This document shows, in pieces, positions 1 through 6,259 of a DNA stretch of 6,259 nucleotides. The notes beneath the pieces are model-generated. The model saw only the letters and a program-made list of their open reading frames with translations. It had not been told where the DNA came from and did not search any database. How positions within the stretch are numbered: the stretch's first letter is position 1; the number at the start of each line of letters is the position of its first letter. The DNA lies in the sequence record NC_007827.1. One strand, written 5' to 3'. This stretch comes from Escherichia phage NC29. The position numbers were made by a program, and so were the translations under genes.

Positions 1-64
1 TTATTGACAACTCCCAATCCCTTATGAGACTCTTGCTTCAATTAAATGACGTAGGAGTCTTTTT

Positions 65-433
65 ATGAAACCCGCTCATCGCCTTACTCATCCAATTCTT
101 GGTTCTTGGTTGTTTAAGTGTCCTGTTTATATTCGTTATGAGTCGCTTCATCATGGTCGCCTTATCAAGGTCCGTGCTGTTCGTGATTTGTCCCCTCGTC
201 AACGATTGATTGCTAATCCTAAGAATTGCTTTGACGTTGTTATTGCTGAAATTGATCTTACTTATGAAACCGTTACTTGGTTTGATTTTATGGATGAGGA
301 ATATGCCGCGTGTACCCCCGAGGTTATGCAGCTTCTCATTTCCTCTATTGACTCTTCTGATGTTATTCGTTCTGTAGAAGACCCGACCGTTGATTCAGGT
401 GATATGGATTGGCTTTATGAAATTGTGGAGTAA
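65..433 (+). CDS. hypothetical protein, H-A spacer ORF1 (122 aa; basic N-terminal half, strongly acidic C-terminal half)
   Basis: ATG at 65 preceded by SD-like TAGGAG (52-57, 7-nt spacing); uninterrupted 122-codon frame ending TAA 431-433; third codon positions strongly T-biased like the core phage genes; no resemblance I can recognise to phiX174 proteins A-H. Confidence 0.6.
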   Translation: MKPAHRLTHPILGSWLFKCPVYIRYESLHHGRLIKVRAVRDLSPRQRLIANPKNCFDVVIAEIDLTYETVTWFDFMDEEYAACTPEVMQLLISSIDSSDVIRSVEDPTVDSGDMDWLYEIVE

Positions 434-436
434 TTT

Positions 437-529
437 ATGGAAACTGTTATCGGAAAATTTATTGCTCTGGCTGTTGTTGCTCTTATGCTGTATGGAATTT
501 CCCGCTTGATTAGTAGGACTTTGAAATGA
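437..529 (+). CDS. hypothetical small hydrophobic peptide, H-A spacer ORF2 (30 aa, METVIGKFIALAVVALMLYGISRLISRTLK)
   Basis: ATG 437 lies 3 nt after the ORF1 stop, with GGAG (427-430) at 6-nt spacing; a hydrophobic core long enough for one transmembrane helix followed by a basic tail; T-biased third positions. Below the 60-aa cutoff of the supplied ORF track, found by hand translation. Confidence 0.4.
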   Translation: METVIGKFIALAVVALMLYGISRLISRTLK

Positions 530-702
530 AGTATTTTAGCCTTGTGGATGAACACTATGCTTATTGCCCTGATTCGCGCATTTTGCACATCACTCGTAGT
601 CGTGTTTCTGACCCTCGGTATGAGCGTCGTTTTCTTACTGATGAGGAGCATCTTGCACTTCTGGATTGGTTGAAAAATCGCCCAACTTATATTAATTCTT
701 GA
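526..702 (+). CDS. hypothetical protein, H-A spacer ORF3 (58 aa, MKYFSLVDEHYAYCPDSRILHITRSRVSDPRYERRFLTDEEHLALLDWLKNRPTYINS)
   Basis: ATG 526-528 overlaps the ORF2 stop TGA 527-529 (ATGA coupling); AGGA (515-518) at 7-nt spacing; T-biased third positions; stop TGA 700-702. Found by hand translation. Confidence 0.5.
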   Translation: MKYFSLVDEHYAYCPDSRILHITRSRVSDPRYERRFLTDEEHLALLDWLKNRPTYINS

Positions 703-728
703 CAAGTCTTTGATACACCGTCTATATT
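699..728 (+). promoter_or_regulatory. sigma70-like promoter upstream of gene A (pA-like): TTGACA - 18 nt - TATATT
   Basis: -35 TTGACA at 699-704 (6/6 consensus), 18-nt spacer, -10 TATATT at 723-728 (5/6); position equivalent to phiX174 pA just upstream of gene A. Confidence 0.45.
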
Positions 729-759
729 GCCCTCATAGTGATTCTACGAGGGCTTTTTT
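729..759 (+). terminator. intrinsic terminator-like hairpin plus T6 tract (T_H-like) immediately upstream of the gene A start
   Basis: GCCCTC (729-734) pairs with GAGGGC (748-753) and TAG (736-738) with CTA (744-746), 5-nt loop, followed by TTTTTT 754-759; GC-rich stem plus U-tract is the classic rho-independent architecture. Confidence 0.55.
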
Positions 760-761
760 GC

Positions 762-2246
762 ATGGCTACTGAAAACTTCTTCGATGTTGTTAAGACCGTC
801 TGGTCCCACGCTACGGCTAAGCACGCCCATCTTCGTATGGCTGTTCAGGTTGATAACCGCAGTCGCCTTCTCTCTGACCTCGTTTATCAGTTGGAAAAAC
901 GTCTTTCTGAAGAAACTCATCTGGATGATGAGACTTATTCCCTTTATGAATCTCAAACTGGTTTCTTGGAAGACCATATGTCTCTGGTTCGGAAGTGTGC
1001 TGCCCAACTTGATAATAGTAACACTATAGACCACCGTACCTCTTTGGATGCCGAATGTGTTTTCCTGTTTGAAATGATTTGCCCGGGTGTTCGCTACGGT
1101 AAAACGTTGAATTCTCTTTGGACTAAGTATGTTGCTCAATGGCCTGAGAAGTTAATTCGTCAAGAGTTAGACATGGTTAAGCCTTTATCCTTTAAGGATG
1201 AGGTTGCTAGGTACATGGAGAAGATGCAGGAAAAAACACGCAAAAATCGCATGACTCAAAAAGTAATTAATGAGATGCGTATTGCTCACCAAAAGGGCTG
1301 GTTTTTCGTATTTGATACTTTGACACTTGCTGATGACCGTTTGCAGGCTTTTAATGAAAACCCCAATGCTCTTCGTGATTATTTCAGGACTGTTGGTCGA
1401 GCTGTTCTGCGCGCTGAAGGTCGTTCGGTTAAGGATTCCTACAACGACTGCTATCGCTATCTTTGTGTGCCGGAGTTTGGAGGTCAGCACGGTCGTCTTC
1501 ATTGGCACGTTGTGCATATGGTGCGGACTCTTCCTTTGGGAAGTCACGACCCTAATTTCGGTCGCAAGGTACGTAATTATCGCCAGATTAACTCGTTCCG
1601 TGGCATGTGGCCTTATGGCTTCACGCAACCGATAGCTGTACGCTATCAACATGATGCTTATTCTCGCAAAGGTTGGTTGTGGCCTGTTGACAAATCAGGT
1701 AAAGCAATGCAGAGTAAGCCCTATCAGGCGGTCGCATGGTATGTGACCAAGTATGTAGCCAAGCAATCTGACCAGCGTCAGAAAGCTATTACTGAGAGAC
1801 AAAAAAAATGCAAGAATCCACTTATGGCAATCTGTCTGAAAAAGGAATTCAGAGTTCGCAGCAGCCGGAAGCTCGGAATGGAGTTACCGTCGATGGCGCA
1901 TCTCAGCAACAAAGTGCTTCTGGAGCTGAGTCGAATCAGCTTCGATTCCAGCCCTCTGTATCAGATAGTGAAAGAGAACGCCAAAAAGCAATTGACCTTG
2001 AACATCGGCGCGCTGCCTTTGCACGTCATTTTGGATGTGCGCCCGGAAGTGAGAAGTATGTTGAAAAATATCCGTCGTTTGATGAAAAAGACACCCGAGT
2101 TCAATTGGCAGAGTTCTATCGCTTCAATGACGGTCACCTTAAAAAATGGGGATATTTCTGATGAAGCACGTCAATACATTATTGATGCAGGAATTACGCC
2201 TTTTGATTTGCGAGCTAAAGCGACTCAAACTTTCGGCGGTAAGTGA
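762..2246 (+). CDS. A: replication initiation protein A (rolling-circle HUH endonuclease)
   Basis: Alignable along most of its length to phiX174 gpA as I remember it: HUH motif in HGRLHWHVVHMVRTLP, twin catalytic tyrosines in YVTKYVAKQSD, and GWFFVFDTLTLADDRL. The track ORF begins at GTG 738; I prefer the first ATG (762, MATENFF...). Stop TGA 2244-2246. Confidence 0.9.
   Translation: MATENFFDVVKTVWSHATAKHAHLRMAVQVDNRSRLLSDLVYQLEKRLSEETHLDDETYSLYESQTGFLEDHMSLVRKCAAQLDNSNTIDHRTSLDAECVFLFEMICPGVRYGKTLNSLWTKYVAQWPEKLIRQELDMVKPLSFKDEVARYMEKMQEKTRKNRMTQKVINEMRIAHQKGWFFVFDTLTLADDRLQAFNENPNALRDYFRTVGRAVLRAEGRSVKDSYNDCYRYLCVPEFGGQHGRLHWHVVHMVRTLPLGSHDPNFGRKVRNYRQINSFRGMWPYGFTQPIAVRYQHDAYSRKGWLWPVDKSGKAMQSKPYQAVAWYVTKYVAKQSDQRQKAITERQKKCKNPLMAICLKKEFRVRSSRKLGMELPSMAHLSNKVLLELSRISFDSSPLYQIVKENAKKQLTLNIGALPLHVILDVRPEVRSMLKNIRRLMKKTPEFNWQSSIASMTVTLKNGDISDEARQYIIDAGITPFDLRAKATQTFGGK
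1015..1044 (+). other. viral (+) strand replication origin, 30-nt gpA recognition/nick site inside gene A
   Basis: CAACTTGATAATAGTAACACTATAGACCAC matches the phiX174 30-nt origin CAACTTGATATTAATAACACTATAGACCAC (from memory) at 28/30 positions, both differences in the AT-rich spacer; the expected nick is between G1021 and A1022. Confidence 0.75.
1224..2246 (+). CDS. A*: A* (in-frame internal restart of A), start codon tentative
   Basis: phiX174 A* begins at an internal Met (MKSRRGF...) about 25 residues before the conserved GWF motif; the equivalent position here is flanked by in-frame ATGs at 1215, 1224 and 1251. None has a convincing SD, so the exact start is not determinable from sequence. 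Confidence 0.3.
   Translation: MQEKTRKNRMTQKVINEMRIAHQKGWFFVFDTLTLADDRLQAFNENPNALRDYFRTVGRAVLRAEGRSVKDSYNDCYRYLCVPEFGGQHGRLHWHVVHMVRTLPLGSHDPNFGRKVRNYRQINSFRGMWPYGFTQPIAVRYQHDAYSRKGWLWPVDKSGKAMQSKPYQAVAWYVTKYVAKQSDQRQKAITERQKKCKNPLMAICLKKEFRVRSSRKLGMELPSMAHLSNKVLLELSRISFDSSPLYQIVKENAKKQLTLNIGALPLHVILDVRPEVRSMLKNIRRLMKKTPEFNWQSSIASMTVTLKNGDISDEARQYIIDAGITPFDLRAKATQTFGGK
1808..2161 (+). CDS. B: internal scaffolding protein B (encoded within A in another frame)
   Basis: 117 aa; C-terminus ...RVQLAEFYRFNDGHLKKWGYF parallels phiX174 gpB ...RIQPAEFYRFHDAEVNTFGYF; acidic, Q/S-rich N-terminal half; entirely nested in gene A. Confidence 0.85.
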   Translation: MQESTYGNLSEKGIQSSQQPEARNGVTVDGASQQQSASGAESNQLRFQPSVSDSERERQKAIDLEHRRAAFARHFGCAPGSEKYVEKYPSFDEKDTRVQLAEFYRFNDGHLKKWGYF

Positions 2247-2322
2247 CCCGAATTTTTCTCAGGAGAAGATTCATGCTGAGCTCGACTCGTTACTACGCAA
2301 GTTATCGCGCTACTTTGACTAA
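2161..2322 (+). CDS. K: protein K (small overlapping gene spanning the A/C junction)
   Basis: Hand translation from ATG 2161 (overlapping B stop TGA 2159-2161) gives 53 aa MKHVNTLLMQELRLLICELKRLKLSAVSDPNFSQEKIHAELDSLLRKLSRYFD; the N-terminal leucine-rich segment resembles phiX174 gpK (..KQELLLLVYEL..); overlaps the 3' end of A and the 5' end of C as in phiX174. Confidence 0.7.
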   Translation: MKHVNTLLMQELRLLICELKRLKLSAVSDPNFSQEKIHAELDSLLRKLSRYFD

Positions 2323-2479
2323 GCAGCTTATGTTTTTGACTAAAGCTGACTTTACCAATGATGATGAAAAATGGCTTAATGCCTTTGGTAATTTGCTCCG
2401 TCAGTGGTTTCAGATTGAGGATTGGAAAGGTAATCACAAAAAATTGCTTGACGATTTGAAAAACAGGCATTATATTTAA
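2273..2479 (+). CDS. C: protein C (DNA replication switch / packaging)
   Basis: ATG 2273 with AGGAG (2261-2265) at 7-nt spacing; 68 aa; ...TKADFTNDDEKWLNAFGNLLRQWFQIEDW resembles phiX174 gpC ...KTDALDEEKWLNMLGTFVKDWFRYESH. The track ORF starts at GTG 2243; ATG 2273 preferred. Confidence 0.8.
   Translation: MLSSTRYYASYRATLTKQLMFLTKADFTNDDEKWLNAFGNLLRQWFQIEDWKGNHKKLLDDLKNRHYI
2448..2476 (+). promoter_or_regulatory. sigma70-like promoter at the 3' end of gene C (pD-like): TTGACG - 17 nt - TATATT
   Basis: -35 TTGACG 2448-2453 (5/6), 17-nt spacer, -10 TATATT 2471-2476 (5/6) overlapping the last codons of C; best promoter match I found in the window; pD lies within C in phiX174. Confidence 0.5.
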
Positions 2480-2712
2480 CTCATAGATAAATGAAGCAGT
2501 GGTGCAAAGTAGTTTATCTAAGTGGTAAGTTCAGTGAAGGGTGACCCGCTCTAAGTAGCTGAAGGGTGTTGGATGTAAGGACTCCGCGATTGACTGGTTT
2601 ATACTGGAACACTATCGGGTCAGTGAAGTGGCTGCTGAGAAATAGCCCTCTAGCTTTACGAAGACTAGGCTACATCGCGAACACCATTGTTACTTTTTTA
2701 TGGAGGATTTAT

Positions 2713-3171
2713 ATGTCTAATCTTGTTGCTACCGATGTTAATTTTGCTACCTCTGTTGCTGCTCTGAAGATGCTTCAGGCTTCTGCTGTTCTTGATATCA
2801 CTGAGGAAGATTTCGATTTTCTGACTGGTGATAAGATTTGGATTGCTACTGACCGCAATCGTGCTCGTCGTTGTGTTGAGGCGTGTGTTTATGGAACGCT
2901 GGACTTTGTTGGATACCCTCGCTTTCCTGCTCCTGTTGAGTTTATTGCTGCCGTCATTGCTTATTATGTTCATCCCGTCAACATTCAGACGGCCTGTCTC
3001 ATCATGGAAGGCGCTGAGTTTACGGAGAACATTGTTAATGGCGTCGAACGTCCGGTTAAAGCCGCTGAACTCTTTGCGTACACCTTGCGTGTTAAGGCTG
3101 GATTCAAAGAAACGGTTCTGAGTGCTGAAGATAATGCTCGTCAGAAACTTCGTGCAAGTGGAGTTATGTAA
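2713..3171 (+). CDS. D: external scaffolding protein D
   Basis: 152 aa; ATG 2713 with GGAGG (2702-2706) at 6-nt spacing; near-identical over long stretches to phiX174 gpD (LQASAVLD.TE.DFDFLT...WIATDR.RARRCVEACVYGTLDFVGYPRFPAPVEFIAAVIAYYVHPVNIQTACLIMEGAEFTEN). Confidence 0.95.
   Translation: MSNLVATDVNFATSVAALKMLQASAVLDITEEDFDFLTGDKIWIATDRNRARRCVEACVYGTLDFVGYPRFPAPVEFIAAVIAYYVHPVNIQTACLIMEGAEFTENIVNGVERPVKAAELFAYTLRVKAGFKETVLSAEDNARQKLRASGVM
2891..3121 (+). CDS. E: lysis protein E (embedded in D, +1 frame)
   Basis: 76 aa; MERWTLLDTLAFLLLLSLLLPSLLIMFIPSTFRRPVSSWKAL... is nearly identical to the phiX174 E N-terminal transmembrane domain, including the conserved Pro21. Confidence 0.85.
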   Translation: MERWTLLDTLAFLLLLSLLLPSLLIMFIPSTFRRPVSSWKALSLRRTLLMASNVRLKPLNSLRTPCVLRLDSKKRF

Positions 3172-3172
3172 T

Positions 3173-3247
3173 ATGAAAAAGGCTCGTCGTTCTCCTTCTC
3201 GTAAGAAAGGTGCCCGTCTCTGGTATGTAGGCGGTTCTCAATTTTAA
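3173..3247 (+). CDS. J: small basic DNA-binding/packaging protein J (24 aa)
   Basis: Hand translation MKKARRSPSRKKGARLWYVGGSQF; the C-terminus KGARLWYVGG.QF matches phiX174 gpJ, while the short 24-aa length is typical of alpha3/G4-type J; starts 1 nt after the D stop. Confidence 0.85.
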   Translation: MKKARRSPSRKKGARLWYVGGSQF

Positions 3248-3252
3248 TTAAT

Positions 3253-3278
3253 GGGCTTCGGCCCCTATAAGGATTTTT
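3253..3278 (+). terminator. cUUCGg tetraloop hairpin in the J-F spacer (T_J-like terminator or mRNA 3' stabiliser), overlapping the F ribosome-binding site
   Basis: GGGC (3253-3256) / TTCG loop / GCCC (3261-3264), then CTATAAGGATTTTT; SD TAAGGA 3268-3273 sits 7 nt before the F ATG. phiX174 has a terminator in the J-F spacer. Confidence 0.35.
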
Positions 3279-3280
3279 AA

Positions 3281-4564
3281 ATGTCAAATGTACAAACTTC
3301 CGCTGAGCGTATCCCTCATGACCTGTCTCATCTGGTTTTTGAAGCAGGCAAAATTGGTCGTTTAAAAGTTGTTTCTTGGACTCCTGTTGTTGCAGGTGAT
3401 TCTTTTGAGCTTGATATGATTGGCGCTATTCGCCTCTCCCCGCTTCGTCGTGGTCTTGCTGTTGACTCTCGCGTTGACTTGTTCACGTTTTATGTTCCTC
3501 ATCGTCATGTATATGGTGAGCAGTGGATTGAGTTTATTAAGGAAGGTGTCAATGCTCCACCGTTGGCTCCTGTTCAGTGCTCTCGTGGTTGGGATAGTGC
3601 GCAGTATCTCGCTACTATTCCGTCTTCTAACTTAAAGGTTCCTAAGTTCCTTCATCAAGGTTACTTGAACATTTACAATAACTATTTTAAAGCTCCGTGG
3701 ATGGATGACTTGACTTATGCCAACCCATCTAATATGGAAGGTGAAGATGTTCGTTTTGGTGTTCGTGCATGTAATTTAAAAACTATCTGGACTGCTCCGC
3801 TTCCTCCAGATACTGAGACTTCTCATTCTATGGAGACCGAGACCAACTCCATTGACATTATGGGTTTACAGGCCGCTTATGCTCAATTACATACCGAGCA
3901 GGAGCGTGATTACTTCATGACTCGTTATCGTGATATTGTTAACGAATTTGGTGGTAGTACTTCTTATGATGCGGATAATCGTCCTTTGCTTGTTATGCAT
4001 TCTGAGTTCTGGGCCTCAGGCTATGACGTCGACGGCACCGACCAAAGCTCTCTCGGTCAGTTCTCCGGTCGTGTTCAGCAGACGTTTAAGCATTCAGTAC
4101 CGCGATTCTTCTGTCCTGAGCATGGCACTATGTTCACACTCGCATTGGTCCGCTTCCCTCCGACTCATGAAATGGAGATGCATTACTTAGTTGGTAAAGA
4201 AAATTTGACTTATACTGATCTGGCTTGTGATCCTGCTTTGATGGCTAACTTGCCTCCGCGTGAGGTTAATATGTCTCAGTTCTTCCATTCTGGAAGTGCT
4301 AGTGCTAAGTTTAAGATCGCTGAGGGTCAGTGGTATCGTATGCAGCCTGACCGCGTTGCATTGCCGTATAACTATCTTGATGGTTTTCCGTTCTATAGTG
4401 CGATTCCGTCTCATGATATTAAGCAGCGTGTTCTGGTTAATACTGATAACTATGATGAGGTTTTCCAGTCTATGCAGCTTGCACACTGGAATATGCAGAC
4501 TAAGTTTAACTGCACGATTTATCGTAATATGCCGACCACTCGTGATTCTATTATGACCTCTTGA
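3281..4564 (+). CDS. F: major capsid protein F
   Basis: 427 aa; long blocks match phiX174 gpF (MSN.QT.AER.PHDLSHL, LRLSPLRRGLA.DS.VD.FTFYVPHRHVYGEQWI, QGYLNIYNNYFKAPWM, SIDIMGLQAAYA.LHT.QERDYFM.RYRD, SYDADNRPLLVM, GYDVDGTDQ.SLGQFSGRVQQT.KHSVPRFF.PEHGTMFTLALVRFPPT, TTRDSIMTS). Confidence 0.95.
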   Translation: MSNVQTSAERIPHDLSHLVFEAGKIGRLKVVSWTPVVAGDSFELDMIGAIRLSPLRRGLAVDSRVDLFTFYVPHRHVYGEQWIEFIKEGVNAPPLAPVQCSRGWDSAQYLATIPSSNLKVPKFLHQGYLNIYNNYFKAPWMDDLTYANPSNMEGEDVRFGVRACNLKTIWTAPLPPDTETSHSMETETNSIDIMGLQAAYAQLHTEQERDYFMTRYRDIVNEFGGSTSYDADNRPLLVMHSEFWASGYDVDGTDQSSLGQFSGRVQQTFKHSVPRFFCPEHGTMFTLALVRFPPTHEMEMHYLVGKENLTYTDLACDPALMANLPPREVNMSQFFHSGSASAKFKIAEGQWYRMQPDRVALPYNYLDGFPFYSAIPSHDIKQRVLVNTDNYDEVFQSMQLAHWNMQTKFNCTIYRNMPTTRDSIMTS

Positions 4565-4570
4565 TTATGT

Positions 4571-4587
4571 GGGGCTTCGGCCCCCTT
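4571..4587 (+). terminator. cUUCGg tetraloop hairpin in the F-G spacer (T_F-like terminator or mRNA 3' stabiliser)
   Basis: GGGGC (4571-4575) / TTCG loop / GCCCC (4580-4584), then CTTT; followed by SD TAAGGA 4588-4593, 7 nt before the G ATG; near-duplicate of the J-F module. Confidence 0.35.
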
Positions 4588-4600
4588 TAAGGATTTGATT

Positions 4601-5146
4601 ATGTTTCAAGTTTATGTAGCTAAGCATGTTGCTCCTTTTACTTCTATGAACCGTACCTTTTCTATCTCTCCTGCTGCTGCCCCGCAGGTTGTCAATTCTG
4701 GTGAGATTGTTGCAGGTCGTTCTACTTTTCGTATTGCTTCCTCTATTGGTTCTGCTTCTAATGGTAATGGTTTCGCATTCGTTCAGATGATGGACCCTAA
4801 CTCTCCTGATTCTCAACAGGTTTTCTCTGTTGCTGCGTCGCTATCTTTTAGTGTTGACTCGAATTATGTTCCTTGCGTTGTTCGTTTTGAAAGTAGTTTC
4901 TCTCAGCCTGGTCAATTTGCTATTGCTGAGGCTGATTTTATTCCGGTTGAGTCGTCAGCTCTTTCTGCTCGTGCGCTTAGCGTTCGTGATTGTGTTACTG
5001 TTGATGTTAAGCCTCGCGCTGAAGGTAATAATGTTTTTGTTGGACTGTTCTTGTCTTCTGCCGCCGCTAATGCTGGTAATGTTACTGGTGTCATTTCTAT
5101 GGCTCAGGTTGACCATGAAGTTACAGCTTTGCAGCCTCTTAAATAA
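4601..5146 (+). CDS. G: major spike protein G
   Basis: 181 aa from ATG 4601 (track ORF starts at TTG 4595); MFQ... N-terminus and CVVRFESS, DCVT.DV.PR..GNNV.VG, and C-terminal LQPLK match phiX174 gpG. Confidence 0.9.
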   Translation: MFQVYVAKHVAPFTSMNRTFSISPAAAPQVVNSGEIVAGRSTFRIASSIGSASNGNGFAFVQMMDPNSPDSQQVFSVAASLSFSVDSNYVPCVVRFESSFSQPGQFAIAEADFIPVESSALSARALSVRDCVTVDVKPRAEGNNVFVGLFLSSAAANAGNVTGVISMAQVDHEVTALQPLK

Positions 5147-5160
5147 AAGGCCGCCGCACT

Positions 5161-5256
5161 CTCGGTTATATGCCTGCCCAGTGTAGGGCGGACCGAGCCG
5201 TACGGAGATACCCGTGAAACTAGGAACGTGGAAGGCGTTAGCCGCCTTCCCTCCTG
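5161..5256 (+). other. candidate complementary (-) strand origin: three consecutive stem-loops in the GC-rich G-H spacer
   Basis: Hairpins: CTCGGT 5161-5166 / ACCGAG 5192-5197 enclosing 5174-5179 / 5186-5191; ACGG 5202-5205 / CCGT 5212-5215; GGAAGGCG 5230-5237 / CGCCTTCC 5243-5250 (perfect 8-bp stem, 5-nt loop); CTG at 5254-5256 just 3' of the last hairpin. G4-type phages prime at a multi-hairpin origin with DnaG alone. Confidence 0.4.
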
Positions 5257-5281
5257 CTAAGCCCAAAGGAGACTTTCAGCT

Positions 5282-6259
5282 ATGTTAGGTGCCGTTGTTG
5301 GTGGTATTGCTTCAGCCTTAGCCGGTGGAGCAGCTTCTAAGTTGTTTGGTGGTAAGCCTGCCTCTCAGGCCGCTACCGAATCCGCTGGCCTTTCTAATGG
5401 TCAAGGTGTTATTGGTATGGACCAAGATGCCGGTATTCAGTCCGCTATTCAGGGTTCAAATGTCCCAAATGGTCAGATTCCCGCTCCTACTACTACAGGT
5501 GGCGTTATGTCTGATGCTGGTAATATGATTAAGAATGCTGGTAAAGATTTGCTTGATGGTGTTATGACTGCCGGTAGTGACCGTGTTAAGCAGGCTTTGA
5601 TTGACAGATTGGGTGGTAATAATGCAAAGAGACAAGGAAAAGCAACCCGTGATTACTTGGCTGCAGCCTTCCCTGAACTCAATGCATGGGAACGTGCTGG
5701 AGCTGTTGCTTCCGGCTCCGGCTTGGAATCTTCCAGTCAGGACCAGCAGAAAGAGTTGATGCGAATGCAGCTGGACAATCAGAAAGATATTGCGAAGATG
5801 CAGATGCAGAATAATTTGCAGATTGCTGGTATTCAGTCCGCTACTTCTCGTCAAAATACGAAGGATTCTGTTTATGCTCAGAATGAGATGCTTCAGTACA
5901 ATCAACGTGAGTCACAGGCACGTGTTGAGTCTATCCTTGCCAACACTAACCTTACGGATAAACAGGCTACCCATGAAATCATGAGGATGGCCCTTACTCG
6001 TGCTCAGGAGACTGGTCAGCATTTGACTAACTCTCAGATTATTGCTTTGGAGAAAAAGGTTTATGCAGAAATTGGAAAAATTCATCAAGATACTCAAAAC
6101 TCTCGCTATGGTAGCTCTCAAGTTACTGCTGCGGCGAAAGATGTTACGAATATGATTACCGATGCCGCCTCAGGTGCTGCTGATTGGGCCTCTCAGCAAT
6201 GGAATTCGTTCTTCAAGGATGGTAAGTCTAATGGCATTCCTCTTAACACCAGAAAATAA
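5282..6259 (+). CDS. H: minor spike / DNA pilot protein H
   Basis: 325 aa; N-terminus M.GA..GGIASALAGGA.SKLFGG and internal TRDYLAAAFPELNAWERAGA, IAGIQSATSRQNTKD.VYAQNEML.Y match phiX174 gpH; AGGAG-like AAGGAG 5266-5271 upstream; stop TAA is the last three bases of the window. Confidence 0.9.
   Translation: MLGAVVGGIASALAGGAASKLFGGKPASQAATESAGLSNGQGVIGMDQDAGIQSAIQGSNVPNGQIPAPTTTGGVMSDAGNMIKNAGKDLLDGVMTAGSDRVKQALIDRLGGNNAKRQGKATRDYLAAAFPELNAWERAGAVASGSGLESSSQDQQKELMRMQLDNQKDIAKMQMQNNLQIAGIQSATSRQNTKDSVYAQNEMLQYNQRESQARVESILANTNLTDKQATHEIMRMALTRAQETGQHLTNSQIIALEKKVYAEIGKIHQDTQNSRYGSSQVTAAAKDVTNMITDAASGAADWASQQWNSFFKDGKSNGIPLNTRK

What the first reader, a model, noticed from the sequence alone, without database searches (positions are those of the whole stretch)
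1..6259. Window is probably a complete circular genome of an alpha3/St-1-like microvirus, linearised just after H
All canonical genes are present once, in order, and H ends with the last base of the window while H-A spacer sequence begins at base 1. The total length (6259 nt) is in the range I recall for alpha3-group coliphages (about 6.1 kb) and not phiX174 (5386 nt). Diagnostic traits are the 24-aa J, the long H-A and C-D spacers and the short F-G spacer. If so, the three extra ORFs and the spacers are intrinsic parts of a very small genome, where unexplained sequence is unusual.
Basis: inference. Interest (0 to 1): 0.4.

Follow-up and report, generated by a model that had tools for sequence, protein, structure and literature searches.

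The report
Microvirus genome with captured structured RNA
The window is a complete circular alpha3-group microvirus genome, and all of its extra length is a ~205-nt, highly structured, undescribed RNA element that otherwise sits at the start of early transcripts in unrelated tailed phages, so one of the smallest DNA viruses has captured a non-coding RNA from them.

Summary
The window is a complete, circular alpha3-group (Alphatrevirus) microvirus genome cut just after gene H. It has all 11 canonical genes, the gpA nicking origin, a G4-type origin in the G-H spacer and a 761-nt H-A region. It is colinear with NC3, ID32 and WA13 (about 92-93% identity), and a permuted relative reads straight across the 6259/1 join. 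It is probably coliphage NC29 (inference only).

Relatives have 26-43 nt (NC3 73 nt) against 233 nt here, which explains the extra ~160-220 nt.

The spacer holds a foreign block (about 2465-2688) running from the P_D -10 hexamer through a ~205-nt RNA with 11 helices and a pseudoknot. On 17 copies, 96% of cells are paired against 33-44% in slid controls, and 39 of 52 pairs show compensatory changes.

Homologues lie just downstream of sigma70-type promoters in Kuravirus, 7-11-like, SP6-like and rV5-like phages. None was found in E. coli genomes, plasmids, 185,579 species genomes (one signature scan) or Rfam.

Four independent microvirus assemblies carry the same element, on two structural-gene backbones, so it is real and heritable.

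Its function is unknown. My best guess is a 5'-terminal leader that acts on host-RNAP transcripts by antitermination or stabilisation.

The parts
1..6259 (+). Complete circular Alphatrevirus (alpha3-group) genome, linearised after the H stop codon
   Evidence: Colinear 1-6259 with complete circular NC3/ID32/NC35/WA13 at 92-93% identity. The junction is contiguous in permuted contig L021.
65..433 (+). orf122, a group-specific putative gene in the H-A region
   Evidence: Intact at 122 aa in NC3, WA13, ID21, L019 and L021, but broken in the alpha3 and St-1 records. About 2-fold third-position bias (21/19/43). 19 homologues, on microvirus-sized contigs (~0.6-6.3 kb), some extended to 154 aa. No Pfam or PHROG match.
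437..529 (+). orf30, a small hydrophobic putative gene
   Evidence: Intact (29-30 aa) in 7 of 7 relatives. No second-codon-position changes in six of the seven (L019 has 3).
526..702 (+). orf58, a conserved but unannotated protein-coding gene
   Evidence: Intact at 58 aa in 7 of 7 relatives. Differences from alpha3 are 5/0/12 by codon position, with 12 synonymous and 2 non-synonymous codon changes. 10 homologues, all on microvirus-sized contigs (~0.6-6.1 kb).
699..728 (+). P_A-like sigma70 promoter (TTGACA-18-TATATT)
   Evidence: Best + strand promoter match, 11 of 12, 34 nt upstream of the gene A start.
762..2246 (+). Gene A (replication initiator); B, K and the start of C overlap it
   Evidence: PF05840 at 2.7e-58. 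97% nucleotide identity to NC3.
1005..1034 (+). Viral-strand origin (gpA recognition and nicking 30-mer)
   Evidence: Matches the phiX174 30-mer with 2 mismatches; 0 of 200 shuffles give any match.
2448..2476 (+). P_D promoter: -35 TTGACG from the microvirus, -10 TATATT inside the acquired block
   Evidence: Second-best + strand promoter, 10 of 12. Relatives have TACATT as the -10. Divergence from relatives begins about 15 nt before the C stop codon.
2465..2688 (+). Horizontally acquired block, replacing the 43-nt C-D spacer of relatives and the last codons of C (KKRDYI* becomes KNRHYI*)
   Evidence: Alignment to NC3 and WA13 breaks at 2477/2702. Spacer comparison. The right boundary is defined by comparing microvirus copies on different D backbones.
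2485..2684 (+). Structured RNA element. Helices: P1 2485-2492/2512-2519; P2 2496-98/2503-05; P3 2530-35/2558-63; P4 2539-42/2547-51; P5 2566-70/2680-84; P6 2572-77/2671-76; P7 2584-89/2615-19; P8 2594-98/2603-07; pseudoknot S1 2621-24/2634-37 and S2 2630-33/2644-47; P10 2649-54/2663-69
   Evidence: Covariance model R1 hit at 2472-2691, 162 bits, E about 1e-40, a single copy on the + strand. Covariation on alignment A2. Coordinates.
2713..3171 (+). Gene D (external scaffold), with E embedded at 2891-3121
   Evidence: PF02925 at 4.7e-78 and PF04517 at 2.3e-17.
3173..3247 (+). Gene J (24 aa)
   Evidence: PF04726 at 7.4e-14. 100% amino-acid identity to NC3 and WA13.
3281..4564 (+). Gene F (capsid)
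   Evidence: PF02305 at 1.3e-158.
4601..5146 (+). Gene G (major spike)
   Evidence: PF02306 at 2.5e-26.
5147..5281 (+). G-H spacer: homologue of the G4-type complementary-strand origin
   Evidence: 89-98% identical across the alpha3 group. 79.6% identical over 141 nt to the region just upstream of gene G in G4-like phages ID52, NC6 and vB_1081. The assignment as a primase-dependent origin rests on my knowledge of the literature (Sims, Capon and Dressler 1979; Fiddes et al. 1978).
5282..6259 (+). Gene H (pilot protein); its stop codon is the last three bases of the window
   Evidence: PF04687 at 1.3e-95.

Best explanation
SHOWN. The window is a whole circular ssDNA genome of an alpha3-group microvirus (Alphatrevirus, WA13/NC3 clade; probably coliphage NC29). 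It has the standard gene set and cis elements.

Its only architectural departure is in the C-D spacer. A block of about 224 nt (about 2465-2688) replaces the usual 43-nt spacer. The block begins between the -35 and -10 hexamers of the D promoter. It supplies a better -10 (TATATT) and a ~205-nt RNA that starts at the predicted transcription start (about 2483). The RNA folds into two tandem 'stem - GAA - hairpin - AAGUA - stem' modules, followed by a multi-helix 3' domain with an H-type pseudoknot. The fold is supported by extensive compensatory substitutions.

The same RNA, preceded by a sigma70-type promoter, occurs in sense orientation at the head of early operons in at least four unrelated groups of virulent tailed phages. 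It occurs in four other microvirus assemblies.

INFERRED. A microvirus acquired the promoter-proximal RNA cassette from a co-infecting, still unsampled tailed phage by illegitimate or microhomology recombination inside analogous promoters. The cassette then spread among alphatreviruses together with gene C by homologous recombination. As a result, every P_D transcript (D-E-J-F-G-H, the most abundant mRNA) now carries this RNA at its 5' end.

MOST LIKELY MECHANISM (speculative, about 0.3). The RNA is a cis-acting, put-like module that modifies the host RNA polymerase transcribing it, so that the polymerase reads through downstream terminators. In the microvirus those would be the terminators after J, F, G and H. 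A 5'-terminal stem that protects against RNase E would be a minimal additional effect.
For: Genome identity and completeness.

Extra length confined to the C-D spacer.

The insert is not an internal duplication and is present once.

Homologues in tailed phages, always unannotated and in sense orientation relative to downstream genes.

Structure:
- RNAalifold on an unfitted MAFFT alignment gives 36 pairs, 28 of them with compensatory changes.
- My 52-pair model has 96.1% of cells paired against 33-44% in slid controls. 39 of 52 pairs have double changes (0 of 500 shuffles reach this). The covariation score is 0.576 against at most 0.119. All 11 helices, including both pseudoknot stems, are supported.
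- Many G.U pairs on the + strand point to a sense-strand RNA.

Not coding.

Promoter cassette: a sigma70-type promoter whose -10 ends 14-18 nt before the invariant GAAG in 14 of 18 copies.

Experimental support from phage 7-11:
- The annotated sigma70 promoter at 129->101 (minus strand) abuts the element, and the record is permuted so that these promoters lie upstream of gene 151.
- PMC8948821 validated two of the three promoters in front of gene 151 in vivo from 5 min post-infection. It also states that an undefined antitermination strategy is needed.

Absent elsewhere: 5,426 E. coli genomes, 72,556 plasmids, 185,579 species genomes (one two-module signature pattern) and Rfam 15.

Real and heritable in microviruses:
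- L103, L113 (a 6293-nt circle), L114 and L115 come from independent samples and carry the element, at 90-96% identity over the segment from P_D through the start of gene D, on two different D-H backbones.
- Among the microvirus copies, 6 of 112 paired columns vary against 12 of 88 unpaired columns. One compensatory G-C to A-U switch arose within microviruses.

Direction of transfer: tailed-phage copies differ from one another far more (41-64% identity to the window, three length variants plus short forms) than microvirus copies do.
Against: No reads were available, so circularity rests on colinearity and a relative's permuted contig.

The transcription start and the existence of the RNA in microvirus-infected cells are predicted, not measured.

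The donor is unsampled. The window's copy is closest to different lineages in different segments: Vequintavirinae for P1/P2, Kuravirus for P7 to the pseudoknot, and Era103 for P5/P6/P10.

The function is unknown.
- There is no sequence or structure homology to the HK022 put region (best 3.8 bits).
- In 7-11 and SE131, about 1 kb of unannotated sequence separates the element from the next gene, so it is not always a short leader.
- The P2 tetraloop is GNRA in tailed phages but GUGG or GCGG in all microvirus copies, which may mean a tertiary contact was lost.
- In 4 of 18 copies the best promoter match is weak (7 of 12) or the distance is longer (27-39 nt).

The motif may already be among the more than 10,000 unnamed candidates of PMC10690425. 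I could not check this because the supplements are not held.
Confidence: 0.8

Rival explanations
1. The long C-D spacer is an assembly or cloning chimera, or contamination from a co-sequenced tailed phage.
For: The block has its only homologues in tailed phages. None of the 569 microvirus records in the phage collection has it.
Against: Four independent public assemblies from different runs (L103, L113, L114, L115) carry the same block at the same site, with 4-10% divergence and structure-preserving substitutions. The block is only 75-79% identical to any tailed-phage copy. Its boundaries sit at functional positions: between the -35 and -10 hexamers, and upstream of the D ribosome-binding site.
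Confidence: 0.01
2. The RNA is a 5'-terminal stabiliser or translation enhancer. A stem at the extreme 5' end blocks 5'-end-dependent RNase E attack and keeps the leader Rho-resistant, so that more protein is made from the downstream genes.
For: P1 begins 1-2 nt after the predicted start site in the window. In 14 of 18 copies the -10 ends 14-18 nt before the GAAG anchor. Where the scan found an SD-preceded start codon (16 of 18 copies), it lies 19-116 nt after the element, within 63 nt in 13 copies. The identity of the downstream gene is irrelevant. The rule that a 5' stem-loop with at most 2-4 unpaired leading nucleotides stabilises E. coli mRNA comes from my knowledge of the literature (Emory, Bouvet and Belasco 1992).
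Against: A single hairpin would be enough for that effect. Eleven covarying helices, a pseudoknot and about 45 invariant unpaired nucleotides imply a specific partner or tertiary fold. In 7-11 and SE131 the next gene is about 1 kb away.
Confidence: 0.25
3. The RNA acts in trans as a decoy or sponge for a host factor or an anti-phage defence component. It would be made first and in large amounts at infection.
For: It is always behind host-type promoters at the very start of early regions, in strictly virulent phages of enterobacteria. It is absent from bacterial genomes, prophages and plasmids. The repeated GAA/AAGUA internal-loop modules look like reiterated binding sites. The family is mobile between unrelated phages, as anti-defence cargo often is.
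Against: No terminator or conserved processing site delimits a discrete small RNA. No similarity to any known RNA target, antitoxin or CRISPR repeat in Rfam. No partner has been identified.
Confidence: 0.25
4. The element is ancestral to alphatreviruses, or moved from microviruses into tailed phages, and most microviruses have lost it.
For: It is found on two different structural-gene backbones (window/L115 against L113/L114).
Against: Microvirus copies are 90-96% identical (measured over the 300-nt segment from P_D through the start of gene D) and all are linked to one identical gpC allele. Tailed-phage copies span 41-64% identity to the window, with three length variants plus short forms, across at least four virus groups. 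All other alphatrevirus genomes examined have short spacers with no remnant: 24 full-length records and about 10 metagenomic contigs.
Confidence: 0.07
5. The block works at the DNA level, for example as a second single-strand priming signal (ssi or complementary-strand origin) on the packaged + strand, or as a cluster of protein-binding sites.
For: Microvirus + strands do use folded ssDNA origins, and the block lies on the packaged strand.
Against: Its homologues are in dsDNA phages, always co-oriented with transcription and fused to a promoter. Helices are kept through G.U intermediates that would be A.C on the other strand. There is no similarity to the G-H origin of the same genome.
Confidence: 0.03

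Closest known systems
Coliphages NC3, ID32, NC35 and WA13, and the species Alphatrevirus NC29 (Rokyta et al. 2006 collection)
   Same: Same gene order, same linearisation, 92-93% nucleotide identity over 96-97% of the window, and the same H-A ORF block, origins and promoters. NC29 is the only Alphatrevirus species missing from the collection, and accession DQ079879 is absent while DQ079870-78 are present. The window may therefore be NC29 itself (inference).
   Different: All sampled relatives have a 42-73-nt C-D spacer, a KKRDYI gpC C-terminus and TACATT as the P_D -10. The window has 233 nt, KNRHYI and TATATT, plus the RNA element.
HK022 putL/putR processive-antitermination RNAs
   Same: Works-like analogy only. 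Both are cis-encoded RNAs made of stem-loop modules with essential internal loops, lying just downstream of host-RNAP early promoters of a phage, independent of downstream gene identity. The minimal form of the element (7-11, SE131, Bas86) is two tandem stem-loops.
   Different: No detectable homology (best 3.8 bits with filters off). The full form is about three times longer, with a pseudoknotted 3' domain. Antitermination activity has not been tested.
5'-terminal stabilising stem-loops (ompA leader, T4 gene 32 leader)
   Same: A helix at the extreme 5' end of an abundant transcript.
   Different: Those are single hairpins. This is an 11-helix fold with many invariant unpaired bases, conserved across virus realms.
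Large phage-associated orphan RNAs (for example GOLLD, ROOL, HEARO) and the unnamed candidates of Fremin et al. 2023 (PMC10690425)
   Same: A phage-borne, covariation-supported structured RNA of unknown function.
   Different: No Rfam 15 family matches any of six members tested. It is smaller (about 200 nt), fused to a promoter, specific to virulent enterobacterial phages, and present in an ssDNA microvirus. I could not check whether it is among the unnamed 2023 candidates.

Membership tests
Alphatrevirus (alpha3-group Bullavirinae) | Eleven genes A(A*)-B-K-C-D-E-J-F-G-H on one strand, with the B/K/E overlaps | tested here: met
   ORFs and lengths are identical to NC3 and WA13. Pfam or PHROG matches for all ten proteins scanned; A* is an in-frame internal start in A and was not scanned separately.
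Alphatrevirus (alpha3-group Bullavirinae) | Genome-wide nucleotide similarity to type members | tested here: met
   92.9% to NC3 over 96% of the window. 85% to alpha3 and St-1 over 80-82%.
Alphatrevirus (alpha3-group Bullavirinae) | H-A region of about 760 nt with a conserved ORF block; 24-aa J; short F-G spacer | tested here: met
   761 nt with orf122, orf30 and orf58 conserved. J is 24 aa. The F-G spacer is 36 nt.
Alphatrevirus (alpha3-group Bullavirinae) | gpA nicking origin inside gene A, and a G4-type complementary-strand origin in the G-H spacer | tested here: met
   30-mer at 1005-1034 with 2 mismatches. The G-H spacer is homologous to the region upstream of G in G4-like phages. Activity was not tested.
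Alphatrevirus (alpha3-group Bullavirinae) | Circular ssDNA genome | tested here: inconclusive
   The window's ends are contiguous in a permuted relative. L113, which carries the same element, closes into a 6293-nt circle. No reads for this genome were available, and strandedness cannot be tested.
   The group has 26-43 nt, and NC3 has 73 nt from a tandem triplication. This is not a family trait, so failing it does not affect membership.
Any Rfam 15 RNA family (for the insert) | Covariance-model match | tested here: not met
   No match at E up to 10 on the insert alone, nor at E up to 0.5 on five other members.
HK022 put antitermination RNA | Homology in sequence and structure | tested here: not met
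   Model R1 with filters off over HK022 23000-40751: best score 3.8 bits.
HK022 put antitermination RNA | Cis-acting RNA downstream of a host-RNAP promoter that makes RNAP terminator-resistant | not testable with these tools
   The position fits. PMC8948821 notes an unexplained need for antitermination in 7-11.
Riboswitch | Association with one gene family, and an expression platform overlapping a terminator or Shine-Dalgarno sequence | tested here: not met
   The downstream genes are unrelated: gpD, various hypotheticals of 50-182 aa, or none for about 1 kb. P5 ends 19-63 nt before the detected start codon in 13 of 18 copies and does not overlap the Shine-Dalgarno sequence. No terminator follows.
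Protein-coding gene (for the insert) | A conserved open frame and codon-periodic substitution | tested here: not met
   No frame is open across members. Differences are 23/24/27 by position mod 3. Most indels are 1 nt.
Single-strand initiation signal / G4-type origin (for the insert) | Similarity to known origins, and function tied to ssDNA | tested here: not met
   No similarity to the genome's own G-H origin. Homologues reside in dsDNA phages fused to promoters. Priming activity was not tested.

The most novel reading that the evidence does not exclude
The C-D element defines a new class of phage regulatory RNA. It is promoter-fused, about 200 nt long and pseudoknotted. It would reprogram host RNA polymerase, or neutralise a host factor, from the first seconds of infection. 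It would be beneficial and portable enough to have crossed from tailed dsDNA phages (Duplodnaviria) into a 6-kb ssDNA microvirus (Monodnaviria). There it is kept under structural selection despite pushing the genome about 3% above the group's usual length.
Probability: 0.45. Interest if true: 0.85.

Novelty: new variant of a known kind. Interest (0 to 1): 0.68.

Why it matters
Bullavirinae are the textbook case of minimal, overlapping-gene genomes. They are thought to evolve almost without foreign DNA; by my recollection of Rokyta et al. 2006, horizontal transfer was seen only between microvirid clades.

Here a microvirus lineage carries a complex non-coding RNA whose only relatives are in tailed phages. 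This shows cross-realm capture of a non-coding module by promoter-to-promoter recombination.

The RNA itself is absent from Rfam, yet it is conserved at the head of early, host-RNAP-made transcripts in Kuravirus, 7-11-like, SP6-like and rV5-like phages. It therefore probably serves a general early-infection function that has not been described.

The microvirus offers the simplest possible system to find that function. It has 6 kb, one promoter-leader, natural near-isogenic relatives with and without the element, and easy synthetic genetics.

Tried and rejected
- Internal duplication as the source of the extra length: no repeat family involves 2478-2701.
- tRNA or tmRNA: none found.
- Thermodynamic signal from a single sequence: z-scores of -0.19 (sense) and +0.11 (antisense). 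Single-sequence folding is uninformative here, and only comparative analysis reveals the fold.
- Rfam: only chance-level hits, Chlorobi-1 (E 0.88) and CRISPR-DR38 (E 6.4).
- Exact-pattern scans of IMG/VR with 14-18-mers: mostly chance hits. nhmmer and the covariance model kept only about 8 true loci out of about 75.
- Variant-A signature in metagenomes: three contigs, all Kuravirus, no microvirus. The same signature in IMG/VR gave none.
- NC3's longer spacer as a remnant of the insert: rejected. It is a tandem triplication of TACATTTGAGCTCTC.
- Unusually long microvirus contigs (6193-6303 nt; L104, L105, L108, L111) as further carriers: rejected. Their C-D spacers are 26-43 nt and the model finds nothing.
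- HK022 put homology: none. My first HK022 fetch missed the PL/PR region and was repeated.
- Exact look-up of this gpH: not on record.
- Rokyta et al. 2006 could not be read, either by DOI or by PMC id. A literature search for NC29 was uninformative, as were searches for Kuravirus non-coding RNA and for phage early-promoter structured RNAs.
- DQ079877, guessed as the window's accession, is the 5538-nt G4-like phage ID52.
- MFE-based automatic tracing of P1 failed and was replaced by anchored pairing.

Full report
1. OBSERVATION

The window contains, once each and in order on the + strand, A (762-2246), B, K, C (2273-2479), D (2713-3171), E, J (24 aa), F, G and H (5282-6259). The H stop codon is the last three bases of the window. 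Nine proteins pass their Pfam gathering scores, and K matches a microvirus PHROG.

Megablast against 50,697 phage records gives full-length, colinear matches that start at base 1 of complete circular records. These are NC3 (92.9%), ID32, NC35 and WA13 (about 92%), and alpha3, phiK and St-1 (about 85% over 80-83%).

The phiX174-type gpA origin 30-mer is at 1005-1034, with 2 mismatches and no chance matches in 200 shuffles. The two best + strand sigma70-like promoters lie in front of A (699-728) and at the end of C, in front of D (2448-2476). The 135-nt G-H spacer is conserved in the group. It is 79.6% identical to the region upstream of gene G in G4-like phages, where the primase-dependent complementary-strand origin lies (the origin assignment is from my own knowledge).

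No reads were available, so circularity was tested indirectly. A circularly permuted Logan contig of a relative (L021) aligns in one HSP across the window's end joined to its start.

The genome is 162-220 nt longer than every full-length relative (6039-6097 nt). The whole excess sits in the C-D spacer. It is 233 nt here, 26 nt in alpha3 and St-1, 42-43 nt in WA13, ID21 and three metagenomic relatives, and 73 nt in NC3, where the extra length is an unrelated tandem triplication. A long C-D spacer is therefore not a trait of the group.

Divergence from relatives starts about 15 nt before the C stop codon. This changes gpC from ...KKRDYI to ...KNRHYI and the P_D -10 from TACATT to TATATT. Comparison of microvirus copies on different D backbones places the right boundary at about 2688.

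3. WHAT THE BLOCK IS

It is not an internal duplication, not a tRNA and not in Rfam. Its core matches, at 75-79% identity, unannotated DNA in ~76-kb Kuravirus coliphages.

Iterative searches extended the family to several groups:
- SP6-like Autographiviridae of Erwinia, Klebsiella, 'Ralstonia' and 'Pseudomonas';
- the 7-11/SE131 group of Salmonella;
- Vequintavirinae.

IMG/VR added four full copies and four copies with the 5' domain only. A metagenome scan found three more Kuravirus contigs.

Nothing was found in 5,426 complete E. coli genomes or 72,556 plasmids by BLAST, or in one genome for each of 185,579 prokaryotic species by a single two-module signature pattern.

In every tailed phage the element is unannotated and co-oriented with the genes downstream.

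4. IT IS A STRUCTURED RNA

A plain MAFFT alignment of 17 full-length copies (A2) gives an RNAalifold consensus of 36 pairs, 28 of which have compensatory double changes.

I wrote an 11-helix, 52-pair model that includes an H-type pseudoknot. Its counts are:
- 96.1% of cells paired, against 33-44% when partners are slid by 1-3 columns;
- 39 pairs with changes on both sides (0 of 500 shuffles reach this);
- a covariation score of 0.576, against at most 0.119 in slid controls;
- every helix supported.

The architecture has three parts:
- P1 encloses GAA-[3-bp stem plus tetraloop]-AAAGUAG.
- A second module has the same design (P3/P4).
- A 3' domain is closed by P5 and P6 and contains P7, P8 (only in the window/Kuravirus variant), pseudoknot stems S1 and S2, and hairpin P10.

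The GAA/AGUA internal loops resemble loop-E or sarcin-ricin motifs. That resemblance is an inference from sequence only.

Frequent G.U pairs on the + strand, the absence of any conserved reading frame, non-periodic substitutions and 1-nt indels exclude a protein and argue against a DNA-level role.

A covariance model (R1) finds exactly one copy in the window (2472-2691, 162 bits). It finds none in eleven other microvirus loci.

5. IT IS A PROMOTER-RNA CASSETTE

In 14 of 18 copies a sigma70-type promoter ends 14-18 nt before the invariant GAAG, and 12 of the 18 promoters score 9-11 of 12. P1 would therefore form the extreme 5' end of a host-RNAP transcript. Where the scan found an SD-preceded start codon (16 of 18 copies), it follows the element by 19-116 nt, within 63 nt in 13 of them.

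In the window the -35 is the microvirus's own. The -10, the start site (about 2483) and the RNA belong to the acquired block.

Phage 7-11 provides experimental context. Its annotated sigma70 promoter at 129->101 (minus strand) abuts the element. The record is permuted, so this promoter and its two neighbours lie upstream of gene 151. Primer extension validated two of those three promoters in vivo from 5 min post-infection. The authors also concluded that 7-11 must antiterminate its long early transcripts by an unknown means (PMC8948821).

6. IT IS REAL AND HERITABLE IN MICROVIRUSES

Homology searches with the H-A ORFs and exact look-ups of the window's gpC found four independent assemblies with the same element at the same site:
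- L103, which is 93% identical to the window;
- L113, which has a 30-nt end overlap and closes into a 6293-nt circle;
- L114, with a 233-nt spacer;
- L115, with a 230-nt spacer.

L113 and L114 carry alpha3/St-1-type D, F, G and H. The window and L115 carry WA13/NC3-type genes. All four assemblies encode an identical gpC. The cassette has therefore travelled with gene C between alphatrevirus backbones.

Among the microvirus copies, 6 of 112 paired columns vary against 12 of 88 unpaired columns. Four of the five variable pairs stay canonical, and one is a full G-C to A-U switch.

Microvirus copies are 90-96% identical over the 300-nt segment from P_D through the start of gene D, whereas tailed-phage copies are 41-64% identical to the window and come in several length variants. 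That pattern points to transfer from a tailed phage into a microvirus. The donor is unsampled, because the window's copy is closest to different lineages in different segments.

7. MECHANISM

Shown: the fold, the promoter fusion, the sense orientation, independence from the downstream gene, restriction to virulent phages, and early in vivo transcription of the locus in 7-11.

Inferred: every P_D transcript of this microvirus begins with the RNA.

My preferred function (about 0.3) is a put-like, cis-acting processive antiterminator. The reasons are that the minimal form is two stem-loop modules directly after a host-RNAP promoter, that the carriers depend on host RNAP for long early operons, and that microvirus gene dosage is set by terminators after J, F, G and H. 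There is no homology to HK022 put.

The rivals are a 5' stabiliser or translation enhancer (0.25), a trans-acting decoy or anti-defence RNA (0.25), and a selfish passenger (about 0.1).

8. THE H-A REGION

orf58 (526-702) is clearly coding: differences from alpha3 are 5/0/12 by codon position, it is intact in 7 of 7 relatives, and it has ten homologues on microvirus contigs only. orf30 (437-529) is intact in all seven relatives. orf122 (65-433) is under weaker constraint and is broken in the alpha3 and St-1 records. None of the three matches Pfam or PHROGs. I could not read that paper to confirm this.

9. NOVELTY AND VERDICT

The genome as such is ordinary and probably already public. It may be NC29: accession DQ079879 and that species are the only ones missing from the collection, which is an inference.

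What appears to be new is that its extra length is an undescribed structured RNA shared with tailed phages. This is the first such non-coding acquisition I am aware of in Bullavirinae. I could not check whether the motif is among the unnamed candidates of PMC10690425, or whether the 2006 paper commented on the spacer.

Noticed in passing
L001 (NC3) about 2462-2520: NC3's 73-nt C-D spacer contains three tandem copies of TACATTTGAGCTCTC. This triplicates the P_D -10 hexamer, the C stop codon and the first spacer bases. It is unrelated to the RNA insert.
   Followed up: partly
window 2566-2712: The frame of gene D is open upstream of its ATG back to a GTG at 2566, 49 codons inside the RNA element. 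There is no Shine-Dalgarno sequence, and the stretch lies inside helices P5-P10. It is probably a coincidence, but an N-terminally extended gpD is formally possible.
   Followed up: partly
window 2499-2502; same position in L103, L113, L114, L115: The P2 tetraloop is GNRA (GUGA or GCGA) in all tailed-phage copies, but GUGG (GCGG in L113) in all microvirus copies. A GNRA-dependent tertiary contact may have been lost or changed after the transfer.
   Followed up: no
L113 (Logan ERR14118107), whole contig: A 6293-nt circular alphatrevirus (30-nt end overlap). It has alpha3/St-1-type D, F, G and H, but carries the window's exact gpC and the RNA element. It is longer than the window and appears to be a recombinant backbone.
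   Followed up: partly
L016 (SE131) 1055-1164; NC_015938 (7-11) 105->1 on the minus strand; L017 (Bas86) 1183-1309; L081; L086: Short forms of the element consist only of the two 5' modules (P1-P4), so the 5' domain seems to be an autonomous unit. In 7-11 and SE131, about 1 kb of unannotated sequence lies between it and the next annotated gene.
   Followed up: partly
L104-L107, L111, L112 (P0026, P0028): In some alphatrevirus contigs the orf122 homologue is 154 aa, with an N-terminal extension. In L111 and L112 the orf30 gene is not called. The gene content of the H-A block varies within the group.
   Followed up: no
L012 (Ralstonia phage Reminis), L013 (Pseudomonas phage MR4) against L011 (Klebsiella phage KL01): The early regions, including the RNA element, are nearly the same as in Klebsiella SP6-like phages. 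The hosts named in these two records look doubtful.
   Followed up: no
window 2703-2709; L005 (MN03) just upstream of CDS 2726: The D ribosome-binding site of the window (GGAGGATT) resembles the site after the element in Kuravirus (GAGGATT) more than that of relatives (TAGGAGAAT). However, microvirus copies on alpha3-type backbones have their own versions, so the resemblance is probably coincidental.
   Followed up: partly
L008 (Era103) 822-1280: In Era103 an HNH endonuclease gene lies immediately upstream of the promoter-RNA cassette. This is a possible route for mobility of the region between phages.
   Followed up: no

What the first reader, a model, noticed from the sequence alone, without database searches (positions are those of the whole stretch)
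65..702. Three translationally coupled ORFs occupy the H-A spacer, outside the canonical microvirus gene set
In phiX174 the H-A spacer is only a few tens of nt (from memory). Here about 760 nt lie between the H stop (window end, assuming circularity) and the A start, and 65-702 is almost entirely open on the + strand: ORF1 (65-433, 122 aa), ORF2 (437-529, 30 aa) and ORF3 (526-702, 58 aa). Each has an SD-like motif 6-7 nt upstream; the junctions are TAA-N3-ATG and an ATGA overlap; all three share the strong T-bias at third codon positions seen in A-H. The ORF3 stop is embedded in the -35 hexamer of the gene A promoter. I recognise none of the three products. The pA/T_H-like signals at 699-759 imply the block is inserted between H and the ancestral H-A control region and is transcribed as the tail of the late H message.
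Basis: partly seen in the sequence, partly recalled or inferred. Interest (0 to 1): 0.8.

Follow-up and report, generated by a model that had tools for sequence, protein, structure and literature searches.

The report
Conserved extra genes in alpha3-like microviruses
The 760 bases between genes H and A of this alpha3-like microvirus carry three small genes that stay intact and under purifying selection in every known relative; earlier work noted them only as 'putative genes', and their function is still unknown.

Summary
The window is a complete 6259-nt alpha3-like microvirus (Alphatrevirus).

They are real genes. All three frames stay open in 23 distinct H-A regions. dN/dS is 0.18 for ORF1 and 0.08 for ORF3, against 0.05-0.52 for genes A-H and about 1-1.8 for the off-frames. 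ORF1 also tolerates an in-frame 96-nt insertion.

They are not a new discovery. [quoted passage not shown] No homologue exists outside alpha3-like microviruses, and no family or fold match was found.

The block is bracketed by two copies of the pA/T_H module, and the copy just after H (1-64) is the closer match to the phiX174 spacer. ORF1's ATG sits where gene A's ATG sits in phiX174, and its SD lies in the hairpin's 3' arm.

ORF1's acidic C-terminal half is as variable as spike gene G and is shuffled by recombination. This suggests a host-interaction accessory cassette. Function remains inferred.

The parts
1..64 (+). Module 1: an upstream copy of the pA/T_H-type control region. It holds the -35 TTGACA at 4-9, the weak -10-like GAGACT at 26-31, hairpin 26-61 and T-run 60-64.
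   Evidence: It aligns to the phiX174 H-A spacer with z 5.2 (0 of 500 shuffles reach the score) and to the G4 spacer with z 3.7. TTGAC(A/T) is kept in 21 of 21 relatives.
26..61 (+). Hairpin 1. It has an 11-bp lower stem and contains ORF1's SD (AGGAG 54-58) in its 3' arm. In the window it is followed by U5.
   Evidence: The fold is -16.9 kcal/mol with z -4.8. The stem is kept in 21 sequences, with compensatory changes at two pairs (GU/GC/AU/UA and CG/GC/AU). The U-run is degenerate in L027 and L029.
65..433 (+). ORF1, 122 aa (14.2 kDa). The N-terminal half is basic and conserved; the C-terminal half is acidic and hypervariable.
   Evidence: It is open in 22 of 23 relatives. dN/dS is 0.18 overall, 0.06 for the N half and 0.32 for the C half. 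An in-frame 96-nt insertion occurs in L018 and L027. The AF2 model has pLDDT 87.5 and pTM 0.80. The pI is 10.0 for residues 1-66 and 4.05 for residues 67-122.
437..529 (+). ORF2, 30 aa. It is predicted to be a single-pass membrane peptide (GRAVY 1.21, basic C-terminal tail).
   Evidence: It is open in 23 of 23 relatives. Its substitutions are conservative for a membrane helix (I/V/L, F/L, A/S/T). GGAG lies 6 nt upstream of its ATG. Its coding status is less certain: dN/dS is 0.36 with an unusually low dS of 0.14.
417..509 (+). An overlapping +1-frame ORF of 30 aa from its ATG (39 aa from the TTG at 390). Its status is unresolved.
   Evidence: It is open in all relatives, including the divergent L029. 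Its dN/dS of 0.20 is lower than ORF2's. However, it has radical singleton substitutions, no clear SD and no start-stop coupling.
526..702 (+). ORF3, 58 aa (7.1 kDa). It is predicted to be four beta strands followed by one helix. Its start overlaps the ORF2 stop, and its own stop lies in the -35 of pA.
   Evidence: dN/dS is 0.08. It is open in 23 of 23 relatives. The start is GTG in most and ATG in the window, ID32 and L022-L025. The AF2 model has pLDDT 82.
699..728 (+). The pA promoter of module 2: TTGACA, an 18-nt spacer, then TATATT.
   Evidence: It matches the consensus at 11 of 12 positions, the best in the genome. It aligns to the G4 H-A spacer with z 5.1.
729..759 (+). Hairpin 2 (GCCCTC at 729-734 pairing with GAGGGC at 748-753) plus T6. 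The SD of gene A (GAGGG 748-752) lies in its 3' arm, and the gene A ATG is at 762.
   Evidence: The fold is -13.8 kcal/mol with z -3.0. There is a compensatory U-A to A-U switch at one pair in 5 of 19 sequences.

Best explanation
ORF1, ORF2 and ORF3 are three real protein-coding genes. Together they form a compact, translationally coupled accessory operon that is specific to alpha3-like microviruses (Alphatrevirus).

Two copies of the ancestral H-A control module bracket the operon. Each copy has a -35 hexamer, a -10 hexamer, a hairpin, a U-run, an SD in the hairpin's 3' arm and then an ATG. ORF1 starts where gene A starts in phiX174 and G4.

Inferred expression: long late transcripts meet hairpin 1 just after H. 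Those that read through carry ORF1's SD locked in the stem. Transcripts that start inside the hairpin from the module-1 promoter remnant would have a free SD, just as phiX174 pA transcripts start in the loop of the T_H hairpin. Ribosomes finishing ORF1 then re-initiate at ORF2 (TAA-N3-ATG) and at ORF3 (ATGA or GTGA). Transcription then ends at hairpin 2 or continues into gene A.

Inferred products: a 14-kDa soluble protein with a conserved basic N half and a polymorphic acidic C half; a 3-kDa membrane peptide; and a 7-kDa soluble protein of four beta strands and a helix.

Inferred role: these are not part of the replication or assembly core. They are a host-interaction or infection-modulating cassette, with the ORF1 C half as the specificity-determining part.
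For: Coding (shown):
- The frames are open and in register in 23 distinct H-A regions.
- dN/dS is 0.18 for ORF1 and 0.08 for ORF3. The off-frames give 1.0-1.8 and bona fide genes give 0.05-0.52.
- The 96-nt insertion in ORF1 is in frame.
- A 129-aa allele (HMMER E 6e-16 against the ORF1 profile, conserved motifs only) stays open at the same place.
- Start-stop coupling is kept in both junction types.
- T3 bias equals that of the phage genes.
- Independent gene callers call all three.

Architecture (shown):
- Module 1 against phiX174 gives z 5.2, and module 2 against G4 gives z 5.1.
- Both hairpins are stable and show covariation.
- The phiX174 TSS at 3962 falls in the hairpin loop.
- NC35 lacks the pA -10 and the 5' arm of hairpin 2. 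No strong sigma-70 -10 remains next to its gene A.

Accessory and host-facing role (inferred):
- phiX174 and G4 lack the block.
- The products have no homologues in 5.8 billion or 1.84 billion proteins other than on microvirus contigs of roughly 0.6-6.3 kb.
- Positions 301-400 have the highest nucleotide diversity in the genome (0.31), equal to spike gene G.
- ORF1 C-half alleles are shuffled independently of the rest of the genome. NC3 and alpha3 are 93% identical in the ORF1 C half but 69% in F and 55% in G. phiK and St-1 are 66% identical in the ORF1 C half but 97% in F and G.
- The St-1 laboratory stock carries a frameshift in ORF1 and still grows.
Against: - No transcript, ribosome or peptide data were available.
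- The module-1 -10 element is poor (GAGACT, 3 of 6) and failed the promoter scan.
- ORF1's SD is buried in a -16.9 kcal/mol stem.
- No family, fold or defence-related match supports any specific function.
- The block is present in every alpha3-like genome found, about 30. That also fits an essential, clade-specific role.
- The St-1 frameshift could be a homopolymer sequencing error.
- The coding signal of ORF2 is ambiguous.
Confidence: 0.6

Rival explanations
1. The block has no promoter of its own and is expressed only as the 3' tail of late pB/pD transcripts that read through from gene H.
For: All microvirus genes lie on one strand, and phiX174 terminators are known to be leaky (established knowledge). 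Module 1 lacks a good -10 and was not called by the promoter scan. The U-run after hairpin 1 is short or degenerate in several relatives, which favours read-through.
Against: On such transcripts ORF1's SD is paired in a conserved stem of 11-13 bp. TTGAC(A/T) at 4-9 is kept in 21 of 21 genomes although it is non-coding. The geometry of -35, -10 position and hairpin is that of phiX174 pA, whose TSS lies in the hairpin loop.
Confidence: 0.3
2. Only ORF1 and ORF3 are genes. The stretch 437-529 is either translated in the +1 frame (ORF 417-509) or constrained as an RNA or DNA element, and the ORF2 peptide is not made.
For: dS across 437-514 is 0.14, against 0.72 and 0.42 in the flanking ORFs. The +1 frame has a lower dN/dS (0.20 against 0.36) and is open in all genomes, including L029. 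The common polymorphisms fall on ORF2 first positions, which are third positions in the +1 frame.
Against: ORF2 has GGAG 6 nt upstream, starts 3 nt after the ORF1 stop and overlaps the ORF3 start in all genomes. The +1 ORF has none of these features. ORF2's amino-acid changes are all conservative for a membrane helix, while the +1 frame takes S>L, E>G, L>P and P>L changes. No stable RNA structure is predicted (z 0.03). A natural ORF2-ORF3 in-frame fusion exists (P0022).
Confidence: 0.15
3. The three proteins are essential, clade-specific parts of the alpha3-type life cycle, for example in DNA replication or gene A regulation, rather than dispensable accessory genes.
For: The block is present in every alpha3-like genome found and no natural deletion variant was seen. 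ORF3 is as constrained as gene D, at 0.08 against 0.10. ORF3 overlaps the -35 of pA. ORF1 C-half alleles show a modest association with a polymorphic stretch of gene A (Mantel rho 0.42, p 0.001).
Against: phiX174 and G4 complete the same life cycle without these proteins. The St-1 sequence carries an ORF1 frameshift. Hypervariability and allele shuffling of ORF1 are unusual for a core function. The association with gene A can be explained by residual linkage.
Confidence: 0.15
4. The region is a non-coding spacer or structural DNA/RNA element, and the ORFs are chance products of T-rich composition.
For: Chance ORFs of 100-155 aa occur elsewhere in this genome.
Against: The frame-specific dN/dS of 0.08-0.18 contrasts with about 1-1.8 in the off-frames. 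Variable sites by codon position are 44, 34 and 98 in ORF1. Indels are in frame. The minus-strand ORF 415-705 is broken by stops in 7 of 15 relatives. The G4-type complementary-strand origin maps to 5146-5270, not here.
Confidence: 0.03

Closest known systems
The 'extra region with putative genes' of alpha3-clade microviruses. It is described in Chantranupong & Heineman 2012 (PMC3324380), citing Rokyta et al. 2006, and annotated as hypothetical proteins QBZ71502-QBZ71504 in phage Lilleven (MK629527).
   Same: The position between H and A is the same. The three ORFs have the same sizes (122, 29-30 and 58 aa). ORF1 is 76% and ORF3 is 88-90% identical at the amino-acid level.
   Different: The window carries a distinct allele of the ORF1 C half, only 60-65% nucleotide identity to GenBank relatives over 301-400. 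It also has the ATG-type ORF2/ORF3 junction. No held paper gives selection, expression or function data. 22 of 25 GenBank records leave ORF1 unannotated, and a 2026 alpha3-like genome paper (PMC13029530) describes only the canonical A-K genes.
The phiX174/G4 H-A control region (pA promoter overlapping the T_H hairpin).
   Same: The order is the same: TTGACA shortly after the H stop, a -10, a GC-rich hairpin, a U-run, an SD in the hairpin's 3' arm and an ATG. The phiX174 TSS lies in the hairpin loop.
   Different: Here the module is present twice, 700 nt apart. The upstream copy has a degenerate -10 and serves ORF1 instead of gene A.
Phage 'morons' and accessory ORFan cassettes: an extra gene or genes with their own promoter and terminator inserted between conserved genes of lambdoid phages (from established knowledge, not tested here).
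   Same: It is a lineage-specific insertion between two core genes, flanked by promoter-like and terminator-like signals. It has no homologues elsewhere and has a mosaic distribution of alleles.
   Different: This is a lytic 6-kb ssDNA virus. The codon bias is native rather than foreign, and the flanking signals are duplicates of the phage's own control region.
phiX174 gene K: a small, non-essential, hydrophobic protein (from established knowledge).
   Same: ORF2 is likewise a very small hydrophobic peptide in a microvirus and probably not needed for plaque formation.
   Different: There is no sequence similarity. K overlaps genes A and C, whereas ORF2 stands alone. The window has its own K at 2146-2322.

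Membership tests
Alphatrevirus H-A putative-gene cluster (Lilleven QBZ71502-04 homologues) | Located between the gene H stop and the gene A start, on the same strand | tested here: met
   Positions 65-702 lie between the H stop (6259) and the A ATG (762). The layout is the same in Lilleven and in 9 metagenomic contigs.
Alphatrevirus H-A putative-gene cluster (Lilleven QBZ71502-04 homologues) | Sequence homology of the products | tested here: met
   ORF1 matches at E 2e-52 with 76% identity. ORF3 matches at E 1e-28 with 88% identity. ORF2 is 25 of 29 residues identical to Lilleven's.
Canonical Bullavirinae gene set (A, A*, B, C, D, E, F, G, H, J, K) | Homology to one of the 11 gene families | tested here: not met
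   There is no Pfam, PHROG or NCBIfam hit. There is no significant similarity to the rest of the window or to G4 in any frame.
phiX174-type pA/T_H control module | -35 TTGAC(A/T) within about 10 nt of the H stop, plus a hairpin, a U-run, an SD in the 3' arm and an ATG | tested here: met
   Module 1 (1-67) has all of these. Alignment to the phiX174 spacer gives z 5.2.
phiX174-type pA/T_H control module | A functional -10 hexamer 16-18 nt after the -35 | tested here: inconclusive
   Module 2 has TATATT with an 18-nt spacer (met). Module 1 has only GAGACT with a 16-nt spacer, 3 of 6, and was not called by the scan. Promoter activity cannot be tested here.
Intrinsic (rho-independent) terminator | A GC-rich stem directly followed by a U-tract | tested here: inconclusive
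   Hairpin 2 plus T6 meets the definition. Hairpin 1 has a stable stem, but its U-tract is 5 nt in the window, interrupted in several relatives and absent in L027 and L029. Neither was called by the simple scan because of loop size and bulges.
Translationally coupled operon | Stop and start codons overlapping or within a few nucleotides, kept across relatives | tested here: met
   The ORF1/ORF2 junction is TAA-N3-ATG (TAAATG in L029). The ORF2/ORF3 junction is ATGA or GTGA in all but ID32, which has TGAAATG. Actual coupling cannot be tested here.
DNA-mimic anti-restriction proteins (Ocr, ArdA type) | Homology or fold match, with negative charge along the whole protein | tested here: not met
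Known anti-phage defence proteins (PADLOC) | A profile match | tested here: not met
   There were no matches for ORF1-3 or P0030.
G4-type primase-dependent complementary-strand origin | Homology to the G4 F-G intergenic origin | tested here: not met
   The G4 origin aligns to window 5146-5270 in the G-H spacer, not to 1-761.

The most novel reading that the evidence does not exclude
The cassette would be the first accessory, host-directed (counter-defence or host-specificity) module described in Bullavirinae.
- It would be gated by a duplicated promoter-in-hairpin switch, so that it is translated only from transcripts that start inside hairpin 1.
- ORF1 would be a balanced polymorphism: at least six allelic classes of its acidic C half, exchanged by recombination independently of the capsid and spike genes.
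- The ORFs would have arisen de novo in an expanded, duplicated H-A spacer, because no homologue exists anywhere else.
- A sub-case is that 417-529 is dual-coding for two different membrane peptides.
Probability: 0.25. Interest if true: 0.7.

Novelty: already known. Interest (0 to 1): 0.45.

Why it matters
phiX174-type phages are treated as fully annotated 11-gene systems. Their alpha3-like sister genus consistently carries three more genes under selection as strong as that on the capsid genes, yet most database records and even a 2026 genome paper omit them.

Showing what these genes do would extend the gene set of one of the best-studied virus groups. It would also give a tractable case of ORFan genes in a 6-kb genome. 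The recombining, hypervariable ORF1 suggests a host arms-race function that nobody has looked for in microviruses. The experiment is simple, because stop-codon mutants can be made in a 6-kb synthetic genome.

Tried and rejected
Searches that returned nothing useful:
- Pfam, PHROGs, NCBIfam and PADLOC scans gave nothing below E 0.03.
- PDB sequence profiles gave nothing.
- BFVD returned only the Lilleven orthologue.
- afdb50 was unavailable.
- The exhaustive HMMER profile search returned only three representative clusters, all from microviruses.
- A search with the divergent allele P0030 returned only P0030 itself.

Ideas tested and not supported:
- ORF1-N and ORF3 as paralogues: hhalign probability 1%. 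There is only a 16-residue local likeness between the ORF3 C-terminus and the ORF1 N-terminus, E 0.055.
- Origin by duplication of the phage's own genes: no significant self-similarity in any frame.
- The H-A region as complementary-strand origin: rejected, because the origin homologue is in the G-H spacer.
- The minus-strand ORF 415-705: rejected, because relatives have stops in that frame.
- A stable RNA structure across ORF2: none found (z 0.03).
- A natural deletion variant lacking the block: none among 13 IMG/VR loci or 25 GenBank records.

Literature not available: Rokyta 2006 and Kodaira 1992 could not be read because they are not held.
Full report
IDENTITY OF THE WINDOW. The window is a complete circular genome of an alpha3-like microvirus (Microviridae, Bullavirinae, Alphatrevirus). 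It starts at the base after the gene H stop. It is 92-93% identical over most of its length to coliphages NC3, ID32 and WA13, but only about 83% identical over bases 1-800. It is IMG/VR record UViG_2974698926. Its sibling records are the Rokyta 2006 isolates, but its GenBank identity was not verified. Genes A, B, K, C, D, E, J, F, G and H are all present.

CHECK OF THE OBSERVATION.
- ORF1 is 65-433 (122 aa), ORF2 is 437-529 (30 aa) and ORF3 is 526-702 (58 aa).
- The junctions are TAA-TTT-ATG and ATGA.
- The SD-like motifs are AGGAG 54-58, GGAG 427-430 and the weaker AGGA 514-517.
- Third-position T is 0.59, 0.48 and 0.58, within the 0.38-0.66 range of genes A-H and well above the off-frames for ORF1 and ORF3.
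- The ORF3 stop lies inside TTGACA (699-704). With TATATT (723-728) this is the best promoter match in the genome.
- The spacer is 761 nt, against 63 nt in phiX174 and 58 nt in G4.

ORF length by itself is not significant, because spurious minus-strand ORFs of up to 155 aa occur in the same genome.

ARE THEY GENES? I compared 23 distinct H-A regions: the window, 13 GenBank phages and 9 metagenomic contigs.
- All three frames are open and in register everywhere, with these exceptions:
  - The 1992 alpha3 sequence has a 1-nt gap that is absent from the resequenced alpha3, so it is a sequencing error.
  - St-1 has a 1-nt deletion in ORF1.
  - phiK has lost the ORF3 stop, and L026 has an altered ORF3 C-terminus.
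- Nei-Gojobori dN/dS is 0.18 for ORF1 (0.06 in the N half, 0.32 in the C half) and 0.08 for ORF3. The two off-frames give 1.0-1.8.
- On the same alignment the accepted genes give A 0.05, C 0.05, D 0.10, H 0.14, F 0.19 and G 0.52.
- In ORF1, 98 of 121 third positions vary, against 44 first positions and 34 second positions.
- Two contigs carry a 96-nt in-frame insertion right after ORF1's third codon.
- One contig (L029) has a highly divergent 129-aa ORF1 allele (HMMER E 6e-16, conserved motifs only). It is still open and still abuts ORF2, while ORF2, ORF3, H and A on that contig remain closely similar to the other alpha3-like phages.
- The minus-strand ORF 415-705 is interrupted by stops in 7 of 15 relatives.

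ORF2 IS LESS CLEAR. Its amino-acid changes are all conservative for a membrane helix (I/V/L, F/L, A/S/T). It has an SD, and it is coupled to both neighbours. However, its dS is only 0.14, against 0.72 and 0.42 in the flanking ORFs. An overlapping +1-frame ORF (417-509) is open in every genome and has a lower dN/dS of 0.20. No stable RNA fold explains this. Dual coding or another constraint cannot be excluded.

WHAT ARE THE PRODUCTS?
- There is no match in Pfam, PHROGs, NCBIfam, PADLOC or PDB sequences.
- Word-indexed searches of 5.8 billion proteins found 19 relatives of ORF1 and 10 relatives of ORF3. Every contig retrieved carries microvirus genes, and no contig exceeds 6.3 kb.
- An exhaustive HMMER profile search of 1.84 billion representatives found three clusters, all from microviruses.
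- tblastn against 50,697 phage records hit only the 25 alpha3-like records. ORF1 is unannotated in 22 of them.
- AlphaFold2 gives confident models:
  - ORF1 has pLDDT 87.5 and pTM 0.80 and is mostly beta with two helices.
  - ORF3 has pLDDT 82 and is four strands followed by one helix.
- The ORF1 N half is basic (pI 10.0) and nearly invariant. Its C half has 15 acidic residues against 1 basic residue (pI 4.05).
- ORF2 is hydrophobic (GRAVY 1.21) with a basic tail.

THE CONTROL REGIONS. The spacers compare as follows.
- phiX174: TAA-N9-TTGACA-N17-TTTCAT-GCCTCC/GGAGGC hairpin-T6-ATG(A). The annotated transcription start (3962) lies in the hairpin loop, and gene A's SD lies in the 3' arm.
- G4: built in the same way.
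- Window: this module occurs twice.
  - Module 1 (1-67) is TAA|TTA-TTGACA-ACTCCCAATCCCTTATG-..., followed by a hairpin at 26-61 (-16.9 kcal/mol, z -4.8), T5 and then ATG(ORF1). ORF1's SD lies in the 3' arm.

Module 1 is the better match to the phiX174 spacer (z 5.2, 0 of 500 shuffles). Module 2 matches G4 best (z 5.1) and does not match phiX174 significantly (z 1.5). TTGAC(A/T) at 4-9 and the stem of hairpin 1 are kept in all 21 distinct sequences, with compensatory changes at two stem pairs. Hairpin 2 has a U-A to A-U switch in 5 of 19 sequences. The U-run after hairpin 1 is variable and is missing in two contigs. The -10 position of module 1 is weak (GAGACT).

Phage NC35 has a 29-nt deletion that removes the pA -10 and the 5' arm of hairpin 2. 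No strong -10 remains next to its gene A, which suggests its gene A may be transcribed through the block from upstream.

The block is therefore bracketed by duplicated control modules, and ORF1 sits in gene A's ancestral position.

ORF1 IS A SHUFFLED POLYMORPHISM. Nucleotide diversity at 301-400 is 0.31, the highest in the genome and equal to spike gene G. The C-half alleles fall into at least six classes. These classes do not follow the rest of the genome:
- NC3 and alpha3 are 93% identical in the ORF1 C half but 69% in F and 55% in G.
- phiK and St-1 are 66% identical in the ORF1 C half but 97% in F and G.

The distance matrix of the ORF1 C half correlates with no other part of the genome, with two exceptions. 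One is ORF1 itself together with module 1. The other is, weakly, bases 850-1050 of gene A (Mantel rho 0.42-0.43, p 0.001-0.002), which may be residual linkage.

MOST LIKELY MECHANISM. Shown: there are three coding sequences with start-stop coupling, flanked by two structured promoter/terminator-type modules. Inferred from the phiX174 design:
- Long late transcripts largely stop at hairpin 1 or carry ORF1's SD in paired form.
- Transcripts that start inside hairpin 1 (near 38) from the module-1 promoter remnant would expose the SD.
- ORF2 and ORF3 are then translated by re-initiation.
- RNA ends at hairpin 2 or continues into gene A.

Inferred role: an accessory, host-facing cassette. The grounds are that it is absent from phiX174 and G4, has no homologues elsewhere, has a hypervariable recombining ORF1, and is possibly dispensable in the St-1 laboratory stock. 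I give about 0.9 to 'ORF1 and ORF3 are translated genes', about 0.7 to ORF2, about 0.5 to the promoter-in-hairpin route, and about 0.3-0.4 to a host-interaction or counter-defence role.

COMPARISON WITH WHAT IS KNOWN. [quoted passage not shown] 2006 (PMC3324380). Lilleven (MK629527) annotates three hypothetical proteins at the same places. An old alpha3 record marks four ribosome-binding sites in the spacer. A 2026 paper on an alpha3-like phage still describes only the canonical A-K genes (PMC13029530). The feature is therefore already known as putative genes. No held paper gives selection, expression or function data. I could not read Rokyta 2006 or Kodaira 1992, so they may contain more than I credit.

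LIMITS.
- There are no expression data of any kind.
- dN/dS was computed pairwise and is not tree-based.
- Recombination was not modelled.
- The structure models rest on shallow alignments of 19 and 11 sequences.
- The St-1 frameshift may be a sequencing error.

Noticed in passing
window 2480-2712 (C-D intergenic region): About 190 nt here are absent from all other alpha3-like genomes, whose C-D spacers are 27-73 nt.
- Positions 2493-2649 match unannotated 5' regions of a hypothetical gene in about 75-kb Kuravirus coliphages (MN03, FS2B, XT32, Bas89) at 75-79% identity (E 5e-23). They also partly match Vequintavirinae phages.
- RNAalifold on 5 sequences predicts a multi-helix structure of 57 pairs. 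14 of the pairs show compensatory double changes, and one hairpin has a GNRA-type loop.
- There is no Rfam 15 hit and no tRNA.
- It lies between a pD-like promoter (2448-2476) and the D start (2713).

This looks like an undescribed structured RNA element shared between an ssDNA phage and dsDNA phages.
   Followed up: partly
window 417-509 (from the TTG at 390), + strand, +1 frame relative to ORF2: This overlapping ORF (MKLWSNLWKLLSENLLLWLLLLLCCMEFPA) is open in all relatives, including the divergent L029. Synonymous divergence across 437-514 is unusually low (dS 0.14). Possible explanations are dual coding or a nucleotide-level constraint.
   Followed up: partly
L006 (phage NC35), about 705-735 in alignment coordinates; corresponds to window 706-734: A 29-nt deletion removes the pA -10 hexamer and the 5' arm of hairpin 2 in a viable natural isolate. 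Its gene A therefore has no strong sigma-70 -10 next to it.
   Followed up: no
L014 (St-1, GQ149088) near base 231; L013 (alpha3, X60322) near base 194: Each has a single-base deletion that frameshifts ORF1. The alpha3 deletion is absent from the resequenced DQ085810, so it is a sequencing error. The St-1 deletion lies in a T-run and may be real or an error.
   Followed up: partly
L018 82-546 and L027 80-544 (metagenomic contigs of 6303 and 6193 nt): ORF1 carries an in-frame 96-nt insertion just after its third codon, giving 154 aa. The original MKP start is then echoed as FKP or SKS after the insert.
   Followed up: partly
L029 820-1209 (SRR20337160 contig): A highly divergent ORF1 allele (P0030, 129 aa, a singleton in 5.8 billion proteins) sits between near-identical H, ORF2, ORF3 and A sequences. 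Only the motifs AHR..HP..G.WLFK.PVY, ANPKNC and D.D(Y/W).YE are kept.
   Followed up: partly
window 850-1050 (gene A, residues about 30-97): A dimorphic stretch of gene A (DDETYALYESQTG against DDETLAVYESQTA) is associated with the allele class of the ORF1 C half (Mantel rho 0.42-0.43, p 0.001-0.002). The intervening ORF2 shows only a weak association (rho 0.24) and ORF3 none (rho 0.03). The cause may be linkage or co-adaptation.
   Followed up: partly
window 5146-5270 (G-H intergenic region): This stretch is clearly homologous to the G4 F-G intergenic region that holds the primase-dependent complementary-strand origin. In this phage the origin is therefore between G and H.
   Followed up: yes
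window 649-696 compared with 89-136: The ORF3 C-terminus HLALLDWLKNRPTYIN resembles the ORF1 N-terminus HPILGSWLFKCPVYIR: 44% identity over 16 residues, hhalign E 0.055, and 27 of 48 nucleotides identical by my hand count. It may be chance or a trace of an old duplication.
   Followed up: no
L012 (phiK, X60323) 695-734; protein P0022 (761-nt ENA contig): phiK has TTGGCA instead of TTGACA. This weakens the pA -35 and removes the ORF3 stop, adding 12 aa. P0022 is a natural in-frame ORF2-ORF3 fusion protein.
   Followed up: no

What the first reader, a model, noticed from the sequence alone, without database searches (positions are those of the whole stretch)
65..433. ORF1 has a sharply bipartite charge distribution: basic N-terminal half, highly acidic C-terminal half
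By hand count, residues 1-55 contain 11 K/R plus 4 His and only 2 D/E, whereas residues 56-122 contain 18 D/E and a single R, ending ...VEDPTVDSGDMDWLYEIVE. The acidic half is rich in aromatic and hydrophobic residues (W72, F73, F75, W116, Y118), a pattern seen in phage DNA-mimic and protein-docking tails. This is inference only; a host-interaction or anti-defence role is a hypothesis, not something the sequence proves.
Basis: inference. Interest (0 to 1): 0.6.

Follow-up and report, generated by a model that had tools for sequence, protein, structure and literature searches.

The report
Charge-polarised orphan protein of alpha3-like microviruses
ORF1 is a real, conserved but never-characterised gene found only in alpha3-like relatives of phage phiX174; its basic-front/acidic-back charge split is genuine and conserved, but the protein is predicted to be one compact folded domain of unknown function, not a known DNA mimic or a floppy acidic tail.

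The parts
53..57 (+). AGGAG ribosome-binding site, 7 nt before the ORF1 ATG
   Evidence: Read from the sequence. It is conserved in all six aligned relatives. Kodaira's alpha3 record M25640 marks an RBS at the equivalent place.
65..433 (+). ORF1 coding sequence, 122 aa plus stop
   Evidence: ORF list. Intact 122-codon homologue in 12 GenBank relatives, with no indels and dN/dS 0.18. T at third codon positions is 0.59, like genes D, F and G.
65..229 (+). Basic half, residues 1-55 (net +9); the most conserved part of the protein
   Evidence: Charge counts. dN/dS is 0.06 overall and 0.03 within allele types for residues 1-65. Predicted four-strand beta meander plus short helix, pLDDT about 79-92. 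Basic positions H5, R6, K18, R40, R45 and K53 (window numbering) are invariant even in the 35%-identical P0020.
230..430 (+). Acidic half, residues 56-122 (net -17, 27% D+E, 12% aromatic); predicted folded
   Evidence: Predicted strands 57-64, 69-73, 78-82, 104-110, 118-121 and helix 85-96.
260..388 (+). Hypervariable cassette, residues 66-108, present as discrete allele types
   Evidence: 60-69% nt identity to relatives whose other genes are 89-97% identical. Five types among the genomes compared at DNA level, plus further protein types. dN/dS is 0.10 within types and 0.35 between types. The types swap independently of F, G, H, ORF2 and ORF3. L025 carries a chimeric allele.
389..430 (+). Conserved C-terminal tip (V..DDMDWLYEI.E); it also carries the ORF2 ribosome-binding site GGAG at 427-430
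   Evidence: Alignments. Low dS here (0.22 against about 0.7 elsewhere) fits an overlapping nucleotide constraint.
437..529 (+). ORF2, a 30-aa hydrophobic (single-helix membrane-type) peptide starting 3 nt after the ORF1 stop
   Evidence: Conserved in all relatives. Annotated as hypothetical in phage Lilleven.
526..702 (+). ORF3, 58 aa; its start overlaps the ORF2 stop (ATGA)
   Evidence: dN/dS 0.08 across 19 distinct sequences. The start codon is GTG in most relatives.
699..728 (+). Near-consensus promoter TTGACA-18-TATATT for gene A (pA)
   Evidence: Promoter scan, 11 of 12 matches. Conserved in five of the six aligned relatives; NC35 has a 29-nt deletion here.
729..759 (+). Hairpin (GCCCTC...GAGGGC) plus T6, terminator-like, closing the H-ORF1-ORF2-ORF3 transcription unit
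   Evidence: Read from the sequence. Conserved in the relatives, with arm changes in ID32 that keep the pairing. The automatic scan missed it. No terminator-like site lies between H and ORF1.

Best explanation
Shown: ORF1 is a genuine protein-coding gene restricted to alpha3-like microviruses. It is the first gene of a three-gene block (ORF1-ORF2-ORF3) between H and A. The block most likely rides on the late H transcript and ends at a hairpin just before gene A. ORF1 encodes a compact, mostly beta protein of about 14 kDa with no detectable sequence or fold relatives and a conserved electrostatic polarity. Inferred mechanism: it is a non-structural, cytoplasmic accessory protein that binds a partner encoded outside the phage. 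That partner is most likely a host nucleic-acid-binding or defence protein. The conserved basic half would be the structural or anchoring core. The acidic, aromatic-studded half would be a polyanionic (nucleic-acid-like) contact face, with the variable segment (residues 66-108) setting specificity or evading recognition.
For: Gene reality: intact in every alpha3-like genome examined, dN/dS 0.18 overall and 0.06 for residues 1-65, conserved RBS, microvirus codon bias. Folded domain: pLDDT 86 and pTM 0.78; the 35%-identical P0020 gives the same order of elements with pLDDT 80. Charge is selected as such: the N half is +6 to +9 and the C half -13 to -19 in all alleles, yet only D64, D74, E78, D113 and E119 (window numbering) are invariant acidic positions in that half. 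External partner: the 66-108 cassette is the most divergent segment of the genome. It is constrained within types (dN/dS 0.10) but differs between types (0.35). It co-varies with no phage gene: NC3/alpha3 share the cassette at 92% with F at 69% and G at 55%, while NC3/ID21 share G at 99% with the cassette at 54%. No signal peptide or membrane segment is apparent in the sequence. Established knowledge: solved alpha3 virions show only F, G, J and H.
Against: No partner, binding or phenotype has been observed, so the mechanism rests on composition and evolutionary pattern only. The whole protein carries only net -8 and has a strongly basic half, which is atypical for classical DNA mimics. General mimics such as Ocr do not need discrete specificity types. 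ORF1 is present in every alpha3-like genome seen, which fits a core lineage function as well as an optional counter-defence gene. It sits at the far end of the late transcript, which is not where an immediate-early anti-restriction gene would be expected. The alignment behind the model is shallow (19 sequences).
Confidence: 0.38

Rival explanations
1. ORF1 is itself a nucleic-acid-binding protein. The invariant basic beta-sheet half would bind phage ssDNA, replicative-form DNA or mRNA, for example to modulate replication, packaging or translation. The acidic half would auto-inhibit or recruit other proteins, the logic of a basic core plus acidic module seen in SSB or T7 gp2.5.
For: The basic half is by far the most conserved part (dN/dS 0.03-0.06). 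H5, R6, K18, R40, R45 and K53 (window numbering) are invariant even at 35% identity. The gene is universal in the clade, as expected for a core function. Alpha3-like phages differ from phiX174 in replication details (established knowledge: primase-dependent minus-strand origin).
Confidence: 0.25
2. The charge split is purely architectural. The basic and acidic halves neutralise each other within one fold or between subunits (head-to-tail oligomers). The protein's role, for example a regulatory or morphogenetic helper acting with ORF2 and ORF3, would have nothing to do with mimicry or nucleic acids.
For: Both halves are predicted in one rigid domain (pTM 0.78). ORF1 is tightly coupled to ORF2 and ORF3 (3-nt gap, ATGA overlap), and all three are conserved together.
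Against: The net charges do not cancel (+9 against -17). Most acidic positions are free to move while the total is kept, which suggests exposed and not paired charges. The cassette types do not co-vary with ORF2 or ORF3.
Confidence: 0.2
3. One reading: the acidic half is a disordered, aromatic-tipped docking tail, like the SSB C-terminus or the disordered acidic mimic region of SPO1 Gp44.
For: High D+E content (27%), a conserved aromatic and acidic tip (DDMDWLYEI), and a borderline position on the charge-hydropathy plot.
Against: Residues 56-122 have block pLDDT 70-93 with five strands and a 12-residue helix, reproduced in P0020. The region is hydrophobic enough to lie on the folded side of the charge-hydropathy boundary. 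Purifying selection within types is strong (dN/dS 0.10).
Confidence: 0.05
4. ORF1 is a divergent member of a known anti-restriction or DNA-mimic family (Ocr, ArdA, Ugi, Arn).
Confidence: 0.02
5. ORF1 is not a gene but a chance open frame in a T-rich intergenic region.
For: Most GenBank records do not annotate it. T-rich microvirus DNA does produce spurious open frames, such as the 41-codon frame over ORF3 (dN/dS 1.1).
Against: dN/dS 0.18 with no indels across 13 genomes, conserved RBS, a confident fold prediction, and conservation of frame and charge at 35% identity.
Confidence: 0.01

Closest known systems
[quoted passage not shown] 2006, as cited by Wichman & Brown 2010, PMC2935103); Lilleven hypothetical protein QBZ71502
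   Same: Same locus (between H and A), same length, 70-76% amino-acid identity. ORF1 of this window is a member of this family.
   Different: This window carries a new allele of the variable cassette. It is about 75% identical to all GenBank alleles and 97% identical only to one metagenomic contig. The literature available here gives no fold, charge analysis or function for the family.
Phage DNA-mimic inhibitors: T7 Ocr, plasmid/phage ArdA, PBS2 Ugi
   Same: Small, cytoplasmic proteins with a folded domain that is 20-30% Asp+Glu and where total charge matters more than exact positions. The fast-evolving accessory character would also fit.
   Different: No sequence or fold relationship. ORF1 is beta-rich with a strongly basic half and an overall net charge of only -8. 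No target is known. It comes in discrete allele types, unlike general mimics.
Bacillus phage SPO1 Gp44 (PMC8208478)
   Same: The linear layout is strikingly similar. Gp44 has a folded DNA-binding domain at residues 1-55 followed by a negatively charged mimic region at residues 56-122 that contacts RNA polymerase. It is a precedent for a 'basic anchor plus acidic mimic' in one phage protein.
   Different: Gp44's N domain is a helical Xis-like fold. Its acidic region is 57% D/E and disordered, and it has a further C-terminal domain. ORF1's acidic half is 27% D/E and predicted folded. No homology was found. The matching residue numbers are a coincidence.
Acidic C-terminal tails of SSB / T7 gp2.5 / T4 gp32
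   Same: A basic nucleic-acid-binding portion followed by an acidic, aromatic-tipped C-terminus.
   Different: Those tails are short and disordered. In ORF1 the acidic part is 67 residues long and predicted structured, and no OB fold was detected.
Non-essential accessory proteins of phiX174 (K, A*)
   Same: Small non-structural microvirus proteins that modulate the infection and do not build the particle.
   Different: K and A* are overprinted inside or around gene A and occur in all coliphage microviruses. ORF1 occupies its own non-overlapping space and is confined to the alpha3 clade.

Membership tests
alpha3-clade H-A block ORF1 family (uncharacterised) | Significant full-length sequence similarity to the ORF between H and A of alpha3-like phages | tested here: met
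   tblastn E 1e-50 to 2e-52, 100% coverage, 70-76% identity in 25 records. 19 protein clusters.
alpha3-clade H-A block ORF1 family (uncharacterised) | Synteny: H - ORF1 - 29/30-aa ORF2 - 58-aa ORF3 - A | tested here: met
   Same order in the window and in all relatives and metagenomic contigs.
Ocr (T7 gp0.3) family | Sequence match to the family profile | tested here: not met
   Pfam scan at E<=10 returned only an irrelevant 12-bit hit. PDB sequence profile search found nothing relevant.
Ocr (T7 gp0.3) family | All-helical fold with DNA-like charge array | tested here: not met
ArdA family | Sequence or fold match to ArdA | tested here: not met
Ugi (uracil-DNA glycosylase inhibitor) | Significant structural superposition on the Ugi beta-sheet fold | tested here: not met
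DNA-mimic proteins (functional class) | Small folded protein or domain with a high Asp+Glu fraction | tested here: met
   Residues 56-122 are 27% D+E with pI 4.05 and predicted folded. The whole protein has pI 4.88.
DNA-mimic proteins (functional class) | Surface carboxylates arranged like a DNA phosphate backbone | not testable with these tools
   Model coordinates are not exposed, so no electrostatic surface could be computed.
DNA-mimic proteins (functional class) | Competitive binding to a DNA-binding protein | not testable with these tools
   Requires pull-down or biochemical assays.
SSB-type acidic docking tail | Intrinsically disordered acidic C-terminal segment ending in a free hydrophobic tip | tested here: not met
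   No segment has pLDDT below 50. The tip residues 118-121 form a predicted strand, the same as in P0020.
SPO1 Gp44-like anchor-plus-mimic proteins | Homology to Gp44, or a disordered region that is more than 50% acidic | tested here: not met
   No sequence hit. The acidic half is 27% D/E and structured. Gp44 features taken from PMC8208478.
Known anti-phage defence or counter-defence catalogues | Match to a PADLOC, PHROG or NCBIfam model | tested here: not met
   Zero hits for ORF1, P0016 and P0020 in PADLOC and NCBIfam. Zero PHROG hits for ORF1.

The most novel reading that the evidence does not exclude
ORF1 founds a new fold family of microvirus counter-defence or host-takeover proteins. It would be a charge-polarised beta protein whose acidic face mimics nucleic acid to block a host DNA- or RNA-binding defence or replication protein. 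Its recombining cassette types would be the footprint of an arms race. This would be the first dedicated anti-host accessory gene described in the phiX174-type (Bullavirinae) phages, and it could help explain why alpha3-like phages grow on K-12 and B strains as well as on E. coli C.
Probability: 0.25. Interest if true: 0.7.

Novelty: new member of a known kind. Interest (0 to 1): 0.4.

Why it matters
Bullavirinae are among the best-studied viruses, and the phiX174 gene list has been declared complete. Their alpha3-like cousins nevertheless carry three conserved genes that most records, including a 2026 genome paper (PMC13029530), still do not annotate. Several results together make ORF1 a concrete, testable candidate for a host-interaction factor in a 6-kb genome where a knockout is trivial to build. 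It is under strong selection, it has an orphan fold, it keeps a polarised charge, and it carries a recombining specificity-like cassette. If it proves to be a counter-defence or takeover protein, it would add a new fold to that repertoire and a new layer to microvirus biology. If not, it is still a missing piece of annotation for a model phage group.

Tried and rejected
1. Homology searches all found nothing outside the clade. These were Pfam, PHROGs, PADLOC and NCBIfam, a PDB sequence profile, an exhaustive HMM search of 1.84 billion representatives, a profile search including P0020, and tblastn against plasmids.

3. A Cys/His zinc site (C19, H29, H30, C55) is rejected. P0020 has R, T and K at the first three positions.

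4. Duplication of another gene of the same phage is rejected. blastp against A, B, K, C, D, E, J, F, G, H, ORF2 and ORF3 gave nothing significant.

5. An own strong promoter for ORF1 was not found. The conserved TTGACA at 4-9 has no acceptable -10 box, and the scan found none.

6. Restriction-site avoidance is uninformative. There are zero EcoKI and zero EcoBI sites, but by my own estimate only about 0.8 of each is expected by chance in 6.3 kb.

7. Natural genomes lacking ORF1 were sought by anchoring on ORF3. None was found.

8. The literature gave no functional data for the H-A ORFs. Rokyta 2006 itself is not held in the library.

9. The C-D spacer element gave no Rfam hit, no tRNA, no thermodynamic folding signal on either strand, and no copies in IMG/VR under two conserved patterns.

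Full report
**What the window is.** The 6259-nt window is a complete circular-type genome of an alpha3-like microvirus (Microviridae, Bullavirinae, Alphatrevirus). Megablast covers 96-97% of it at 92-93% identity with coliphages NC3, ID32, NC35 and WA13, and about 82% at 85% identity with alpha3, phiK and St-1. The gene order is ORF1, ORF2, ORF3, A (with B and K), C, D (with E), J, F, G, H. The finding, ORF1 at 65-433, lies in the roughly 760-nt "H-A intergenic region". The GenBank records of NC3, ID32, ID21, NC35, WA13, WA45, ID62, NC28, phiK, alpha3 and St-1 leave this region unannotated. Only phage Lilleven annotates three hypothetical proteins there. Kodaira's 1980s alpha3 record marks ribosome-binding sites in front of each of them.

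**Checking the observation.** Residues 1-55 hold 11 K/R, 4 H and 2 D/E (net +9, pI 10.97). Residues 56-122 hold 1 R and 18 D/E (net -17, pI 4.05). The named aromatic residues are present. A charge excursion of this size arose in only 5e-5 of 20,000 shuffles of the same residues.

**Is ORF1 a gene?** Yes.
- A 122-codon homologue is intact, without indels, in 12 GenBank relatives. The frameshifts in the old alpha3 and St-1 records are absent from the resequenced alpha3 record DQ085810.2.
- Nei-Gojobori dN/dS is 0.18 overall, 0.06 for residues 1-65 and 0.30 for residues 66-108.
- An AGGAG ribosome-binding site sits 7 nt upstream and is conserved.
- T at third codon positions is 0.59, the characteristic microvirus bias also seen in D, F and G.
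- I anchored on the conserved downstream ORF3 to recover alpha3-like genomes without relying on ORF1 similarity. Every genome recovered carried an ORF1 allele.
- The family is confined to this clade. It comprises 19-20 protein clusters, all on contigs of about 6 kb or fragments of them. An exhaustive profile search of 1.84 billion representatives found only three clusters. Nothing turned up in plasmids or in phiX174- or G4-like phages.

**Structure.** AlphaFold2 with the 19-sequence alignment gives a confident single domain (mean pLDDT 86, pTM 0.78, no segment below 50). The element order is four strands (3-9, 13-17, 21-28, 33-40), a short helix (44-49), three strands (57-64, 69-73, 78-82), a helix (85-96) and two strands (104-110, 118-121). 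The most divergent relative, P0020 (about 35% identical, from another alpha3-like contig), gives the same order of elements with its extra residues lengthening the helix (pLDDT 80, pTM 0.73). That second model used largely the same alignment, so it is not a fully independent check. The acidic half is therefore predicted to be folded and integrated, not a tail. On a charge-hydropathy plot it lies just on the folded side.

**Evolutionary pattern.** Four observations bear on function.
- The charge polarity is conserved everywhere. The N half carries +6 to +9 and the C half -13 to -19 in 11 representative alleles, even where the middle region is only 14-50% identical. Only five acidic positions in the C half are invariant. 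Selection therefore seems to act on bulk negative charge and not on particular residues.
- ORF1 is the most divergent gene of the genome. It is 76-80% identical at the DNA level to relatives whose A, D, F, J and H genes are 89-97% identical, and only 60-69% identical in codons 66-108.
- That segment exists as discrete types, at least five or six. Each type is under strong purifying selection internally (dN/dS 0.10), with far higher divergence between types (0.35). One metagenomic genome (L025) has a chimeric allele.
- The types are distributed independently of every other gene. NC3 and alpha3 share the cassette at 92% while F is 69% and G 55% identical. NC3 and ID21 share G at 99% but the cassette at 54%. 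ORF2, ORF3 and H do not track it either.

A constrained yet type-switching surface that co-varies with nothing in the phage points to a partner outside the phage genome.

**Expression context.** No terminator-like site lies between the H stop codon and ORF1. The TTGACA immediately after H is conserved but lacks a convincing -10 box. ORF2 is a 30-aa hydrophobic peptide that starts 3 nt after the ORF1 stop, using a GGAG inside ORF1's last codons. This overlap explains the low dS of the ORF1 tip. ORF3 (58 aa, dN/dS 0.08) overlaps the ORF2 stop. A near-consensus promoter for gene A (699-728) and a conserved hairpin plus T6 (729-759) follow. I infer that ORF1-3 are the tail end of the late transcription unit that also carries H. 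I also infer that transcripts starting at pA begin inside the hairpin and so escape termination.

**Interpretation.** The shown facts are these: a real gene, restricted to one clade, with an orphan compact fold, conserved polarity and a recombining cassette. My best-supported mechanism (confidence about 0.38) is a cytoplasmic accessory protein that binds a host-encoded partner, or possibly one from a rival phage. That partner is probably a nucleic-acid-binding or defence protein. Binding would be through the exposed polyanionic, aromatic-rich half, with the conserved basic half as core or anchor.

SPO1 Gp44 is a functional precedent for a basic anchor plus an acidic mimic in one phage protein (PMC8208478). 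It is not a relative, and its acidic part is disordered.

Several points weigh against this reading. No partner or phenotype is known. The overall charge is modest (-8). The gene is universal in the clade and sits at the end of the late transcript. The surface arrangement of the charges could not be computed because model coordinates are not exposed.

The rivals are:
- a nucleic-acid-binding role for the invariant basic half (0.25);
- a purely architectural charge complementarity, with a function tied to ORF2 and ORF3 (0.20);
- a disordered docking tail (0.05, contradicted by the models);
- membership of the Ocr, ArdA or Ugi families (0.02, tested and not met);
- not a gene (0.01).

**Comparison with what is known, and novelty.** The existence of these frames is not new. 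Wichman & Brown 2010 (PMC2935103), citing Rokyta et al. [quoted passage not shown] No paper available here assigns them a fold, a property or a function. A 2026 alpha3-like genome paper still lists only the 11 classical genes.

The window's ORF1 is thus a new allele of a known but uncharacterised family. It is about 75% identical to all GenBank alleles and 97% identical to one metagenomic contig. This analysis adds the verified and conserved charge polarity, evidence that the acidic half is folded, the orphan fold, and the cassette-type evolution. Interest is moderate. A specialist would not be astonished by an acidic orphan phage protein. It is, however, an easily testable gap in a model system.

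Noticed in passing
window 2521-2705 (C-D spacer, 2480-2712): A window-specific insertion of about 172 nt, absent from NC3, ID32, ID21, NC35, WA13 and alpha3. It accounts for the genome's extra length. Positions 2493-2649 match, at 75-79% identity, an unannotated stretch of about 155 nt in a large non-coding region of roughly 76-kb dsDNA Kuravirus coliphages (MN03, XT18/32/73, KarlSchell_Bas89, FS2B). It lies just downstream of the predicted gene-D promoter (2448-2476), so it should sit in the leader of the most abundant late mRNA. The closest relative, L040, carries the start of it too. Four-way alignment shows 7 compensatory pairs. There is no Rfam hit, no tRNA, no folding-energy signal on either strand, no copy in E. 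coli genomes and none in IMG/VR. A non-coding element shared between ssDNA and dsDNA coliphages remains unexplained.
   Followed up: partly
window 437-529 and 526-702: ORF2 (a 30-aa hydrophobic peptide) and ORF3 (58 aa, dN/dS 0.08) are conserved and translationally coupled to ORF1 in every alpha3-like genome seen. Neither has any family match beyond weak PHROG hits (E 0.03-0.2). ORF3 starts with GTG in most relatives but with ATG here and in ID32.
   Followed up: partly
window 548-673: A 41-codon hydrophobic frame overlaps ORF3 and is open in nearly all relatives. It has dN/dS of about 1.1 and has lost its start codon in NC3 and L029, so it is a by-product of T-rich codons and not a gene. The long Leu/Phe-rich frame over ORF1 (138-509 in WA13) is likewise broken in the window.
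   Followed up: yes
L034 2008-2472, L035, L036 (proteins P0016, P0018): Some alpha3-like genomes of 6.2-6.3 kb encode an ORF1 with a 32-34-residue acidic N-terminal extension (net -6 to -7; MKPLTSSEIEVINSAICDLDDSIEEVESL...). The usual start Met is replaced by F or S. The N-terminus evidently tolerates an acidic helix-like add-on.
   Followed up: partly
L025 210-578: A chimeric ORF1 allele. The first part of the variable cassette matches the alpha3/NC3 type and the second part matches the WA13 type. This is direct evidence of recombination inside the gene.
   Followed up: partly
L008 (NC35), region aligned to window 706-734: NC35 has a 29-nt deletion that removes the -10 box of the gene-A promoter and the left arm of the hairpin. 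How gene A is transcribed in that phage is unclear.
   Followed up: no
L003 / X60322 (alpha3) and L015 (St-1), ORF1 region: The old alpha3 and St-1 records show a frameshift within ORF1: tblastn returns two pieces, and St-1 splits into 108-aa and 35-aa frames. The resequenced alpha3 record DQ085810.2 is intact. These are likely sequencing errors that helped keep the ORF unannotated.
   Followed up: partly
window 5147-5281 (G-H spacer): A GC-rich (59%) 135-nt spacer with obvious hairpins in an otherwise T-rich genome, 88-98% conserved among relatives. From established knowledge of St-1, phiK and alpha3, this is the expected place of the primase-dependent complementary-strand origin. Not tested here.
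   Followed up: no
L001 (NC3) about 2476-2550, C-D spacer: NC3's short C-D spacer contains tandem copies of a GAGCTCTCTACATTT-like unit where the window has its insertion. The C-D spacer seems to be a hotspot for length variation.
   Followed up: no

Follow-up and report, generated by a model that had tools for sequence, protein, structure and literature searches.

The 761 nt that separate genes H and A in an alpha3-like microvirus probably hold a real gene, ORF2, in the middle of an accessory cassette found only in the alpha3 group, and its predicted product is an inner-membrane peptide that would partner the soluble proteins encoded on either side of it. The window, by which we mean the whole 6259-nt stretch of DNA analysed, is a complete alpha3-like microvirus genome (Bullavirinae, Alphatrevirus). 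ORF2 had been picked out in an earlier note as a potential membrane-active peptide; the reading frame at 437-529 on the plus strand does begin with ATG and encode 30 residues with the translation quoted there, METVIGKFIALAVVALMLYGISRLISRTLK. We regard it as very likely that this frame, called frame 0 below, is translated and selected as a peptide. The central proposal of that note, a gene for a small single-helix membrane peptide, is very probably right.

The window aligns end to end with NC3, ID32, NC35, WA13, alpha3, phiK, St-1 and Lilleven at 85-93% identity, and carries the usual genes in the usual order: A, B, K, C, D, E, J, F, G and H. Gene H runs to position 6259, and the ATG of gene A lies at 762. 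The region between them is present in all alpha3-like genomes with ~82-84% identity and is unannotated in most records. Its features in the window are as follows.

65 to 433, plus strand: ORF1, 122 amino acids, the first gene of the cassette
437 to 529, plus strand: ORF2, 30 amino acids in the window and 28-30 in relatives, the middle gene
526 to 702, plus strand: ORF3, 58 amino acids, the most conserved gene of the cassette
699 to 728, plus strand: P_A-type sigma-70 promoter, TTGACA-18-TATATT, overlapping the stop codon of ORF3
729 to 759, plus strand: hairpin (GCCCTCATAG...CTACGAGGGC) followed by T6, terminator-like as read from the sequence, immediately 5' of gene A

The promoter is the best sigma-70 match in the genome (11/12), and its TTGACA is conserved in the alignment. 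An element resembling the hairpin and its T6 was also found in contig L057, whose ORF1 is highly diverged. No promoter or terminator matches were found between H and ORF1; both the promoter and the hairpin are placed after ORF3, not after H. From this layout we infer that H, ORF1, ORF2 and ORF3 form one transcription unit ended by the hairpin at 729-759, with the three ORFs at the distal end of late transcripts that read through H. ORF2 would then be transcribed on these long late mRNAs. The hairpin would be the counterpart of the terminator that follows H in phiX174 (T_H), an equivalence that we assume from the phiX174 transcription maps.

ORF1 and ORF3 behave as protein-coding genes. In-frame pN/pS is 0.27 for ORF1 and 0.10 for ORF3, and 1 or more off frame for both; this frame-specific purifying selection marks the H-A block as a gene cassette, not a spacer. 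ORF1 is predicted to be soluble and beta-rich. Its middle, codons 64-104, is hypervariable (pN/pS 0.51) and mosaic, and alternative alleles and N-terminal extensions occur. A middle region of this kind resembles those of conflict-related genes, where such patterns are common, and we counted the resemblance towards our preference for an envelope or exclusion role. Structure models were obtained for ORF1 (pLDDT 89.6) and for ORF3 (pLDDT 82.7; four strands and one helix), and among their structural neighbours there was no fold match and none that was informative. ORF2 is predicted to be the only membrane component of the cassette.

Searches with all three proteins against Pfam, PHROGs, NCBIfam and PADLOC gave no significant match, the PADLOC models covering both defence and anti-defence systems. 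For ORF2, relaxing the threshold to E<=1 in Pfam, PHROG and NCBIfam returned nothing but three insignificant PHROG matches (E>=0.03). An exhaustive profile search with ORF1 found three clusters, all of them alpha3-like, one being a distant allele (P0030, <50% identical). Homologs of ORF1 and ORF3 were confined to alpha3-like contigs of ~6 kb in searches that covered 5.8 billion proteins by word index and 1.84 billion exhaustively. They were absent elsewhere, which makes the cassette a lineage-specific accessory module. A host origin was considered and rejected, there being no DNA match to the cassette in 5,426 complete E. coli genomes. The restriction of the cassette to one lineage and its absence from E. 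coli genomes were likewise counted towards an envelope or exclusion role.

The conservation of ORF2 was followed through 14 GenBank genomes, IMG/VR and public assemblies, which together gave 58 loci representing 33 unique cassettes. The public assemblies were gathered through homologs of ORF1 and ORF3, so the sampling is unbiased by ORF2's own conservation. In all 58 loci the frame is open and its ATG is invariant. A frame broken in close relatives was what the earlier note had said would count against it; ORF2 is open in every relative, and the proposal survives. It is open even in L057, which carries the distant ORF1 allele P0030. There the peptide reads METVIGKFIALAIVALMLYGIYVTINRILK, its ATG directly abuts the TAA of ORF1, and over codons 1-21 it differs from the window in frame 0 by four synonymous changes and V13I. 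Mean pairwise nucleotide identity is 94% in the core of ORF2 (437-505), against 76-87% in ORF1. With the peptide as a tblastn query, all 25 alpha3-like records match at 85-96% identity over 27-28 of the 30 residues, and no match beyond them was found among 50,697 phage records at E<=10. Synteny is kept throughout: ORF2 has the 122-aa ORF before it and the 58-aa ORF after it, with H further upstream and P_A and gene A further downstream. Independent gene callers report ORF2 in most of the metagenomic contigs and in Lilleven; the contigs in which automatic callers omit it differ solely in that the upstream GGAG has become GGAA or GGGG.

That GGAG belongs to a set of tight junctions on either side of the gene.

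427 to 430, plus strand: GGAG Shine-Dalgarno sequence for ORF2, within the last codons of ORF1 and 6 nt before the ATG

It precedes ORF2 in 25 of 30 unique junctions, is replaced by GGAA or GGGG in four and is missing in L057; the weakened signal in these five counts against the gene. In the alpha3 record M25640 (Kodaira, 1980s), a ribosome-binding site is marked at the corresponding position, just before ORF2. The ORF1 TAA and the ORF2 ATG are 3 nt apart in 29/30 junctions and 0 nt apart in the remaining one. Downstream, the pattern used to score the overlap of the ORF2 stop with the ORF3 start (A/GTGA) picks it up in 27 of 29 complete junctions; of the two misses, L048 also reads GTGA, and only ID32 differs. 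The close coupling to both neighbours that the earlier note described is therefore borne out in the window itself, with TAA at 431-433, ATG at 437 and TGA at 527-529 overlapping the ATG at 526-528 (ATGA). ORF2 may be translated by ribosomes that end at the ORF1 TAA 3 nt upstream or by ribosomes that bind the GGAG, and termination at its TGA may pass the ribosome on to the overlapping A/GTG of ORF3. ORF1 and ORF2 are in the same frame, with only the TAA and one codon between them, and a read-through fusion was considered but judged unlikely. The TAA is followed by A, G or T, and TAA in these contexts is an efficient terminator in E. coli.

The C-terminal tail of ORF2 exists in two types. One, ...RLIRRFP, pairs with GGAGG and a GTG start of ORF3; the other, ...RLI(S/D/N)RTL(K/R), pairs with AGGA and an ATG start. 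The sole difference in tail length is a 3-nt indel.

Within ORF2, codon usage and the pattern of variation were examined in each frame. Codon-usage log-odds, scored against genes F, G, H and A of this phage, are +0.32 bits per codon in frame 0 and -0.20 and -0.26 in the two remaining frames, with the same signs in every relative; in frame 0, 50% of third positions are T. Variable columns are distributed 9/2/9 over codon positions 1, 2 and 3, so the middle position, on which hydrophobicity depends, hardly ever varies. Event counts show 49/3/17, but those on the ORF1 plus ORF3 tree are inflated by recombination, and we therefore relied on the columns. The replacements that do occur are conservative (I/V, F/L, V/I, L/F, S/A/T), with a mean BLOSUM score of +1.28 against -0.23 for randomised mutations.

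These measures bear on a competing frame that covers most of the gene.

417 to 509, plus strand: overlapping ORF in the +1 frame, MKLWSNLWKLLSENLLLWLLLLLCCMEFPA, a rival or additional coding frame

Across relatives its product has the motif MKL(R/W)S(K/N).WKLLSENLLLWLLLLLCCMEFP(V/A). It stays open in every relative, and the position of its stop is fixed. Over ORF2, frame 0 has a pN/pS of 0.39-0.45 and frame +1 one of 0.27, and tests for frame-specific filtering were not significant for either (P=0.20 and P=0.28, respectively). Frame 0 could not be told apart from frame +1 by pairwise pN/pS, by counts of parsimony events or by the filter tests on the two frames.

The core also has an unusual shortage of silent change. 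Synonymous third-position transitions in codons 8-21 of ORF2 were seen at 1 of 13 sites in 32 genomes and at 0 of 13 in 16 genomes; in the same 16 genomes the figure is 159/323 = 0.49 in gene A (Fisher P=2e-4 for the core against gene A) and 0.52 in ORF3. Of 333 windows of 14 codons in gene A, not one has a value as low as that of the ORF2 core. When the comparison was restricted to T-ending codons, which allows for the mutational bias of ssDNA, the core still stood out from gene A (P=0.014) and from the flanks (P=2e-4). The frame-0 peptide alone does not explain these nearly frozen synonymous sites.

Three other accounts of the conservation must be weighed against selection on the frame-0 peptide. 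That the selected product is the +1-frame peptide of 417-509, instead of or besides ORF2, in a core that codes twice in the manner of E within D, we consider unlikely, although much of the variation data can be read that way. The nonsynonymous fraction of events in the +1 frame is 0.41 against 0.66 when randomised, stops number 0 against 4.7 expected, and its pN/pS is the low value given above. In a two-frame classification of transitions, changes nonsynonymous in both frames occurred at 1/20 sites, those nonsynonymous in one frame only at 7/25 and 7/21, and those nonsynonymous in neither at 2/2, which matches the prediction of independent selection on both frames. The frozen core sites point in the same direction, RNA or DNA structure offers no alternative account of them, and variants synonymous in frame 0 are less frequent in the sample than conservative replacements and are mostly singletons (P=0.05), which also leans towards frame +1. 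On the other side, the +1 frame has poor codon usage in every genome, and its filter test was not significant. Its ATG417 has no conserved Shine-Dalgarno sequence before it and is in any case fixed by the conserved Y-E codons of ORF1. In this genome T-ending codons generally give rise to open, hydrophobic +1 frames as a by-product; those of ORF1 and ORF3 are likewise open, and their pN/pS is 1 or more. A frame-0 helix that tolerates I/V/L/F swaps yields a low +1 pN/pS unaided. In Lilleven, a cultured isolate, the +1 peptide has S5L, L12P and P22L, and in L057, a metagenomic contig, it has L3P, S5L, W11L and an earlier stop; S5L, L12P, L3P and W11L are radical replacements, and in both genomes frame 0 is unchanged or conservatively changed. 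The narrower version, in which the 69-nt core is dual-coding and a Leu-rich +1 peptide (MKLRSK.WKLLSENLLLWLLLLLCCMEFPV) is made besides the frame-0 peptide, seems to us quite unlikely. If it were so, the +1 peptide could be made from ATG417 or through a +1 shift at the CTT-T of ORF1, and dual coding would account for the frozen synonymous sites.

A nucleic-acid element, be it a structure in RNA or ssDNA, a site bound by a protein or a signal for replication or packaging, with ORF2 open incidentally, would fit the high nucleotide identity of 437-505 and the frozen sites, and we hold it to be very improbable. The variation, in columns as in events, has a three-base periodicity that would not arise from a non-coding element. 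When 400-560 was folded as a single sequence, neither RNA nor DNA exceeded shuffled sequences in stability (z +1.3 and +1.2), and a consensus fold made from 28-30 sequences did not exceed column shuffles (z 0.0 and +1.4). Rfam gave no match, and ORF2 contains no promoter or terminator match. With folds, consensus fold and Rfam all showing no structure, a structured element was rejected as the explanation of the frozen sites. It is also improbable that ORF2 is a mere coupling or leader ORF, in which translation through to the ORF3 start matters and the peptide has no function. Such a role would suit the conserved stop/start overlap with ORF3, the Shine-Dalgarno sequence of ORF3 encoded in the tail, the covariation of tail type with the ORF3 start codon and a frame-0 pN/pS that is just moderately low. 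A coupling ORF needs no specific amino acids, however, and here the middle codon position is near-invariant, replacements are conservative and charges are kept; length is held at 28-30 codons, and the core is conserved far beyond expectation for a spacer.

The predicted membrane character of the frame-0 peptide lies in two segments.

458 to 502, plus strand: apolar core of ORF2, 15 residues (F8-S22), the predicted membrane-spanning part
503 to 526, plus strand: basic C-terminal tail of ORF2, net charge +2/+3, also the Shine-Dalgarno region of ORF3

The earlier note had described an uninterrupted hydrophobic run of about 17 residues. The hydrophobic segment is there, but it is shorter than stated, since that run includes Lys7; the segment free of charged or strongly polar residues has 15. 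The best 19-residue window of ORF2 has a Kyte-Doolittle mean of 2.15 (usual threshold 1.6), and the mean of the apolar core is 2.4-2.95 across all variants. A simple sum on the Hessa scale is borderline, at +0.9 kcal/mol over 19 residues and -1.3 over 15; this sum and the shortness of the apolar segment weigh against the prediction. The charge layout is constant, with a neutral N-tail and a C-tail of +2/+3 in 29/29 complete variants. Hydrophobicity by itself is not above chance in this T-rich genome: three of the 13 plus-strand ATG ORFs of 25-45 aa exceed ORF2, and these are off-frame by-products of T-ending codons. It is the conservation and the architecture of ORF2 that stand above chance. 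Provided that the peptide is translated, it is probably inserted in the membrane. The product would be a bitopic inner-membrane peptide of 28-30 residues, with a neutral N-tail of 7 residues, an apolar helix of 15 residues bracketed by K7 and R23, and the basic C-tail. A neutral N-tail and a +2/+3 C-tail, read by the positive-inside rule, predict that the N-terminus faces out and the C-terminus lies in the cytoplasm.

In the infected cell, ORF2 would act in the inner membrane as the embedded partner of the two soluble cassette proteins. The small proteins KdpF (29 aa), AcrZ (49 aa) and MgrB (47 aa), each a single helix with charged flanks that binds a larger membrane protein, are the model we favour for its mode of action. 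Exclusion of a second phage, or modification of the envelope or tuning of a host membrane protein, is a possible role that we put forward tentatively, from context. The known membrane proteins of superinfection exclusion, such as T4 Imm and HK97 gp15, are larger than ORF2, and family searches gave no homology of ORF2 to small regulatory or exclusion peptides.

The earlier note had also raised modulation of lysis by a second peptide besides E, exclusion of superinfecting phage and action on another membrane enzyme; none of these proposed activities was supported, lysis included. Some lysis proteins are single-helix peptides of about this size: Sgl of the ssRNA phage M, with 37 aa, inhibits MurJ, and so a peptide this small can target a specific membrane enzyme. 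Sgl resembles ORF2 in size class and in the one-helix architecture predicted for ORF2, but there is no sequence relationship and the two come from different virus classes. ORF2, moreover, would sit on late transcripts. The phage has its own intact E, however, at 2891-3121 inside D, and ORF2 has no similarity to any lysis family. E of the phiX174 type, a SlyD-dependent MraY inhibitor, is like the predicted product of ORF2 a small, late Bullavirinae protein with one membrane helix, but it has 76-91 aa and is read from within gene D in the +1 frame, whereas ORF2 has 30 aa and occupies a place of its own in the H-A cassette. The helix of E contains a functionally essential proline; the core of ORF2 has no proline and no sequence similarity to E, with no match to the E family profile in Pfam. 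The phiX174-like and G4-like phages lyse without ORF2, which has no match outside the alpha3 group. In the single published experiment on the evolution of lysis time in an alpha3-like phage, ST-1, lysis was shortened by ~4 min with mutations in A, F and H only, and with none in E or the ORF2 region (PMC3324380). A role for ORF2 as a second lysis-related peptide, be it a lysis protein itself or a modulator of E/MraY timing, is accordingly improbable, and so is lysis modulation in general; we prefer an envelope role over lysis because E is intact, the phiX174-like and G4-like phages lyse without ORF2 and the ST-1 mutations lie elsewhere.

The statement in the earlier note that microviruses are known for one membrane-targeted peptide holds as far as E is concerned, which is present here, but it is a simplification. 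The K protein is small and hydrophobic and is a further candidate for a membrane-directed microvirus peptide; in phiX174 it is a non-essential accessory protein.

2146 to 2322, in the window: gene K

Like ORF2, phiX174 K is a small, hydrophobic accessory protein of the Bullavirinae, but it has 56-58 aa, overlaps A and C, and is unrelated to ORF2 in sequence and position.

The Bullavirinae are the textbook case of a completely annotated genome, with 11 genes and a completeness shown by synthesis for phiX174. The alpha3 branch has ~700 extra bases that GenBank records and recent papers mostly treat as non-coding. The H-A locus is unannotated in 23 of 25 GenBank records, and an alpha3-like therapy candidate described in 2026 is listed with canonical genes only. 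If the three-gene cassette is real, this model group has 14 genes, and the cassette offers a small, readily testable accessory module in a phage fully equipped for reverse genetics. An ORF2 peptide that blocks superinfection, or that acts on a host membrane protein, would rank with the smallest phage effectors known. A dual-coding core would provide a clean natural example of overprinting inside a micro-gene, with two overlapping membrane micropeptides in ~90 nt and a second E-in-D-like overprinting in the Bullavirinae.

We found no published analysis of the ORF2 peptide, its membrane character or its conservation. As a sequence feature ORF2 is not new, since M25640 marks its ribosome-binding site and Lilleven annotates the ORF. 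The Lilleven record (MK629527) has ORF1, ORF2 and ORF3 all annotated as hypothetical proteins, and its QBZ71503.1 is the same gene as ORF2, in the same position between the 122-aa and 58-aa ORFs. The unannotated homologous ORFs in alpha3, phiK, St-1, WA13, NC3 and others are also the same gene. The window and Lilleven differ in tail type: ORF2 of the window has 30 aa, a ...SRTLK tail and an ATG start of ORF3, whereas that of Lilleven has 29 aa, a ...RRFP tail and a GTG start of ORF3.

The window is about 170 nt longer than the genomes of its relatives because it carries extra DNA between genes C and D, the following feature:

within 2480-2715: insertion of about 200 nt, between the gene C stop (2479) and the gene D ATG (2716)

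This insertion is missing in every GenBank alpha3-like phage, and their alignment to the window resumes only at about 2702. Positions 2493-2649 match unannotated DNA of Kuravirus podophages, E. coli phages of about 75-77 kb (MN03, vB-EcoP-XT18/32/73, FS2B and KarlSchell_Bas89), with 75-79% identity and E=6e-23, and the MN03 counterpart sits inside a 1.26-kb spacer without genes. The inserted segment contains no tRNA, has no match in Rfam and folds no better than its shuffled versions (z -0.06). Possibly an ssDNA and a dsDNA coliphage have swapped a non-coding element here.

Variation of another kind is seen in the cassette between genes H and A, where comparison with relatives' loci (L046-L049, L057) shows ORF1 (65-433) to be a mosaic: strong conservation of codons 1-63 (pN/pS 0.10) gives way to hypervariability in codons 64-104 (pN/pS 0.51). 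In some genomes the protein is lengthened at its N-terminus by 32 aa to a 154-aa form (homologues P0026/P0028), and one contig carries an ORF1 allele of less than 50% identity (P0030) next to ORF2 and ORF3 that are nonetheless typical. In the deposited St-1 sequence (locus L013, GQ149088, 23-432) a 1-nt frameshift splits ORF1 into 108-aa and 35-aa pieces, and the older alpha3 sequence (loci L038/L016; X60322/NC_001330) is likewise shorter by 1 nt; both sequences keep ORF2 and ORF3 whole. Either these 1-nt differences are sequencing errors, or ORF1 is dispensable in laboratory strains.

The initiation signals of ORF3 (510-528 and homologous positions) co-vary. A GTG start is paired with a strong GGAGG in 16 unique sequences and an ATG start with a weak AGGA in 11, and the ORF2 tail is of the ...RRFP type with the first pairing and of the ...RTL(K/R) type with the second. 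It looks as though the strength of the start codon is compensated by that of the Shine-Dalgarno sequence.

Two further open frames overlap this part of the cassette:

415-705, minus strand: antisense ORF of 96 codons with a TTG start, exactly covering ORF2 and ORF3
548-673, +1 frame of ORF3: very hydrophobic off-frame ORF of 41 aa, MNTMLIALIRAFCTSLVVVFLTLGMSVVFLLMRSILHFWIG

Transcription of the minus strand is not known in microviruses. The off-frame ORF is open in all relatives. Its pN/pS is about 1 and it is therefore a by-product of T-ending codons, which makes it a useful negative control for the question of whether the +1 frame of ORF2 is under selection. A run of invariant synonymous sites occurs in the central codons of ORF3 as well. 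The frame alternative to that of ORF2 has been annotated in at least one public record, since in a relative from dog faeces (L003, MG945254) the depositor's feature at 438-809, labelled 'similar to hypothetical protein', is the long +1-frame ORF (123 aa, C-terminal end ...CCMEFPV) and leaves ORF2 itself uncovered.

What the first reader, a model, noticed from the sequence alone, without database searches (positions are those of the whole stretch)
526..702. ORF3 (58 aa) is coupled by an ATGA overlap and ends inside the gene A promoter
ORF3 starts within the ORF2 stop codon and its TGA (700-702) lies inside the TTGACA -35 hexamer (699-704) of the pA-like promoter, so the coding block abuts the gene A control region with zero spacer. 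The protein has a basic central segment (HITRSRVSDPRYERRF) and a short helix-like C-terminal region (EEHLALLDWLKN). Its function is unknown; a small nucleic-acid-binding or regulatory protein is possible.
Basis: partly seen in the sequence, partly recalled or inferred. Interest (0 to 1): 0.45.

Follow-up and report, generated by a model that had tools for sequence, protein, structure and literature searches.

The report
Conserved small gene abutting pA promoter
ORF3 is a genuine, strongly conserved 58-residue gene of unknown function. All alpha3-like microviruses carry it just upstream of the gene A promoter, and the overlap of its stop codon with that promoter is ordinary genome packing, not a regulatory device.

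Summary
The window is a complete alpha3-like microvirus genome (Alphatrevirus, probably coliphage NC29). ORF3 is 526-702 (58 aa). Its ATG overlaps the ORF2 stop (ATGA, 526-529). Its TGA (700-702) lies inside TTGACA (699-704), the -35 of the best sigma-70-like site in the window (TTGACA-18-TATATT).

ORF3 is a real gene. In 26 distinct relatives the frame is kept. pN/pS is 0.08-0.19 in this frame only, comparable to essential genes A, C, D and H. The stop/start junction is kept in two different sequence versions: AGGA-ATGA and GGAGG-GTGA.

It is the last of three genes (ORF1, ORF2, ORF3) that fill the H-A "intergenic" region. Two phiX174-like pA-T_H promoter/terminator modules bracket them.

AlphaFold2 predicts a four-strand sheet plus a C-terminal helix (pLDDT 82). 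There are no homologues outside ~6-kb alpha3-like genomes, no Pfam/PHROG/NCBIfam/PADLOC hit and no significant fold match. Nucleic-acid binding is therefore neither supported nor excluded.

[quoted passage not shown] ORF3 is annotated as a hypothetical protein in phage Lilleven. Verdict: real, already known, function open, modest interest.

The parts
4..9 (+). TTGACA hexamer 3 nt after the gene H stop (the H stop is the last codon of the window; the genome is circular). It is the positional and sequence homologue of the phiX174 and G4 pA -35, but no -10 follows it here.
   Evidence: Conserved in all relatives. Aligns with phiX174 TTGACA-CCCTCCCAAT and G4 TTGACT. Not listed as a promoter by the scan.
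26..64 (+). Hairpin (26-61) plus T-run (60-64): a T_H-like intrinsic terminator directly after H. Its 3' arm holds the ORF1 Shine-Dalgarno GGAG (54-57).
   Evidence: MFE -16.9 kcal/mol. The stem is conserved, with GT/GC/AT variation at pair 35-52. Function is inferred by analogy with phiX174 T_H.
65..433 (+). ORF1, 122 aa, first gene of the cassette. The N-terminal 66 residues are almost invariant, the middle is hypervariable and the C-terminus is acidic and conserved.
   Evidence: pN/pS 0.26-0.27 in this frame only. Present in all relatives. AF2 pLDDT 88.6. Annotated as hypothetical protein QBZ71502.1 in Lilleven.
437..529 (+). ORF2, 30 aa, a hydrophobic membrane-type peptide with a basic C-terminus. 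SD GGAG at 427-430. Its TGA (527-529) overlaps the ORF3 start.
   Evidence: Conserved in all relatives. Lilleven QBZ71503.1. The selection signal is ambiguous between this frame (0.41-0.52) and the +1 frame (0.25-0.26).
515..518 (+). AGGA, the Shine-Dalgarno-like element for ORF3, 7 nt upstream of the ATG.
   Evidence: Read from the sequence. In 18 relatives it is replaced by GGAGG 5 nt upstream of a GTG start. The alpha3 record M25640 annotates a ribosome-binding site at exactly this place (1713-1718).
526..702 (+). ORF3, 58 aa (7.1 kDa, pI 6.8): the finding. Predicted fold is four beta-strands (2-6, 9-14, 19-24, 31-36) plus a helix (39-51).
   Evidence: frame and length conserved. (pN/pS 0.08-0.19). 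(AF2 pLDDT 82.4). (Lilleven QBZ71504.1, hypothetical protein).
699..728 (+). pA-like sigma-70 promoter: -35 TTGACA (699-704), 18-nt spacer, -10 TATATT (723-728). The ORF3 stop TGA is 700-702.
   Evidence: 11 of 12 match, best in the window. Hexamers and spacer length are conserved while the spacer sequence varies. Same layout as phiX174 pA, with its annotated TSS at 3962, and as G4.
729..759 (+). Hairpin (729-753) plus T-run (754-759): a T_H-like terminator for transcripts arriving from upstream. The predicted pA start (~735) falls inside the 5' arm, so pA transcripts would lack the hairpin. The 3' arm holds the gene A SD GAGGG (748-752).
   Evidence: MFE -13.8 kcal/mol, z = -3.0. Pair 736-746 is TA in 18 sequences and AT in 7, a compensatory change. 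Pair 735-747 is an AC mismatch in 17 and an AT pair in 8. TSS position is inferred from phiX174.
762..2246 (+). Gene A (replication initiator), the gene served by the promoter that overlaps the ORF3 stop.
   Evidence: Annotated at the equivalent position in all reference genomes. Pfam Phage_GPA on metagenomic relatives.

Best explanation
ORF3 is a genuine protein-coding gene. It is the last of three small genes (ORF1 65-433, ORF2 437-529, ORF3 526-702) that every alpha3-like microvirus carries in what reference annotations call the H-A intergenic region.

Shown:
- Frame, length and start/stop placement are conserved in 26 distinct genomes.
- Purifying selection acts in this frame only, as strongly as on essential genes.
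- The product is confidently predicted to fold.

Inferred, expression:
- The gene is read from rightward late mRNAs that pass the hairpin/T-run just after H (26-64) and end at the hairpin/T-run 729-759, making ORF3 the last cistron.
- Ribosomes start at its own Shine-Dalgarno element and/or re-initiate after terminating at the overlapping ORF2 stop (A/GTGA). This would tie ORF3 output to ORF2.

Inferred, function:
- The product is a 7-kDa four-strand beta-sheet plus C-terminal helix domain. It has no catalytic motif and no relatives outside this genus, so it most likely acts by binding a partner.
- My best guess is a conserved protein partner, acting together with the co-translated ORF2 membrane peptide as an accessory module. 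Nucleic-acid binding is the runner-up.

The stop codon inside the -35 hexamer is a packing consequence. The combined pA-T_H promoter/terminator element starts where coding ends, as it does 3 nt after H in G4 and 9 nt after H in phiX174. TTGACA happens to contain TGA. It is not a translational control of the promoter.
For: Identity of the window: an alpha3-like genome, 92.9% identical to NC3.

Conservation:
- The H-A region is present in all 24 alpha3-like records.
- The order H-ORF1-ORF2-ORF3-A is the same on metagenomic ~6.1-kb contigs.
- ORF3 is 58 aa in 24 of 26 distinct sequences.

Selection:
- pN/pS is 0.08 (13 genomes) or 0.19 (26 sequences) with pS 0.31-0.33.
- For comparison: A 0.06, C 0.07, D 0.14, H 0.19, F 0.30, G 0.63.
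- The other frames give a ratio >=1 or carry stops.
- Variable columns by codon position are 10/6/29 (chi-square p = 4e-5).

Junction with ORF2: it occurs in two sequence versions, AGGA-7 nt-ATGA in 8 sequences (7 with the overlap; in ID32 the ORF2 stop ends 1 nt before the ATG) and GGAGG-5 nt-GTGA in 18. Both keep the close stop/start coupling. The weaker SD goes with the stronger start codon.

Structure: AF2 pLDDT 82.4, pTM 0.63. The BFVD model of the Lilleven orthologue superposes at TM 0.93.

Promoter and terminator: with phiX174 and G4 layouts. In phiX174 the combined pA-T_H element passes a net 0.29-fold of the transcriptional current (bioRxiv 10.1101/2020.03.05.979765).

Link to ORF2: strict co-occurrence. 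One natural in-frame ORF2-ORF3 fusion (P0003) exists, but on a 2.2x-coverage contig.
Against: - There are no expression data (RNA, ribosome profiling or protein) for any alpha3-like phage in what I could search.
- The Rokyta, RefSeq and original alpha3, phiK and St-1 records do not annotate the ORF.
- phiK (X60323) has TTGGCA, so ORF3 reads through to 70 aa. One assembly (L018) has a 1-nt insertion that changes the last residues.
- ORF1's SD sits in the 3' arm of a stable hairpin and no consensus promoter precedes ORF1. How much mRNA and translation the cassette gets is therefore unclear.
- The functional guess (protein-binding, with ORF2) rests only on gene arrangement and on the absence of better signals.
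- The Arg-rich strands beta3-beta4 and weak, non-significant hits to AP2, integrase-arm and ToxR/OmpR DNA-binding domains point the other way.
- ORF2's own coding status is not settled by substitution patterns.
Confidence: 0.7

Rival explanations
1. ORF3 is a small nucleic-acid-binding regulator. For example, it could bind the pA-T_H element next to its own gene, viral ssDNA or RNA, through the Arg-rich beta3-beta4 hairpin, and so tune gene A expression or replication.
For: - Invariant R18, R24, R26 and R31, plus near-invariant R34, lie on or next to strands beta3 and beta4.
- A beta-sheet plus C-terminal helix is the general architecture of AP2 and integrase-arm DNA-binding domains (my own knowledge).
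- PHROG 638, 'transcriptional regulator', at E 0.16.
- The C-terminal helix resembles one helix of the Pfam HA (helicase-associated) domain.
- The gene ends in the promoter of the most tightly limited phage gene.
Against: - hhalign probability for the HA helix is 27% over 25 columns.
- The protein is net neutral (pI 6.8).
- No conserved operator-like repeat was seen by eye in the pA spacer, which is the most variable stretch of the region.
- Bullavirinae transcription is described as constitutive, with no trans-acting regulators.
Confidence: 0.2
2. The ORF3 stretch is conserved for a nucleic-acid-level reason (promoter-upstream element, RNA or ssDNA structure, packaging or replication signal), and the open frame is incidental.
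For: - Reference annotations treat the whole 760 nt as intergenic.
- The phiX174 H-A region is known to carry cis-acting functions (my own knowledge, not tested here).
Against: - Substitutions are concentrated at third codon positions.
- pS (0.31-0.33) is as high as in ordinary genes, while pN is 0.03-0.06. A nucleic-acid constraint would not spare synonymous sites in one frame only.
- There are no indels across 171 nt in 25 of 26 sequences, while the flanking non-coding stretches do carry indels.
Confidence: 0.03
3. The functional product of this stretch is the hydrophobic +1-frame ORF (548-673, 41 aa, MNTMLIALIRAFCTSLVVVFLTLGMSVVFLLMRSILHFWIG), an overprinted membrane peptide comparable to E inside D. 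It would act instead of ORF3 or alongside it.
For: - It is open, with an ATG, in all 26 sequences.
- Overprinted hydrophobic genes are a hallmark of this virus family.
- It is probably one of the 'five conserved reading frames' counted by Rokyta et al..
Against: - pN/pS in its frame is 1.04-1.12.
- ORF3's synonymous rate is not depressed, as it would be if a second frame were constrained.
- No SD-like element was noted upstream of 548.
- T-rich codon second and third positions of microvirus genes routinely give hydrophobic stop-poor alternative frames (my own knowledge).
Confidence: 0.04

Closest known systems
Hypothetical protein QBZ71504.1 of Escherichia phage Lilleven (UniProt A0A4D6DYU6), and the unannotated equivalents in alpha3, St-1, phiK, WA13, NC3 and others
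   Same: Orthologue: 90% identity, the same 58 aa, the same position between ORF2 and the gene A promoter.
   Different: Nothing material. The window uses ATG with an AGGA SD, whereas Lilleven and most relatives use GTG with GGAGG.
phiX174 combined pA-T_H promoter/terminator element (Logel & Jaschke, bioRxiv 10.1101/2020.03.05.979765), and its G4 counterpart
   Same: -35 TTGACA/TTGACT, a 17-18-nt spacer, a -10, then immediately a GC-rich hairpin plus T-run whose 3' arm carries the gene A SD, then the ATG. The upstream coding region ends within a few nt of the -35.
   Different: - Here the upstream coding region is ORF3, not H, and the spacer is zero: the stop lies inside the hexamer.
- A second, promoter-less copy of the module (TTGACA 4-9, hairpin 26-64) remains right after H. 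It is the copy more similar in sequence to phiX174.
Translationally coupled overlapping stop/start pairs (ATGA/GTGA), as at the D/J and A/C-K junctions of Bullavirinae and in many bacterial operons (my own knowledge)
   Same: A four-base overlap of stop and start, with an SD inside the upstream gene.
   Different: Coupling was not tested experimentally. The upstream partner is a 29-30-aa peptide whose own coding status is not fully settled.
Gene K of phiX174-like phages (a small non-essential accessory protein)
   Same: A small lineage-restricted accessory gene of a microvirus with no enzymatic motif.
   Different: No sequence or fold relation. K is overprinted on A/C and is hydrophobic. ORF3 is a soluble beta/alpha domain in its own non-overlapped stretch and is much more strongly conserved.
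AP2 / integrase arm-type DNA-binding domains (beta-sheet packed on a C-terminal helix)
   Same: Similar size and overall beta-sheet-then-helix order. Arg residues on the sheet.
   Different: No significant structural or sequence match (Foldseek E 0.68, TM 0.37). ORF3 has four predicted strands rather than three.

Membership tests
Alphatrevirus H-A ORF3 family (Lilleven QBZ71504.1-like) | Sequence similarity over the full length | tested here: met
   76-97% identity over 88-100% of the query (full length for 8 of 10) to 10 clusters. The 90% cluster that holds the window's exact sequence has 107 members.
Alphatrevirus H-A ORF3 family (Lilleven QBZ71504.1-like) | Synteny: H - ORF1 - ORF2 - ORF3 - pA - gene A on a ~6-kb microvirus genome | tested here: met
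phiX174-type pA-T_H element | Sigma-70 hexamers with 17-18-nt spacing, directly upstream of gene A | tested here: met
   TTGACA-18-TATATT, 11 of 12. Conserved hexamers and spacer length.
phiX174-type pA-T_H element | GC-rich hairpin plus T-run starting right after the -10, with the gene A SD in the 3' arm | tested here: met
   Hairpin 729-753 at -13.8 kcal/mol, z = -3.0, T-run 754-759. One compensatory pair. Layout matches.
phiX174-type pA-T_H element | Transcription start inside the hairpin, and measurable termination of upstream transcripts | not testable with these tools
   Needs 5'/3' end mapping. The phiX174 TSS at 3962 is annotated in NC_001422.
Translationally coupled gene pair | Overlapping or abutting stop and start codons, conserved among relatives | tested here: met
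   NTGA in 25 of 26. In ID32 the stop ends 1 nt before the ATG.
Translationally coupled gene pair | Downstream translation depends on upstream translation | not testable with these tools
   Needs reporter fusions.
AP2 / integrase-arm DNA-binding domain | Significant profile or fold match to the family | tested here: not met
Pfam HA (helicase-associated) domain PF03457 | Match to the whole three-helix domain | tested here: not met
   Only the C-terminal 22-25 residues resemble one helix of the repeats in P0011 (hhalign probability 27%). Pfam does not hit ORF3.
Known anti-defence / defence proteins (PADLOC) and NCBIfam families | Profile match | tested here: not met
   No hits at E <= 1.

The most novel reading that the evidence does not exclude
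ORF3 is a trans-acting nucleic-acid-binding factor that works on the adjacent pA-T_H element, or on the viral strand there, to set gene A expression or the replication switch. That would be the first phage-encoded regulator in the Bullavirinae, whose gene expression is thought to be entirely constitutive. It would also explain why a 58-aa accessory gene is as conserved as the essential genes.
Probability: 0.1. Interest if true: 0.6.

Novelty: already known. Interest (0 to 1): 0.3.

Why it matters
Alpha3, St-1 and phiK are classic model phages, yet their reference annotations leave 760 nt (12% of the genome) as intergenic. This analysis shows that at least two of the reading frames there, ORF1 and ORF3, are under purifying selection as strong as that on the essential genes. 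Both are predicted to fold, and neither has a relative anywhere outside these ~6-kb genomes. In practical terms, the reference records should carry these genes. Scientifically, a 7-kDa orphan protein this conserved in a 6-kb virus must do something that matters in nature. It is cheap to test by knock-out in a synthetic genome, as was done for phiX174.

Tried and rejected
1. Family assignment. Pfam, PHROGs, NCBIfam and PADLOC gave nothing at E < 0.1 for ORF1-3. A PDB sequence profile search gave only a 31-residue chance-level match to amicoumacin kinase (E 0.036).

2. Remote homologues. The word-indexed search and the exhaustive HMM search of 1.84 billion representatives found only close orthologues, plus one helicase with HA repeats that matches the C-terminal helix only. 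I rejected that as homology.

4. Origin by duplication of another phage gene. The ORF3 C-terminus HLALLDWLKNR resembles the gpC C-terminus HKKLLDDLKNR (8 of 11). However, 116 of 500 shuffles reach that score against some phage protein. No DNA-level repeat links the H-A region to the rest of the genome. Rejected.

5. Alternative frames. The +1 ORF 548-673 is open in all 26 sequences but has pN/pS ~1.1. The minus-strand ORF 415-705 is interrupted in 18 of 26. Both rejected.

6. A promoter for the cassette. No consensus -10 follows TTGACA 4-9, so I could not show an own promoter for ORF1-3.

7. Literature. Rokyta et al. 2006 (PMC1347346) and Kodaira et al. 1992 are not held. I could therefore not confirm which five ORFs Rokyta counted.

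8. Rfam and tRNA scans of the window: nothing relevant.

Full report
WHAT THE WINDOW IS

The 6259-nt window is a complete, circularly permuted genome of an alpha3-like microvirus (Bullavirinae, genus Alphatrevirus). It is 92.9% identical to coliphage NC3 over 96% of its length, and 24 alpha3-like records cover at least 80% of it. The gene order is A/A*/B/K/C/D/E/J/F/G/H, with H ending at the last base.

From a table of file sizes in PMC3812135, the one alpha3-group reference genome missing from the phage collection, coliphage NC29 (NC_007827), has about this length. The window is probably NC29; this is an inference.

The finding lies in the 761 nt between the H stop and the gene A ATG (762). 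All Rokyta, RefSeq and original alpha3, phiK and St-1 records leave this stretch unannotated.

CHECK OF THE OBSERVATION

- ORF3 is 526-702 and encodes 58 aa.
- ORF2 is 437-529, so the ORF2 TGA (527-529) overlaps the ORF3 ATG (526-528) as ATGA.
- The ORF3 TGA (700-702) lies inside TTGACA (699-704).
- TATATT follows after 18 nt (723-728).

This is the best sigma-70-like site of the whole window, at 11 of 12 positions. The total number of promoter-like sites in the window is not above shuffled controls, so the match by itself proves little.

A hairpin (729-753; -13.8 kcal/mol, z = -3.0) and a T-run (754-759) follow the -10 directly. Then comes the gene A ATG.

IS ORF3 A GENE?

I collected the H-A region from 26 distinct genomes:
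- 12 reference records of alpha3-like phages
- Lilleven
- a dog-faeces genome
- 11 metagenomic contigs of about 6.1 kb
- the window itself

These regions are only 79-84% identical to the window, which gives enough divergence to test the frame.

The frame is conserved.
- ORF3 is 58 aa in 24 of the 26.
- phiK (a 1992 sequence) has TTGGCA and reads through to 70 aa.
- One assembly (L018) has a 1-nt insertion near the 3' end.

Selection acts in the ORF3 frame only. Pooled Nei-Gojobori counts give pN/pS = 0.08 for the 13 complete genomes and 0.19 for all 26, with pS = 0.31-0.33. The two other + frames give 1.0-1.8. One - frame gives 1.07 and is interrupted in 18 of 26 sequences. The other two - frames carry stops in all 26, one of them despite a ratio of 0.34.

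On the same 13 genomes the known genes give:

| Gene | pN/pS |
|---|---|
| A | 0.06 |
| C | 0.07 |
| D | 0.14 |
| H | 0.19 |
| F | 0.30 |
| G | 0.63 |

Variable columns fall 10/6/29 on codon positions 1/2/3 (p = 4e-5). ORF3 is thus as constrained as the essential genes. Its synonymous rate is not depressed, which argues against a second constrained frame or a nucleic-acid element in the same stretch.

The hydrophobic +1 ORF (548-673) is open in all 26 sequences but evolves neutrally in its own frame (ratio ~1.1).

THE JUNCTION WITH ORF2

Two different junction sequences exist.
- Eight genomes, including the window, have AGGA, 7 nt, then the ATG start.
- Eighteen have GGAGG, 5 nt, then GTGA.

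The two versions differ by a 3-nt indel and several substitutions. The stop/start overlap is kept in 25 of 26. In ID32 the ORF2 stop ends 1 nt before the ATG.

The weaker Shine-Dalgarno goes with the stronger start codon and the stronger Shine-Dalgarno with the weaker start. The old alpha3 record M25640 already carries a ribosome-binding-site feature at exactly this GGAGG. Translational coupling is therefore plausible and evolutionarily maintained, but it is untested.

THE PROMOTER AND THE STOP CODON

The -35 hexamer is identical in 25 of 26 sequences. The 24 sequences that still hold both hexamers (phiK with TTGGCA among them) all have TATA[T/G]T as the -10 and an 18-nt spacer. The spacer sequence is the most variable part of the region.

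The hairpin shows one compensatory pair (736-746: TA in 18 sequences, AT in 7). One mismatch (735-747) is repaired to a pair in 8 sequences.

phiX174 and G4 have the same layout directly after gene H: -35, then a 17-18-nt spacer, then a -10, a GC hairpin, a T-run and the gene A ATG.
- In G4 the -35 starts 3 nt after the H stop.
- In phiX174 it starts 9 nt after the H stop.
- The phiX174 record places the pA start at 3962, just after the 5' arm of the hairpin.

Logel and Jaschke treat this as one combined pA-T_H element that passes a net 0.29-fold of the transcriptional current (bioRxiv 10.1101/2020.03.05.979765).

By analogy (an inference), upstream transcripts end at 754-759. pA transcripts would start near 735, lack the 5' arm, escape termination and expose the gene A Shine-Dalgarno (748-752).

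The ORF3 stop inside TTGACA is then simply the tightest version of a packing that is general in this subfamily. I see no route by which ribosomes terminating on mRNA would act on the DNA promoter.

One natural genome, NC35, has lost 29 nt that cover both the -10 and the 5' arm. It may express gene A by read-through from the ORF1-3 region. If so, that region is transcribed.

THE WIDER ANATOMY

ORF3 is the third gene of a cassette.
- ORF1 (65-433, 122 aa) has pN/pS 0.27. Its N-terminal 66 residues are nearly invariant, its middle is hypervariable and its C-terminus is acidic and conserved. It is confidently predicted to fold (pLDDT 88.6, pTM 0.81).
- ORF2 (437-529) is a 29-30-aa hydrophobic peptide with a basic tail and a good Shine-Dalgarno.

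Right after H there is a second, promoter-less copy of the pA-T_H module. It consists of TTGACA (4-9), a CTCCCAAT box shared with phiX174, a strong hairpin (26-61; -16.9 kcal/mol), a T-run and then the ORF1 ATG. The cassette is thus bracketed by two such modules. That pattern fits either an insertion into the ancestral element or a deletion between the repeats in the phiX174 and G4 lineages.

WHAT THE PROTEIN IS

AlphaFold2 on a 10-sequence alignment gives pLDDT 82.4 and pTM 0.63. It predicts four beta-strands (2-6, 9-14, 19-24, 31-36) and a helix (39-51), with the last residues disordered.

Invariant residues include R18, H21, R24, R26, D29, P30, R31, Y32, E40, E41, H42, D47 and W48. The protein is net neutral (pI 6.8).

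No family or fold could be assigned.
- Pfam, PHROGs, NCBIfam and PADLOC give nothing better than E = 0.16.
- Searches of 5.8 billion clusters and an exhaustive profile search of 1.84 billion representatives find only orthologues on ~6-kb contigs. The one exception is a helicase whose HA repeats resemble the C-terminal helix only.
- Foldseek against PDB gives E >= 0.68, with a Plasmodium AP2 domain first.
- BFVD returns only the Lilleven orthologue, at TM 0.93.

ORF1 is equally orphan.

MECHANISM

Shown: ORF3 is a conserved, selected, foldable coding sequence, with conserved translation signals and a conserved position at the 3' end of the cassette.

Inferred:
- It is the last cistron of late transcripts that read through the first hairpin.
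- Its translation is tied to ORF2.
- It acts by binding rather than catalysis.

I favour a conserved protein partner, with the ORF2 peptide. The reasons are the maintained coupling, strict co-occurrence, one low-coverage natural ORF2-ORF3 fusion and the extreme conservation, which is untypical of fast-evolving anti-defence genes. This is a weak preference over the nucleic-acid-binding reading, which the Arg-rich sheet and the scatter of sub-threshold DNA-binding-domain hits keep alive.

WHAT IS ALREADY KNOWN

[quoted passage not shown] 2006. I could not read that paper.

Exactly five ORFs are conserved in this region: 65-433, 393/417-509, 437-529, 526-702 and 548-673. Lilleven's record annotates ORF1-3 as hypothetical proteins.

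The feature is therefore already known as an ORF. What this analysis adds:
- ORF1 and ORF3 carry a clear coding signal.
- ORF2 is ambiguous.
- The +1-frame ORF 548-673 does not look like a gene. The other overlapping frame, 393/417-509, shares the ORF2 stretch and is as ambiguous as ORF2.
- The stop-in-promoter overlap is compaction.

VERDICT

The feature is already known, its function remains open, and its interest is modest (0.3).

Noticed in passing
window 2480-2712 (C-D intergenic region), core 2493-2649: This spacer is about 190 nt longer than in the 12 reference alpha3-like genomes. The extra DNA is 75-79% identical (E 5e-23) to an unannotated stretch in ~77-kb Kuravirus podophages (MN03, Bas89, FS2B, XT18 and others). 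There it sits 30-70 nt upstream of a gene, in the same orientation. Here it sits between the pD-like promoter and gene D, so it would be part of the D mRNA leader. RNAalifold on 6 sequences gives 36 pairs, 8 of them with compensatory double changes. There is no Rfam family and no E. coli chromosome match, and the single-sequence fold z-score is only -0.24. It is a candidate new structured leader RNA exchanged between a dsDNA phage lineage and a microvirus.
   Followed up: partly
window 1-64: A second, promoter-less copy of the pA-T_H module lies directly after gene H: TTGACA (4-9), a CTCCCAAT box shared with phiX174, a hairpin at 26-61 (-16.9 kcal/mol), a T-run, then the ORF1 ATG, with the ORF1 SD in the 3' arm. 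It resembles the phiX174 H-A spacer more than the functional-looking module at 699-761 does. The ORF1-3 cassette is thus flanked by two such modules.
   Followed up: partly
window 65-433 (ORF1): A 122-aa orphan protein. Residues 1-66 are nearly invariant and basic (pI 10.3). Residues ~67-100 are hypervariable. The C-terminus is a conserved acidic motif (DDMDWLYEI). pN/pS is 0.27 and AF2 gives pLDDT 88.6 with a mostly beta fold. No homologues exist outside alpha3-like genomes.
   Followed up: partly
window 417-529 (ORF2 437-529 and the +1-frame ORF 417-509): Two overlapping hydrophobic ORFs are both conserved. Substitution patterns do not decide between them: pN/pS is 0.41-0.52 for ORF2 and 0.25-0.26 for the +1 frame, on few changes. 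ORF2 has the better SD and is the one coupled to ORF1 and ORF3.
   Followed up: partly
L006 (coliphage NC35), equivalent to window 706-734: A natural 29-nt deletion removes the pA -10 hexamer and the 5' arm of the terminator hairpin while keeping TTGACA and the ORF3 stop. Gene A in this viable phage may be expressed by read-through from the ORF1-3 region.
   Followed up: no
L012 (phiK X60323), equivalent to window 699-704: TTGGCA replaces TTGACA. This weakens the -35 and removes the ORF3 stop, so ORF3 reads on to 70 aa and ends in the hairpin. It is either a real variant or an error in a 1992 sequence.
   Followed up: no
L039 (ENA contig NODE_196078, 761 nt, coverage 2.2x): An in-frame deletion fuses ORF2 residues 1-23 to ORF3 residues 5-58, giving a 78-aa membrane-anchored ORF3 (P0003). 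It is either a hint that the two products work together or an assembly artefact.
   Followed up: partly
window 5147-5281 (G-H intergenic region): A G+C-rich stretch that looks strongly self-complementary by eye and contrasts with the T-rich coding DNA. It was not analysed here. From memory, alpha3-type phages have their primase-dependent complementary-strand origin between G and H.
   Followed up: no

What the first reader, a model, noticed from the sequence alone, without database searches (positions are those of the whole stretch)
699..764. Promoter, intrinsic terminator and the gene A ribosome-binding site are nested in 65 nt
TTGACA-18-TATATT (699-728) is followed immediately by a GC-rich hairpin (729-753) and a T6 tract (754-759), then the A start ATG at 762. 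The only SD-like element for A (GAGGG 748-752) is the 3' arm of the terminator stem. The terminator would end the upstream late transcript (H plus ORF1-3). A transcript starting at pA (near 735) would lack the 5' arm, leaving the SD free, whereas read-through transcripts would have the SD sequestered. That gives a plausible mechanism for keeping A expression low and promoter-specific, as known for phiX174 gene A. The GTG at 738 (track start) is in the loop of the hairpin and less likely to be the initiation codon.
Basis: partly seen in the sequence, partly recalled or inferred. Interest (0 to 1): 0.5.

Follow-up and report, generated by a model that had tools for sequence, protein, structure and literature searches.

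The report
Gene A promoter-terminator-RBS overlap, phiX174-type
This 65-base stretch is the alpha3-group version of the overlapping promoter, terminator hairpin and ribosome-binding site that sits in front of replication gene A in phiX174 and G4, so it is real and conserved but already known.

Summary
TTGACA(699-704)-18-TATATT(723-728) abuts a hairpin at 729-753 (-13.8 kcal/mol). T6 (754-759) and ATG 762 of gene A follow, and the only SD-like sequence (GAGGG, 748-752) lies in the 3' arm.

The window is a complete alpha3-like microvirus genome, about 93% identical to NC3. The same layout occurs in all but one of 16 distinct alpha3-like sequences, and also in phiX174, G4 and more distant Bullavirinae. 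Hexamers and stems are conserved; the spacer and loop vary.

In phiX174 this element is the documented pA-TH composite. Its record places the transcription start on the first base after the 6-nt 5' arm, which predicts A735 here.

Opening the SD costs 11-14 kcal/mol in read-through RNA and 3-6 kcal/mol in RNA starting at 735.

ATG 762 is the start. GTG 738 is unique to this genome, and six relatives carry an in-frame TGA between the two codons.

Caveats:
- A second hairpin with a T-run lies directly after gene H, so late transcripts meet a terminator earlier.
- NC35 lacks the -10 and the 5' arm, so the element is dispensable.
- No transcript mapping was found for alpha3-like phages in the library searched.

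Verdict: already known, low interest.

The parts
699..704 (+). -35 hexamer TTGACA of the gene A promoter (pA). It contains the TGA stop (700-702) of the upstream ORF 526-702.
   Evidence: Invariant in 15 of 16 alpha3-like sequences; phiK has TTGGCA.
705..722 (+). 18-nt promoter spacer. Its length is conserved and its sequence is free to vary.
   Evidence: 12 of 18 positions vary among relatives while the length stays 18; L032 has one extra T, which the alignment places within the T-run of the -10.
723..728 (+). -10 hexamer TATATT, directly abutting the hairpin.
   Evidence: 1 of 6 positions vary; ID32 has TATAGT.
735..735 (+). Predicted transcription start (A), 7 nt after the -10 and the first base after the 6-nt 5' arm.
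   Evidence: Inferred from the phiX174 record, where the TSS is annotated at 3962 = A, the first base after GCCTCC. Not mapped in any alpha3-like phage.
729..753 (+). Terminator-type hairpin: outer stem 729-734/748-753, A735/C747 mismatch, inner stem 736-738/744-746, loop 739-743.
   Evidence: dG -13.8 kcal/mol, z -5.2. 93.5% of cells paired across 16 sequences, with T-A to A-T and mismatch-to-pair changes.
748..752 (+). Shine-Dalgarno-like GAGGG for gene A, inside the 3' arm. The core GAGG lies 10 nt before the ATG.
   Evidence: Invariant in relatives except NC35, which has GAGGA. Opening energy 12.5-12.8 vs 2.8-6.3 kcal/mol.
754..759 (+). T6 tract (U-run of the intrinsic terminator), which also serves as the SD-to-ATG spacer.
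   Evidence: T4 to T6 in relatives.
762..2246 (+). Gene A (replication initiation protein), starting at ATG 762.
   Evidence: Pfam Phage_GPA, E = 2.7e-58. The ATG matches the annotated A start in 13 relatives. The GTG is absent elsewhere.
4..67 (+). Upstream sister module directly after the H stop: TTGACA 4-9, hairpin 28-59 (extendable to 26-61), T5 60-64, ATG 65 of ORF1, with SD AGGAG in the 3' arm. It is probably the first terminator met by late transcripts.
   Evidence: dG -16.5 kcal/mol, z -5.7. Conserved in 13 genomes. Second-best hairpin+T-run on the + strand. Best match to the phiX174 pA-TH sequence: 44 of 57, z 6.2.

Best explanation
Bases 699-764 are the alpha3-group orthologue of the phiX174/G4 composite 'pA-TH-RBS(A)' element.

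A sigma-70 promoter (TTGACA-18-TATATT) sits so that its -10 touches the 5' arm of an intrinsic-terminator hairpin. RNA polymerase starting at this promoter begins at about A735, just past the 6-nt GC-rich 5' arm. Its transcript therefore cannot form the hairpin. It is not terminated at the U6 tract, and its Shine-Dalgarno (GAGG, 748-751) is comparatively open for initiation at ATG 762.

RNA arriving from upstream carries both arms. This includes read-through of the late transcripts and any ORF1-3 message. The hairpin forms, part of the RNA is released at U6 with a hairpin at its 3' end, and in the remainder the gene A SD is locked in the stem.

The net effect is to reset transcription at the start of gene A. 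It also largely uncouples synthesis of A protein from the heavy late transcription.

Shown here: the sequence anatomy, its conservation, its homology to the phiX174 and G4 elements, and the in-silico difference in SD accessibility.
Inferred: the transcription start at 735, actual termination, and the translational discrimination.
For: Anatomy and statistics.

Conservation: the window is an alpha3-like genome. The layout is present in 15 of 16 distinct alpha3-like sequences, with conserved hexamers and stems and a variable spacer and loop. Stem pairing is 93.5%. All changes are wobble, mismatch-to-pair or compensatory (T-A to A-T in 5 sequences), against 35-56% pairing for slid partners.

Deeper conservation: the same order occurs in phiX174, G4, ID18-like contigs and a contig whose A protein is only 52% identical. 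That order is -35, a 17-18 nt spacer in phiX174 and G4, a -10 abutting GCCYYC, a 3' arm carrying GGAGG or GAGGG, a T-run, then ATG. In the two more distant contigs (L037, L040) the -35/-10 spacing and hexamers were only read by eye and look weaker. Between genera, stem pairs 4 and 5 are swapped compensatorily (T-A, C-G versus C-G, T-A), and ID32 carries the wobble intermediate.

Transcription start: the phiX174 record annotates the TSS at 3962, directly after the 5' arm.

Literature on phiX174:
- TH lies between H and A, overlaps pA, and the combined element changes transcript level 0.29-fold (bioRxiv 10.1101/2020.03.05.979765).
- Complete mutagenesis finds that the TH 3' stem overlaps the gene A RBS and is mutation-sensitive (bioRxiv 10.64898/2026.07.25.740675).

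SD accessibility: opening energy is 11-14 kcal/mol in read-through RNA and 3-6 kcal/mol in RNA from the predicted start, in 8 alpha3-like genomes and in phiX174.
Against: - No 5' or 3' end mapping was found for any alpha3-like phage in the library searched.
- NC35, deposited as a coliphage isolate genome, has a 29-nt deletion removing the spacer, the -10 and the 5' arm. No replacement promoter or terminator was detected, so the element is not essential.
- In phiX174 only 13% of 5'-stem mutations are detrimental against 63% in the 3' stem. Under laboratory conditions fitness therefore depends on the RBS much more than on hairpin formation.
- The T-run shrinks to T4 in NC3 and L023.
- When 100 nt of coding sequence are included, the SD of the pA transcript is still predicted to pair with distant partners, at 4-6 kcal/mol to open. 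It is 'freer', not 'free'.
- Low gene A expression in phiX174 is attributed in the literature mainly to mRNA instability.
Confidence: 0.8

Rival explanations
1. The hairpin acts only as a terminator and 3'-end stabiliser for upstream transcripts. Its overlap with the gene A SD is a by-product of genome compaction. Hiding the SD in read-through RNA has no regulatory role, because little RNA reads through and A protein levels are set by promoter strength and mRNA decay.
For: - phiX174 mutagenesis shows the 5' stem tolerates most changes (13% detrimental) while the RBS-bearing 3' stem does not (63%).
- Low gene A expression in phiX174 is attributed to mRNA instability.
- NC35 lacks the 5' arm.
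- Here too the 3' arm is more conserved than the 5' arm: 2/10 versus 4/10 variable positions.
Against: - The 5' arm is still kept as a pairing partner in three genera through compensatory and wobble changes.
- The -10 always abuts the 5' arm, so the predicted start falls exactly behind it. That placement is hard to explain without selection on which RNAs can fold.
- The predicted accessibility difference is large, 6-10 kcal/mol.
- NC35 lost the promoter -10 and the 5' arm together, as expected if the two are functionally coupled.
Confidence: 0.3
2. The hairpin is a structural signal in the single-stranded viral DNA, for example for replication, packaging or protein binding. Its resemblance to a terminator is incidental.
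For: The + strand DNA also folds significantly (-7.0 kcal/mol, z -5.7). Hairpins in other microvirus intergenic regions serve as complementary-strand origins (the phiX174 TF region binds PriA).
Against: - The hairpin is followed by a T-run and sits exactly between a promoter and a start codon in all three genera.
- The homologous phiX174 hairpin is the documented TH terminator.
- NC35 lacks it.
- The G4 record places its complementary-strand origin elsewhere, between F and G.
Confidence: 0.04
3. Gene A starts at GTG 738. The hairpin then lies inside the coding region, and the TTGACA/TATATT match is a chance promoter-like site.
For: GTG 738 is in frame with no stop before ATG 762 in this genome. 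One 11/12 promoter match somewhere in a genome of this size occurs in about 6% of shuffles.
Against: - GTG is replaced by GTT, GGT or GTA in all 15 other distinct alpha3-like sequences.
- Six of them (ID32, ID62, L026/27, L029, L030, L031) have an in-frame TGA between the two positions.
- No SD precedes 738.
- With a start at 735 the GTG would be 3 nt from the 5' end.
- Every annotated A gene starts at the ATG.
- The promoter hexamers are conserved while the spacer varies.
Confidence: 0.02

Closest known systems
phiX174 pA promoter / TH terminator / gene A RBS composite (H-A intergenic region, nt 3927-3983)
   Same: Same order and geometry: TTGACA, a 17-18 nt spacer, a -10 abutting a 6-nt GC-rich 5' arm, a 3' arm carrying the SD, T6, then ATG. 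The TSS is annotated on the first base after the 5' arm. The overlap of TH with pA and with the gene A RBS is described in the literature.
   Different: - The phiX174 -10 is degenerate (TTTCAT) and depends on an upstream TRTG extension. Here it is TATATT with no TG.
- The SD is GGAGG 7 nt from the ATG in phiX174, and GAGG(G) 10 nt away here.
- The phiX174 stem is a perfect 8 bp with a 3-nt loop. Here it is 6 bp, a mismatch, then 3 bp, with a 5-nt loop.
- In phiX174 the element follows gene H directly. Here about 690 nt with three ORFs and a second hairpin module lie between.
G4 and G4-like (ID18-type) H-A intergenic element
   Same: TTGACT-18-TAATAT-GCCTCC-loop-GGAGGC-TTTT-C-ATG. This is the best sequence match to the window element: 43 of 58, z 5.6. 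It shares the 18-nt spacer.
   Different: The stem is only 6 bp with an 8-nt loop, the T-run is shorter (T4), and the SD is GGAGG 6 nt from the ATG.
The same element in published alpha3-like genomes (alpha3, phiK, St-1, WA13, NC3 and others)
   Same: Orthologous and nearly identical. WA13 differs only in the spacer and loop.
   Different: This genome alone has GTG at 738 and a TGATT loop. No promoter or terminator features are annotated in the records retrieved.
IS10/Tn10 protection from external promoters (Davis, Simons and Kleckner 1985, as cited in PMC13181058; mechanistic details from my own knowledge)
   Same: Same logic. Transcripts entering from outside contain both halves of an inverted repeat and sequester the translation start. 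Transcripts from the element's own promoter begin inside the repeat and stay translatable.
   Different: Unrelated sequence and biology. In IS10 the structure is not also an intrinsic terminator with a U-tract. This is an analogy only, not membership.

Membership tests
Bullavirinae pA-TH-RBS(A) composite element (phiX174 type) | Lies on the + strand in the non-coding stretch immediately 5' of replication gene A | tested here: met
   Gene A identified by Pfam Phage_GPA, E = 2.7e-58. The element ends at its ATG.
Bullavirinae pA-TH-RBS(A) composite element (phiX174 type) | Sigma-70 -35 and -10 hexamers spaced 17-18 nt | tested here: met
   TTGACA-18-TATATT, 11/12, best in the genome. Expected 0.06 per shuffle. 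Hexamers conserved while the spacer varies.
Bullavirinae pA-TH-RBS(A) composite element (phiX174 type) | The -10 abuts the 5' arm of a GC-rich hairpin, so the transcription start falls just 3' of that arm | tested here: inconclusive
   The geometry matches phiX174, where the TSS is annotated at 3962. The start in this phage is predicted (A735), not measured.
Bullavirinae pA-TH-RBS(A) composite element (phiX174 type) | Hairpin followed by a T-run (intrinsic terminator TH) | tested here: met
   dG -13.8 kcal/mol, z -5.2, T6. Among the top 3 of 33 T-runs. Pairing conserved.
Bullavirinae pA-TH-RBS(A) composite element (phiX174 type) | The gene A Shine-Dalgarno is embedded in the 3' arm | tested here: met
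   GAGGG 748-752 lies inside 748-753. The equivalent overlap is reported for phiX174.
Bullavirinae pA-TH-RBS(A) composite element (phiX174 type) | Sequence homology to the phiX174 and G4 elements | tested here: met
   41 of 57 (z 3.1) to phiX174 and 43 of 58 (z 5.6) to G4. The sequences are short, so support is moderate.
Bullavirinae pA-TH-RBS(A) composite element (phiX174 type) | Measured initiation and termination activity in infected cells | not testable with these tools
   Needs 5'/3' end mapping. No such data for alpha3-like phages were found in the library.
Rho-independent (intrinsic) terminator | GC-rich stem, short loop, and a U-tract directly after the stem | tested here: met
   The stem base has five G-C pairs and one U-A pair, and U6 begins at the next base. 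The stock scan did not list it because of its limit on loop size and mismatches.
Translational control by SD sequestration that depends on the transcript's 5' end (IS10-like logic) | The SD is paired in RNAs from upstream promoters and open in RNAs from the element's own promoter | tested here: inconclusive
   In silico only: 11-14 versus 3-6 kcal/mol opening energy. Residual long-range pairing is predicted. No expression data.

The most novel reading that the evidence does not exclude
Alpha3-like phages carry two tandem copies of the ancestral 'TTGACA / hairpin with SD in the 3' arm / T-run / ATG' module. One lies directly after H (4-67) and one directly before A (699-764), and together they bracket a three-ORF cassette. 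This suggests the cassette was acquired or insulated by duplication of the pA-TH module.

In the A-proximal copy, promoter and hairpin would form an obligate pair. The promoter would exist chiefly to make an RNA that escapes the hairpin. That would explain why NC35 could lose the -10 and the 5' arm together in a single 29-nt deletion. If so, translation of A protein really is promoter-specific.
Probability: 0.3. Interest if true: 0.35.

Novelty: already known. Interest (0 to 1): 0.15.

Why it matters
The result confirms that the compact promoter-in-terminator design ahead of gene A is an ancestral, conserved feature of all three Bullavirinae genera, not a peculiarity of phiX174. It also fixes the gene A start at ATG 762 in this genome.

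For annotation, the track start at GTG 738 should be moved. The element should be labelled pA / TH-like terminator / RBS(A).

The only modestly new angles are the second module after gene H and the natural NC35 deletion. Both offer ready-made material for testing whether hiding the SD in read-through RNA matters.

Tried and rejected
- GTG 738 as the start: rejected. It is unique to this genome, and six relatives have an in-frame TGA downstream of it.
- Stock terminator scan: did not report the hairpin because of its loop limit. A custom scan of all T-runs replaced it.
- Rfam at E <= 1 over the whole window: nothing in 690-770. The only hit was a chance-level Chlorobi-1 match at 3142-3184.
- Widening the comparison:
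  - Genome contigs gave no relatives.
  - Metagenome contigs gave only 4.
  - The phiX174 and G4 A-protein scans gave 1 and 7 loci, most cut at the contig start.
- Replacement promoter or terminator in NC35: none found.
- 'SD completely free in the pA transcript': not upheld. With 100 nt or more of coding sequence the SD is predicted to find distant partners that shift with transcript length. I therefore report opening energies rather than free versus bound.
- Strand of selection from wobble pairs: inconclusive. The C-to-T changes favour the + strand, while the A/C mismatch would be a G-T wobble on the - strand.
- Family searches for ORF1-3: no PHROG or Pfam hit.
- Older primary papers could not be read. 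Rokyta 2006 is not held in the library. No search was made for Sanger 1977/78, Godson 1978, Kodaira 1992 or Brendel 1985. What I attribute to any of them comes from memory and is marked as such.
Full report
**What the window is.** The 6259-nt window is a complete alpha3-like microvirus genome (Bullavirinae, Alphatrevirus). It aligns end to end with NC3, ID32, NC35, WA13, WA45, ID21 and ID62 at 90-93% identity, with NC28 and MG945254 at about 89%, and with alpha3, phiK, St-1 and Lilleven at about 85%. The gene order is the same: A, B, K, C, D, E, J, F, G, H. The ORF beginning in the finding is gene A (Pfam Phage_GPA, E = 2.7e-58).

**Check of the observation.** All coordinates are right:
- TTGACA 699-704, an 18-nt spacer, and TATATT 723-728.
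- GCCCTC 729-734 pairing with GAGGGC 748-753.
- T6 at 754-759 and ATG at 762.
- GTG at 738, in frame with the ATG.

RNA folding adds one detail. There is an inner 3-bp helix (736-738 with 744-746) beyond an A735/C747 mismatch, which leaves a 5-nt apical loop. The hairpin has dG -13.8 kcal/mol and z = -5.2, and none of 200 shuffles folds as well.

The promoter is an 11/12 match and the best in the genome. Matches that good arise 0.06 times per dinucleotide shuffle. The stock terminator scan missed the hairpin because it allows only 3-8 nt loops. My scan of all 33 runs of four or more T on the + strand found three that follow a hairpin below -12 kcal/mol. This one has the longest T-run, and the next best hairpin is only -8.1.

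**Conservation within the alpha3 group.** I collected 13 annotated relatives and 7 further contigs, giving 16 distinct versions of the region. Fifteen keep the full layout.

Variability by element (NC35 excluded; this tally used the 12 other complete genomes aligned, not the seven extra contigs):

| Element | Variable positions |
|---|---|
| -35 | 1/6 |
| Spacer | 12/18 (length kept) |
| -10 | 1/6 |
| 5' arm | 4/10 |
| Loop | 5/5 |
| 3' arm | 2/10 |
| T-run | 2/6 |

This is the pattern expected of a working promoter and a working hairpin. The higher conservation of the 3' arm fits a second role as the SD.

On the named structure, 93.5% of cells pair, against 35-56% when partners are slid. Every change is compatible with pairing:
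- C-G to U-G wobble in 5 cells.
- T-A to A-T in 5 sequences.
- The A/C mismatch becoming A-U in 6 sequences or G-C in 1.

The number of independent events is small, so this is supportive rather than strong covariation.

**Comparison with phiX174 and G4.** The same architecture is present in the other two genera:
- phiX174: TTGACA-17-TTTCAT-GCCTCCAA-ATC-TTGGAGGC-TTTTTT-ATG.
- G4: TTGACT-18-TAATAT-GCCTCC-CATCAAAC-GGAGGC-TTTT-C-ATG.

ID18-like contigs and a contig whose A protein is only 52% identical also have the hairpin with GGAGG in the 3' arm, a T-run and the ATG.

Between genera, stem pairs 4 and 5 are exchanged compensatorily: GCCTCC/GGAGGC versus GCCCTC/GAGGGC. ID32-type sequences (GCCTTC/GAGGGC) carry the wobble intermediate. 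The phiX174 record annotates a transcription start at 3962. That base is the A immediately after the 6-nt 5' arm and 7 nt after the -10. The equivalent base here is A735.

**What the literature says.**
- In phiX174, TH lies between H and A and overlaps pA. The combined pA-TH element lowers transcript level 0.29-fold and 'resets' transcription before gene A (bioRxiv 10.1101/2020.03.05.979765).
- TH is computed to be the most stable of the four phiX174 terminator hairpins, and the pA transcript is low largely because it is unstable (PMC3335065).
- A complete-mutagenesis preprint reports that the pA -35 and -10 are mutation-sensitive. It also reports that the TH 3' stem overlaps the gene A RBS. 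It attributes 63% of detrimental mutations to the 3' stem and 13% to the 5' stem (bioRxiv 10.64898/2026.07.25.740675).

I recall that the original phiX174 and G4 sequence papers noted that A mRNA starts inside the terminator hairpin. I could not retrieve them, so that point rests on memory.

**Mechanism.** I computed the free energy needed to make the SD single-stranded in two RNAs. One starts 100 nt upstream of the ATG (read-through). The other starts at the predicted transcription start.
- In this window the values are 12.5-12.8 versus 2.8-6.3 kcal/mol, depending on how much coding sequence is included.
- The same gap, 11-14 versus 3-6 kcal/mol, appears in alpha3, WA13, ID32, St-1, ID62, NC28 and phiK.
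- In phiX174 the gap is 10.5 versus 1.9 and 10.6 versus 2.7 kcal/mol with 35 and 60 nt of coding sequence. It narrows to 6.6 versus 3.4 with 100 nt.

With long 3' extensions the SD of the short RNA is predicted to find distant, shifting partners. It is much freer, not free.

The SD itself is weak: a four-base GAGG core 10 nt from the ATG, against GGAGG at 7 nt in phiX174. That fits a gene needed in small amounts.

The most likely working model has two parts. Transcripts from pA escape both termination and SD masking. Transcripts from upstream are partly terminated at U6, and the remainder translate A poorly. The logic resembles the way IS10 protects its transposase from outside promoters (Davis et al. 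1985, cited in PMC13181058). That comparison is an analogy only.

**Start codon.** GTG 738 exists only in this genome. The other 15 sequences have GTT, GGT or GTA there. Six have an in-frame TGA between that position and the ATG. All annotated A genes start at the ATG. ATG 762 is the start.

- A second module lies directly after the H stop. It has TTGACA at 4-9 and a hairpin at 28-59, extendable to 26-61 (-16.5 kcal/mol, z = -5.7). T5 follows at 60-64, and ATG 65 of ORF1 comes next, with AGGAG in the 3' arm. It is conserved in all 13 complete genomes aligned and is the closer match to phiX174 pA-TH (44 of 57, z = 6.2). Late transcripts meet this hairpin first, so the 729-759 hairpin handles what reads through it plus any ORF1-3 message.
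- NC35 has a 29-nt deletion that removes the spacer, the -10 and the 5' arm. No promoter-like or terminator-like site remains in its first 900 nt. The element is therefore dispensable. Losing the promoter and the 5' arm together is consistent with the two being functionally coupled, but that is an inference.
- The phiX174 mutagenesis indicates that hairpin formation contributes little to laboratory fitness compared with the RBS.

**Verdict.** The feature is the alpha3-group orthologue of a long-known phiX174 and G4 element, so novelty is low. Experimental mapping in an alpha3-like phage is still missing.

Noticed in passing
window 4-67: A second promoter-like / hairpin / T-run / ATG module lies directly after the H stop. 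It has TTGACA 4-9, a hairpin at 28-59 (-16.5 kcal/mol, z -5.7), T5 at 60-64 and ATG 65 of ORF1, with SD AGGAG in the 3' arm. It is conserved in all 13 complete alpha3-like genomes aligned and resembles phiX174 pA-TH more closely than the finding does (44 of 57, z 6.2). Its -10 is poor.
   Followed up: partly
window 2480-2712 (core 2493-2649): The C-D intergenic region is 233 nt here, against 26-73 nt in relatives. The extra roughly 157 nt are absent from every alpha3-like locus fetched. They are 75-79% identical (E = 5e-23) to an unannotated stretch in about 75-kb E. coli podophages (Kuravirus MN03, vB-EcoP-XT32/XT18/XT73, FS2B, KarlSchell_Bas89), where they likewise lie just upstream of a gene start. 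There is no match in E. coli genomes, no Rfam hit, and folding is not significant (z -0.24). This looks like a horizontally acquired non-coding leader upstream of gene D.
   Followed up: partly
L005 (NC35) around 703/704: A natural 29-nt deletion removes the pA spacer, the -10 and the 5' arm of the hairpin. The 3' arm reads GAGGAC. No promoter-like or terminator-like site is detected in 1-900 of that genome.
   Followed up: yes
window 65-433, 437-529, 526-702: Three ORFs lie between H and A. ORF1 and ORF3 show clear third-codon-position bias in variable sites (44/34/99 and 13/7/30) and are intact in most relatives, so they look like real genes. Neither has a Pfam or PHROG match. ORF2 (30 aa) is ambiguous. 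The alpha3 and St-1 records have a 1-nt frameshift in ORF1. The ORF3 stop TGA lies inside the -35 TTGACA, and phiK's TTGGCA removes both the consensus and the stop.
   Followed up: partly
window 5147-5281: A 135-nt GC-rich G-H intergenic region, similar in length in relatives, contains a GGAAGGCG...CGCCTTCC hairpin. From memory it is probably the primase-dependent complementary-strand origin described for St-1, phiK and alpha3. Not tested here.
   Followed up: no
window 2448-2476: The second-best promoter match in the genome, TTGACG-17-TATATT (10/12), lies at the end of gene C. This is the expected position of the late promoter pD.
   Followed up: no
window 3253-3264 and 4571-4584: Two near-identical GC hairpins, GGGCTTCGGCCC and GGGGCTTCGGCCCC, lie after J and after F. 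Each is followed by TAAGGATTT and the next gene's ATG. They resemble the phiX174 TJ and TF terminators with an adjoining RBS, and they lack a proper T-run.
   Followed up: no
window 4903-4939: A stable hairpin (-13.7 kcal/mol) followed by T4 lies inside gene G. It is the only other hairpin with a T-run on the + strand comparable to the two intergenic ones. It may be a chance coding-region structure or an internal weak terminator.
   Followed up: no

What the first reader, a model, noticed from the sequence alone, without database searches (positions are those of the whole stretch)
1015..1044. Conserved 30-nt viral-strand origin with two substitutions in the AT-rich spacer
The gpA recognition/nick sequence is present inside the A coding region, identical to my recollection of the phiX174 origin except T to A at 1025 and A to G at 1028, both in the AT-rich middle segment that is known to tolerate variation among phiX-like phages. 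It anchors the identification of the replicon type and places the nick site at 1021/1022.
Basis: partly seen in the sequence, partly recalled or inferred. Interest (0 to 1): 0.4.

Follow-up and report, generated by a model that had tools for sequence, protein, structure and literature searches.

The report
Alpha3-type phage viral-strand replication origin

Summary
The 30-mer CAACTTGATAATAGTAACACTATAGACCAC is real, but it lies at window 1005-1034, not 1015-1044. The substitutions are at 1015 and 1018, and the inferred nick is G1011/A1012.

The window is a whole alpha3-like microvirus genome, about 93% identical to NC3/ID32/WA13.

The two substitutions are not peculiar to this phage. All 24 alpha3-like GenBank records, 12 IMG/VR contigs and 4 metagenome contigs carry this exact 30-mer. 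544 phiX174/G4-like records carry the other form, and no third allele was found.

The 30-mer is the peak of cross-clade nucleotide identity in gene A. It has ten consecutive codons with identical third positions; the next longest run is four. That indicates DNA-level constraint.

The gpA encoded around it has the HUH motif and both catalytic tyrosines.

Verdict: correct identification of a known element; coordinates wrong; low interest.

More interesting things were noticed in passing. A roughly 215-nt insert upstream of gene D carries a covarying structured element shared with tailed phages. Two conserved ORFs lie in the H-A "intergenic" region.

The parts
1005..1034 (+). 30-nt viral-strand (+) origin, alpha3/St-1 allele: CAACTTGATAATAGTAACACTATAGACCAC
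   Evidence: It matches the phiX174/G4 origin at 28/30. It is identical in all 13 distinct alpha3-like genomes fetched and in 24 GenBank records. It is the best 30-nt window of cross-clade identity in gene A.
1005..1014 (+). Recognition decamer CAACTTGATA; inferred gpA cleavage between G1011 and A1012
   Evidence: It is the only copy in the window at up to 1 mismatch and is identical in all three clades. The nick position is inferred from phiX174 G4305/A4306 (rep_origin at 4306; preprint text).
1015..1021 (+). A+T-rich spacer ATAGTAA (phiX174/G4: TTAATAA); clade-specific substitutions at 1015 (T->A) and 1018 (A->G)
   Evidence: It is 6/7 A+T, against 7/7 in phiX174. The changes fall at second codon positions, giving I->N and N->S in gpA. 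The spacer boundaries are from my recollection of the literature, not tested here.
1022..1034 (+). Distal block CACTATAGACCAC (duplex-binding 'key' sequence in the phiX174 literature)
   Evidence: It occurs once in the window at up to 2 mismatches. It is part of the longest three-way identical nucleotide run in gene A, 1019-1034, 16 nt. The functional label is from recollection.
762..2246 (+). Gene A, replication initiator gpA (494 aa), which contains the origin
   Evidence: Pfam PF05840 Phage_GPA, E 2.7e-58. It is 97% identical to alpha3, St-1 and NC3 gpA and 44% to phiX174 and G4 gpA.
1500..1517 (+). HUH metal-binding motif HWHVVH (H247, H249)
   Evidence: It aligns with phiX174 HFHAVH (His263/His265).
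1740..1754 (+). Catalytic tyrosine pair YVTKY (Y327, Y331)
   Evidence: It aligns with phiX174 Tyr343/Tyr347.

Best explanation
Window 1005-1034 is the origin of viral-strand (rolling-circle) DNA synthesis of an alpha3-like microvirus (Bullavirinae, genus Alphatrevirus).

By homology with phiX174, the proposed mechanism is as follows. The gpA encoded by the surrounding gene (762-2246) binds the supercoiled replicative form at the distal block (1022-1034). The A+T-rich spacer (1015-1021) helps the duplex open. One of the two catalytic tyrosines (Y327/Y331) cuts the + strand between G1011 and A1012 within the decamer CAACTTGATA and stays covalently attached to the 5' phosphate. The 3'-OH of G1011 primes host polymerase while Rep helicase unwinds. 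After one round the regenerated site is cut by the second tyrosine and the displaced strand is ligated into a circle.

The two differences from phiX174 (1015, 1018) are the fixed allele of the alpha3/St-1 clade. They are most likely tolerated spacer changes inherited with the clade, not an innovation of this genome.

Shown here: the sequence, its position, its conservation pattern and the catalytic motifs of gpA. Inferred: binding, melting, the nick position and all chemistry.
For: There is one exact site, with none in 200 shuffles.

The phiX174 and G4 origins are identical to the recalled 30-mer, and the window differs at positions 11 and 14 only. phiX174 rep_origin is annotated at 4306. Cleavage at G4305/A4306 within a 30-nt ori+ is stated in bioRxiv 10.64898/2026.07.25.740675.

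The site scores 28/30 against phiX174 and G4, against a mean of 15-16/30 for 30-nt windows of aligned gene A, and it is the top-scoring window.

Third codon positions are identical in window, phiX174 and G4 for exactly the 10 codons 1005-1034. The next longest run is 4, and 6 of 20000 shuffles reach 10. The flanking protein sequence is unalignable or divergent.

All 24 alpha3-like GenBank records carry this allele, and 544 phiX174/G4-like records carry the other. The 19 IMG/VR contigs found by DNA pattern are the same 19 found by gpA protein search.

gpA matches PF05840 at E 2.7e-58 and has the HUH motif and the tyrosine pair.

Synonymous changes in phiX174 codons Q107-D115 are detrimental.
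Against: No experiment was done on this genome, so nicking at 1011/1012 is inference by homology.

Within the alpha3 clade alone the invariance of the 30-mer is not exceptional. The invariant run 1005-1036 is only the fourth longest in the genome. A run of 10 codons with invariant third positions is expected about once by chance in the non-overlapping part of gene A.

The three-part division of the origin and the cross-cleavage of alpha3 and St-1 DNA by phiX174 gpA rest on my recollection of 1980s papers, which the library does not hold.
Confidence: 0.95

Rival explanations
1. The 30-mer is conserved only because gpA needs the peptide QLD(N/I)(S/N)NTIDH; there is no DNA-level function.
For: The site is in frame inside gene A, and 8 of the 10 residues are invariant across clades.
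Against: All 10 third codon positions are identical across three clades whose gpA proteins are 44% identical. Elsewhere only 34% of third positions are shared even where the amino acid is conserved, so P is about 2e-5. The conserved island begins and ends exactly at the 30-mer, amid a poorly conserved N-terminal region. Synonymous changes there are detrimental in phiX174. The only two changes are non-synonymous, the opposite of what protein constraint predicts.
Confidence: 0.02
2. The two clade-specific substitutions are specificity determinants that co-evolved with the divergent alpha3-type gpA, so that each clade's initiator prefers its own origin.
For: The allele and the gpA clade co-segregate perfectly (24 versus 544 records). 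No intermediate single-substitution allele was found. gpA is only 44% identical between clades.
Against: Co-segregation is equally expected from common descent. From recollection (Heidekamp et al. 1980, 1982; not retrievable here), phiX174 gpA cleaves St-1 and alpha3 RF DNA at this site. The G4 and phiX174 gpA proteins are themselves very different yet share one allele. Only the search for A11 intermediates was informative. The search for G14-only intermediates covered bacterial genomes only and found nothing at all.
Confidence: 0.12
3. The two substitutions were selected because together they create a perfect 5-bp inverted repeat (ATAGT-AAC-ACTAT, 1015-1027) that forms a hairpin in the displaced single strand.
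For: T->A and A->G convert the two mismatches of a 3/5 pairing in phiX174 into a 5/5 stem. The alpha3 allele folds at -1.4 kcal/mol, against 0 for the phiX174 allele.
Against: The stem is very weak. The 91-nt region folds no better than shuffles, z +0.73. 30 of 189 possible double substitutions in the spacer would give a stem of 5 bp or more somewhere in the 30-mer. phiX174 and G4 function without it.
Confidence: 0.04

Closest known systems
Viral-strand origin of phages alpha3, St-1, phiK and the Rokyta alpha3-like isolates (NC3, ID32, NC35, WA13, WA45, ID21, ID62, NC28)
   Same: The 30-mer is identical base for base. It sits at the same place, 243 nt into gene A. The flanks are nearly identical, and gpA is 97% identical.
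   Different: Nothing differs at the origin. The window differs elsewhere, being 80-93% identical overall, and it carries extra DNA between genes C and D.
phiX174 ori(+) (NC_001422 4299-4328; nick G4305/A4306) and the identical G4 origin (NC_001420 500-529)
   Same: 28 of 30 bases match. The decamer CAACTTGATA and the 16 nt TAACACTATAGACCAC are identical. The site lies inside gene A in the same reading frame.
   Different: T->A at position 11 and A->G at position 14. The spacer is 6/7 A+T rather than 7/7. The encoded residues are N-S instead of I-N. The distance from the gene A start is 243 nt, against 318 (phiX174) and 441 (G4).
Nick sites of other HUH rolling-circle initiators (RCR plasmids, geminiviruses and circoviruses, Ff phage gpII origin)
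   Same: A tyrosine-mediated single-strand nick leaves a 3'-OH primer and a covalent 5' protein link.
   Different: Those origins usually present the nick in a hairpin loop. Here no significant hairpin is predicted, as in phiX174.

Membership tests
phiX174-type (Bullavirinae) viral-strand origin | 30-nt conserved sequence with recognition decamer CAACTTGATA at its 5' end | tested here: met
   The decamer is exact at 1005-1014 and unique in the window.
phiX174-type (Bullavirinae) viral-strand origin | Conserved distal block CACTATAGACCAC, separated from the decamer by a 7-nt A+T-rich spacer | tested here: met
   The block is exact at 1022-1034. The spacer ATAGTAA is 6/7 A+T.
phiX174-type (Bullavirinae) viral-strand origin | Located on the viral (+) strand inside gene A, in frame | tested here: met
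   It forms codons 82-91 of the 762-2246 ORF.
phiX174-type (Bullavirinae) viral-strand origin | DNA-level rather than protein-level conservation across clades | tested here: met
   There is a run of 10 identical third positions (next longest 4), and the site scores 28/30 against a mean of 15-16/30.
phiX174-type (Bullavirinae) viral-strand origin | Cleaved by gpA between G7 and A8 on supercoiled DNA; supports rolling-circle synthesis | not testable with these tools
   This needs in vitro nicking or replication assays.
Phage_GPA / HUH superfamily initiator (the partner protein) | Pfam PF05840 match above the gathering score | tested here: met
   197.9 bits against a cutoff of 31.4.
Phage_GPA / HUH superfamily initiator (the partner protein) | HUH motif and two catalytic tyrosines spaced YxxxY | tested here: met
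   HWHVVH at 1500-1517 and YVTKY at 1740-1754, both invariant in the alignment with phiX174 and G4.
Alphatrevirus (alpha3-like) clade | Whole-genome similarity and gene order A-B-K-C-D-E-J-F-G-H with a long H-A spacer | tested here: met
   96% coverage at 92.9% identity to NC3, and collinear with 24 alpha3-like records.

The most novel reading that the evidence does not exclude
The alpha3-clade spacer allele (A11, G14) is not neutral. It tunes origin use to the clade's own, highly divergent gpA, or creates a small hairpin, so that origin and initiator form clade-specific pairs that limit recombination between microvirus clades.
Probability: 0.1. Interest if true: 0.3.

Novelty: already known. 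Interest (0 to 1): 0.07.

Why it matters
The site matters little in itself. It confirms that the window is a complete alpha3-like microvirus replicon and fixes the correct coordinates of its origin and inferred nick (1005-1034; G1011/A1012).

One modestly useful fact came out of the census. In all the public sequence searched, the phiX-type origin exists in only two alleles. They are separated by two linked changes, with no intermediates seen, and the split follows clade boundaries exactly.

Tried and rejected
(1) The old primary papers on the alpha3 and St-1 cleavage site and the origin domains (NAR 1980, J Virol 1982, NAR 1986) are not held. Text searches for them found nothing useful. The three-part origin model and the cross-cleavage by phiX174 gpA are therefore cited from memory only.

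(2) I tried to read the fitness of T4309A/A4312G (I110N/N111S) from the 2026 phiX174 saturation-mutagenesis preprint. The stored tables are cut before those rows, and the hits were only atom numbers in structure files.

(3) Hairpin at the origin: there is no significant fold. The 5-bp palindrome made by the two substitutions is weak and not rarer than chance, since 30 of 189 double substitutions do as well.

(4) Within-clade invariance as evidence: it is not exceptional. Only the cross-clade comparison is decisive.

(5) Search for further or intermediate alleles: none was found in IMG/VR or JGI metagenomes. The GTDB scan for non-A at position 14 found nothing at all, so it is uninformative.

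(6) For the C-D insert, the 19-mer scan of GTDB genomes gave 5 hits whose flanks do not resemble the element. About 17 hits are expected by chance, so these are chance matches. A 22-mer from the 3' part found nothing in IMG/VR, and there was no match in E. coli genomes.

Full report
**What is in the sequence**

The window reads ...gctgcc CAACTTGATAATAGTAACACTATAGACCAC cgtacc... with the 30-mer at 1005-1034 on the + strand. Every coordinate it gave is 10 too high.
- The T->A change is at 1015 and the A->G change is at 1018.
- The G/A dinucleotide that corresponds to the phiX174 nick is 1011/1012.

A search with the phiX174 30-mer at up to three mismatches finds this one site. It finds none in 200 dinucleotide-preserving shuffles.

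**Is the recalled reference right?**

Yes. NC_001422 (phiX174) 4299-4328 and NC_001420 (G4) 500-529 both read CAACTTGATATTAATAACACTATAGACCAC. The phiX174 record annotates rep_origin at 4306, the base after position 7 of the 30-mer. A 2026 preprint states that cleavage and religation occur at G4305/A4306 within the 30-nt ori+ (bioRxiv 10.64898/2026.07.25.740675). The window differs only at positions 11 and 14.

**What the window is**

The whole 6259-nt window aligns end to end with complete alpha3-like microvirus genomes. NC3 matches at 92.9%, ID32 at 92.5% and WA13 at 92.0%, while alpha3, St-1 and phiK match at about 85% over the aligned part. It starts and ends where those records do, with the gene H stop as the last base.

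The gene order is A, B, K, C, D, E, J, F, G, H. The genus Alphatrevirus has a species NC29 that is absent from the hit list. The window may be that phage, but this is inference only.

**The two substitutions are a clade allele, not a feature of this genome**

- All 13 distinct alpha3-like genomes I fetched carry exactly the window's 30-mer.
- A word-exact search of 50,697 GenBank phage records finds the window's allele in 24 records. These match, in number and in every accession listed, the 24 alpha3-like records that cover at least 80% of the window.
- The same search finds the phiX174/G4 allele in 544 records. Together these account for 568 of the 569 records that match the window at all.
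- In IMG/VR, a pattern with a free 7-nt spacer finds 19 contigs: 12 with ATAGTAA and 7 with TTAATAA, and nothing else. A protein-first search with a gpA alignment returns the same 19 contigs.
- A JGI metagenome scan for any allele with a non-T at position 11 finds 4 contigs. All are alpha3-like and all have ATAGTAA.

So the natural origin exists in two alleles, with no intermediate seen. The search for G14-only intermediates was run only on bacterial genomes and found nothing at all, so it is uninformative.

**Is the conservation at the DNA level?**

Across clades, yes.
- In a protein-guided codon alignment of gene A from the window, phiX174 and G4 (44% protein identity), the 30-mer is the best 30-nt window. 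It scores 28/30 against a mean of 15-16/30.
- The two longest three-way identical nucleotide runs in that neighbourhood are 1019-1034 (16 nt) and 1005-1014 (10 nt).
- Third codon positions are identical in all three phages for exactly the ten codons 1005-1034. The next longest run is 4. Only 34% of third positions agree even where the amino acid is conserved. 6 of 20000 shuffles reach a run of 10.
- The surrounding N-terminal part of gpA is barely alignable between clades.
- The phiX174 mutagenesis preprint reports detrimental synonymous mutations in codons Q107-D115, which are the first 27 nt of the origin.

Within the alpha3 clade alone the signal is weak, and I do not lean on it. The invariant run 1005-1036 starts exactly at position 1 of the origin, but it is only the fourth longest in the genome. 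A run of ten codons with invariant third positions is expected about once by chance.

**Effect of the substitutions**

Both fall at second codon positions and change gpA: ATT->AAT (I->N) and AAT->AGT (N->S). The spacer goes from 7/7 to 6/7 A+T, with a computed rise of about 2 degrees in local duplex stability.

Together they turn a 3/5 match into a perfect 5-bp inverted repeat, ATAGT-AAC-ACTAT (1015-1027). That stem is worth only -1.4 kcal/mol. The 91-nt region folds no better than shuffles (z +0.73). 30 of 189 possible double substitutions in the spacer would give an equally good stem somewhere in the 30-mer. I therefore do not regard the palindrome as evidence of anything.

**The partner protein**

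The ORF 762-2246 (494 aa from the ATG) matches Pfam PF05840 Phage_GPA at E 2.7e-58. It is 97% identical to gpA of alpha3, St-1 and NC3.

It keeps the HUH motif (HWHVVH, 1500-1517) and the tyrosine pair (YVTKY, 1740-1754). In phiX174 these are His263/His265 and Tyr343/Tyr347. phiX174 protein A is reported to act in cis on the DNA that encodes it (PMC3606162).

**Mechanism**

The sequence, its position, its conservation and the motifs are shown. The rest is inferred by homology with phiX174.
1. gpA binds the supercoiled replicative form at the distal block.
2. The A+T-rich spacer assists opening of the duplex.
3. A tyrosine cuts between G1011 and A1012 and stays attached to the 5' phosphate.
4. 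The 3'-OH primes synthesis while Rep helicase unwinds.
5. After one round, the second tyrosine cuts the regenerated site and the displaced strand is circularised.

The three-part division of the origin (decamer, spacer, binding block) comes from my recollection of work by van Mansfeld, Heidekamp, Fluit, Baas, Brown and Goetz. So does the statement that phiX174 gpA cleaves St-1 and alpha3 DNA. Some of these papers appear in the preprint's reference list, but none could be read here.

**Comparison and novelty**

This is the same element as the alpha3, St-1 and phiK origin, base for base. It is a two-substitution variant of the phiX174/G4 origin. It has been in public records since the alpha3 and phiK genome entries (X60322, X60323). 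It is already known, and interest is low.

**Noticed in passing: a structured insert between genes C and D**

The C-D intergenic region is about 230 nt here, against 45-75 nt in every relative.

About 157 nt of the extra DNA (roughly 2493-2649) is 75-79% identical (E 4e-23) to an unannotated intergenic stretch of Kuravirus podophages, including MN03, FS2B, XT18/32/73, SDYTW1-F1-2-2_3 and KarlSchell_Bas89. Its 5' part also occurs in Klebsiella phages, Ralstonia phage Reminis, rV5-like phages and one IMG/VR contig.

A nine-sequence alignment supports a hairpin.
- 91% of cells are paired, against 25-46% when the partners are slid.
- 8 of 13 pairs show compensatory double changes.
- 0 of 500 shuffles reach the observed values.

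The hairpin has GAAG // YAAGUA internal loops, and GNRA loops occur in neighbouring hairpins.

No Rfam 15 family matches the element in any copy, and there is no tRNA. A promoter-like site (TTGACG-17-TATATT, 2448-2476) lies just upstream, so the element would be the 5' leader of the gene D transcript.

This looks like an undescribed structured RNA that a microvirus acquired from tailed phages. It deserves its own follow-up.

**Noticed in passing: conserved ORFs in the H-A 'intergenic' region**

ORFs 65-433 and 526-702 lie in the H-A region and vary mainly at third codon positions (44/34/96 and 11/6/30). ORF 65-433 is intact in all the relatives compared except the 1992 alpha3 record and, downstream, St-1. 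These ORFs are left unannotated in most records.

Noticed in passing
window 2484-2700 (C-D intergenic region; homology to tailed phages about 2493-2649; covarying hairpin about 2540-2575): About 215 nt of DNA is absent from all alpha3-like relatives. It is 75-79% identical to an unannotated intergenic stretch of Kuravirus podophages, and its 5' part is also found in Klebsiella, Ralstonia (Autographiviridae) and rV5-like phages. A 9-sequence alignment shows strong covariation for a hairpin with GAAG//YAAGUA internal loops: 91% of cells paired, 8 of 13 pairs with double changes, 0 of 500 shuffles reaching this. GNRA loops occur in neighbouring hairpins. AGCU..AGCU becomes AGUU..AGUU, which keeps pairing only through G.U, so the structure is RNA on the + strand. 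There is no Rfam 15 match in any copy. A promoter-like site at 2448-2476 lies just upstream, so it would be the 5' leader of the gene D mRNA. It is a candidate new structured RNA, horizontally acquired by a microvirus.
   Followed up: partly
window 65-433 and 526-702 (+ strand, H-A 'intergenic' region): Two ORFs (122 aa and 58 aa) lie in the long H-A spacer. Their variation among 12 alpha3-like genomes is concentrated at third codon positions (44/34/96 and 11/6/30), as in real genes. ORF 65-433 is intact in nearly all relatives. Both are unannotated in the Rokyta, alpha3, St-1 and phiK records and called 'hypothetical protein' only in Lilleven and MG945254.
   Followed up: partly
window 1-6259: The window is a complete circular genome laid out like the Rokyta et al. 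records. At 6259 nt it is longer than any of the 24 alpha3-like records in the collection (6039-6097). The ICTV species Alphatrevirus NC29 is missing from the hit list, so the window may be NC29. This was not verified.
   Followed up: no
L004 (alpha3 NC_001330) region homologous to window 65-433: The 1992 alpha3 reference has a 1-nt length difference and a premature stop in the conserved 122-aa ORF, unlike all other relatives. This is probably a sequencing error in the old record. A later alpha3 entry, DQ085810, is 2 nt longer.
   Followed up: no

What the first reader, a model, noticed from the sequence alone, without database searches (positions are those of the whole stretch)
1801..1808. 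A8 homopolymer at the B start codon, inside the A reading frame
Eight consecutive A residues (1801-1808) encode Lys-Lys in gene A and form the spacer and first base of the gene B ATG. Such tracts are prone to polymerase slippage; a +/-1 slip would truncate A (essential) while altering the B start context. It is probably just a tolerated mutational hotspot, but it is also a potential site of transcriptional slippage.
Basis: seen in the sequence. Interest (0 to 1): 0.2.

Follow-up and report, generated by a model that had tools for sequence, protein, structure and literature searches.

The report
A-run at microvirus gene B start
The eight A's are real, but they are an ordinary by-product of Gln-Lys-Lys codons in replication gene A overlapping the ribosome-landing spacer and ATG of scaffold gene B in an alpha3/WA13-like microvirus, and relatives break the run with silent A-to-G changes, so it is not a dedicated slippage signal.

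Summary
The window is a complete alpha3/WA13-like microvirus genome (Alphatrevirus, about 93% identical to phage NC3). The A8 run sits exactly at 1801-1808. In gene A it reads cAA AAA AAA (Gln-Lys-Lys). Its last A is the A of the gene B ATG (1808), and the other seven A's are B's SD-to-start spacer.

It is the only homopolymer of 8 or more bases in the window, but it is not statistically unusual. An A run of 8 or more appears in 18% of dinucleotide shuffles and in 12.5% of synonymous shuffles of gene A.

In 19 distinct relatives the 8-nt length never varies, but the run is unbroken in only 10. Six have AAAAGAAA and three have AGAAAAAA. Both G's are silent third-codon changes in A. The only third position that never varies is the A of B's ATG. 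So selection acts on protein A and on B's start codon, not on the homopolymer.

No frameshift-stimulating structure follows the tract. Published E. coli data put A8 at the detection threshold for RNA-polymerase slippage, and unstimulated A_AAA_AAA at roughly 0.1-0.5% ribosomal frameshifting.

Verdict: an ordinary, already-known kind of gene-overlap start context, probably helping B initiation by keeping the site A-rich and unpaired.

A more interesting side observation is a 233-nt structured non-coding insert upstream of gene D, shared with unrelated dsDNA coliphages.

The parts
1801..1808 (+). A8 homopolymer. It is bases 2-3 of Gln codon CAA plus Lys AAA and Lys AAA of gene A. It is also positions -7 to +1 relative to the gene B ATG.
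   Evidence: Sequence; translations; only homopolymer of 8 or more in the window.
762..2246 (+). Gene A, the replication initiator (HUH endonuclease), 494 aa. The double-Tyr motif YVTKYVAK lies about 17 codons upstream of the tract.
   Evidence: Pfam Phage_GPA E 2.7e-58; annotation of relatives; translation.
1808..2161 (+). Gene B, the internal scaffolding protein, 117 aa. It is nested in gene A in the -1 (+2) frame.
   Evidence: Pfam Phage_B E 1.5e-47; same ATG annotated in NC3, WA13, alpha3, St-1 and others.
1794..1798 (+). GAGAG, a weak Shine-Dalgarno-like element for B. It is embedded in A codons GAG AGA (Glu-Arg), 9 nt upstream of the ATG.
   Evidence: Invariant in 19 relatives. The other genes of the window have stronger GGAG/AGGA motifs. 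Pairing strength to 16S rRNA is my inference.
1802..1808 (+). A_AAA_AAA, a formal -1 slippery heptamer in the A frame. The -1 frame is the B frame.
   Evidence: Frame arithmetic and simulated products. The heptamer is broken in 9 of 19 relatives. There is no downstream structure.
1793..1795 (+). TGA stop in the B frame. It makes ATG 1808 the first possible B start and limits any A-to-B frame fusion to shifts after this point.
   Evidence: Sequence; the ORF list starts B at 1808.

Best explanation
The A8 run is a coincidental product of two overlapping constraints in an Alphatrevirus genome.

The constraints:
- Gene A must encode Arg-Gln-Lys-Lys-Cys at this point.
- Gene B, read in the -1 frame, must start at an ATG whose A is the third base of the second Lys codon. 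That codon is therefore forced to be AAA, not AAG.
- Only two positions remain free, the third bases of Gln (1802) and of the first Lys (1805). In this genome both happen to be A.

What it does: the run serves as the 7-nt A-rich part of the spacer between a weak Shine-Dalgarno element (GAGAG) and B's ATG. An oligo-A spacer keeps the initiation site single-stranded and is favourable for 30S binding in E. coli. It therefore probably helps B, which is needed in many copies, to be translated from inside the A message.

What it is not: it is not a programmed slippage or frameshift signal. Any RNA-polymerase or ribosome slippage there is low-level noise.

Shown versus inferred:
- Shown: anatomy, frames, the variation pattern in relatives, absence of a stimulatory structure, predicted accessibility.
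- Inferred: the benefit for B initiation, and the low slippage rate, which is taken from published E. coli reporter data and was not measured on this phage.
For: (1) Frames and identity are established, and by the annotations.

(2) Across 19 distinct Alphatrevirus sequences the 8-nt segment has three states: AAAAAAAA (10), AAAAGAAA (6) and AGAAAAAA (3).
- Both G's fall on A-frame third positions and are synonymous (CAA to CAG, AAA to AAG).
- The first and second codon positions, and the A of B's ATG, are invariant.

(3) Two of the three third-codon positions in the tract vary. The background is 38-52% variable third positions in gene A. Synonymous variation is therefore not suppressed.

(4) On the gene-A neighbour-joining tree, by my parsimony count, at least two changes at 1805 and one at 1802 are needed.

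(5) No indel occurs anywhere in the gene A coding sequence among the relatives.

(6) Gene-A codon usage gives P(CAA AAA AAA) = 0.12. It is about 0.25 once the last AAA is forced by the ATG; that figure is my arithmetic from the counts. The other three Lys-Lys pairs in A are all AAA-AAG.

(7) Among the ten genes, B has the most A-rich spacer and a weak SD.

(8) The tract is predicted 97% unpaired, the SD 81% and the ATG 85%.

(9) A FlowSeq study in E. coli found that oligo-A or A-rich SD-start spacers give high translation, and recommends them (PMC7264876).

(10) phiX174, G4 and ID18 also have A-rich, but not homopolymeric, spacers before the B ATG.
Against: - No expression data exist for this phage, so the contribution of the A-run to B translation is inferred.
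- The run is retained in the whole WA13-like clade except ID21. This could reflect weak selection, but equally shared ancestry at about 90-97% identity.
- Relatives with a G at -4 or -7 are viable phages, so any benefit of a perfectly uniform A-run over AAAAGAA is at most small.
- In silico, AGAAAAAA lowers predicted accessibility (0.66 against 0.97) when placed in this window's background. This hints that the spacer composition matters somewhat.
Confidence: 0.86

Rival explanations
1. Programmed or usefully exploited transcriptional slippage. E. coli RNA polymerase adds or drops an A on the A8 tract. A9 transcripts would translate as an A(1-349)::B(1-117) fusion of 466 aa, and A7 transcripts as a 358-aa truncated A.
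For: - The run has the minimal length at which any E. coli RNAP slippage on poly(A) was detectable in GFP reporters, and A7 gave 0.39% insertions by NGS (PMC6260861).
- Some IS elements appear to use A8 (PMC1088944).
- The +1A product is a clean in-frame fusion to an intact B ORF.
Against: - The uninterrupted run is absent from 9 of 19 relatives, including alpha3, phiK, St-1 and ID21. It is broken by silent substitutions exactly where neutrality would allow them.
- In most bacteria selection against, or use of, slippage becomes evident at 9 nt, not 8 (PMC1088944).
- E. coli RNAP prefers T runs, and A8 is only at its detection threshold for A-run slippage.
- B has its own start codon and needs no fusion.
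Confidence: 0.04
2. Programmed -1 ribosomal frameshifting on the in-frame heptamer A_AAA_AAA (1802-1808). Ribosomes translating A would shift into the B frame and make the same A-B fusion.
For: - The heptamer is in the correct register in the A frame, and the -1 frame is open through all of B.
- A_AAA_AAA is among the motifs giving more than 0.10% frameshifting without stimulators in E. coli (PMC4066793).
Against: - No downstream stimulatory structure: nucleotides 1809-1900 fold no better than shuffles (z = +0.69).
- The SD-like GAGAG ends only 3 nt before the heptamer. From my own knowledge of dnaX-type sites, not checked here, -1 stimulation needs about 10-14 nt.
- The heptamer is destroyed in 9 of 19 relatives.
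- Unstimulated heptamers gave at most about 10 times a 0.055% background.
Confidence: 0.03
3. Contingency or mutational-hotspot locus. Replication slippage at A8 generates frequent indels that switch A and B expression or create population heterogeneity.
For: Homopolymers are generally indel-prone. AAAAAAA is under-represented in E. coli genes in all frames (PMC4066793).
Against: - Any indel frameshifts gene A, which is essential in phiX174-type phages (established knowledge), downstream of the catalytic tyrosines.
- None of the 19 relatives differs in length here or anywhere else in the A coding sequence.
- The variable-length pattern scans found only 8-nt spacers.
Confidence: 0.05

Closest known systems
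Gene B translation initiation region nested in gene A of Bullavirinae (phiX174, G4, alpha3, WA13)
   Same: - Same gene pair, with the same -1 frame relationship.
- Same ATG as annotated in NC3, WA13, alpha3 and St-1.
- An A-rich spacer precedes the ATG in every genus: phiX174 ctaggagctaaagaATG, G4 ctagggaataaagaATG.
   Different: - phiX174 and G4 have a stronger SD (AGGAG / AGGGA) and a mixed spacer.
- The WA13-like clade has a weak GAGAG and a pure A7 spacer.
- alpha3, phiK, St-1 and ID21 have AAAAGAA.
Programmed transcriptional slippage sites (Thermus thermophilus dnaX A9, Shigella mxiE T9, IS-element A9/A8 runs)
   Same: A homopolymeric A run inside a coding sequence, with a second ORF in the frame reached by a one-base insertion (PMC1088944).
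   Different: - The run is 8, not 9 or more.
- It is not conserved as an uninterrupted run.
- The downstream ORF (B) has its own start and does not depend on the shift.
- The host polymerase is a poor slipper on A runs.
E. coli dnaX / IS911-type -1 programmed ribosomal frameshift sites (A_AAA_AAG plus SD and stem-loop)
   Same: An in-frame X_XXY_YYZ heptamer made of Lys codons, with the -1 frame open.
   Different: - Ends in A rather than the far more efficient G.
- No downstream stem-loop or pseudoknot.
- The SD-like element is not at the spacing that, from my own knowledge, stimulates -1 shifts.
- The heptamer is not conserved.

Membership tests
Bullavirinae A/B overlapping gene pair (B start region inside A) | Outer ORF is the Phage_GPA replication initiator | tested here: met
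   PF05840 E 2.7e-58
Bullavirinae A/B overlapping gene pair (B start region inside A) | Inner ORF is the Phage_B internal scaffolding protein, in the -1/+2 frame of A | tested here: met
   PF02304 E 1.5e-47. (1808-762) mod 3 = 2. phiX174 has the same offset.
Bullavirinae A/B overlapping gene pair (B start region inside A) | B start codon homologous to the annotated B start of characterised relatives | tested here: met
   The aligned ATG is identical in 19 Alphatrevirus sequences and is annotated as the B start in 11 GenBank records.
Programmed transcriptional slippage site | A/T homopolymer long enough for efficient slippage by the transcribing polymerase (9 or more in most bacteria) | tested here: inconclusive
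   The run is 8. That is the threshold of detectability for E. coli RNAP on poly(A) (PMC6260861). Nine is the typical length at which selection appears (PMC1088944).
Programmed transcriptional slippage site | Uninterrupted run conserved among homologues despite synonymous freedom | tested here: not met
   9 of 19 relatives interrupt it with synonymous G.
Programmed transcriptional slippage site | Heterogeneous run length in mRNA but not in DNA | not testable with these tools
   Requires cDNA and DNA deep sequencing.
-1 programmed ribosomal frameshift site | In-frame X_XXY_YYZ heptamer | tested here: met
   A_AAA_AAA at 1802-1808 in the A frame.
-1 programmed ribosomal frameshift site | Downstream stimulatory stem-loop or pseudoknot 5-9 nt after the heptamer | tested here: not met
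   Nucleotides 1809-1900: MFE -20.6 against shuffle mean -22.8, z = +0.69. Pseudoknots were not explicitly searched.
-1 programmed ribosomal frameshift site | Heptamer and synonymous sites conserved across homologues | tested here: not met
   The heptamer is broken in 9 of 19 relatives, and 2 of the 3 third positions vary.
Phase-variable / contingency homopolymer | Run-length polymorphism among related genomes | tested here: not met
   Variable-gap pattern scans (N{5,11}) of the viral and metagenome collections and of all fetched loci returned only 8-nt spacers. There are no indels in the A coding sequence.

The most novel reading that the evidence does not exclude
In the WA13-like clade only, the A8 / A_AAA_AAA tract lets roughly 0.1-1% of gene A expression continue into the B frame, by a +1A transcript or a -1 ribosomal shift. 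The product would be a 466-aa protein joining the complete HUH nuclease core of A (through the YVTKYVAK tyrosines) to the full internal scaffolding protein B. Such a protein could in principle tether the replication and packaging initiator to the procapsid interior.
Probability: 0.03. Interest if true: 0.55.

Novelty: already known. Interest (0 to 1): 0.07.

Why it matters
For the finding itself, very little. It shows how overlapping genes can create conspicuous low-complexity runs with no dedicated function. The pattern of silent substitutions in relatives is a quick and decisive test that separates such by-products from recoding signals.

If the low-probability reading were true, it would add an eleventh or twelfth protein, a replication-scaffold fusion, to one of the best-studied minimal genomes.

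The side observation may be the more useful lead from this window. A covarying structured leader sits upstream of gene D and is shared between an ssDNA microvirus and dsDNA Kuravirus and Vequintavirinae phages. That points to exchange of a non-coding regulatory cassette across virus realms.

Tried and rejected
- **Statistical excess of the run.** Rejected. An A run of 8 or more occurs in 18% of dinucleotide shuffles and 12.5% of synonymous shuffles of gene A.
- **Frameshift-stimulating structure downstream.** None found. Local folding around the start is also no better than shuffles.
- **A sigma-70 promoter or terminator overlapping the tract, for example a P_B analogue.** The consensus scan of 1400-2000 found none.
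- **Length variants of the tract.** Variable-gap pattern scans of IMG/VR and of the metagenome contigs returned only 8-nt versions.
- **An Rfam family or tRNA anywhere in the window.** None found; the only hit was Chlorobi-1 at E = 0.88, which is noise.
- **Whether the window might be one of the AI-generated phiX-like genomes.** The paper concerns phiX174-like designs, does not mention 6259 or NC3, and cites WA13 and alpha3 only as tree references. No link was established.
- **For the side observation, homologues of the C-D insert elsewhere.**
  - No match in complete E. coli genomes or in plasmids.
  - The 19-mer core had no hit in IMG/VR.
  - Of the 76 viral-contig and 9 bacterial-genome motif hits, only L077 showed real, partial homology; the rest were chance.

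Full report
**What the window is.** A megablast of the whole 6259-nt window against GenBank phages gives full-length matches to the alpha3/WA13 group of Bullavirinae (genus Alphatrevirus).
- The best match is coliphage NC3 at 92.9% identity, followed by ID32, NC35, WA13, WA45 and ID21 at 91.7-92.5%. alpha3, phiK and St-1 are at about 85%.
- Gene order and coordinates follow the annotated relatives: A 762-2246, B 1808-2161, K, C, D 2713-3171, E, J, F 3281-4564, G 4601-5146, H 5282-6259.
- Pfam confirms A as the Phage_GPA replication initiator (E 2.7e-58) and the nested ORF as scaffold protein B (E 1.5e-47).

**Checking the observation.** The sequence at 1791-1810 is actgagagac aaaaaaaatg, so eight A's occupy 1801-1808 exactly as reported.
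- In the A frame, 1800-1811 reads CAA AAA AAA TGC, giving ...T-E-R-Q-K-K-C.... The tract is therefore two bases of a Gln codon plus two Lys codons.
- The last A (1808) is the A of the B ATG.
- The B frame is closed by TGA at 1793-1795, so 1808 is the first possible B start. The homologous ATG is the annotated B start in eleven GenBank relatives.
- It is the only homopolymer of 8 or more bases in the window. It is not statistically remarkable: an A run of 8 or more appears in 18% of dinucleotide-preserving shuffles, a run of 8 or more of any base in 50%, and an A run of 8 or more in 12.5% of synonymous shuffles of gene A alone.

**What relatives show.** I collected 19 distinct Alphatrevirus sequences. 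These were 13 GenBank genomes, IMG/VR UViGs and two metagenome contigs, and the set included scans with a pattern that allowed the tract to be 5-11 nt long.
- Every sequence has exactly 8 nt between GAGAGAC and TGC. Gene A contains no indel at all within its coding region.
- The 8-mer has three states.
  - AAAAAAAA (10): window, NC3, ID32, NC35, WA13, WA45, ID62, MG945254, NC28, SKEH01002404.
  - AAAAGAAA (6): alpha3, phiK, St-1, Lilleven, ID21, one UViG.
  - AGAAAAAA (3): two UViGs and NFYT01000619.
- Both G's lie on third-codon positions of gene A and are synonymous (AAA to AAG Lys; CAA to CAG Gln).
- All first and second codon positions are invariant. So is the third position 1808, which is the A of B's ATG.
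- Two of the three third positions in the tract therefore vary. The background is 38-52% variable third positions in gene A.
- On a gene-A neighbour-joining tree, by my parsimony count, at least two changes at 1805 and one at 1802 are required.
- This is the signature of purifying selection on protein A and on B's start codon. There is no selection for, and no strong selection against, an uninterrupted homopolymer.

**Why the run exists.**
- The second Lys codon must be AAA, because AAG would turn B's ATG into GTG.
- Only the Gln codon and the first Lys codon are free. With gene A's nearly even usage (CAA/CAG 13/12, AAA/AAG 19/20), the chance that both end in A is about one in four (my arithmetic from those counts). 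This is in line with 10 of 19 relatives.
- The other three Lys-Lys pairs of gene A are all encoded AAA-AAG. The AAA-AAA here is therefore explained by the overlap with the ATG.

**Likely function of the segment.**
- B's ribosome binding site has to be written in A's codons. The SD-like element is only GAGAG (Glu-Arg codons GAG AGA), which is weaker than the GGAG/AGGA motifs of C, D, F, G, H and J.
- B has by far the most A-rich spacer of the ten genes, with 8 A's in positions -10 to -1.
- Partition-function folding of +/-60 nt predicts the tract 97% unpaired, the SD 81% and the ATG 85%.
- A FlowSeq study in E. coli found oligo-A and A-rich SD-start spacers among the best translated and recommends them (PMC7264876).
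- phiX174, G4 and ID18 also have A-rich, though not homopolymeric, spacers before the B ATG.
- I therefore infer that the A-rich spacer helps B initiation. The viability of relatives with G at -4 or -7 shows that perfect uniformity is not needed.

**Slippage alternatives.** The tract is formally an in-frame -1 slippery heptamer, A_AAA_AAA (1802-1808), and the -1 frame is the B frame.
- Both a -1 ribosomal shift and a +1A transcript would yield a 466-aa fusion of A(1-349) to the whole of B. That part of A includes the catalytic YVTKYVAK tyrosines.
- A -1A transcript yields a 358-aa truncated A.
- Nothing supports a programmed event.
  - The 92 nt downstream fold no better than shuffles (z = +0.69).
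  - The SD-like GAGAG ends 3 nt before the heptamer. From my own knowledge of dnaX-type sites, -1 stimulation needs about 10-14 nt.
  - The heptamer and run are broken in 9 of 19 relatives.
- Published E. coli data set the expected noise level.
  - Unstimulated heptamers gave 2-10 times a 0.055% background, and A_AAA_AAA is listed among those above 0.10% (PMC4066793).
  - E. coli RNA polymerase gave no detectable reporter rescue on A runs shorter than eight. It made 0.39% insertions at an A7 run by NGS, and it prefers T runs (PMC6260861).
  - In most bacterial genomes selection on such runs becomes evident at nine (PMC1088944).
- A contingency-locus reading is excluded by the complete absence of length variation.

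**Verdict on the finding.** The cautious interpretation (tolerated, not special) is supported, and the slippage idea is not. The feature belongs to an already known arrangement, B's initiation region nested in gene A of Bullavirinae. Interest is low.

**Side observation.** The window is 60-220 nt longer than any relative, because the C-D intergenic region is 233 nt (2480-2712) instead of about 30-76 nt.
- None of the fetched Alphatrevirus sequences has this insert.
- Positions 2493-2649 are 75-79% identical (E down to 4e-23) to unannotated intergenic DNA of Kuravirus podophages (MN03, XT18/32/73, Bas89, FS2B, SDYTW1). Positions 2469-2539 match Vequintavirinae myophages (UPEC06, LTH01) more weakly.
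- A six-sequence alignment shows an invariant core, GAAGCAGTGRTGCAAAGTAG, followed by hairpins.
- RNAalifold predicts 34 pairs, 11 of them with compensatory double changes.
- In the pair-count control 94% of cells are paired. Slid controls give 0-2 pairs with compensatory changes, and 0 of 500 shuffles reach the observed covariation.
- There is no Rfam family and no tRNA. There are no homologues in complete E. coli genomes or plasmids.
- Of 76 viral-contig and 9 bacterial-genome motif hits, only one viral contig (L077) shows real, partial homology.
- The element begins right after a conserved promoter-like TTGACG-17-TATATT at 2448-2476 and ends about 60 nt before an SD and the D ATG. In MN03 and XT32 it likewise lies about 70 nt upstream of a gene.
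- It looks like a structured 5' leader or non-coding cassette exchanged between ssDNA and dsDNA coliphages. Its function is unknown, and I followed it up only partly.

Noticed in passing
window 2480-2712 (core about 2491-2655): The C-D intergenic region is 233 nt, against about 30-76 nt in all relatives, and none of the fetched Alphatrevirus sequences has the insert. It is 75-79% identical to unannotated intergenic DNA of Kuravirus podophages, and partly to Vequintavirinae. Six homologues show strong compensatory covariation: 34 pairs, 11 with double changes, 94% of cells paired, slid controls 0-2. There is no Rfam family and no match in E. coli genomes or plasmids. It is a candidate novel structured leader or non-coding cassette upstream of gene D, shared between ssDNA and dsDNA coliphages.
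   Followed up: partly
window 2448-2476: Promoter-like TTGACG-17-TATATT (10 of 12 matches) at the end of gene C, immediately upstream of the insert. The -35 is conserved in all relatives, and the -10 region aligns with TACATT in relatives and with TAAATT in Kuravirus MN03. It is probably the P_D equivalent, which would make the insert the 5' leader of the D mRNA.
   Followed up: partly
L001 (NC3), about 2470-2515: NC3 carries three tandem copies of a 15-nt unit (CTCTCTACATTTGAG) in its C-D intergenic region, where WA13 has one. The C-D spacer therefore seems to be a hotspot for length change in this genus.
   Followed up: no
window 1799 (and the homologous position in Lilleven and UViG_3300045988_012961): A silent AGA-to-AGG change in gene A turns B's SD-like GAGAGA into GAGAGG in two relatives. 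This would strengthen pairing with 16S rRNA, and it shows that B's ribosome binding site is tuned through A's synonymous sites.
   Followed up: no
window 1839-1844, 1983-1988, 2085-2090 (Lys-Lys at gene A residues 360, 408, 442): The other three Lys-Lys pairs in gene A are all encoded AAA-AAG. Only the pair overlapping B's ATG is AAA-AAA.
   Followed up: yes
window 65-433 and 526-702 (+ strand): ORFs of 122 aa and 58 aa lie in the long H-A intergenic region. Homologous ORFs are annotated as hypothetical proteins in phage Lilleven and marked in MG945254, but are not annotated in the 2006 GenBank genomes. Whether they are expressed is unknown.
   Followed up: no
window 1400-2000: No sigma-70 consensus match was found upstream of B where phiX174 has its P_B transcription start, about 176 nt before the B ATG. 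The P_B equivalent in this clade is not obvious from the consensus scan.
   Followed up: no

What the first reader, a model, noticed from the sequence alone, without database searches (positions are those of the whole stretch)
2448..2712. Unusually long, G-rich, repeat-laden C-D spacer downstream of the strongest promoter match
In phiX174, C and D abut. Here 233 nt separate them. The pD-like promoter (TTGACG-17-TATATT, 2448-2476) would start transcription near 2483, giving D mRNA a leader of about 230 nt. Within 2491-2580 I count about 31 G versus 10 C, with degenerate direct repeats: CTAAGTGG (2518-2525) / CTAAGTAG (2551-2558) / CAAAGTAG (2505-2512); GAAGGGTG twice (2537-2544, 2561-2568); CAGTGAAG twice (2532-2539, 2621-2628); AAGTGG twice (2520-2525, 2626-2631). 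An imperfect hairpin follows at 2643-2672, then the D SD. This looks like a protein- or RNA-binding array or a translational control leader for the most highly expressed genes (D, E, J, F, G, H), not decayed coding sequence, though a gene remnant cannot be excluded.
Basis: seen in the sequence. Interest (0 to 1): 0.6.

Follow-up and report, generated by a model that had tools for sequence, protein, structure and literature searches.

The report
Borrowed structured RNA leader in microvirus
The long C-D spacer of this alpha3-like single-stranded DNA phage is a folded, non-coding 5' leader RNA taken from tailed double-stranded DNA phages, where the same undescribed RNA sits right after an early host-type promoter, so a regulatory RNA module has crossed between two unrelated virus realms.

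Summary
C and D are 233 nt apart, against 26-73 nt in relatives. A 10/12 sigma-70 match ends at 2476. Bases 2491-2580 hold 31 G and 10 C, the strongest G-over-C skew in the genome.

The spacer is neither a DNA repeat array nor a decayed gene. The whole native D leader, from predicted transcript start to ATG, has been replaced. The new leader belongs to an RNA family absent from Rfam 15. I found it in Kuravirus, Vequintavirinae, Molineuxvirinae, Grimontviridae and Queuovirinae phages. It occurred once in each of the two genomes scanned whole and follows a -10 hexamer in every member.

Covariation is strong: 94.9% of cells paired and 15 of 16 pairs compensated.

Three other microvirus contigs carry the element. 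It diverges 3-4 times less than synonymous sites.

In 14 of 16 members the first helix starts 0-2 nt after the predicted start. My best reading (about 0.4) is a portable cis-acting leader. Its 5'-terminal hairpin would shield the D-operon mRNA from 5'-end-dependent decay, and its invariant loops would bind an unknown host factor. Antitermination and a decoy RNA remain open.

The parts
2448..2476 (+). pD-like sigma-70 promoter (TTGACG, 17-nt spacer, TATATT) inside the 3' end of gene C. The predicted start is A2483.
   Evidence: Scores 10/12 in the scan. It is homologous to the TTGACG...TACATT of element-less relatives. The -10 ends 16 nt before the invariant GAAG, as in most family members.
2481..2565 (+). 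Module 1 (M1): the 5'-terminal twin-hairpin module of the leader RNA.
   Evidence: Covariance model R1 scores it 74.5 bits, E 1.4e-12. On 15 sequences 94.9% of cells are paired and 15 of 16 pairs have compensatory changes.
2484..2520 (+). Hairpin 1. P1 pairs 2484-2492 with 2512-2520. The internal loop is GAA (2493-2495) opposite AAAGUA (2506-2511). The apical mini-stem pairs 2496-2498 with 2503-2505, with loop GUGG; the family consensus loop is GYGA, a GNRA type.
   Evidence: The minimum-energy fold from the predicted start leaves 1 unpaired 5' nt. The closing pair covaries as C-G, U-G, U-A and G-C, and the mini-stem covaries in K1-ULIP33.
2521..2529 (+). Linker AGUGGUAAG; the family consensus is GUAGUAAG.
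   Evidence: Alignment A3. This stretch varies among the four microvirus copies.
2530..2563 (+). Hairpin 2. P2 pairs 2530-2535 with 2558-2563. The internal loop is GAA (2536-2538) opposite UAAGUA (2552-2557). P3 pairs 2539-2541 with 2549-2551, with loop UGACCCG; the family loop is NAAUC.
   Evidence: RNAalifold and pair counts show compensatory changes in all 6 P2 pairs and all 4 P3 pairs. Within microviruses, G2540 to A turns a G-U pair into A-U.
2575..2619 (+). Start of module 2. It holds the conserved GUAAGGACUCC. P4 pairs 2584-2585 and 2587-2590 with 2614-2619, with G2586 bulged. Inside P4 lie UGA, then P5 (2594-2598 with 2603-2607, loop UUAU), then AACACU.
   Evidence: 100% of cells are paired on 8 sequences and two P4 pairs are compensated. 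The G-U pairs in P5 fit the + strand only.
2620..2648 (+). Conserved junction UCAGUGAAGUG and P6, which pairs 2630-2633 with 2644-2647 around the loop GCUGAGAAAU.
   Evidence: P6 is 100% paired and one pair is compensated (U-A against C-G). The variable N in UGAGNAA is the same position that varies family-wide.
2650..2668 (+). P7 hairpin CUAGCUU-UACG-AAG(A)CUAG, with a UNCG-type tetraloop and bulged A2664.
   Evidence: The same shape appears with different stem letters in RCIP0053, SA80RD and Era103 (UGCG loop) (sequences). This segment is nearest the Era103/RCIP0053 type.
2669..2690 (+). Conserved tail GCUACAUCGCGAAC followed by CACCAUUGU. In Molineuxvirinae-type relatives a canonical boxA follows this tail; there is none here.
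   Evidence: Alignments. boxA is absent from the window and present in relatives.
2691..2712 (+). A/U-rich stretch and a new Shine-Dalgarno sequence (GGAGG, 2702-2706) for D. It came in with the leader.
   Evidence: It replaces the ancestral TTAGGAGATTGTT. This is the most variable part among the microvirus copies.

Best explanation
Identity (confidence about 0.9): positions about 2481-2712 are a horizontally acquired, non-coding, structured 5' untranslated leader RNA. In one Alphatrevirus sub-lineage it replaced the native 26-43-nt D leader exactly from the transcript start to the ATG. It belongs to an undescribed modular family of early-leader RNAs of lytic tailed phages of Enterobacterales.

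Mechanism (confidence about 0.4, inferred): the leader acts in cis on the transcript it heads. Host RNA polymerase starts at about A2483. The first helix, P1, closes on nucleotides +2 to +10, so the triphosphate end is buried in a hairpin. That hinders pyrophosphate removal and 5'-end-dependent RNase E attack, so the D-E-J-F-G-H mRNA lasts longer. The rest of the 230-nt untranslated stretch is G-rich, C-poor and folded. That makes it a poor loading site for Rho. The invariant GAA/AAGUA loops and apical loops are too conserved for a simple hairpin. They most likely bind a host factor shared by all these phages' hosts, because the microvirus brings no partner protein.

Shown here: foreign origin, structure, constraint, and position relative to the promoter.
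Inferred: transcription from 2483, stabilisation, Rho avoidance, and factor binding.
For: Foreign origin:
- BLAST of the spacer hits only unannotated intergenic DNA of Kuravirus phages (76-79% identity over 157 nt, E 5e-23) and partial matches in other tailed phages.
- No match in 5,426 E. coli genomes or 72,556 plasmids.
- Relatives with an identical D protein have a 42-43-nt spacer with a different Shine-Dalgarno sequence.

Structure:
- M1: 94.9% of cells paired and 15 of 16 pairs compensated; 0 of 500 shuffles reach this, and slid controls give 25-49%.
- P4-P6: 100% paired with 4 compensated pairs.
- About 21 G-U cells fit the + strand only.

Non-coding: 3-17 stops in every frame of every homologue.

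Family:
- R1 gives 39.6-90 bits for true members and at most 28 bits for chance loci.
- There is exactly one copy in each of the whole MN03 and RCIP0053 genomes, at the head of the early operon.

Position at the 5' end:
- The -10 hexamer ends 14-17 nt before the invariant GAAG in 14 of 16 members. A 70-nt window with a match of at least 10/12 has background frequency 0.006.
- P1 starts 0-2 nt after the predicted start in 14 of 16 members.
- The native microvirus D leaders of ID21/L046, alpha3 and St-1 have 7-8 unpaired 5' nt and no 5' hairpin.

Constraint in the microvirus:
- Four independent assemblies carry the element.
- Core divergence is 4.4-6.4% against 11-26% at third codon positions. 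Fisher p = 8e-8, 0.008 and 0.003.
- 15 of 20 variable sites are unpaired, and 3 of the 5 paired ones only interchange A-U and G-U.

Composition: G/C is 1.03-1.66 in every leader of the family.

Established knowledge: a base-paired 5' end slows RNase E by more than tenfold, and 5'-terminal stem-loops stabilise ompA and papA mRNAs (review PMC3997798, section 6 and references 92-95).
Against: - No transcript end, half-life or expression measurement exists for any member.
- All start sites are predicted from -10 hexamers. Two members (Bas89, Reminis) do not fit the spacing with the best-scoring promoter.
- A protective 5' hairpin needs no particular sequence. Stabilisation alone therefore does not explain the invariant 20-nt loop, the second hairpin or module 2.
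- The single-sequence fold of the window's leader is no more stable than shuffles (z = +0.33).
- The window's copy departs from the family consensus in both apical loops: GUGG instead of GYGA, and UGACCCG instead of NAAUC.
- The low divergence among microvirus copies could partly reflect recent spread by recombination. L044 is a recombinant.
Confidence: 0.4

Rival explanations
1. Processive antitermination or anti-Rho leader. The nascent twin-hairpin RNA, alone like HK022 put or together with Nus factors like rrn/lambda nut, modifies host RNA polymerase. The polymerase then reads through the weak terminators after J, F, G and H, or through the long early operons of the tailed phages.
For: - The module is about 84 nt, has two hairpins and lies directly after an early sigma-70 promoter. 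putL is about 70 nt, has two stem-loops and lies just downstream of PL (PMC9378689).
- It heads a very long operon in MN03.
- A canonical boxA (YGCTCTTTAACAA) follows the element directly in RCIP0053, Reminis, Nufs112 and K1-ULIP33. The same boxA occurs in T7 and in the rrnH leader.
- It must work with host factors only, because the microvirus has no extra gene.
Against: - R1 finds nothing in the whole HK022 genome, so there is no homology to put.
- The window has no boxA within 3 mismatches beyond chance.
- In Kuravirus loci the nearest boxA lies about 2.3 kb downstream.
- An antiterminator does not need to begin at +2 of the transcript.
Confidence: 0.2
2. Trans-acting decoy or sponge RNA. 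As the first and most abundant thing transcribed, the leader is a mimic that titrates a host nuclease, RNA-binding protein or RNA-sensing defence system. The invariant loops are the bait.
For: - The loop sequence is invariant across six phage groups while the stems vary.
- It is always the first transcribed sequence of the early region, where anti-defence functions usually sit.
- The GAA/UAAGUA loop resembles a 23S rRNA hairpin, GGGG-GAA-CUGAAACAUC-UAAGUA-CCCC (16.7 bits, E 0.012 in 5.9 kb).
- Such an RNA would be a very cheap anti-host function for a 6-kb genome.
Against: - No partner is known.
- There is no terminator or processing site that would release a discrete small RNA.
- Rfam, including type III antitoxin RNAs, gives nothing.
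- The rRNA resemblance is borderline: E is 0.27 in the larger search.
- There is no rRNA complementarity beyond shuffles.
Confidence: 0.12
3. Ligand- or condition-sensing leader (a riboswitch or translational control element) that tunes D-operon expression.
For: - It is a multi-helix RNA with conserved junction and loop nucleotides and variable stems, as in aptamers.
- P6 and an extended P7 (2643-2646 with 2669-2672) are mutually exclusive pairings, both possible in the window and in MN03 (read from the sequence).
- SD-like UAAGGA is conserved.
Against: - No expression platform is visible. No terminator follows, and the scan finds none in 2480-2712.
- There is no conserved helix that sequesters the Shine-Dalgarno sequence.
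- The modules occur independently: M1 alone in L010 and Nufs112, and BLAST-detectable module 2 without a BLAST-detectable M1 in some Klebsiella phages and in Rtp.
- No long-range loop-to-tail pairing beyond chance.
Confidence: 0.1
4. Neutral passenger. The spacer is a recent illegitimate-recombination scar with no function in the microvirus.
For: - The closest relatives do well without it.
- The window's copy deviates from consensus in both apical loops.
- L044 shows that recombination moves this region between backgrounds.
Against: - Microvirus genomes are tightly size-limited, yet the element is kept in four independent samples.
- It evolves 3-4 times more slowly than synonymous sites, and the substitutions preserve structure.
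- The swap is exact from transcript start to ATG and brings its own Shine-Dalgarno sequence.
Confidence: 0.08
5. A DNA-level element (a protein-binding repeat array, or a single-strand initiation signal or origin in the packaged + strand), or a decayed gene or N-terminal extension of D from the in-frame GTG at 2566.
For: - The + strand is single-stranded in the virion, so the hairpins could form in DNA.
- The frame is open from 2566 into D.
Against: - The same element sits in dsDNA phages at a fixed distance from a promoter, on the sense strand of the downstream genes.
- G-U pairs mark the sense strand.
- No frame is conserved.
- The GTG at 2566 has no Shine-Dalgarno sequence, and L044 breaks the frame.
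Confidence: 0.04

Closest known systems
5'-terminal stabiliser hairpins of E. coli mRNAs (ompA and papA 5' UTRs)
   Same: A stem-loop begins within 0-2 nt of the transcript start, on a long untranslated leader of a highly expressed message. The expected effect is protection from 5'-end-dependent RNase E decay (PMC3997798).
   Different: Those hairpins need no specific sequence. Here a 20-nt loop is invariant across phage groups, there is a second matching hairpin, and about 120 nt more of conserved structure follows. There is no sequence relation, and the function is untested.
HK022 putL/putR antiterminator RNAs
   Same: A cis-acting RNA of about 70-85 nt with two stem-loops, placed directly after an early sigma-70 promoter. 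It works with host RNA polymerase alone (PMC9378689).
   Different: The M1 model does not match anywhere in the HK022 genome. The loops are a different motif, and antitermination is not shown.
rrn / lambda / T7 boxA-containing leaders (Nus-factor antitermination sites)
   Same: In Molineuxvirinae-type relatives the element is followed at once by the canonical boxA found in the rrnH leader and at T7 812-824. The P4 loop AUGAAA(A/C)AGG loosely recalls a boxB loop.
   Different: The window and the Kuravirus copies have no boxA next to the element. M1 has no counterpart in rrn, lambda or T7 leaders.
Sarcin-ricin / loop E (bulged-G, S-turn) internal loop motif, as in a 23S rRNA domain I hairpin
   Same: The signature GAA opposite (N)AAGUA is flanked by Watson-Crick pairs in both hairpins. 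There is a weak model match to 23S GGGG-GAA-CUGAAACAUC-UAAGUA-CCCC.
   Different: This is motif-level resemblance only. Two extra unpaired bases lie on the long strand, the score is borderline, and the three-dimensional structure is not known.
Mobile promoter/stem-loop regulatory cassettes of T4-type phages (PeSLs; recalled from memory)
   Same: Short non-coding regulatory modules at early promoters that move between phage genomes.
   Different: Those are a promoter plus a simple stem-loop within one phage group. Here the promoter is native, only the transcribed leader moved, and it crossed from dsDNA phages into an ssDNA phage.
Native C-D junction and pD leader of Bullavirinae (phiX174, alpha3, St-1, ID21, NC3)
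   Same: The same promoter position at the end of gene C, and the same downstream operon.
   Different: The native leaders are 26-73 nt. Those of ID21/L046, alpha3 and St-1 are unstructured at the 5' end, while NC3's tripled leader does fold from its 5' end. They share no sequence with the element.

Membership tests
New phage early-leader RNA family (defined here by model R1) | Twin hairpins, each with a GAA/(N)AAGUA internal loop; the invariant loop GAAGCAGYGRUGCAAAGUAG; the GUAGUAAG linker | tested here: met
   The window scores 74.5 bits (E 1.4e-12). Chance loci holding the 19-mer score at most 28 bits.
New phage early-leader RNA family (defined here by model R1) | Lies directly after a sigma-70 -10 hexamer, with P1 starting at the transcript start, on the sense strand of the downstream operon | tested here: met
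   The -10 ends 16 nt before GAAG in the window and 14-17 nt before it in 14 of 16 members. There is 1 unpaired 5' nt in the window. Start sites are predicted, not mapped.
HK022 put antiterminator RNA | Sequence and structure homology to putL/putR | tested here: not met
   R1 gives no match at E up to 1 in the complete HK022 genome (L050). Rfam offers no put match for the window.
HK022 put antiterminator RNA | Suppresses pausing and termination by binding RNA polymerase in cis | not testable with these tools
   This needs in vitro transcription or reporter read-through assays.
boxA/nut-type Nus-factor antitermination leader | boxA consensus (GCUCUUUAACAA or CGCUCUUA) in the leader | tested here: not met
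   The window has no match better than 3 mismatches, none lies in 2480-2712, and the count is below the chance expectation. The feature is met in relatives L005, L006, L038 and L042.
Any Rfam 15 family (riboswitches, ribozymes, small RNAs, type III antitoxins, leaders) | Covariance-model match | tested here: not met
   Nothing is relevant at E up to 1 on the window, at E up to 10 on 2440-2730, or at E up to 1 on 13 related loci. There is no tRNA or tmRNA.
5'-terminal mRNA stabiliser hairpin | [quoted passage not shown] | tested here: met
   P1 has 9 pairs, the hairpin folds at -8.8 kcal/mol, and 1 nt is unpaired at the 5' end. There are 0-2 unpaired nt in 14 of 16 members. This depends on predicted start sites.
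5'-terminal mRNA stabiliser hairpin | Prolongs mRNA half-life in a 5'-end-dependent way | not testable with these tools
   This needs rifampicin-chase half-lives in wild-type, rppH and rne 5'-sensor hosts.
Sarcin-ricin / loop E motif | AGUA opposite GAA, closed by Watson-Crick pairs | tested here: met
   The sequence signature is present in both hairpins. The closing pairs covary (columns 12-32 and 56-79). The three-dimensional fold is not testable here.
Protein-coding remnant or extension of D | A reading frame conserved among homologues | tested here: not met
   Every forward frame of all 13 leaders has 3-17 stops.
Intrinsic terminator or attenuator | A GC-rich hairpin followed by a T run | tested here: not met
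   The scan finds no terminator-like site in 2480-2712. P7 is followed by GCUACAUC.

The most novel reading that the evidence does not exclude
M1 is a compact, portable RNA that binds a conserved host machine through its invariant GAA/AAGUA loops. The target could be RNA polymerase (a new put-like antiterminator class) or a host nuclease or defence sensor (an RNA decoy). Under this reading, lytic phages from two virus realms trade the RNA as a plug-in 5' cassette that makes any sigma-70 transcript 'phage-grade'.
Probability: 0.3. Interest if true: 0.85.

Novelty: new variant of a known kind. Interest (0 to 1): 0.7.

Why it matters
Three reasons.

1. It defines a well-supported structured RNA family that Rfam 15 lacks. 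The family sits at the very start of the early transcripts of many lytic coliphages and of Klebsiella, Erwinia, Pantoea and Salmonella phages. Its function is unknown, and its invariant loops point to a shared host target.

2. It shows a non-coding regulatory module moving from tailed dsDNA phages into an 11-gene ssDNA microvirus, where it is kept under constraint. Exchange between these two realms is rarely documented. I know of no reported case involving a UTR.

3. The microvirus is an ideal test bed. It has one promoter, one leader, no phage partner protein and natural element-less sister genomes, so the leader's effect on mRNA life, read-through and burst size can be measured directly. If the leader boosts expression, it is also a ready-made part for synthetic biology.

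Tried and rejected
- Rfam at three sensitivities, and ARAGORN: nothing.
- Host or plasmid origin: no BLAST match in E. coli genomes or plasmids, with either the window or the MN03 version as query.
- Unusual thermodynamic stability: the whole-leader fold has z = +0.33 on the + strand and -0.08 on the - strand.
- Base-pairing with rRNA or tRNA of the rrnH operon: best duplexes are no better than shuffles.
- Long-range pairing of the M1 loop with the leader tail or boxA. This looked attractive in the window and in RCIP0053, but it is not consistent across members and not above shuffles.
- A kissing contact between the two apical loops (GAU/AUC in the consensus, GGU/ACC in the window). It rests on one lineage only and fails in K1-ULIP33 and SA80RD, so I do not claim it.
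- More members in IMG/VR. Four scans gave one true hit (L009, an IMG/VR contig identical over the 320 nt shown to metagenome contig L018) and 14 chance hits that R1 rejects.
- The metagenome and genome scans with the 19-mer gave 8 true hits and 19 chance hits.
- Literature searches for the sequence itself, for Kuravirus non-coding RNA, and for boxA in T7 early leaders found no prior description. One search was too unspecific to be useful.
- A 2026 Alphatrevirus isolate paper describes a different phage of 6085 bp.
- Homology to put: rejected.
- ToxI-like antitoxin repeats: a superficial resemblance falls in the variable P1 strand, and Rfam's antitoxin models do not match.
Full report
**1. What the window is**

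The 6259-nt window is a complete alpha3-like microvirus (Bullavirinae, Alphatrevirus). It is 92-93% identical to coliphages NC3 and ID32 over 96% of its length. The gene order is A, B, K, C (2273-2479), D (2713-3171), E, J, F, G, H (compare). The part that does not align to relatives is the C-D spacer.

**2. Check of the observation**

- The spacer is 233 nt.
- TTGACG-17-TATATT lies at 2448-2476.
- Bases 2491-2580 hold 31 G and 10 C, rank 2 of 6169 ninety-nt windows for G minus C.
- Every repeat is where stated, except GAAGGGTG, which is at 2536-2543.
- The promoter match is the second best, not the best: 10/12 against 11/12 at 699-728.
- In relatives the spacer is 26 nt (alpha3 and St-1), 42-43 nt (ID21 and three contigs with an identical D protein) or 73 nt (NC3). 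NC3's extra length comes from a tripled 15-mer.

**3. The spacer is foreign**

The spacer does not align to the short spacers of relatives at all. Homology stops at the stop codon of C and resumes at the ATG of D, and the Shine-Dalgarno sequence is different. So the whole leader was replaced; nothing was inserted into the old one.

BLAST of the spacer against 50,697 phage records hits no microvirus beyond the end of gene C. Instead it hits unannotated intergenic DNA of Kuravirus podophages (MN03, FS2B, XT18/32/73, SDYTW1, Bas89) at 75-79% identity over 157 nt, E down to 5e-23. It also gives partial matches in Vequintavirinae.

Searching again with those copies adds more carriers:
- Klebsiella, Erwinia and Pantoea phages of the Autographiviridae (those classified to subfamily are Molineuxvirinae).
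- "Ralstonia" and "Pseudomonas" phage records that resemble the Klebsiella ones.
- Grimontviridae.
- Seuratvirus.
- The T1-like phage Rtp.

There is no match in 5,426 complete E. coli genomes or in 72,556 plasmids.

In every tailed phage the match is on the sense strand, just upstream of the first small genes of the early region. It often lies close to the terminal repeat. In MN03 it heads the long leftward operon, and in RCIP0053 it precedes the genes that lead to the phage RNA polymerase.

**4. It is a structured RNA and it does not code**

All three forward frames of all 13 leaders examined have 3-17 stops.

An alignment of the 5' 85 nt from 15 phages folds into two tandem hairpins. I added the base of the first helix by hand and counted pairs:
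- 94.9% of 237 cells are paired.
- 15 of 16 pairs have changes on both sides.
- None of 500 shuffles reaches any of the five measures.
- Sliding the partners gives only 25-49% paired.

Both hairpins have the same internal loop: GAA on the 5' side and (N)AAGUA on the 3' side. Closing pairs covary as C-G, U-G, U-A and G-C. This is the sequence signature of a sarcin-ricin/loop E (S-turn) motif. That assignment rests on established motif knowledge, not on a structure.

The first hairpin carries an invariant 20-nt loop, GAAGCAGYGRUGCAAAGUAG. Within it is a 3-bp mini-stem capped by GYGA. The mini-stem covaries in K1-ULIP33 (GUG/CAC).

Downstream, the window shares further helices with the Kuravirus copies:
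- P4, with a bulged G.
- P5, inserted in the P4 loop.
- P6, with the loop CUGAGNAAU.

These are 100% paired in 8 sequences, with 4 compensated pairs.

P7 (2650-2668) has a UACG tetraloop and a bulged A. The same shape recurs with different stem letters in RCIP0053, SA80RD and Era103.

About 21 G-U cells in module 1, and the G-U pairs of P5, would be A-C mismatches on the other strand. So the + sense strand is the one that folds.

The window's copy is a mosaic. M1 through P6 is nearest the Kuravirus type, and P7 plus the tail is nearest the Era103/RCIP0053 type. The true donor is therefore unsampled.

**5. It is a distinct family, unknown to Rfam**

Rfam 15 gives nothing for the window at E up to 1, for the spacer at E up to 10, or for 13 related loci.

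A covariance model of module 1 (R1) separates members from chance:
- True members score 39.6-90 bits; the window scores 74.5.
- Loci that merely contain the 19-mer score at most 28 bits.
- There is no hit in HK022, in the T7 left end, or in element-less microviruses.
- There is exactly one copy in each of the two whole genomes scanned.

The modules are separable:
- M1 alone precedes a gene in metagenome contig L010.
- M1 plus boxA occurs in Nufs112.
- One hairpin plus a different module 2 occurs in Rtp.
- Some Klebsiella phages match by BLAST only over module 2.

**6. Position relative to the promoter**

In all 16 members examined a -10 hexamer precedes the element. Its last base lies 14-17 nt, most often 16 nt, before the invariant GAAG in 14 of them. 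Only 0.6% of random 70-nt windows in these loci hold a match of at least 10/12.

Taking the start as the seventh base after the -10, the minimum-energy fold of the first 45 nt always gives P1 around the invariant loop. [quoted passage not shown]

The promoter sequences themselves differ between phages. In the microvirus the promoter is the native one at the end of gene C. So what is conserved is the register between the transcript start and the first helix.

The native D leaders of ID21-type phages, alpha3 and St-1 have 7-8 unpaired 5' nucleotides and no 5' hairpin.

**7. It is kept under constraint in the microvirus**

Protein C of the window is encoded on three other contigs from independent sequencing runs, and all three carry the element (alignment). 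This argues against an assembly artefact.

Against the window, the element core differs by 4.4-6.4%. Third codon positions of A and C differ by 11-26%. Fisher p values are 8e-8, 0.008 and 0.003.

Of 20 variable sites, 15 are unpaired. Of the 5 paired ones, 3 only interchange A-U and G-U, 1 is an alignment artefact in a T run, and 1 opens the outermost P1 pair.

L044 is a recombinant. Its A-C-element part is about 5% from the window and its F gene is 28% away. The breakpoint lies at the 3' end of the element. So the element also travels between microvirus backgrounds, and recent spread may explain part of its low divergence.

**8. How it most likely works**

Shown: a foreign, folded, constrained leader whose first helix begins at the predicted transcript start.

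Inferred: it acts in cis on the mRNA it heads.

The best-supported single step is 5'-end protection. A base-paired 5' end slows RNase E more than tenfold, and 5'-terminal stem-loops stabilise ompA and papA mRNAs (PMC3997798). The need for such a hairpin to sit at the extreme 5' end is exactly the register constraint seen here.

The G-rich, C-poor, folded body has G/C of 1.03-1.66 across the family. That is what a long untranslated leader needs to avoid Rho loading. This rests on established knowledge of Rho's preference for C-rich unstructured RNA and was not tested here.

This does not explain the invariant loops, the second hairpin or module 2. I infer a host factor, because the 11-gene microvirus supplies no partner. 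I put about 0.9 on the identity and about 0.4 on this mechanism.

**9. Rivals**

- **Processive antitermination** is the main rival (0.2). Size, two hairpins and promoter-proximal position recall putL (PMC9378689), and a canonical boxA follows the element in Molineuxvirinae-type phages. Against it: no homology to put, no boxA in the window, and no reason for an antiterminator to start at +2.
- **A trans-acting decoy** (0.12) fits the invariant loops and the "first thing transcribed" position. The weak match to a 23S rRNA hairpin with the same GAA/UAAGUA loop (16.7 bits) is a lead only. I take that hairpin to be helix 11 from memory; helix 11 is reported to contact helix 37 (PMC9935924).
- **A riboswitch-like sensor** (0.1) lacks an expression platform.
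- **A neutral passenger** (0.08) is contradicted by the constraint.
- **DNA-level or coding readings** (0.04) are contradicted by strand, context and stop codons.

**10. Comparison with what is known, and novelty**

The element works most like a 5'-terminal stabiliser leader, and possibly like put. It is a member of neither family by sequence or structure.

No paper in the searchable library prints its sequence or describes it. I rate it a new variant of a known kind, namely structured promoter-proximal leader RNAs of phage early operons. The surprising additions are its transfer into, and retention by, an ssDNA microvirus. Interest 0.7.

Noticed in passing
window 699-760: The best promoter match of the genome (TTGACA-18-TATATT, 11/12, presumably pA) is followed at 729-755 by a GC-rich hairpin (GCCCTC...GAGGGC) and TTTTTT. 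A terminator-like structure therefore overlaps the start region of the A transcript. The scan tool did not list it.
   Followed up: no
window 3252-3264 and 4571-4585: The J-F and F-G spacers each hold a GGGCTTCGGCCC-type hairpin with a UUCG tetraloop and no clear T run. This fits the weak terminator or mRNA 3' stabiliser hairpins of Bullavirinae.
   Followed up: no
window 5147-5281: The 135-nt G-H spacer is GC-rich with several inverted repeats. It looks like the primase-dependent complementary-strand origin region of G4/alpha3-type phages.
   Followed up: no
window 65-702: Three small ORFs lie in the H-A region (122, 30 and 58 aa). Related Logan contigs call them as genes, without Pfam hits.
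   Followed up: no
L001 (NC3), about 2465-2515: NC3's 73-nt C-D spacer arises from three tandem copies of TACATTTGAGCTCTC, that is, of the -10 hexamer plus the stop codon of C. This gives three -10-like hexamers in a row.
   Followed up: partly
L044 (Logan SRR26165461 contig): This is a recombinant microvirus. A, B, C and the leader are about 5% from the window, D is about 16% away and F about 28% away. The breakpoint lies at the 3' end of the leader.
   Followed up: partly
L005 2140-2165, L037, L042, L004, L041: In the Molineuxvirinae-type and rV5/Seurat-type leaders, the conserved 11-nt hairpin loop UUGAG(N)AAGGG is complementary to a downstream CCUUCUC, with N bulged. This is a likely pseudoknot. 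The sequence also resembles an anti-Shine-Dalgarno. It is absent from the window's version.
   Followed up: partly
L039 (Salmonella phage SE131) 1-2245 and L007: More than 1 kb of unannotated DNA follows the element at the genome start of the Grimontviridae phages, so further non-coding RNAs are possible there.
   Followed up: no
L002 5440, L003 4857, L010 13470, L011 5402 and 5636: A canonical rrn-type boxA (YGCTCTTTAACAA) occurs inside the Kuravirus early operon, about 2.3 kb downstream of the leader on the same strand.
   Followed up: no
L006 (Ralstonia phage Reminis) and Pseudomonas phage MR4 (hit H73): Their leaders are 85-95% identical to those of Klebsiella phages. That is unexpected for the hosts named in the records.
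   Followed up: no

What the first reader, a model, noticed from the sequence alone, without database searches (positions are those of the whole stretch)
2891..3121. Lysis protein E is C-terminally short (76 aa) but keeps the complete N-terminal transmembrane domain
The N-terminal approximately 35 residues, which in phiX174 suffice for MraY inhibition and include the essential Pro21, are almost unchanged, while the basic C-terminal domain is about 15 residues shorter than phiX174 E (91 aa by memory). This is consistent with the known dispensability of the E C-terminus, but it shows how the overlapped D frame constrains E.
Basis: partly seen in the sequence, partly recalled or inferred. Interest (0 to 1): 0.2.

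Follow-up and report, generated by a model that had tools for sequence, protein, structure and literature searches.

The report
Ordinary alpha3-type lysis protein E
The 76-residue lysis protein E in this small single-stranded DNA phage is real, but its length is normal for its genus (alpha3/WA13-like phages), so the shortness relative to phiX174 is already known and unremarkable.

Summary
Window 2891-3121 (+) encodes a 76-aa protein inside gene D. It has an intact N-terminal membrane helix (32/35 residues identical to phiX174 E, Pro21 kept) and a basic tail.

The window is a complete Alphatrevirus genome, 92.9% identical to phage NC3. All eight WA13-like relatives annotate E at exactly 76 aa. 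Alpha3, phiK and St-1 have 75 aa, and G4 has 96. A 76-aa E from the same clade (ID21) has a solved structure (PDB 8G01).

The stop codon falls across D codons Leu137-Ser138 (cTG-Agt). Every E difference from the nearest relatives is a D-synonymous third-position change. D's third positions vary less under the E membrane helix, so the two genes constrain each other. Verdict: already known, low interest.

Separately, the C-D spacer is 233 nt here against 26-73 nt in relatives. It carries a roughly 200-nt structured-RNA element that starts just after a promoter. Related copies occur in unrelated dsDNA phages, base pairing shows strong covariation, and no Rfam family matches. I report this as a passing observation that deserves its own follow-up.

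The parts
2891..3121 (+). Gene E (lysis protein), 76 codons plus TGA
   Evidence: Translation; PF04517 E = 2.3e-17; PDB 8G01_B and 8G02_B E about 1e-30; same length as annotated E in 8 WA13-like genomes
2879..2882 (+). Shine-Dalgarno-like GAGG, 8 nt before the E start codon
   Evidence: Sequence; conserved in all 14 aligned Bullavirinae genomes
2918..2974 (+). Codons for E residues 10-28, the hydrophobic core of the transmembrane helix; Pro21 codon CCG at 2951-2953
   Evidence: Best 19-residue Kyte-Doolittle stretch, mean 2.79, the same as phiX174; residues 10-28 are identical to phiX174 and to the closest WA13-like relatives in the alignment (across all 14 genomes this core varies at only a few positions)
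2987..3118 (+). Codons for E residues 33-76, the basic cytoplasmic tail (12 K/R, 1 D/E, net +11)
   Evidence: Composition; the PF04517 match covers residues 35-74
3119..3121 (+). E stop codon TGA, made of the last two bases of D codon Leu137 (CTG) and the first base of Ser138 (AGT)
   Evidence: Nucleotide alignment of D/E ends: relatives have CTG-AGC, TTA-AGC or TTG-AAT at the same place; phiX174 has CTT-ACT and reads on
2713..3171 (+). Gene D (external scaffolding protein, 152 aa), which wholly contains E in its +1 frame
   Evidence: PF02925 gpD E = 4.7e-78; 0-2 aa differences from NC3, ID32, ID21, NC35, WA13 and WA45, and 4 from ID62 and NC28
2448..2476 (+). Sigma70-like promoter TTGACG-17-TATATT at the end of gene C; presumed P_D, driving the D/E/J... 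transcript
   Evidence: Promoter scan, 10 of 12; the same position holds TTGACG-17-TACATT in relatives. That it is P_D is inferred from phiX174 biology, from my own knowledge
2481..2690 (+). Context, not part of E: inserted structured-RNA-like leader element between the promoter and D
   Evidence: Absent from 13 other Bullavirinae genomes; covariance-model hit at 2481-2602, 97.8 bits; covariation

Best explanation
This is the ordinary gene E of an alpha3-like (Alphatrevirus, WA13/NC3 clade) microvirus. It is translated from its own GAGG-ATG start inside gene D in the +1 frame. By homology, its N-terminal helix (residues about 8-32, kinked at Pro21) inserts in the inner membrane and blocks MraY. 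The basic tail lies in the cytoplasm, where in phiX174 and ID21 it is held by the chaperone SlyD. Lysis follows when the cell tries to divide without new lipid I. The 76-aa length is the clade norm. The reading frame ends where D codons Leu137-Ser138 happen to spell T(G/A)A in the E frame; phiX174 D uses CTT-ACT there and E reads on for 15 more codons. Shown here: the ORF, its homology, its clade-typical length, the origin of the stop, and the substitution pattern. Inferred from homologues: MraY inhibition, SlyD binding and lysis.
For: The window is a complete Alphatrevirus genome, 92.9% identical to NC3 over 96% of its length. Annotated E is 231 nt (76 aa) in 8 WA13-like genomes, 228 nt (75 aa) in alpha3, phiK and St-1, 276 nt (91 aa) in phiX174 and 291 nt (96 aa) in G4 (translations). 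Pfam PF04517 scores 63 bits. PDB 8G01 chain B (molecule name 'GPE', identical over residues 2-76 to ID21 E as translated) aligns to window residues 2-76, E = 3.8e-30; 8G02 chain B is phiX174 E. PMC12506998 and PMC11812184 summarise that cryo-EM work: E occupies the MraY active-site groove and SlyD is part of the complex. Alpha3 E (75 aa) has been expressed as a lysis gene in the laboratory (PMC11126076, Fig. 8 legend). Stop-codon anatomy is, the substitution pattern, and charge and hydrophobicity.
Against: No functional data exist for this particular allele. It carries six or seven substitutions relative to its nearest relatives (W7L, A36V, K46R, S53N, S60N, S62L, and P70L against NC3 and WA13) whose effect is unknown. 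[quoted passage not shown]
Confidence: 0.95

Rival explanations
1. E in this genome has been shortened by a recent, lineage-specific nonsense mutation, so the short tail is a derived peculiarity of this phage.
For: Only that it is 15 aa shorter than phiX174 E.
Against: The stop is at the same codon in all 8 WA13-like genomes, realised by three different nucleotide versions, and one codon earlier in alpha3, phiK and St-1. The short form is therefore ancestral to the genus.
Confidence: 0.01
2. The true product starts at the in-frame GTG at 2828 and is a 97-aa protein with an extra hydrophobic N-terminal extension.
For: the ORF listing reports 2828-3121 as an open 97-codon ORF; no in-frame stop lies between 2824 and 2891.
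Against: There is no Shine-Dalgarno-like sequence before 2828, whereas GAGG sits 8 nt before ATG 2891 and is conserved in all 14 genomes. All annotated homologues and both PDB constructs start at the equivalent of 2891.
Confidence: 0.02
3. The short tail marks a functional shift, for example SlyD-independent lysis or altered lysis timing, in the alpha3-like clade or in this allele.
For: PMC11126076 reports that lysis by another E variant (ID52-E, G4-like) persisted in a slyD knockout, so SlyD dependence varies among E proteins. The window allele has 5-6 tail substitutions relative to its nearest relatives.
Against: The 76-aa ID21 E is deposited as PDB 8G01, which by my recollection of Orta et al. 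2023 (paper not held, so not checked here) is the MraY-E-SlyD complex (one search shows only the chain match). The tail keeps the same net charge as phiX174's. Residues 36-67 are still 81% identical to phiX174 (26 of 32, counted by hand from the sequences).
Confidence: 0.1

Closest known systems
gpE of coliphages NC3, ID32, NC35, WA13 and WA45 (Alphatrevirus, WA13-like clade)
   Same: Same length (76 aa), same start and stop positions within D, 68-70 of 76 residues identical.
   Different: Six to eight substitutions (W7L, A36V, K46R, S53N, S60N, S62L, plus P70L and H3R against some), all synonymous in D.
ID21 gpE (PDB 8G01 chain B)
   Same: 76 aa, same clade, aligned over residues 2-76, E = 3.8e-30. 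Identical residues 10-28 in the transmembrane core, and Pro21.
   Different: 59 of 76 identical. ID21 has G2, H3, S7, G8, I9 and L30 at the N-terminus.
alpha3, phiK and St-1 E (75 aa)
   Same: Same genus, short tail, same transmembrane core.
   Different: Stop one codon earlier (D codons GTA-ATG or GTA-ATT give TAA). Tail net charge in alpha3 is +8 against +11.
phiX174 E (91 aa; PDB 8G02 chain B)
   Same: 32 of 35 N-terminal residues, Pro21, alignable to about residue 67, tail net charge +11.
   Different: 15 residues longer, because D uses CTT-ACT where this phage has CTG-AGT. Residues 68 onwards are unrelated.
G4 E (96 aa)
   Same: Homologous transmembrane domain and Pro21.
   Different: 25 of 35 N-terminal identities. 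The tail is longer and runs past the end of D.

Membership tests
Microvirus lysis protein E (Pfam PF04517; Bullavirinae gene E) | Sequence match to the family profile above the curated cut-off | tested here: met
   63 bits against a cut-off of 25, E = 2.3e-17, profile positions 1-40 of 40
Microvirus lysis protein E (Pfam PF04517; Bullavirinae gene E) | Encoded entirely within the external scaffolding gene D, in a different frame | tested here: met
   E 2891-3121 lies inside D 2713-3171; offset 178 = 59 x 3 + 1
Microvirus lysis protein E (Pfam PF04517; Bullavirinae gene E) | Single N-terminal transmembrane helix containing Pro21 | tested here: met
   Residues 10-28 have mean hydropathy 2.79; residue 21 is Pro. 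Identical to phiX174 over residues 8-32
Microvirus lysis protein E (Pfam PF04517; Bullavirinae gene E) | Basic C-terminal domain | tested here: met
   Residues 33-76: 12 K/R, 1 D/E
Microvirus lysis protein E (Pfam PF04517; Bullavirinae gene E) | Inhibits MraY and causes SlyD-dependent lysis | not testable with these tools
   Inferred from homologues only (PDB 8G01 and 8G02; PMC12506998; PMC3324380)
Alphatrevirus-type (short) E | Length 75-76 aa, with the stop at D codons 136-138 | tested here: met
   11 of 11 annotated Alphatrevirus genomes have 75 or 76 aa; the window has 76
HK022 put-type cis-acting antiterminator RNA (considered only for the passing observation on the leader element) | Lies just downstream of a host-RNA-polymerase promoter and folds as two stem-loops with internal loops | tested here: inconclusive
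   Promoter proximity holds: the -10 hexamer ends 14-17 nt before the core in 11 of 17 copies, against a 5% background. The 5' domain has two covarying stem-loops. However, the element is about 200 nt with at least 5 further helices, whereas put is about 70 nt (PMC9378689). No sequence comparison with put was made
HK022 put-type cis-acting antiterminator RNA (considered only for the passing observation on the leader element) | Suppresses termination by binding the RNA polymerase beta' zinc-binding domain | not testable with these tools
   Needs transcription assays
Any Rfam 15 family (leader element) | Covariance-model match | tested here: not met
   No relevant hit at E <= 1 in the window (only a chance-level Chlorobi-1 match at 3142-3184) and none in six other copies

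The most novel reading that the evidence does not exclude
Nothing novel remains for E itself. The most novel reading my evidence leaves open concerns the transcript that carries D and E. This microvirus has acquired, immediately after its P_D-like promoter, a roughly 200-nt multi-helix structured RNA of a class absent from Rfam 15. Related copies occur at the 5' ends of host-polymerase transcripts in unrelated dsDNA phages (Kuravirus, several Autographiviridae, a Moazamivirus, a Vequintavirinae member). If it acts in cis, for example through put-like antitermination, 5'-end stabilisation or ligand sensing, it would change expression of D, E, J, F, G and H. It would also be a rare case of horizontal transfer of a non-coding RNA module from dsDNA phages into an ssDNA phage. 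I did not establish a function, and it may already have been described outside Rfam.
Probability: 0.45. Interest if true: 0.6.

Novelty: already known. Interest (0 to 1): 0.06.

Why it matters
For E it matters little. The result confirms that alpha3-like phages carry a 75-76-aa E. It also gives a clean worked example of two-way constraint in overlapping genes: E changes only through D-synonymous sites, and D's synonymous sites are partly frozen under the E membrane helix. The practical value is negative: this finding should not be pursued as a peculiarity. The adjacent leader element could matter more. It may be an undescribed, widely shared phage RNA module that sits at the start of early or major transcripts.

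Tried and rejected
1. Primary papers: I tried to read Orta et al. 2023 (DOI and PMC12747129) and Tanaka & Clemons 2012 (PMC3429702). Neither is held. Statements on E-MraY-SlyD contacts therefore rest on PDB chain names, secondary citations (PMC12506998, PMC11812184) and my own knowledge.

2. Selection on the stop position: three Leu137 codon versions in the clade (CTG, TTA, TTG) all keep the stop. Four of the six Leu codons would do so, so this is not evidence for selection on length.

3. Leader element, whole-sequence fold: no better than shuffles (z = +0.25). Thermodynamics alone would have dismissed it; covariation later supported it.

4. Leader element, Rfam: nothing.

5. Leader element, E. 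coli genomes: no match.

6. Leader element, core-pattern scans: IMG/VR returned only Era103. The metagenome and genome scans returned 83 loci. About 76 were chance matches, as expected for a 17-base pattern in collections that size; 7 were true copies, all on phage-like metagenome contigs; none was in a bacterial genome.

7. Leader element as a coding region: rejected, because the copies differ by 1- and 2-nt indels and the conserved words (AAGTAG, TAAGTA, GTAGTAAG) put stops in several frames.

8. Leader element as an assembly chimera: unlikely. It is flanked on both sides by collinear microvirus sequence, keeps the promoter-to-element spacing seen in other phages, and is only 75-79% identical to any known copy.

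Full report
**What is at the coordinates**

Window 2891-3121 (+) is an open reading frame of 76 codons ending in TGA. It lies in the +1 frame of a 152-codon gene at 2713-3171. That gene matches Pfam gpD, the external scaffolding protein (E = 4.7e-78). The 76-aa product matches Pfam PF04517 (Microvirus lysis protein E) at 63 bits against a curated cut-off of 25. It also matches the two E chains in the Protein Data Bank, 8G01_B and 8G02_B, at E about 1e-30. A GAGG lies 8 nt before the ATG and is conserved in all 14 related genomes I aligned.

Residues 1-35 are 32/35 identical to phiX174 E and Pro21 is present. The most hydrophobic 19-residue stretch is residues 10-28, exactly as in phiX174. PhiX174 E is annotated at 568-843, which is 91 aa.

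**What the genome is, and what is normal for it**

The whole window aligns end to end with complete genomes of alpha3-like coliphages (genus Alphatrevirus). The best match is NC3 at 92.9% identity over 96% of the window. I fetched 11 annotated Alphatrevirus genomes plus phiX174 and G4 and translated their D and E genes.

| Group | Genomes | E length |
|---|---|---|
| WA13-like | NC3, ID32, ID21, NC35, WA13, WA45, ID62, NC28 | 76 aa |
| alpha3 group | alpha3, phiK, St-1 | 75 aa |
| phiX174 | phiX174 | 91 aa |
| G4 | G4 | 96 aa |

That is what the alignment shows. The 76-aa ID21 E is also in the PDB as 8G01 chain B. Secondary sources describe that cryo-EM study as the MraY-E-SlyD complex, with E occupying the MraY active site (PMC12506998, PMC11812184). 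Alpha3 E has been used as a lysis gene in the laboratory (PMC11126076). Short E proteins are therefore known and have been studied.

**Why it is short**

E codons start at the second base of D codons. The E stop TGA (3119-3121) is the last two bases of D Leu137 (CTG) plus the first base of Ser138 (AGT). Relatives spell the same stop as CTG-AGC, TTA-AGC or TTG-AAT. The alpha3 group stops one codon earlier (GTA-ATG or GTA-ATT gives TAA). PhiX174 D has CTT-ACT at this place, so its E reads on to just before the end of D.

This is not a clean truncation. The proteins align to about residue 67, and the last nine residues differ because D itself differs there. The shorter tail (residues 33-76) has 12 Lys/Arg and one acidic residue, net +11. 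That is the same net charge as phiX174's longer tail.

**Constraint between D and E**

Every difference between this E and those of NC3, ID32 and WA13 is a change at a D third codon position. These changes are synonymous in D and fall at the E second position, where they are non-synonymous. In that sense D does dictate how E can change.

The constraint also runs the other way. The table gives the fraction of D codons with a variable third position. The range runs from the nine WA13-like genomes (lower value) to all 14 genomes (higher value).

| Region of D | Fraction variable |
|---|---|
| Under E residues 1-35 | 0.25-0.36 |
| Under the E tail | 0.37-0.78 |
| Part of D not overlapped by E | 0.51-0.88 |

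The direction he stressed is real but is only half of the picture.

**Mechanism**

- Shown here: the gene, its start signal, its membrane helix, its basic tail, its homology and its clade-typical length.
- Inferred from homologues: the helix binds MraY and blocks lipid I synthesis, SlyD holds the tail, and the cell lyses at division (PDB entries; PMC12506998; PMC3324380).
- Not testable here: whether this allele's substitutions change lysis timing or SlyD dependence. They are W7L, A36V, K46R, S53N, S60N, S62L, and P70L against some relatives. [quoted passage not shown]

**Verdict on the finding**

The gene is real and correctly described, and it is ordinary. Novelty: already known. Interest: low.

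**A separate observation in the same transcription unit**

While aligning the genomes I saw that the spacer between genes C and D is 233 nt here (2480-2712), against 26-73 nt in all 11 Alphatrevirus relatives.

- Position. The spacer follows a sigma70-like promoter, TTGACG-17-TATATT at 2448-2476. The relatives have TTGACG-17-TACATT at the same position. I take this to be P_D, an inference from phiX174 biology.
- Relatives elsewhere. The inserted DNA has no counterpart in other Bullavirinae. It matches unannotated intergenic DNA of unrelated dsDNA phages at 72-79% identity. These are Kuravirus (MN03, XT32, Bas89), Autographiviridae of Erwinia, Klebsiella, Pantoea and Pseudomonas, the Moazamivirus SE131 and the Vequintavirinae phage UPEC06. 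Several phage-like metagenome contigs also carry it. It was not found in complete E. coli genomes. None of the 31 pattern matches in 185,579 bacterial and archaeal genomes is a true copy.
- 5' half. It folds as two tandem hairpins, each interrupted by a conserved internal loop (5'-GAA opposite 5'-AAGUA). By my own knowledge this resembles the sarcin-ricin or loop-E motif.
- 3' half. It has at least three more helices. One optional hairpin is present in the Kuravirus-type copies, in the window, and in a different register in one Autographiviridae-like metagenome contig (L035).
- Covariation. The table gives the counts.

| Domain | Sequences | Cells paired | Shuffled | Slid registers | Pairs changed on both sides |
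|---|---|---|---|---|---|
| 5' | 15 | 93.7% | 73.4% (0 of 500 shuffles reach the observed value) | 24-56% | 15 of 16 |
| 3' | 14 | 96.2% | 79.7% | 31-43% | 11 of 20 |

  Much of the 3' covariation separates two subtypes, so it reflects few independent events.
- Covariance model. A model of the 5' domain finds exactly one copy in the window (2481-2602, 97.8 bits). It finds none in the 13 other Bullavirinae genomes.
- Rfam. No Rfam 15 family matches the window or six other copies at E <= 1.
- Promoter spacing. In 11 of 17 copies a promoter-like site scoring at least 9 of 12 ends 14-17 nt before the conserved core. Only 5% of random stretches from the same loci reach that score. The element therefore looks like the 5' end of a primary transcript made by the host polymerase.

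Its function is unknown. Promoter proximity and paired stem-loops recall the HK022 put antiterminator (PMC9378689), but this element is three times longer and I made no direct comparison. A 5' stabiliser or a ligand-sensing leader is equally possible. I cannot exclude that it has been described outside Rfam. It deserves its own evaluation.

Noticed in passing
window 2480-2712 (element about 2481-2690): The C-D spacer is 233 nt here against 26-73 nt in 11 relatives. It holds a roughly 200-nt structured-RNA-like element directly after a sigma70-like promoter. Homologous copies (72-79% identity) lie in unannotated leaders of Kuravirus, Autographiviridae, Moazamivirus and Vequintavirinae phages. 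Covariation is strong, Rfam gives no hit, and 13 other Bullavirinae genomes lack it.
   Followed up: partly
L017:1390-1440, L020:483-530, L024:478-530 and other Autographiviridae-type copies of the element: The loop of helix P3 holds a conserved 7-codon mini-ORF (ATG or GTG, AAA, CAG or AAG... TGA). In most copies the invariant AAGGA lies about 9 nt upstream. In the window and the Kuravirus copies an extra hairpin (CTGG-loop-CTGG) is inserted in that loop instead. The mini-ORF may be coincidental.
   Followed up: no
L001 (phage NC3) about 2468-2520: NC3 has a tandem triplication of a 15-nt unit (TACATTTGAGCTCTC) in the same C-D spacer, so this spacer appears prone to insertions and deletions in the clade.
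   Followed up: no
window 2455-2479: The last residues of protein C differ from all relatives (KNRHYI against KKRDYI or KKRNYI). Divergence starts inside the promoter spacer, so the left junction of the inserted element seems to lie within the promoter and the end of gene C.
   Followed up: no
window 3122-3247: E and J (3173-3247) are in the same reading frame, with no stop between the E stop and the J start. Read-through or loss of the E stop would give a 118-aa E-J fusion. In phiX174, by the annotated coordinates, the two genes are in different frames.
   Followed up: no
window 2566-2712: The D reading frame is open for 49 codons upstream of the D start, across the 3' half of the leader element (201-aa ORF from GTG 2566). 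No convincing ribosome-binding site is present, so this is probably fortuitous.
   Followed up: no
window 2828-2890: The E frame is open upstream to a GTG at 2828, giving a 97-aa ORF with a hydrophobic extension. No Shine-Dalgarno-like sequence precedes it, so it is unlikely to be used.
   Followed up: partly
window 2909-2911 (E codon 7): E has Leu7 where phiX174 and most WA13-like phages have Trp7. [quoted passage not shown] Alpha3 and NC28 share Leu7.
   Followed up: no
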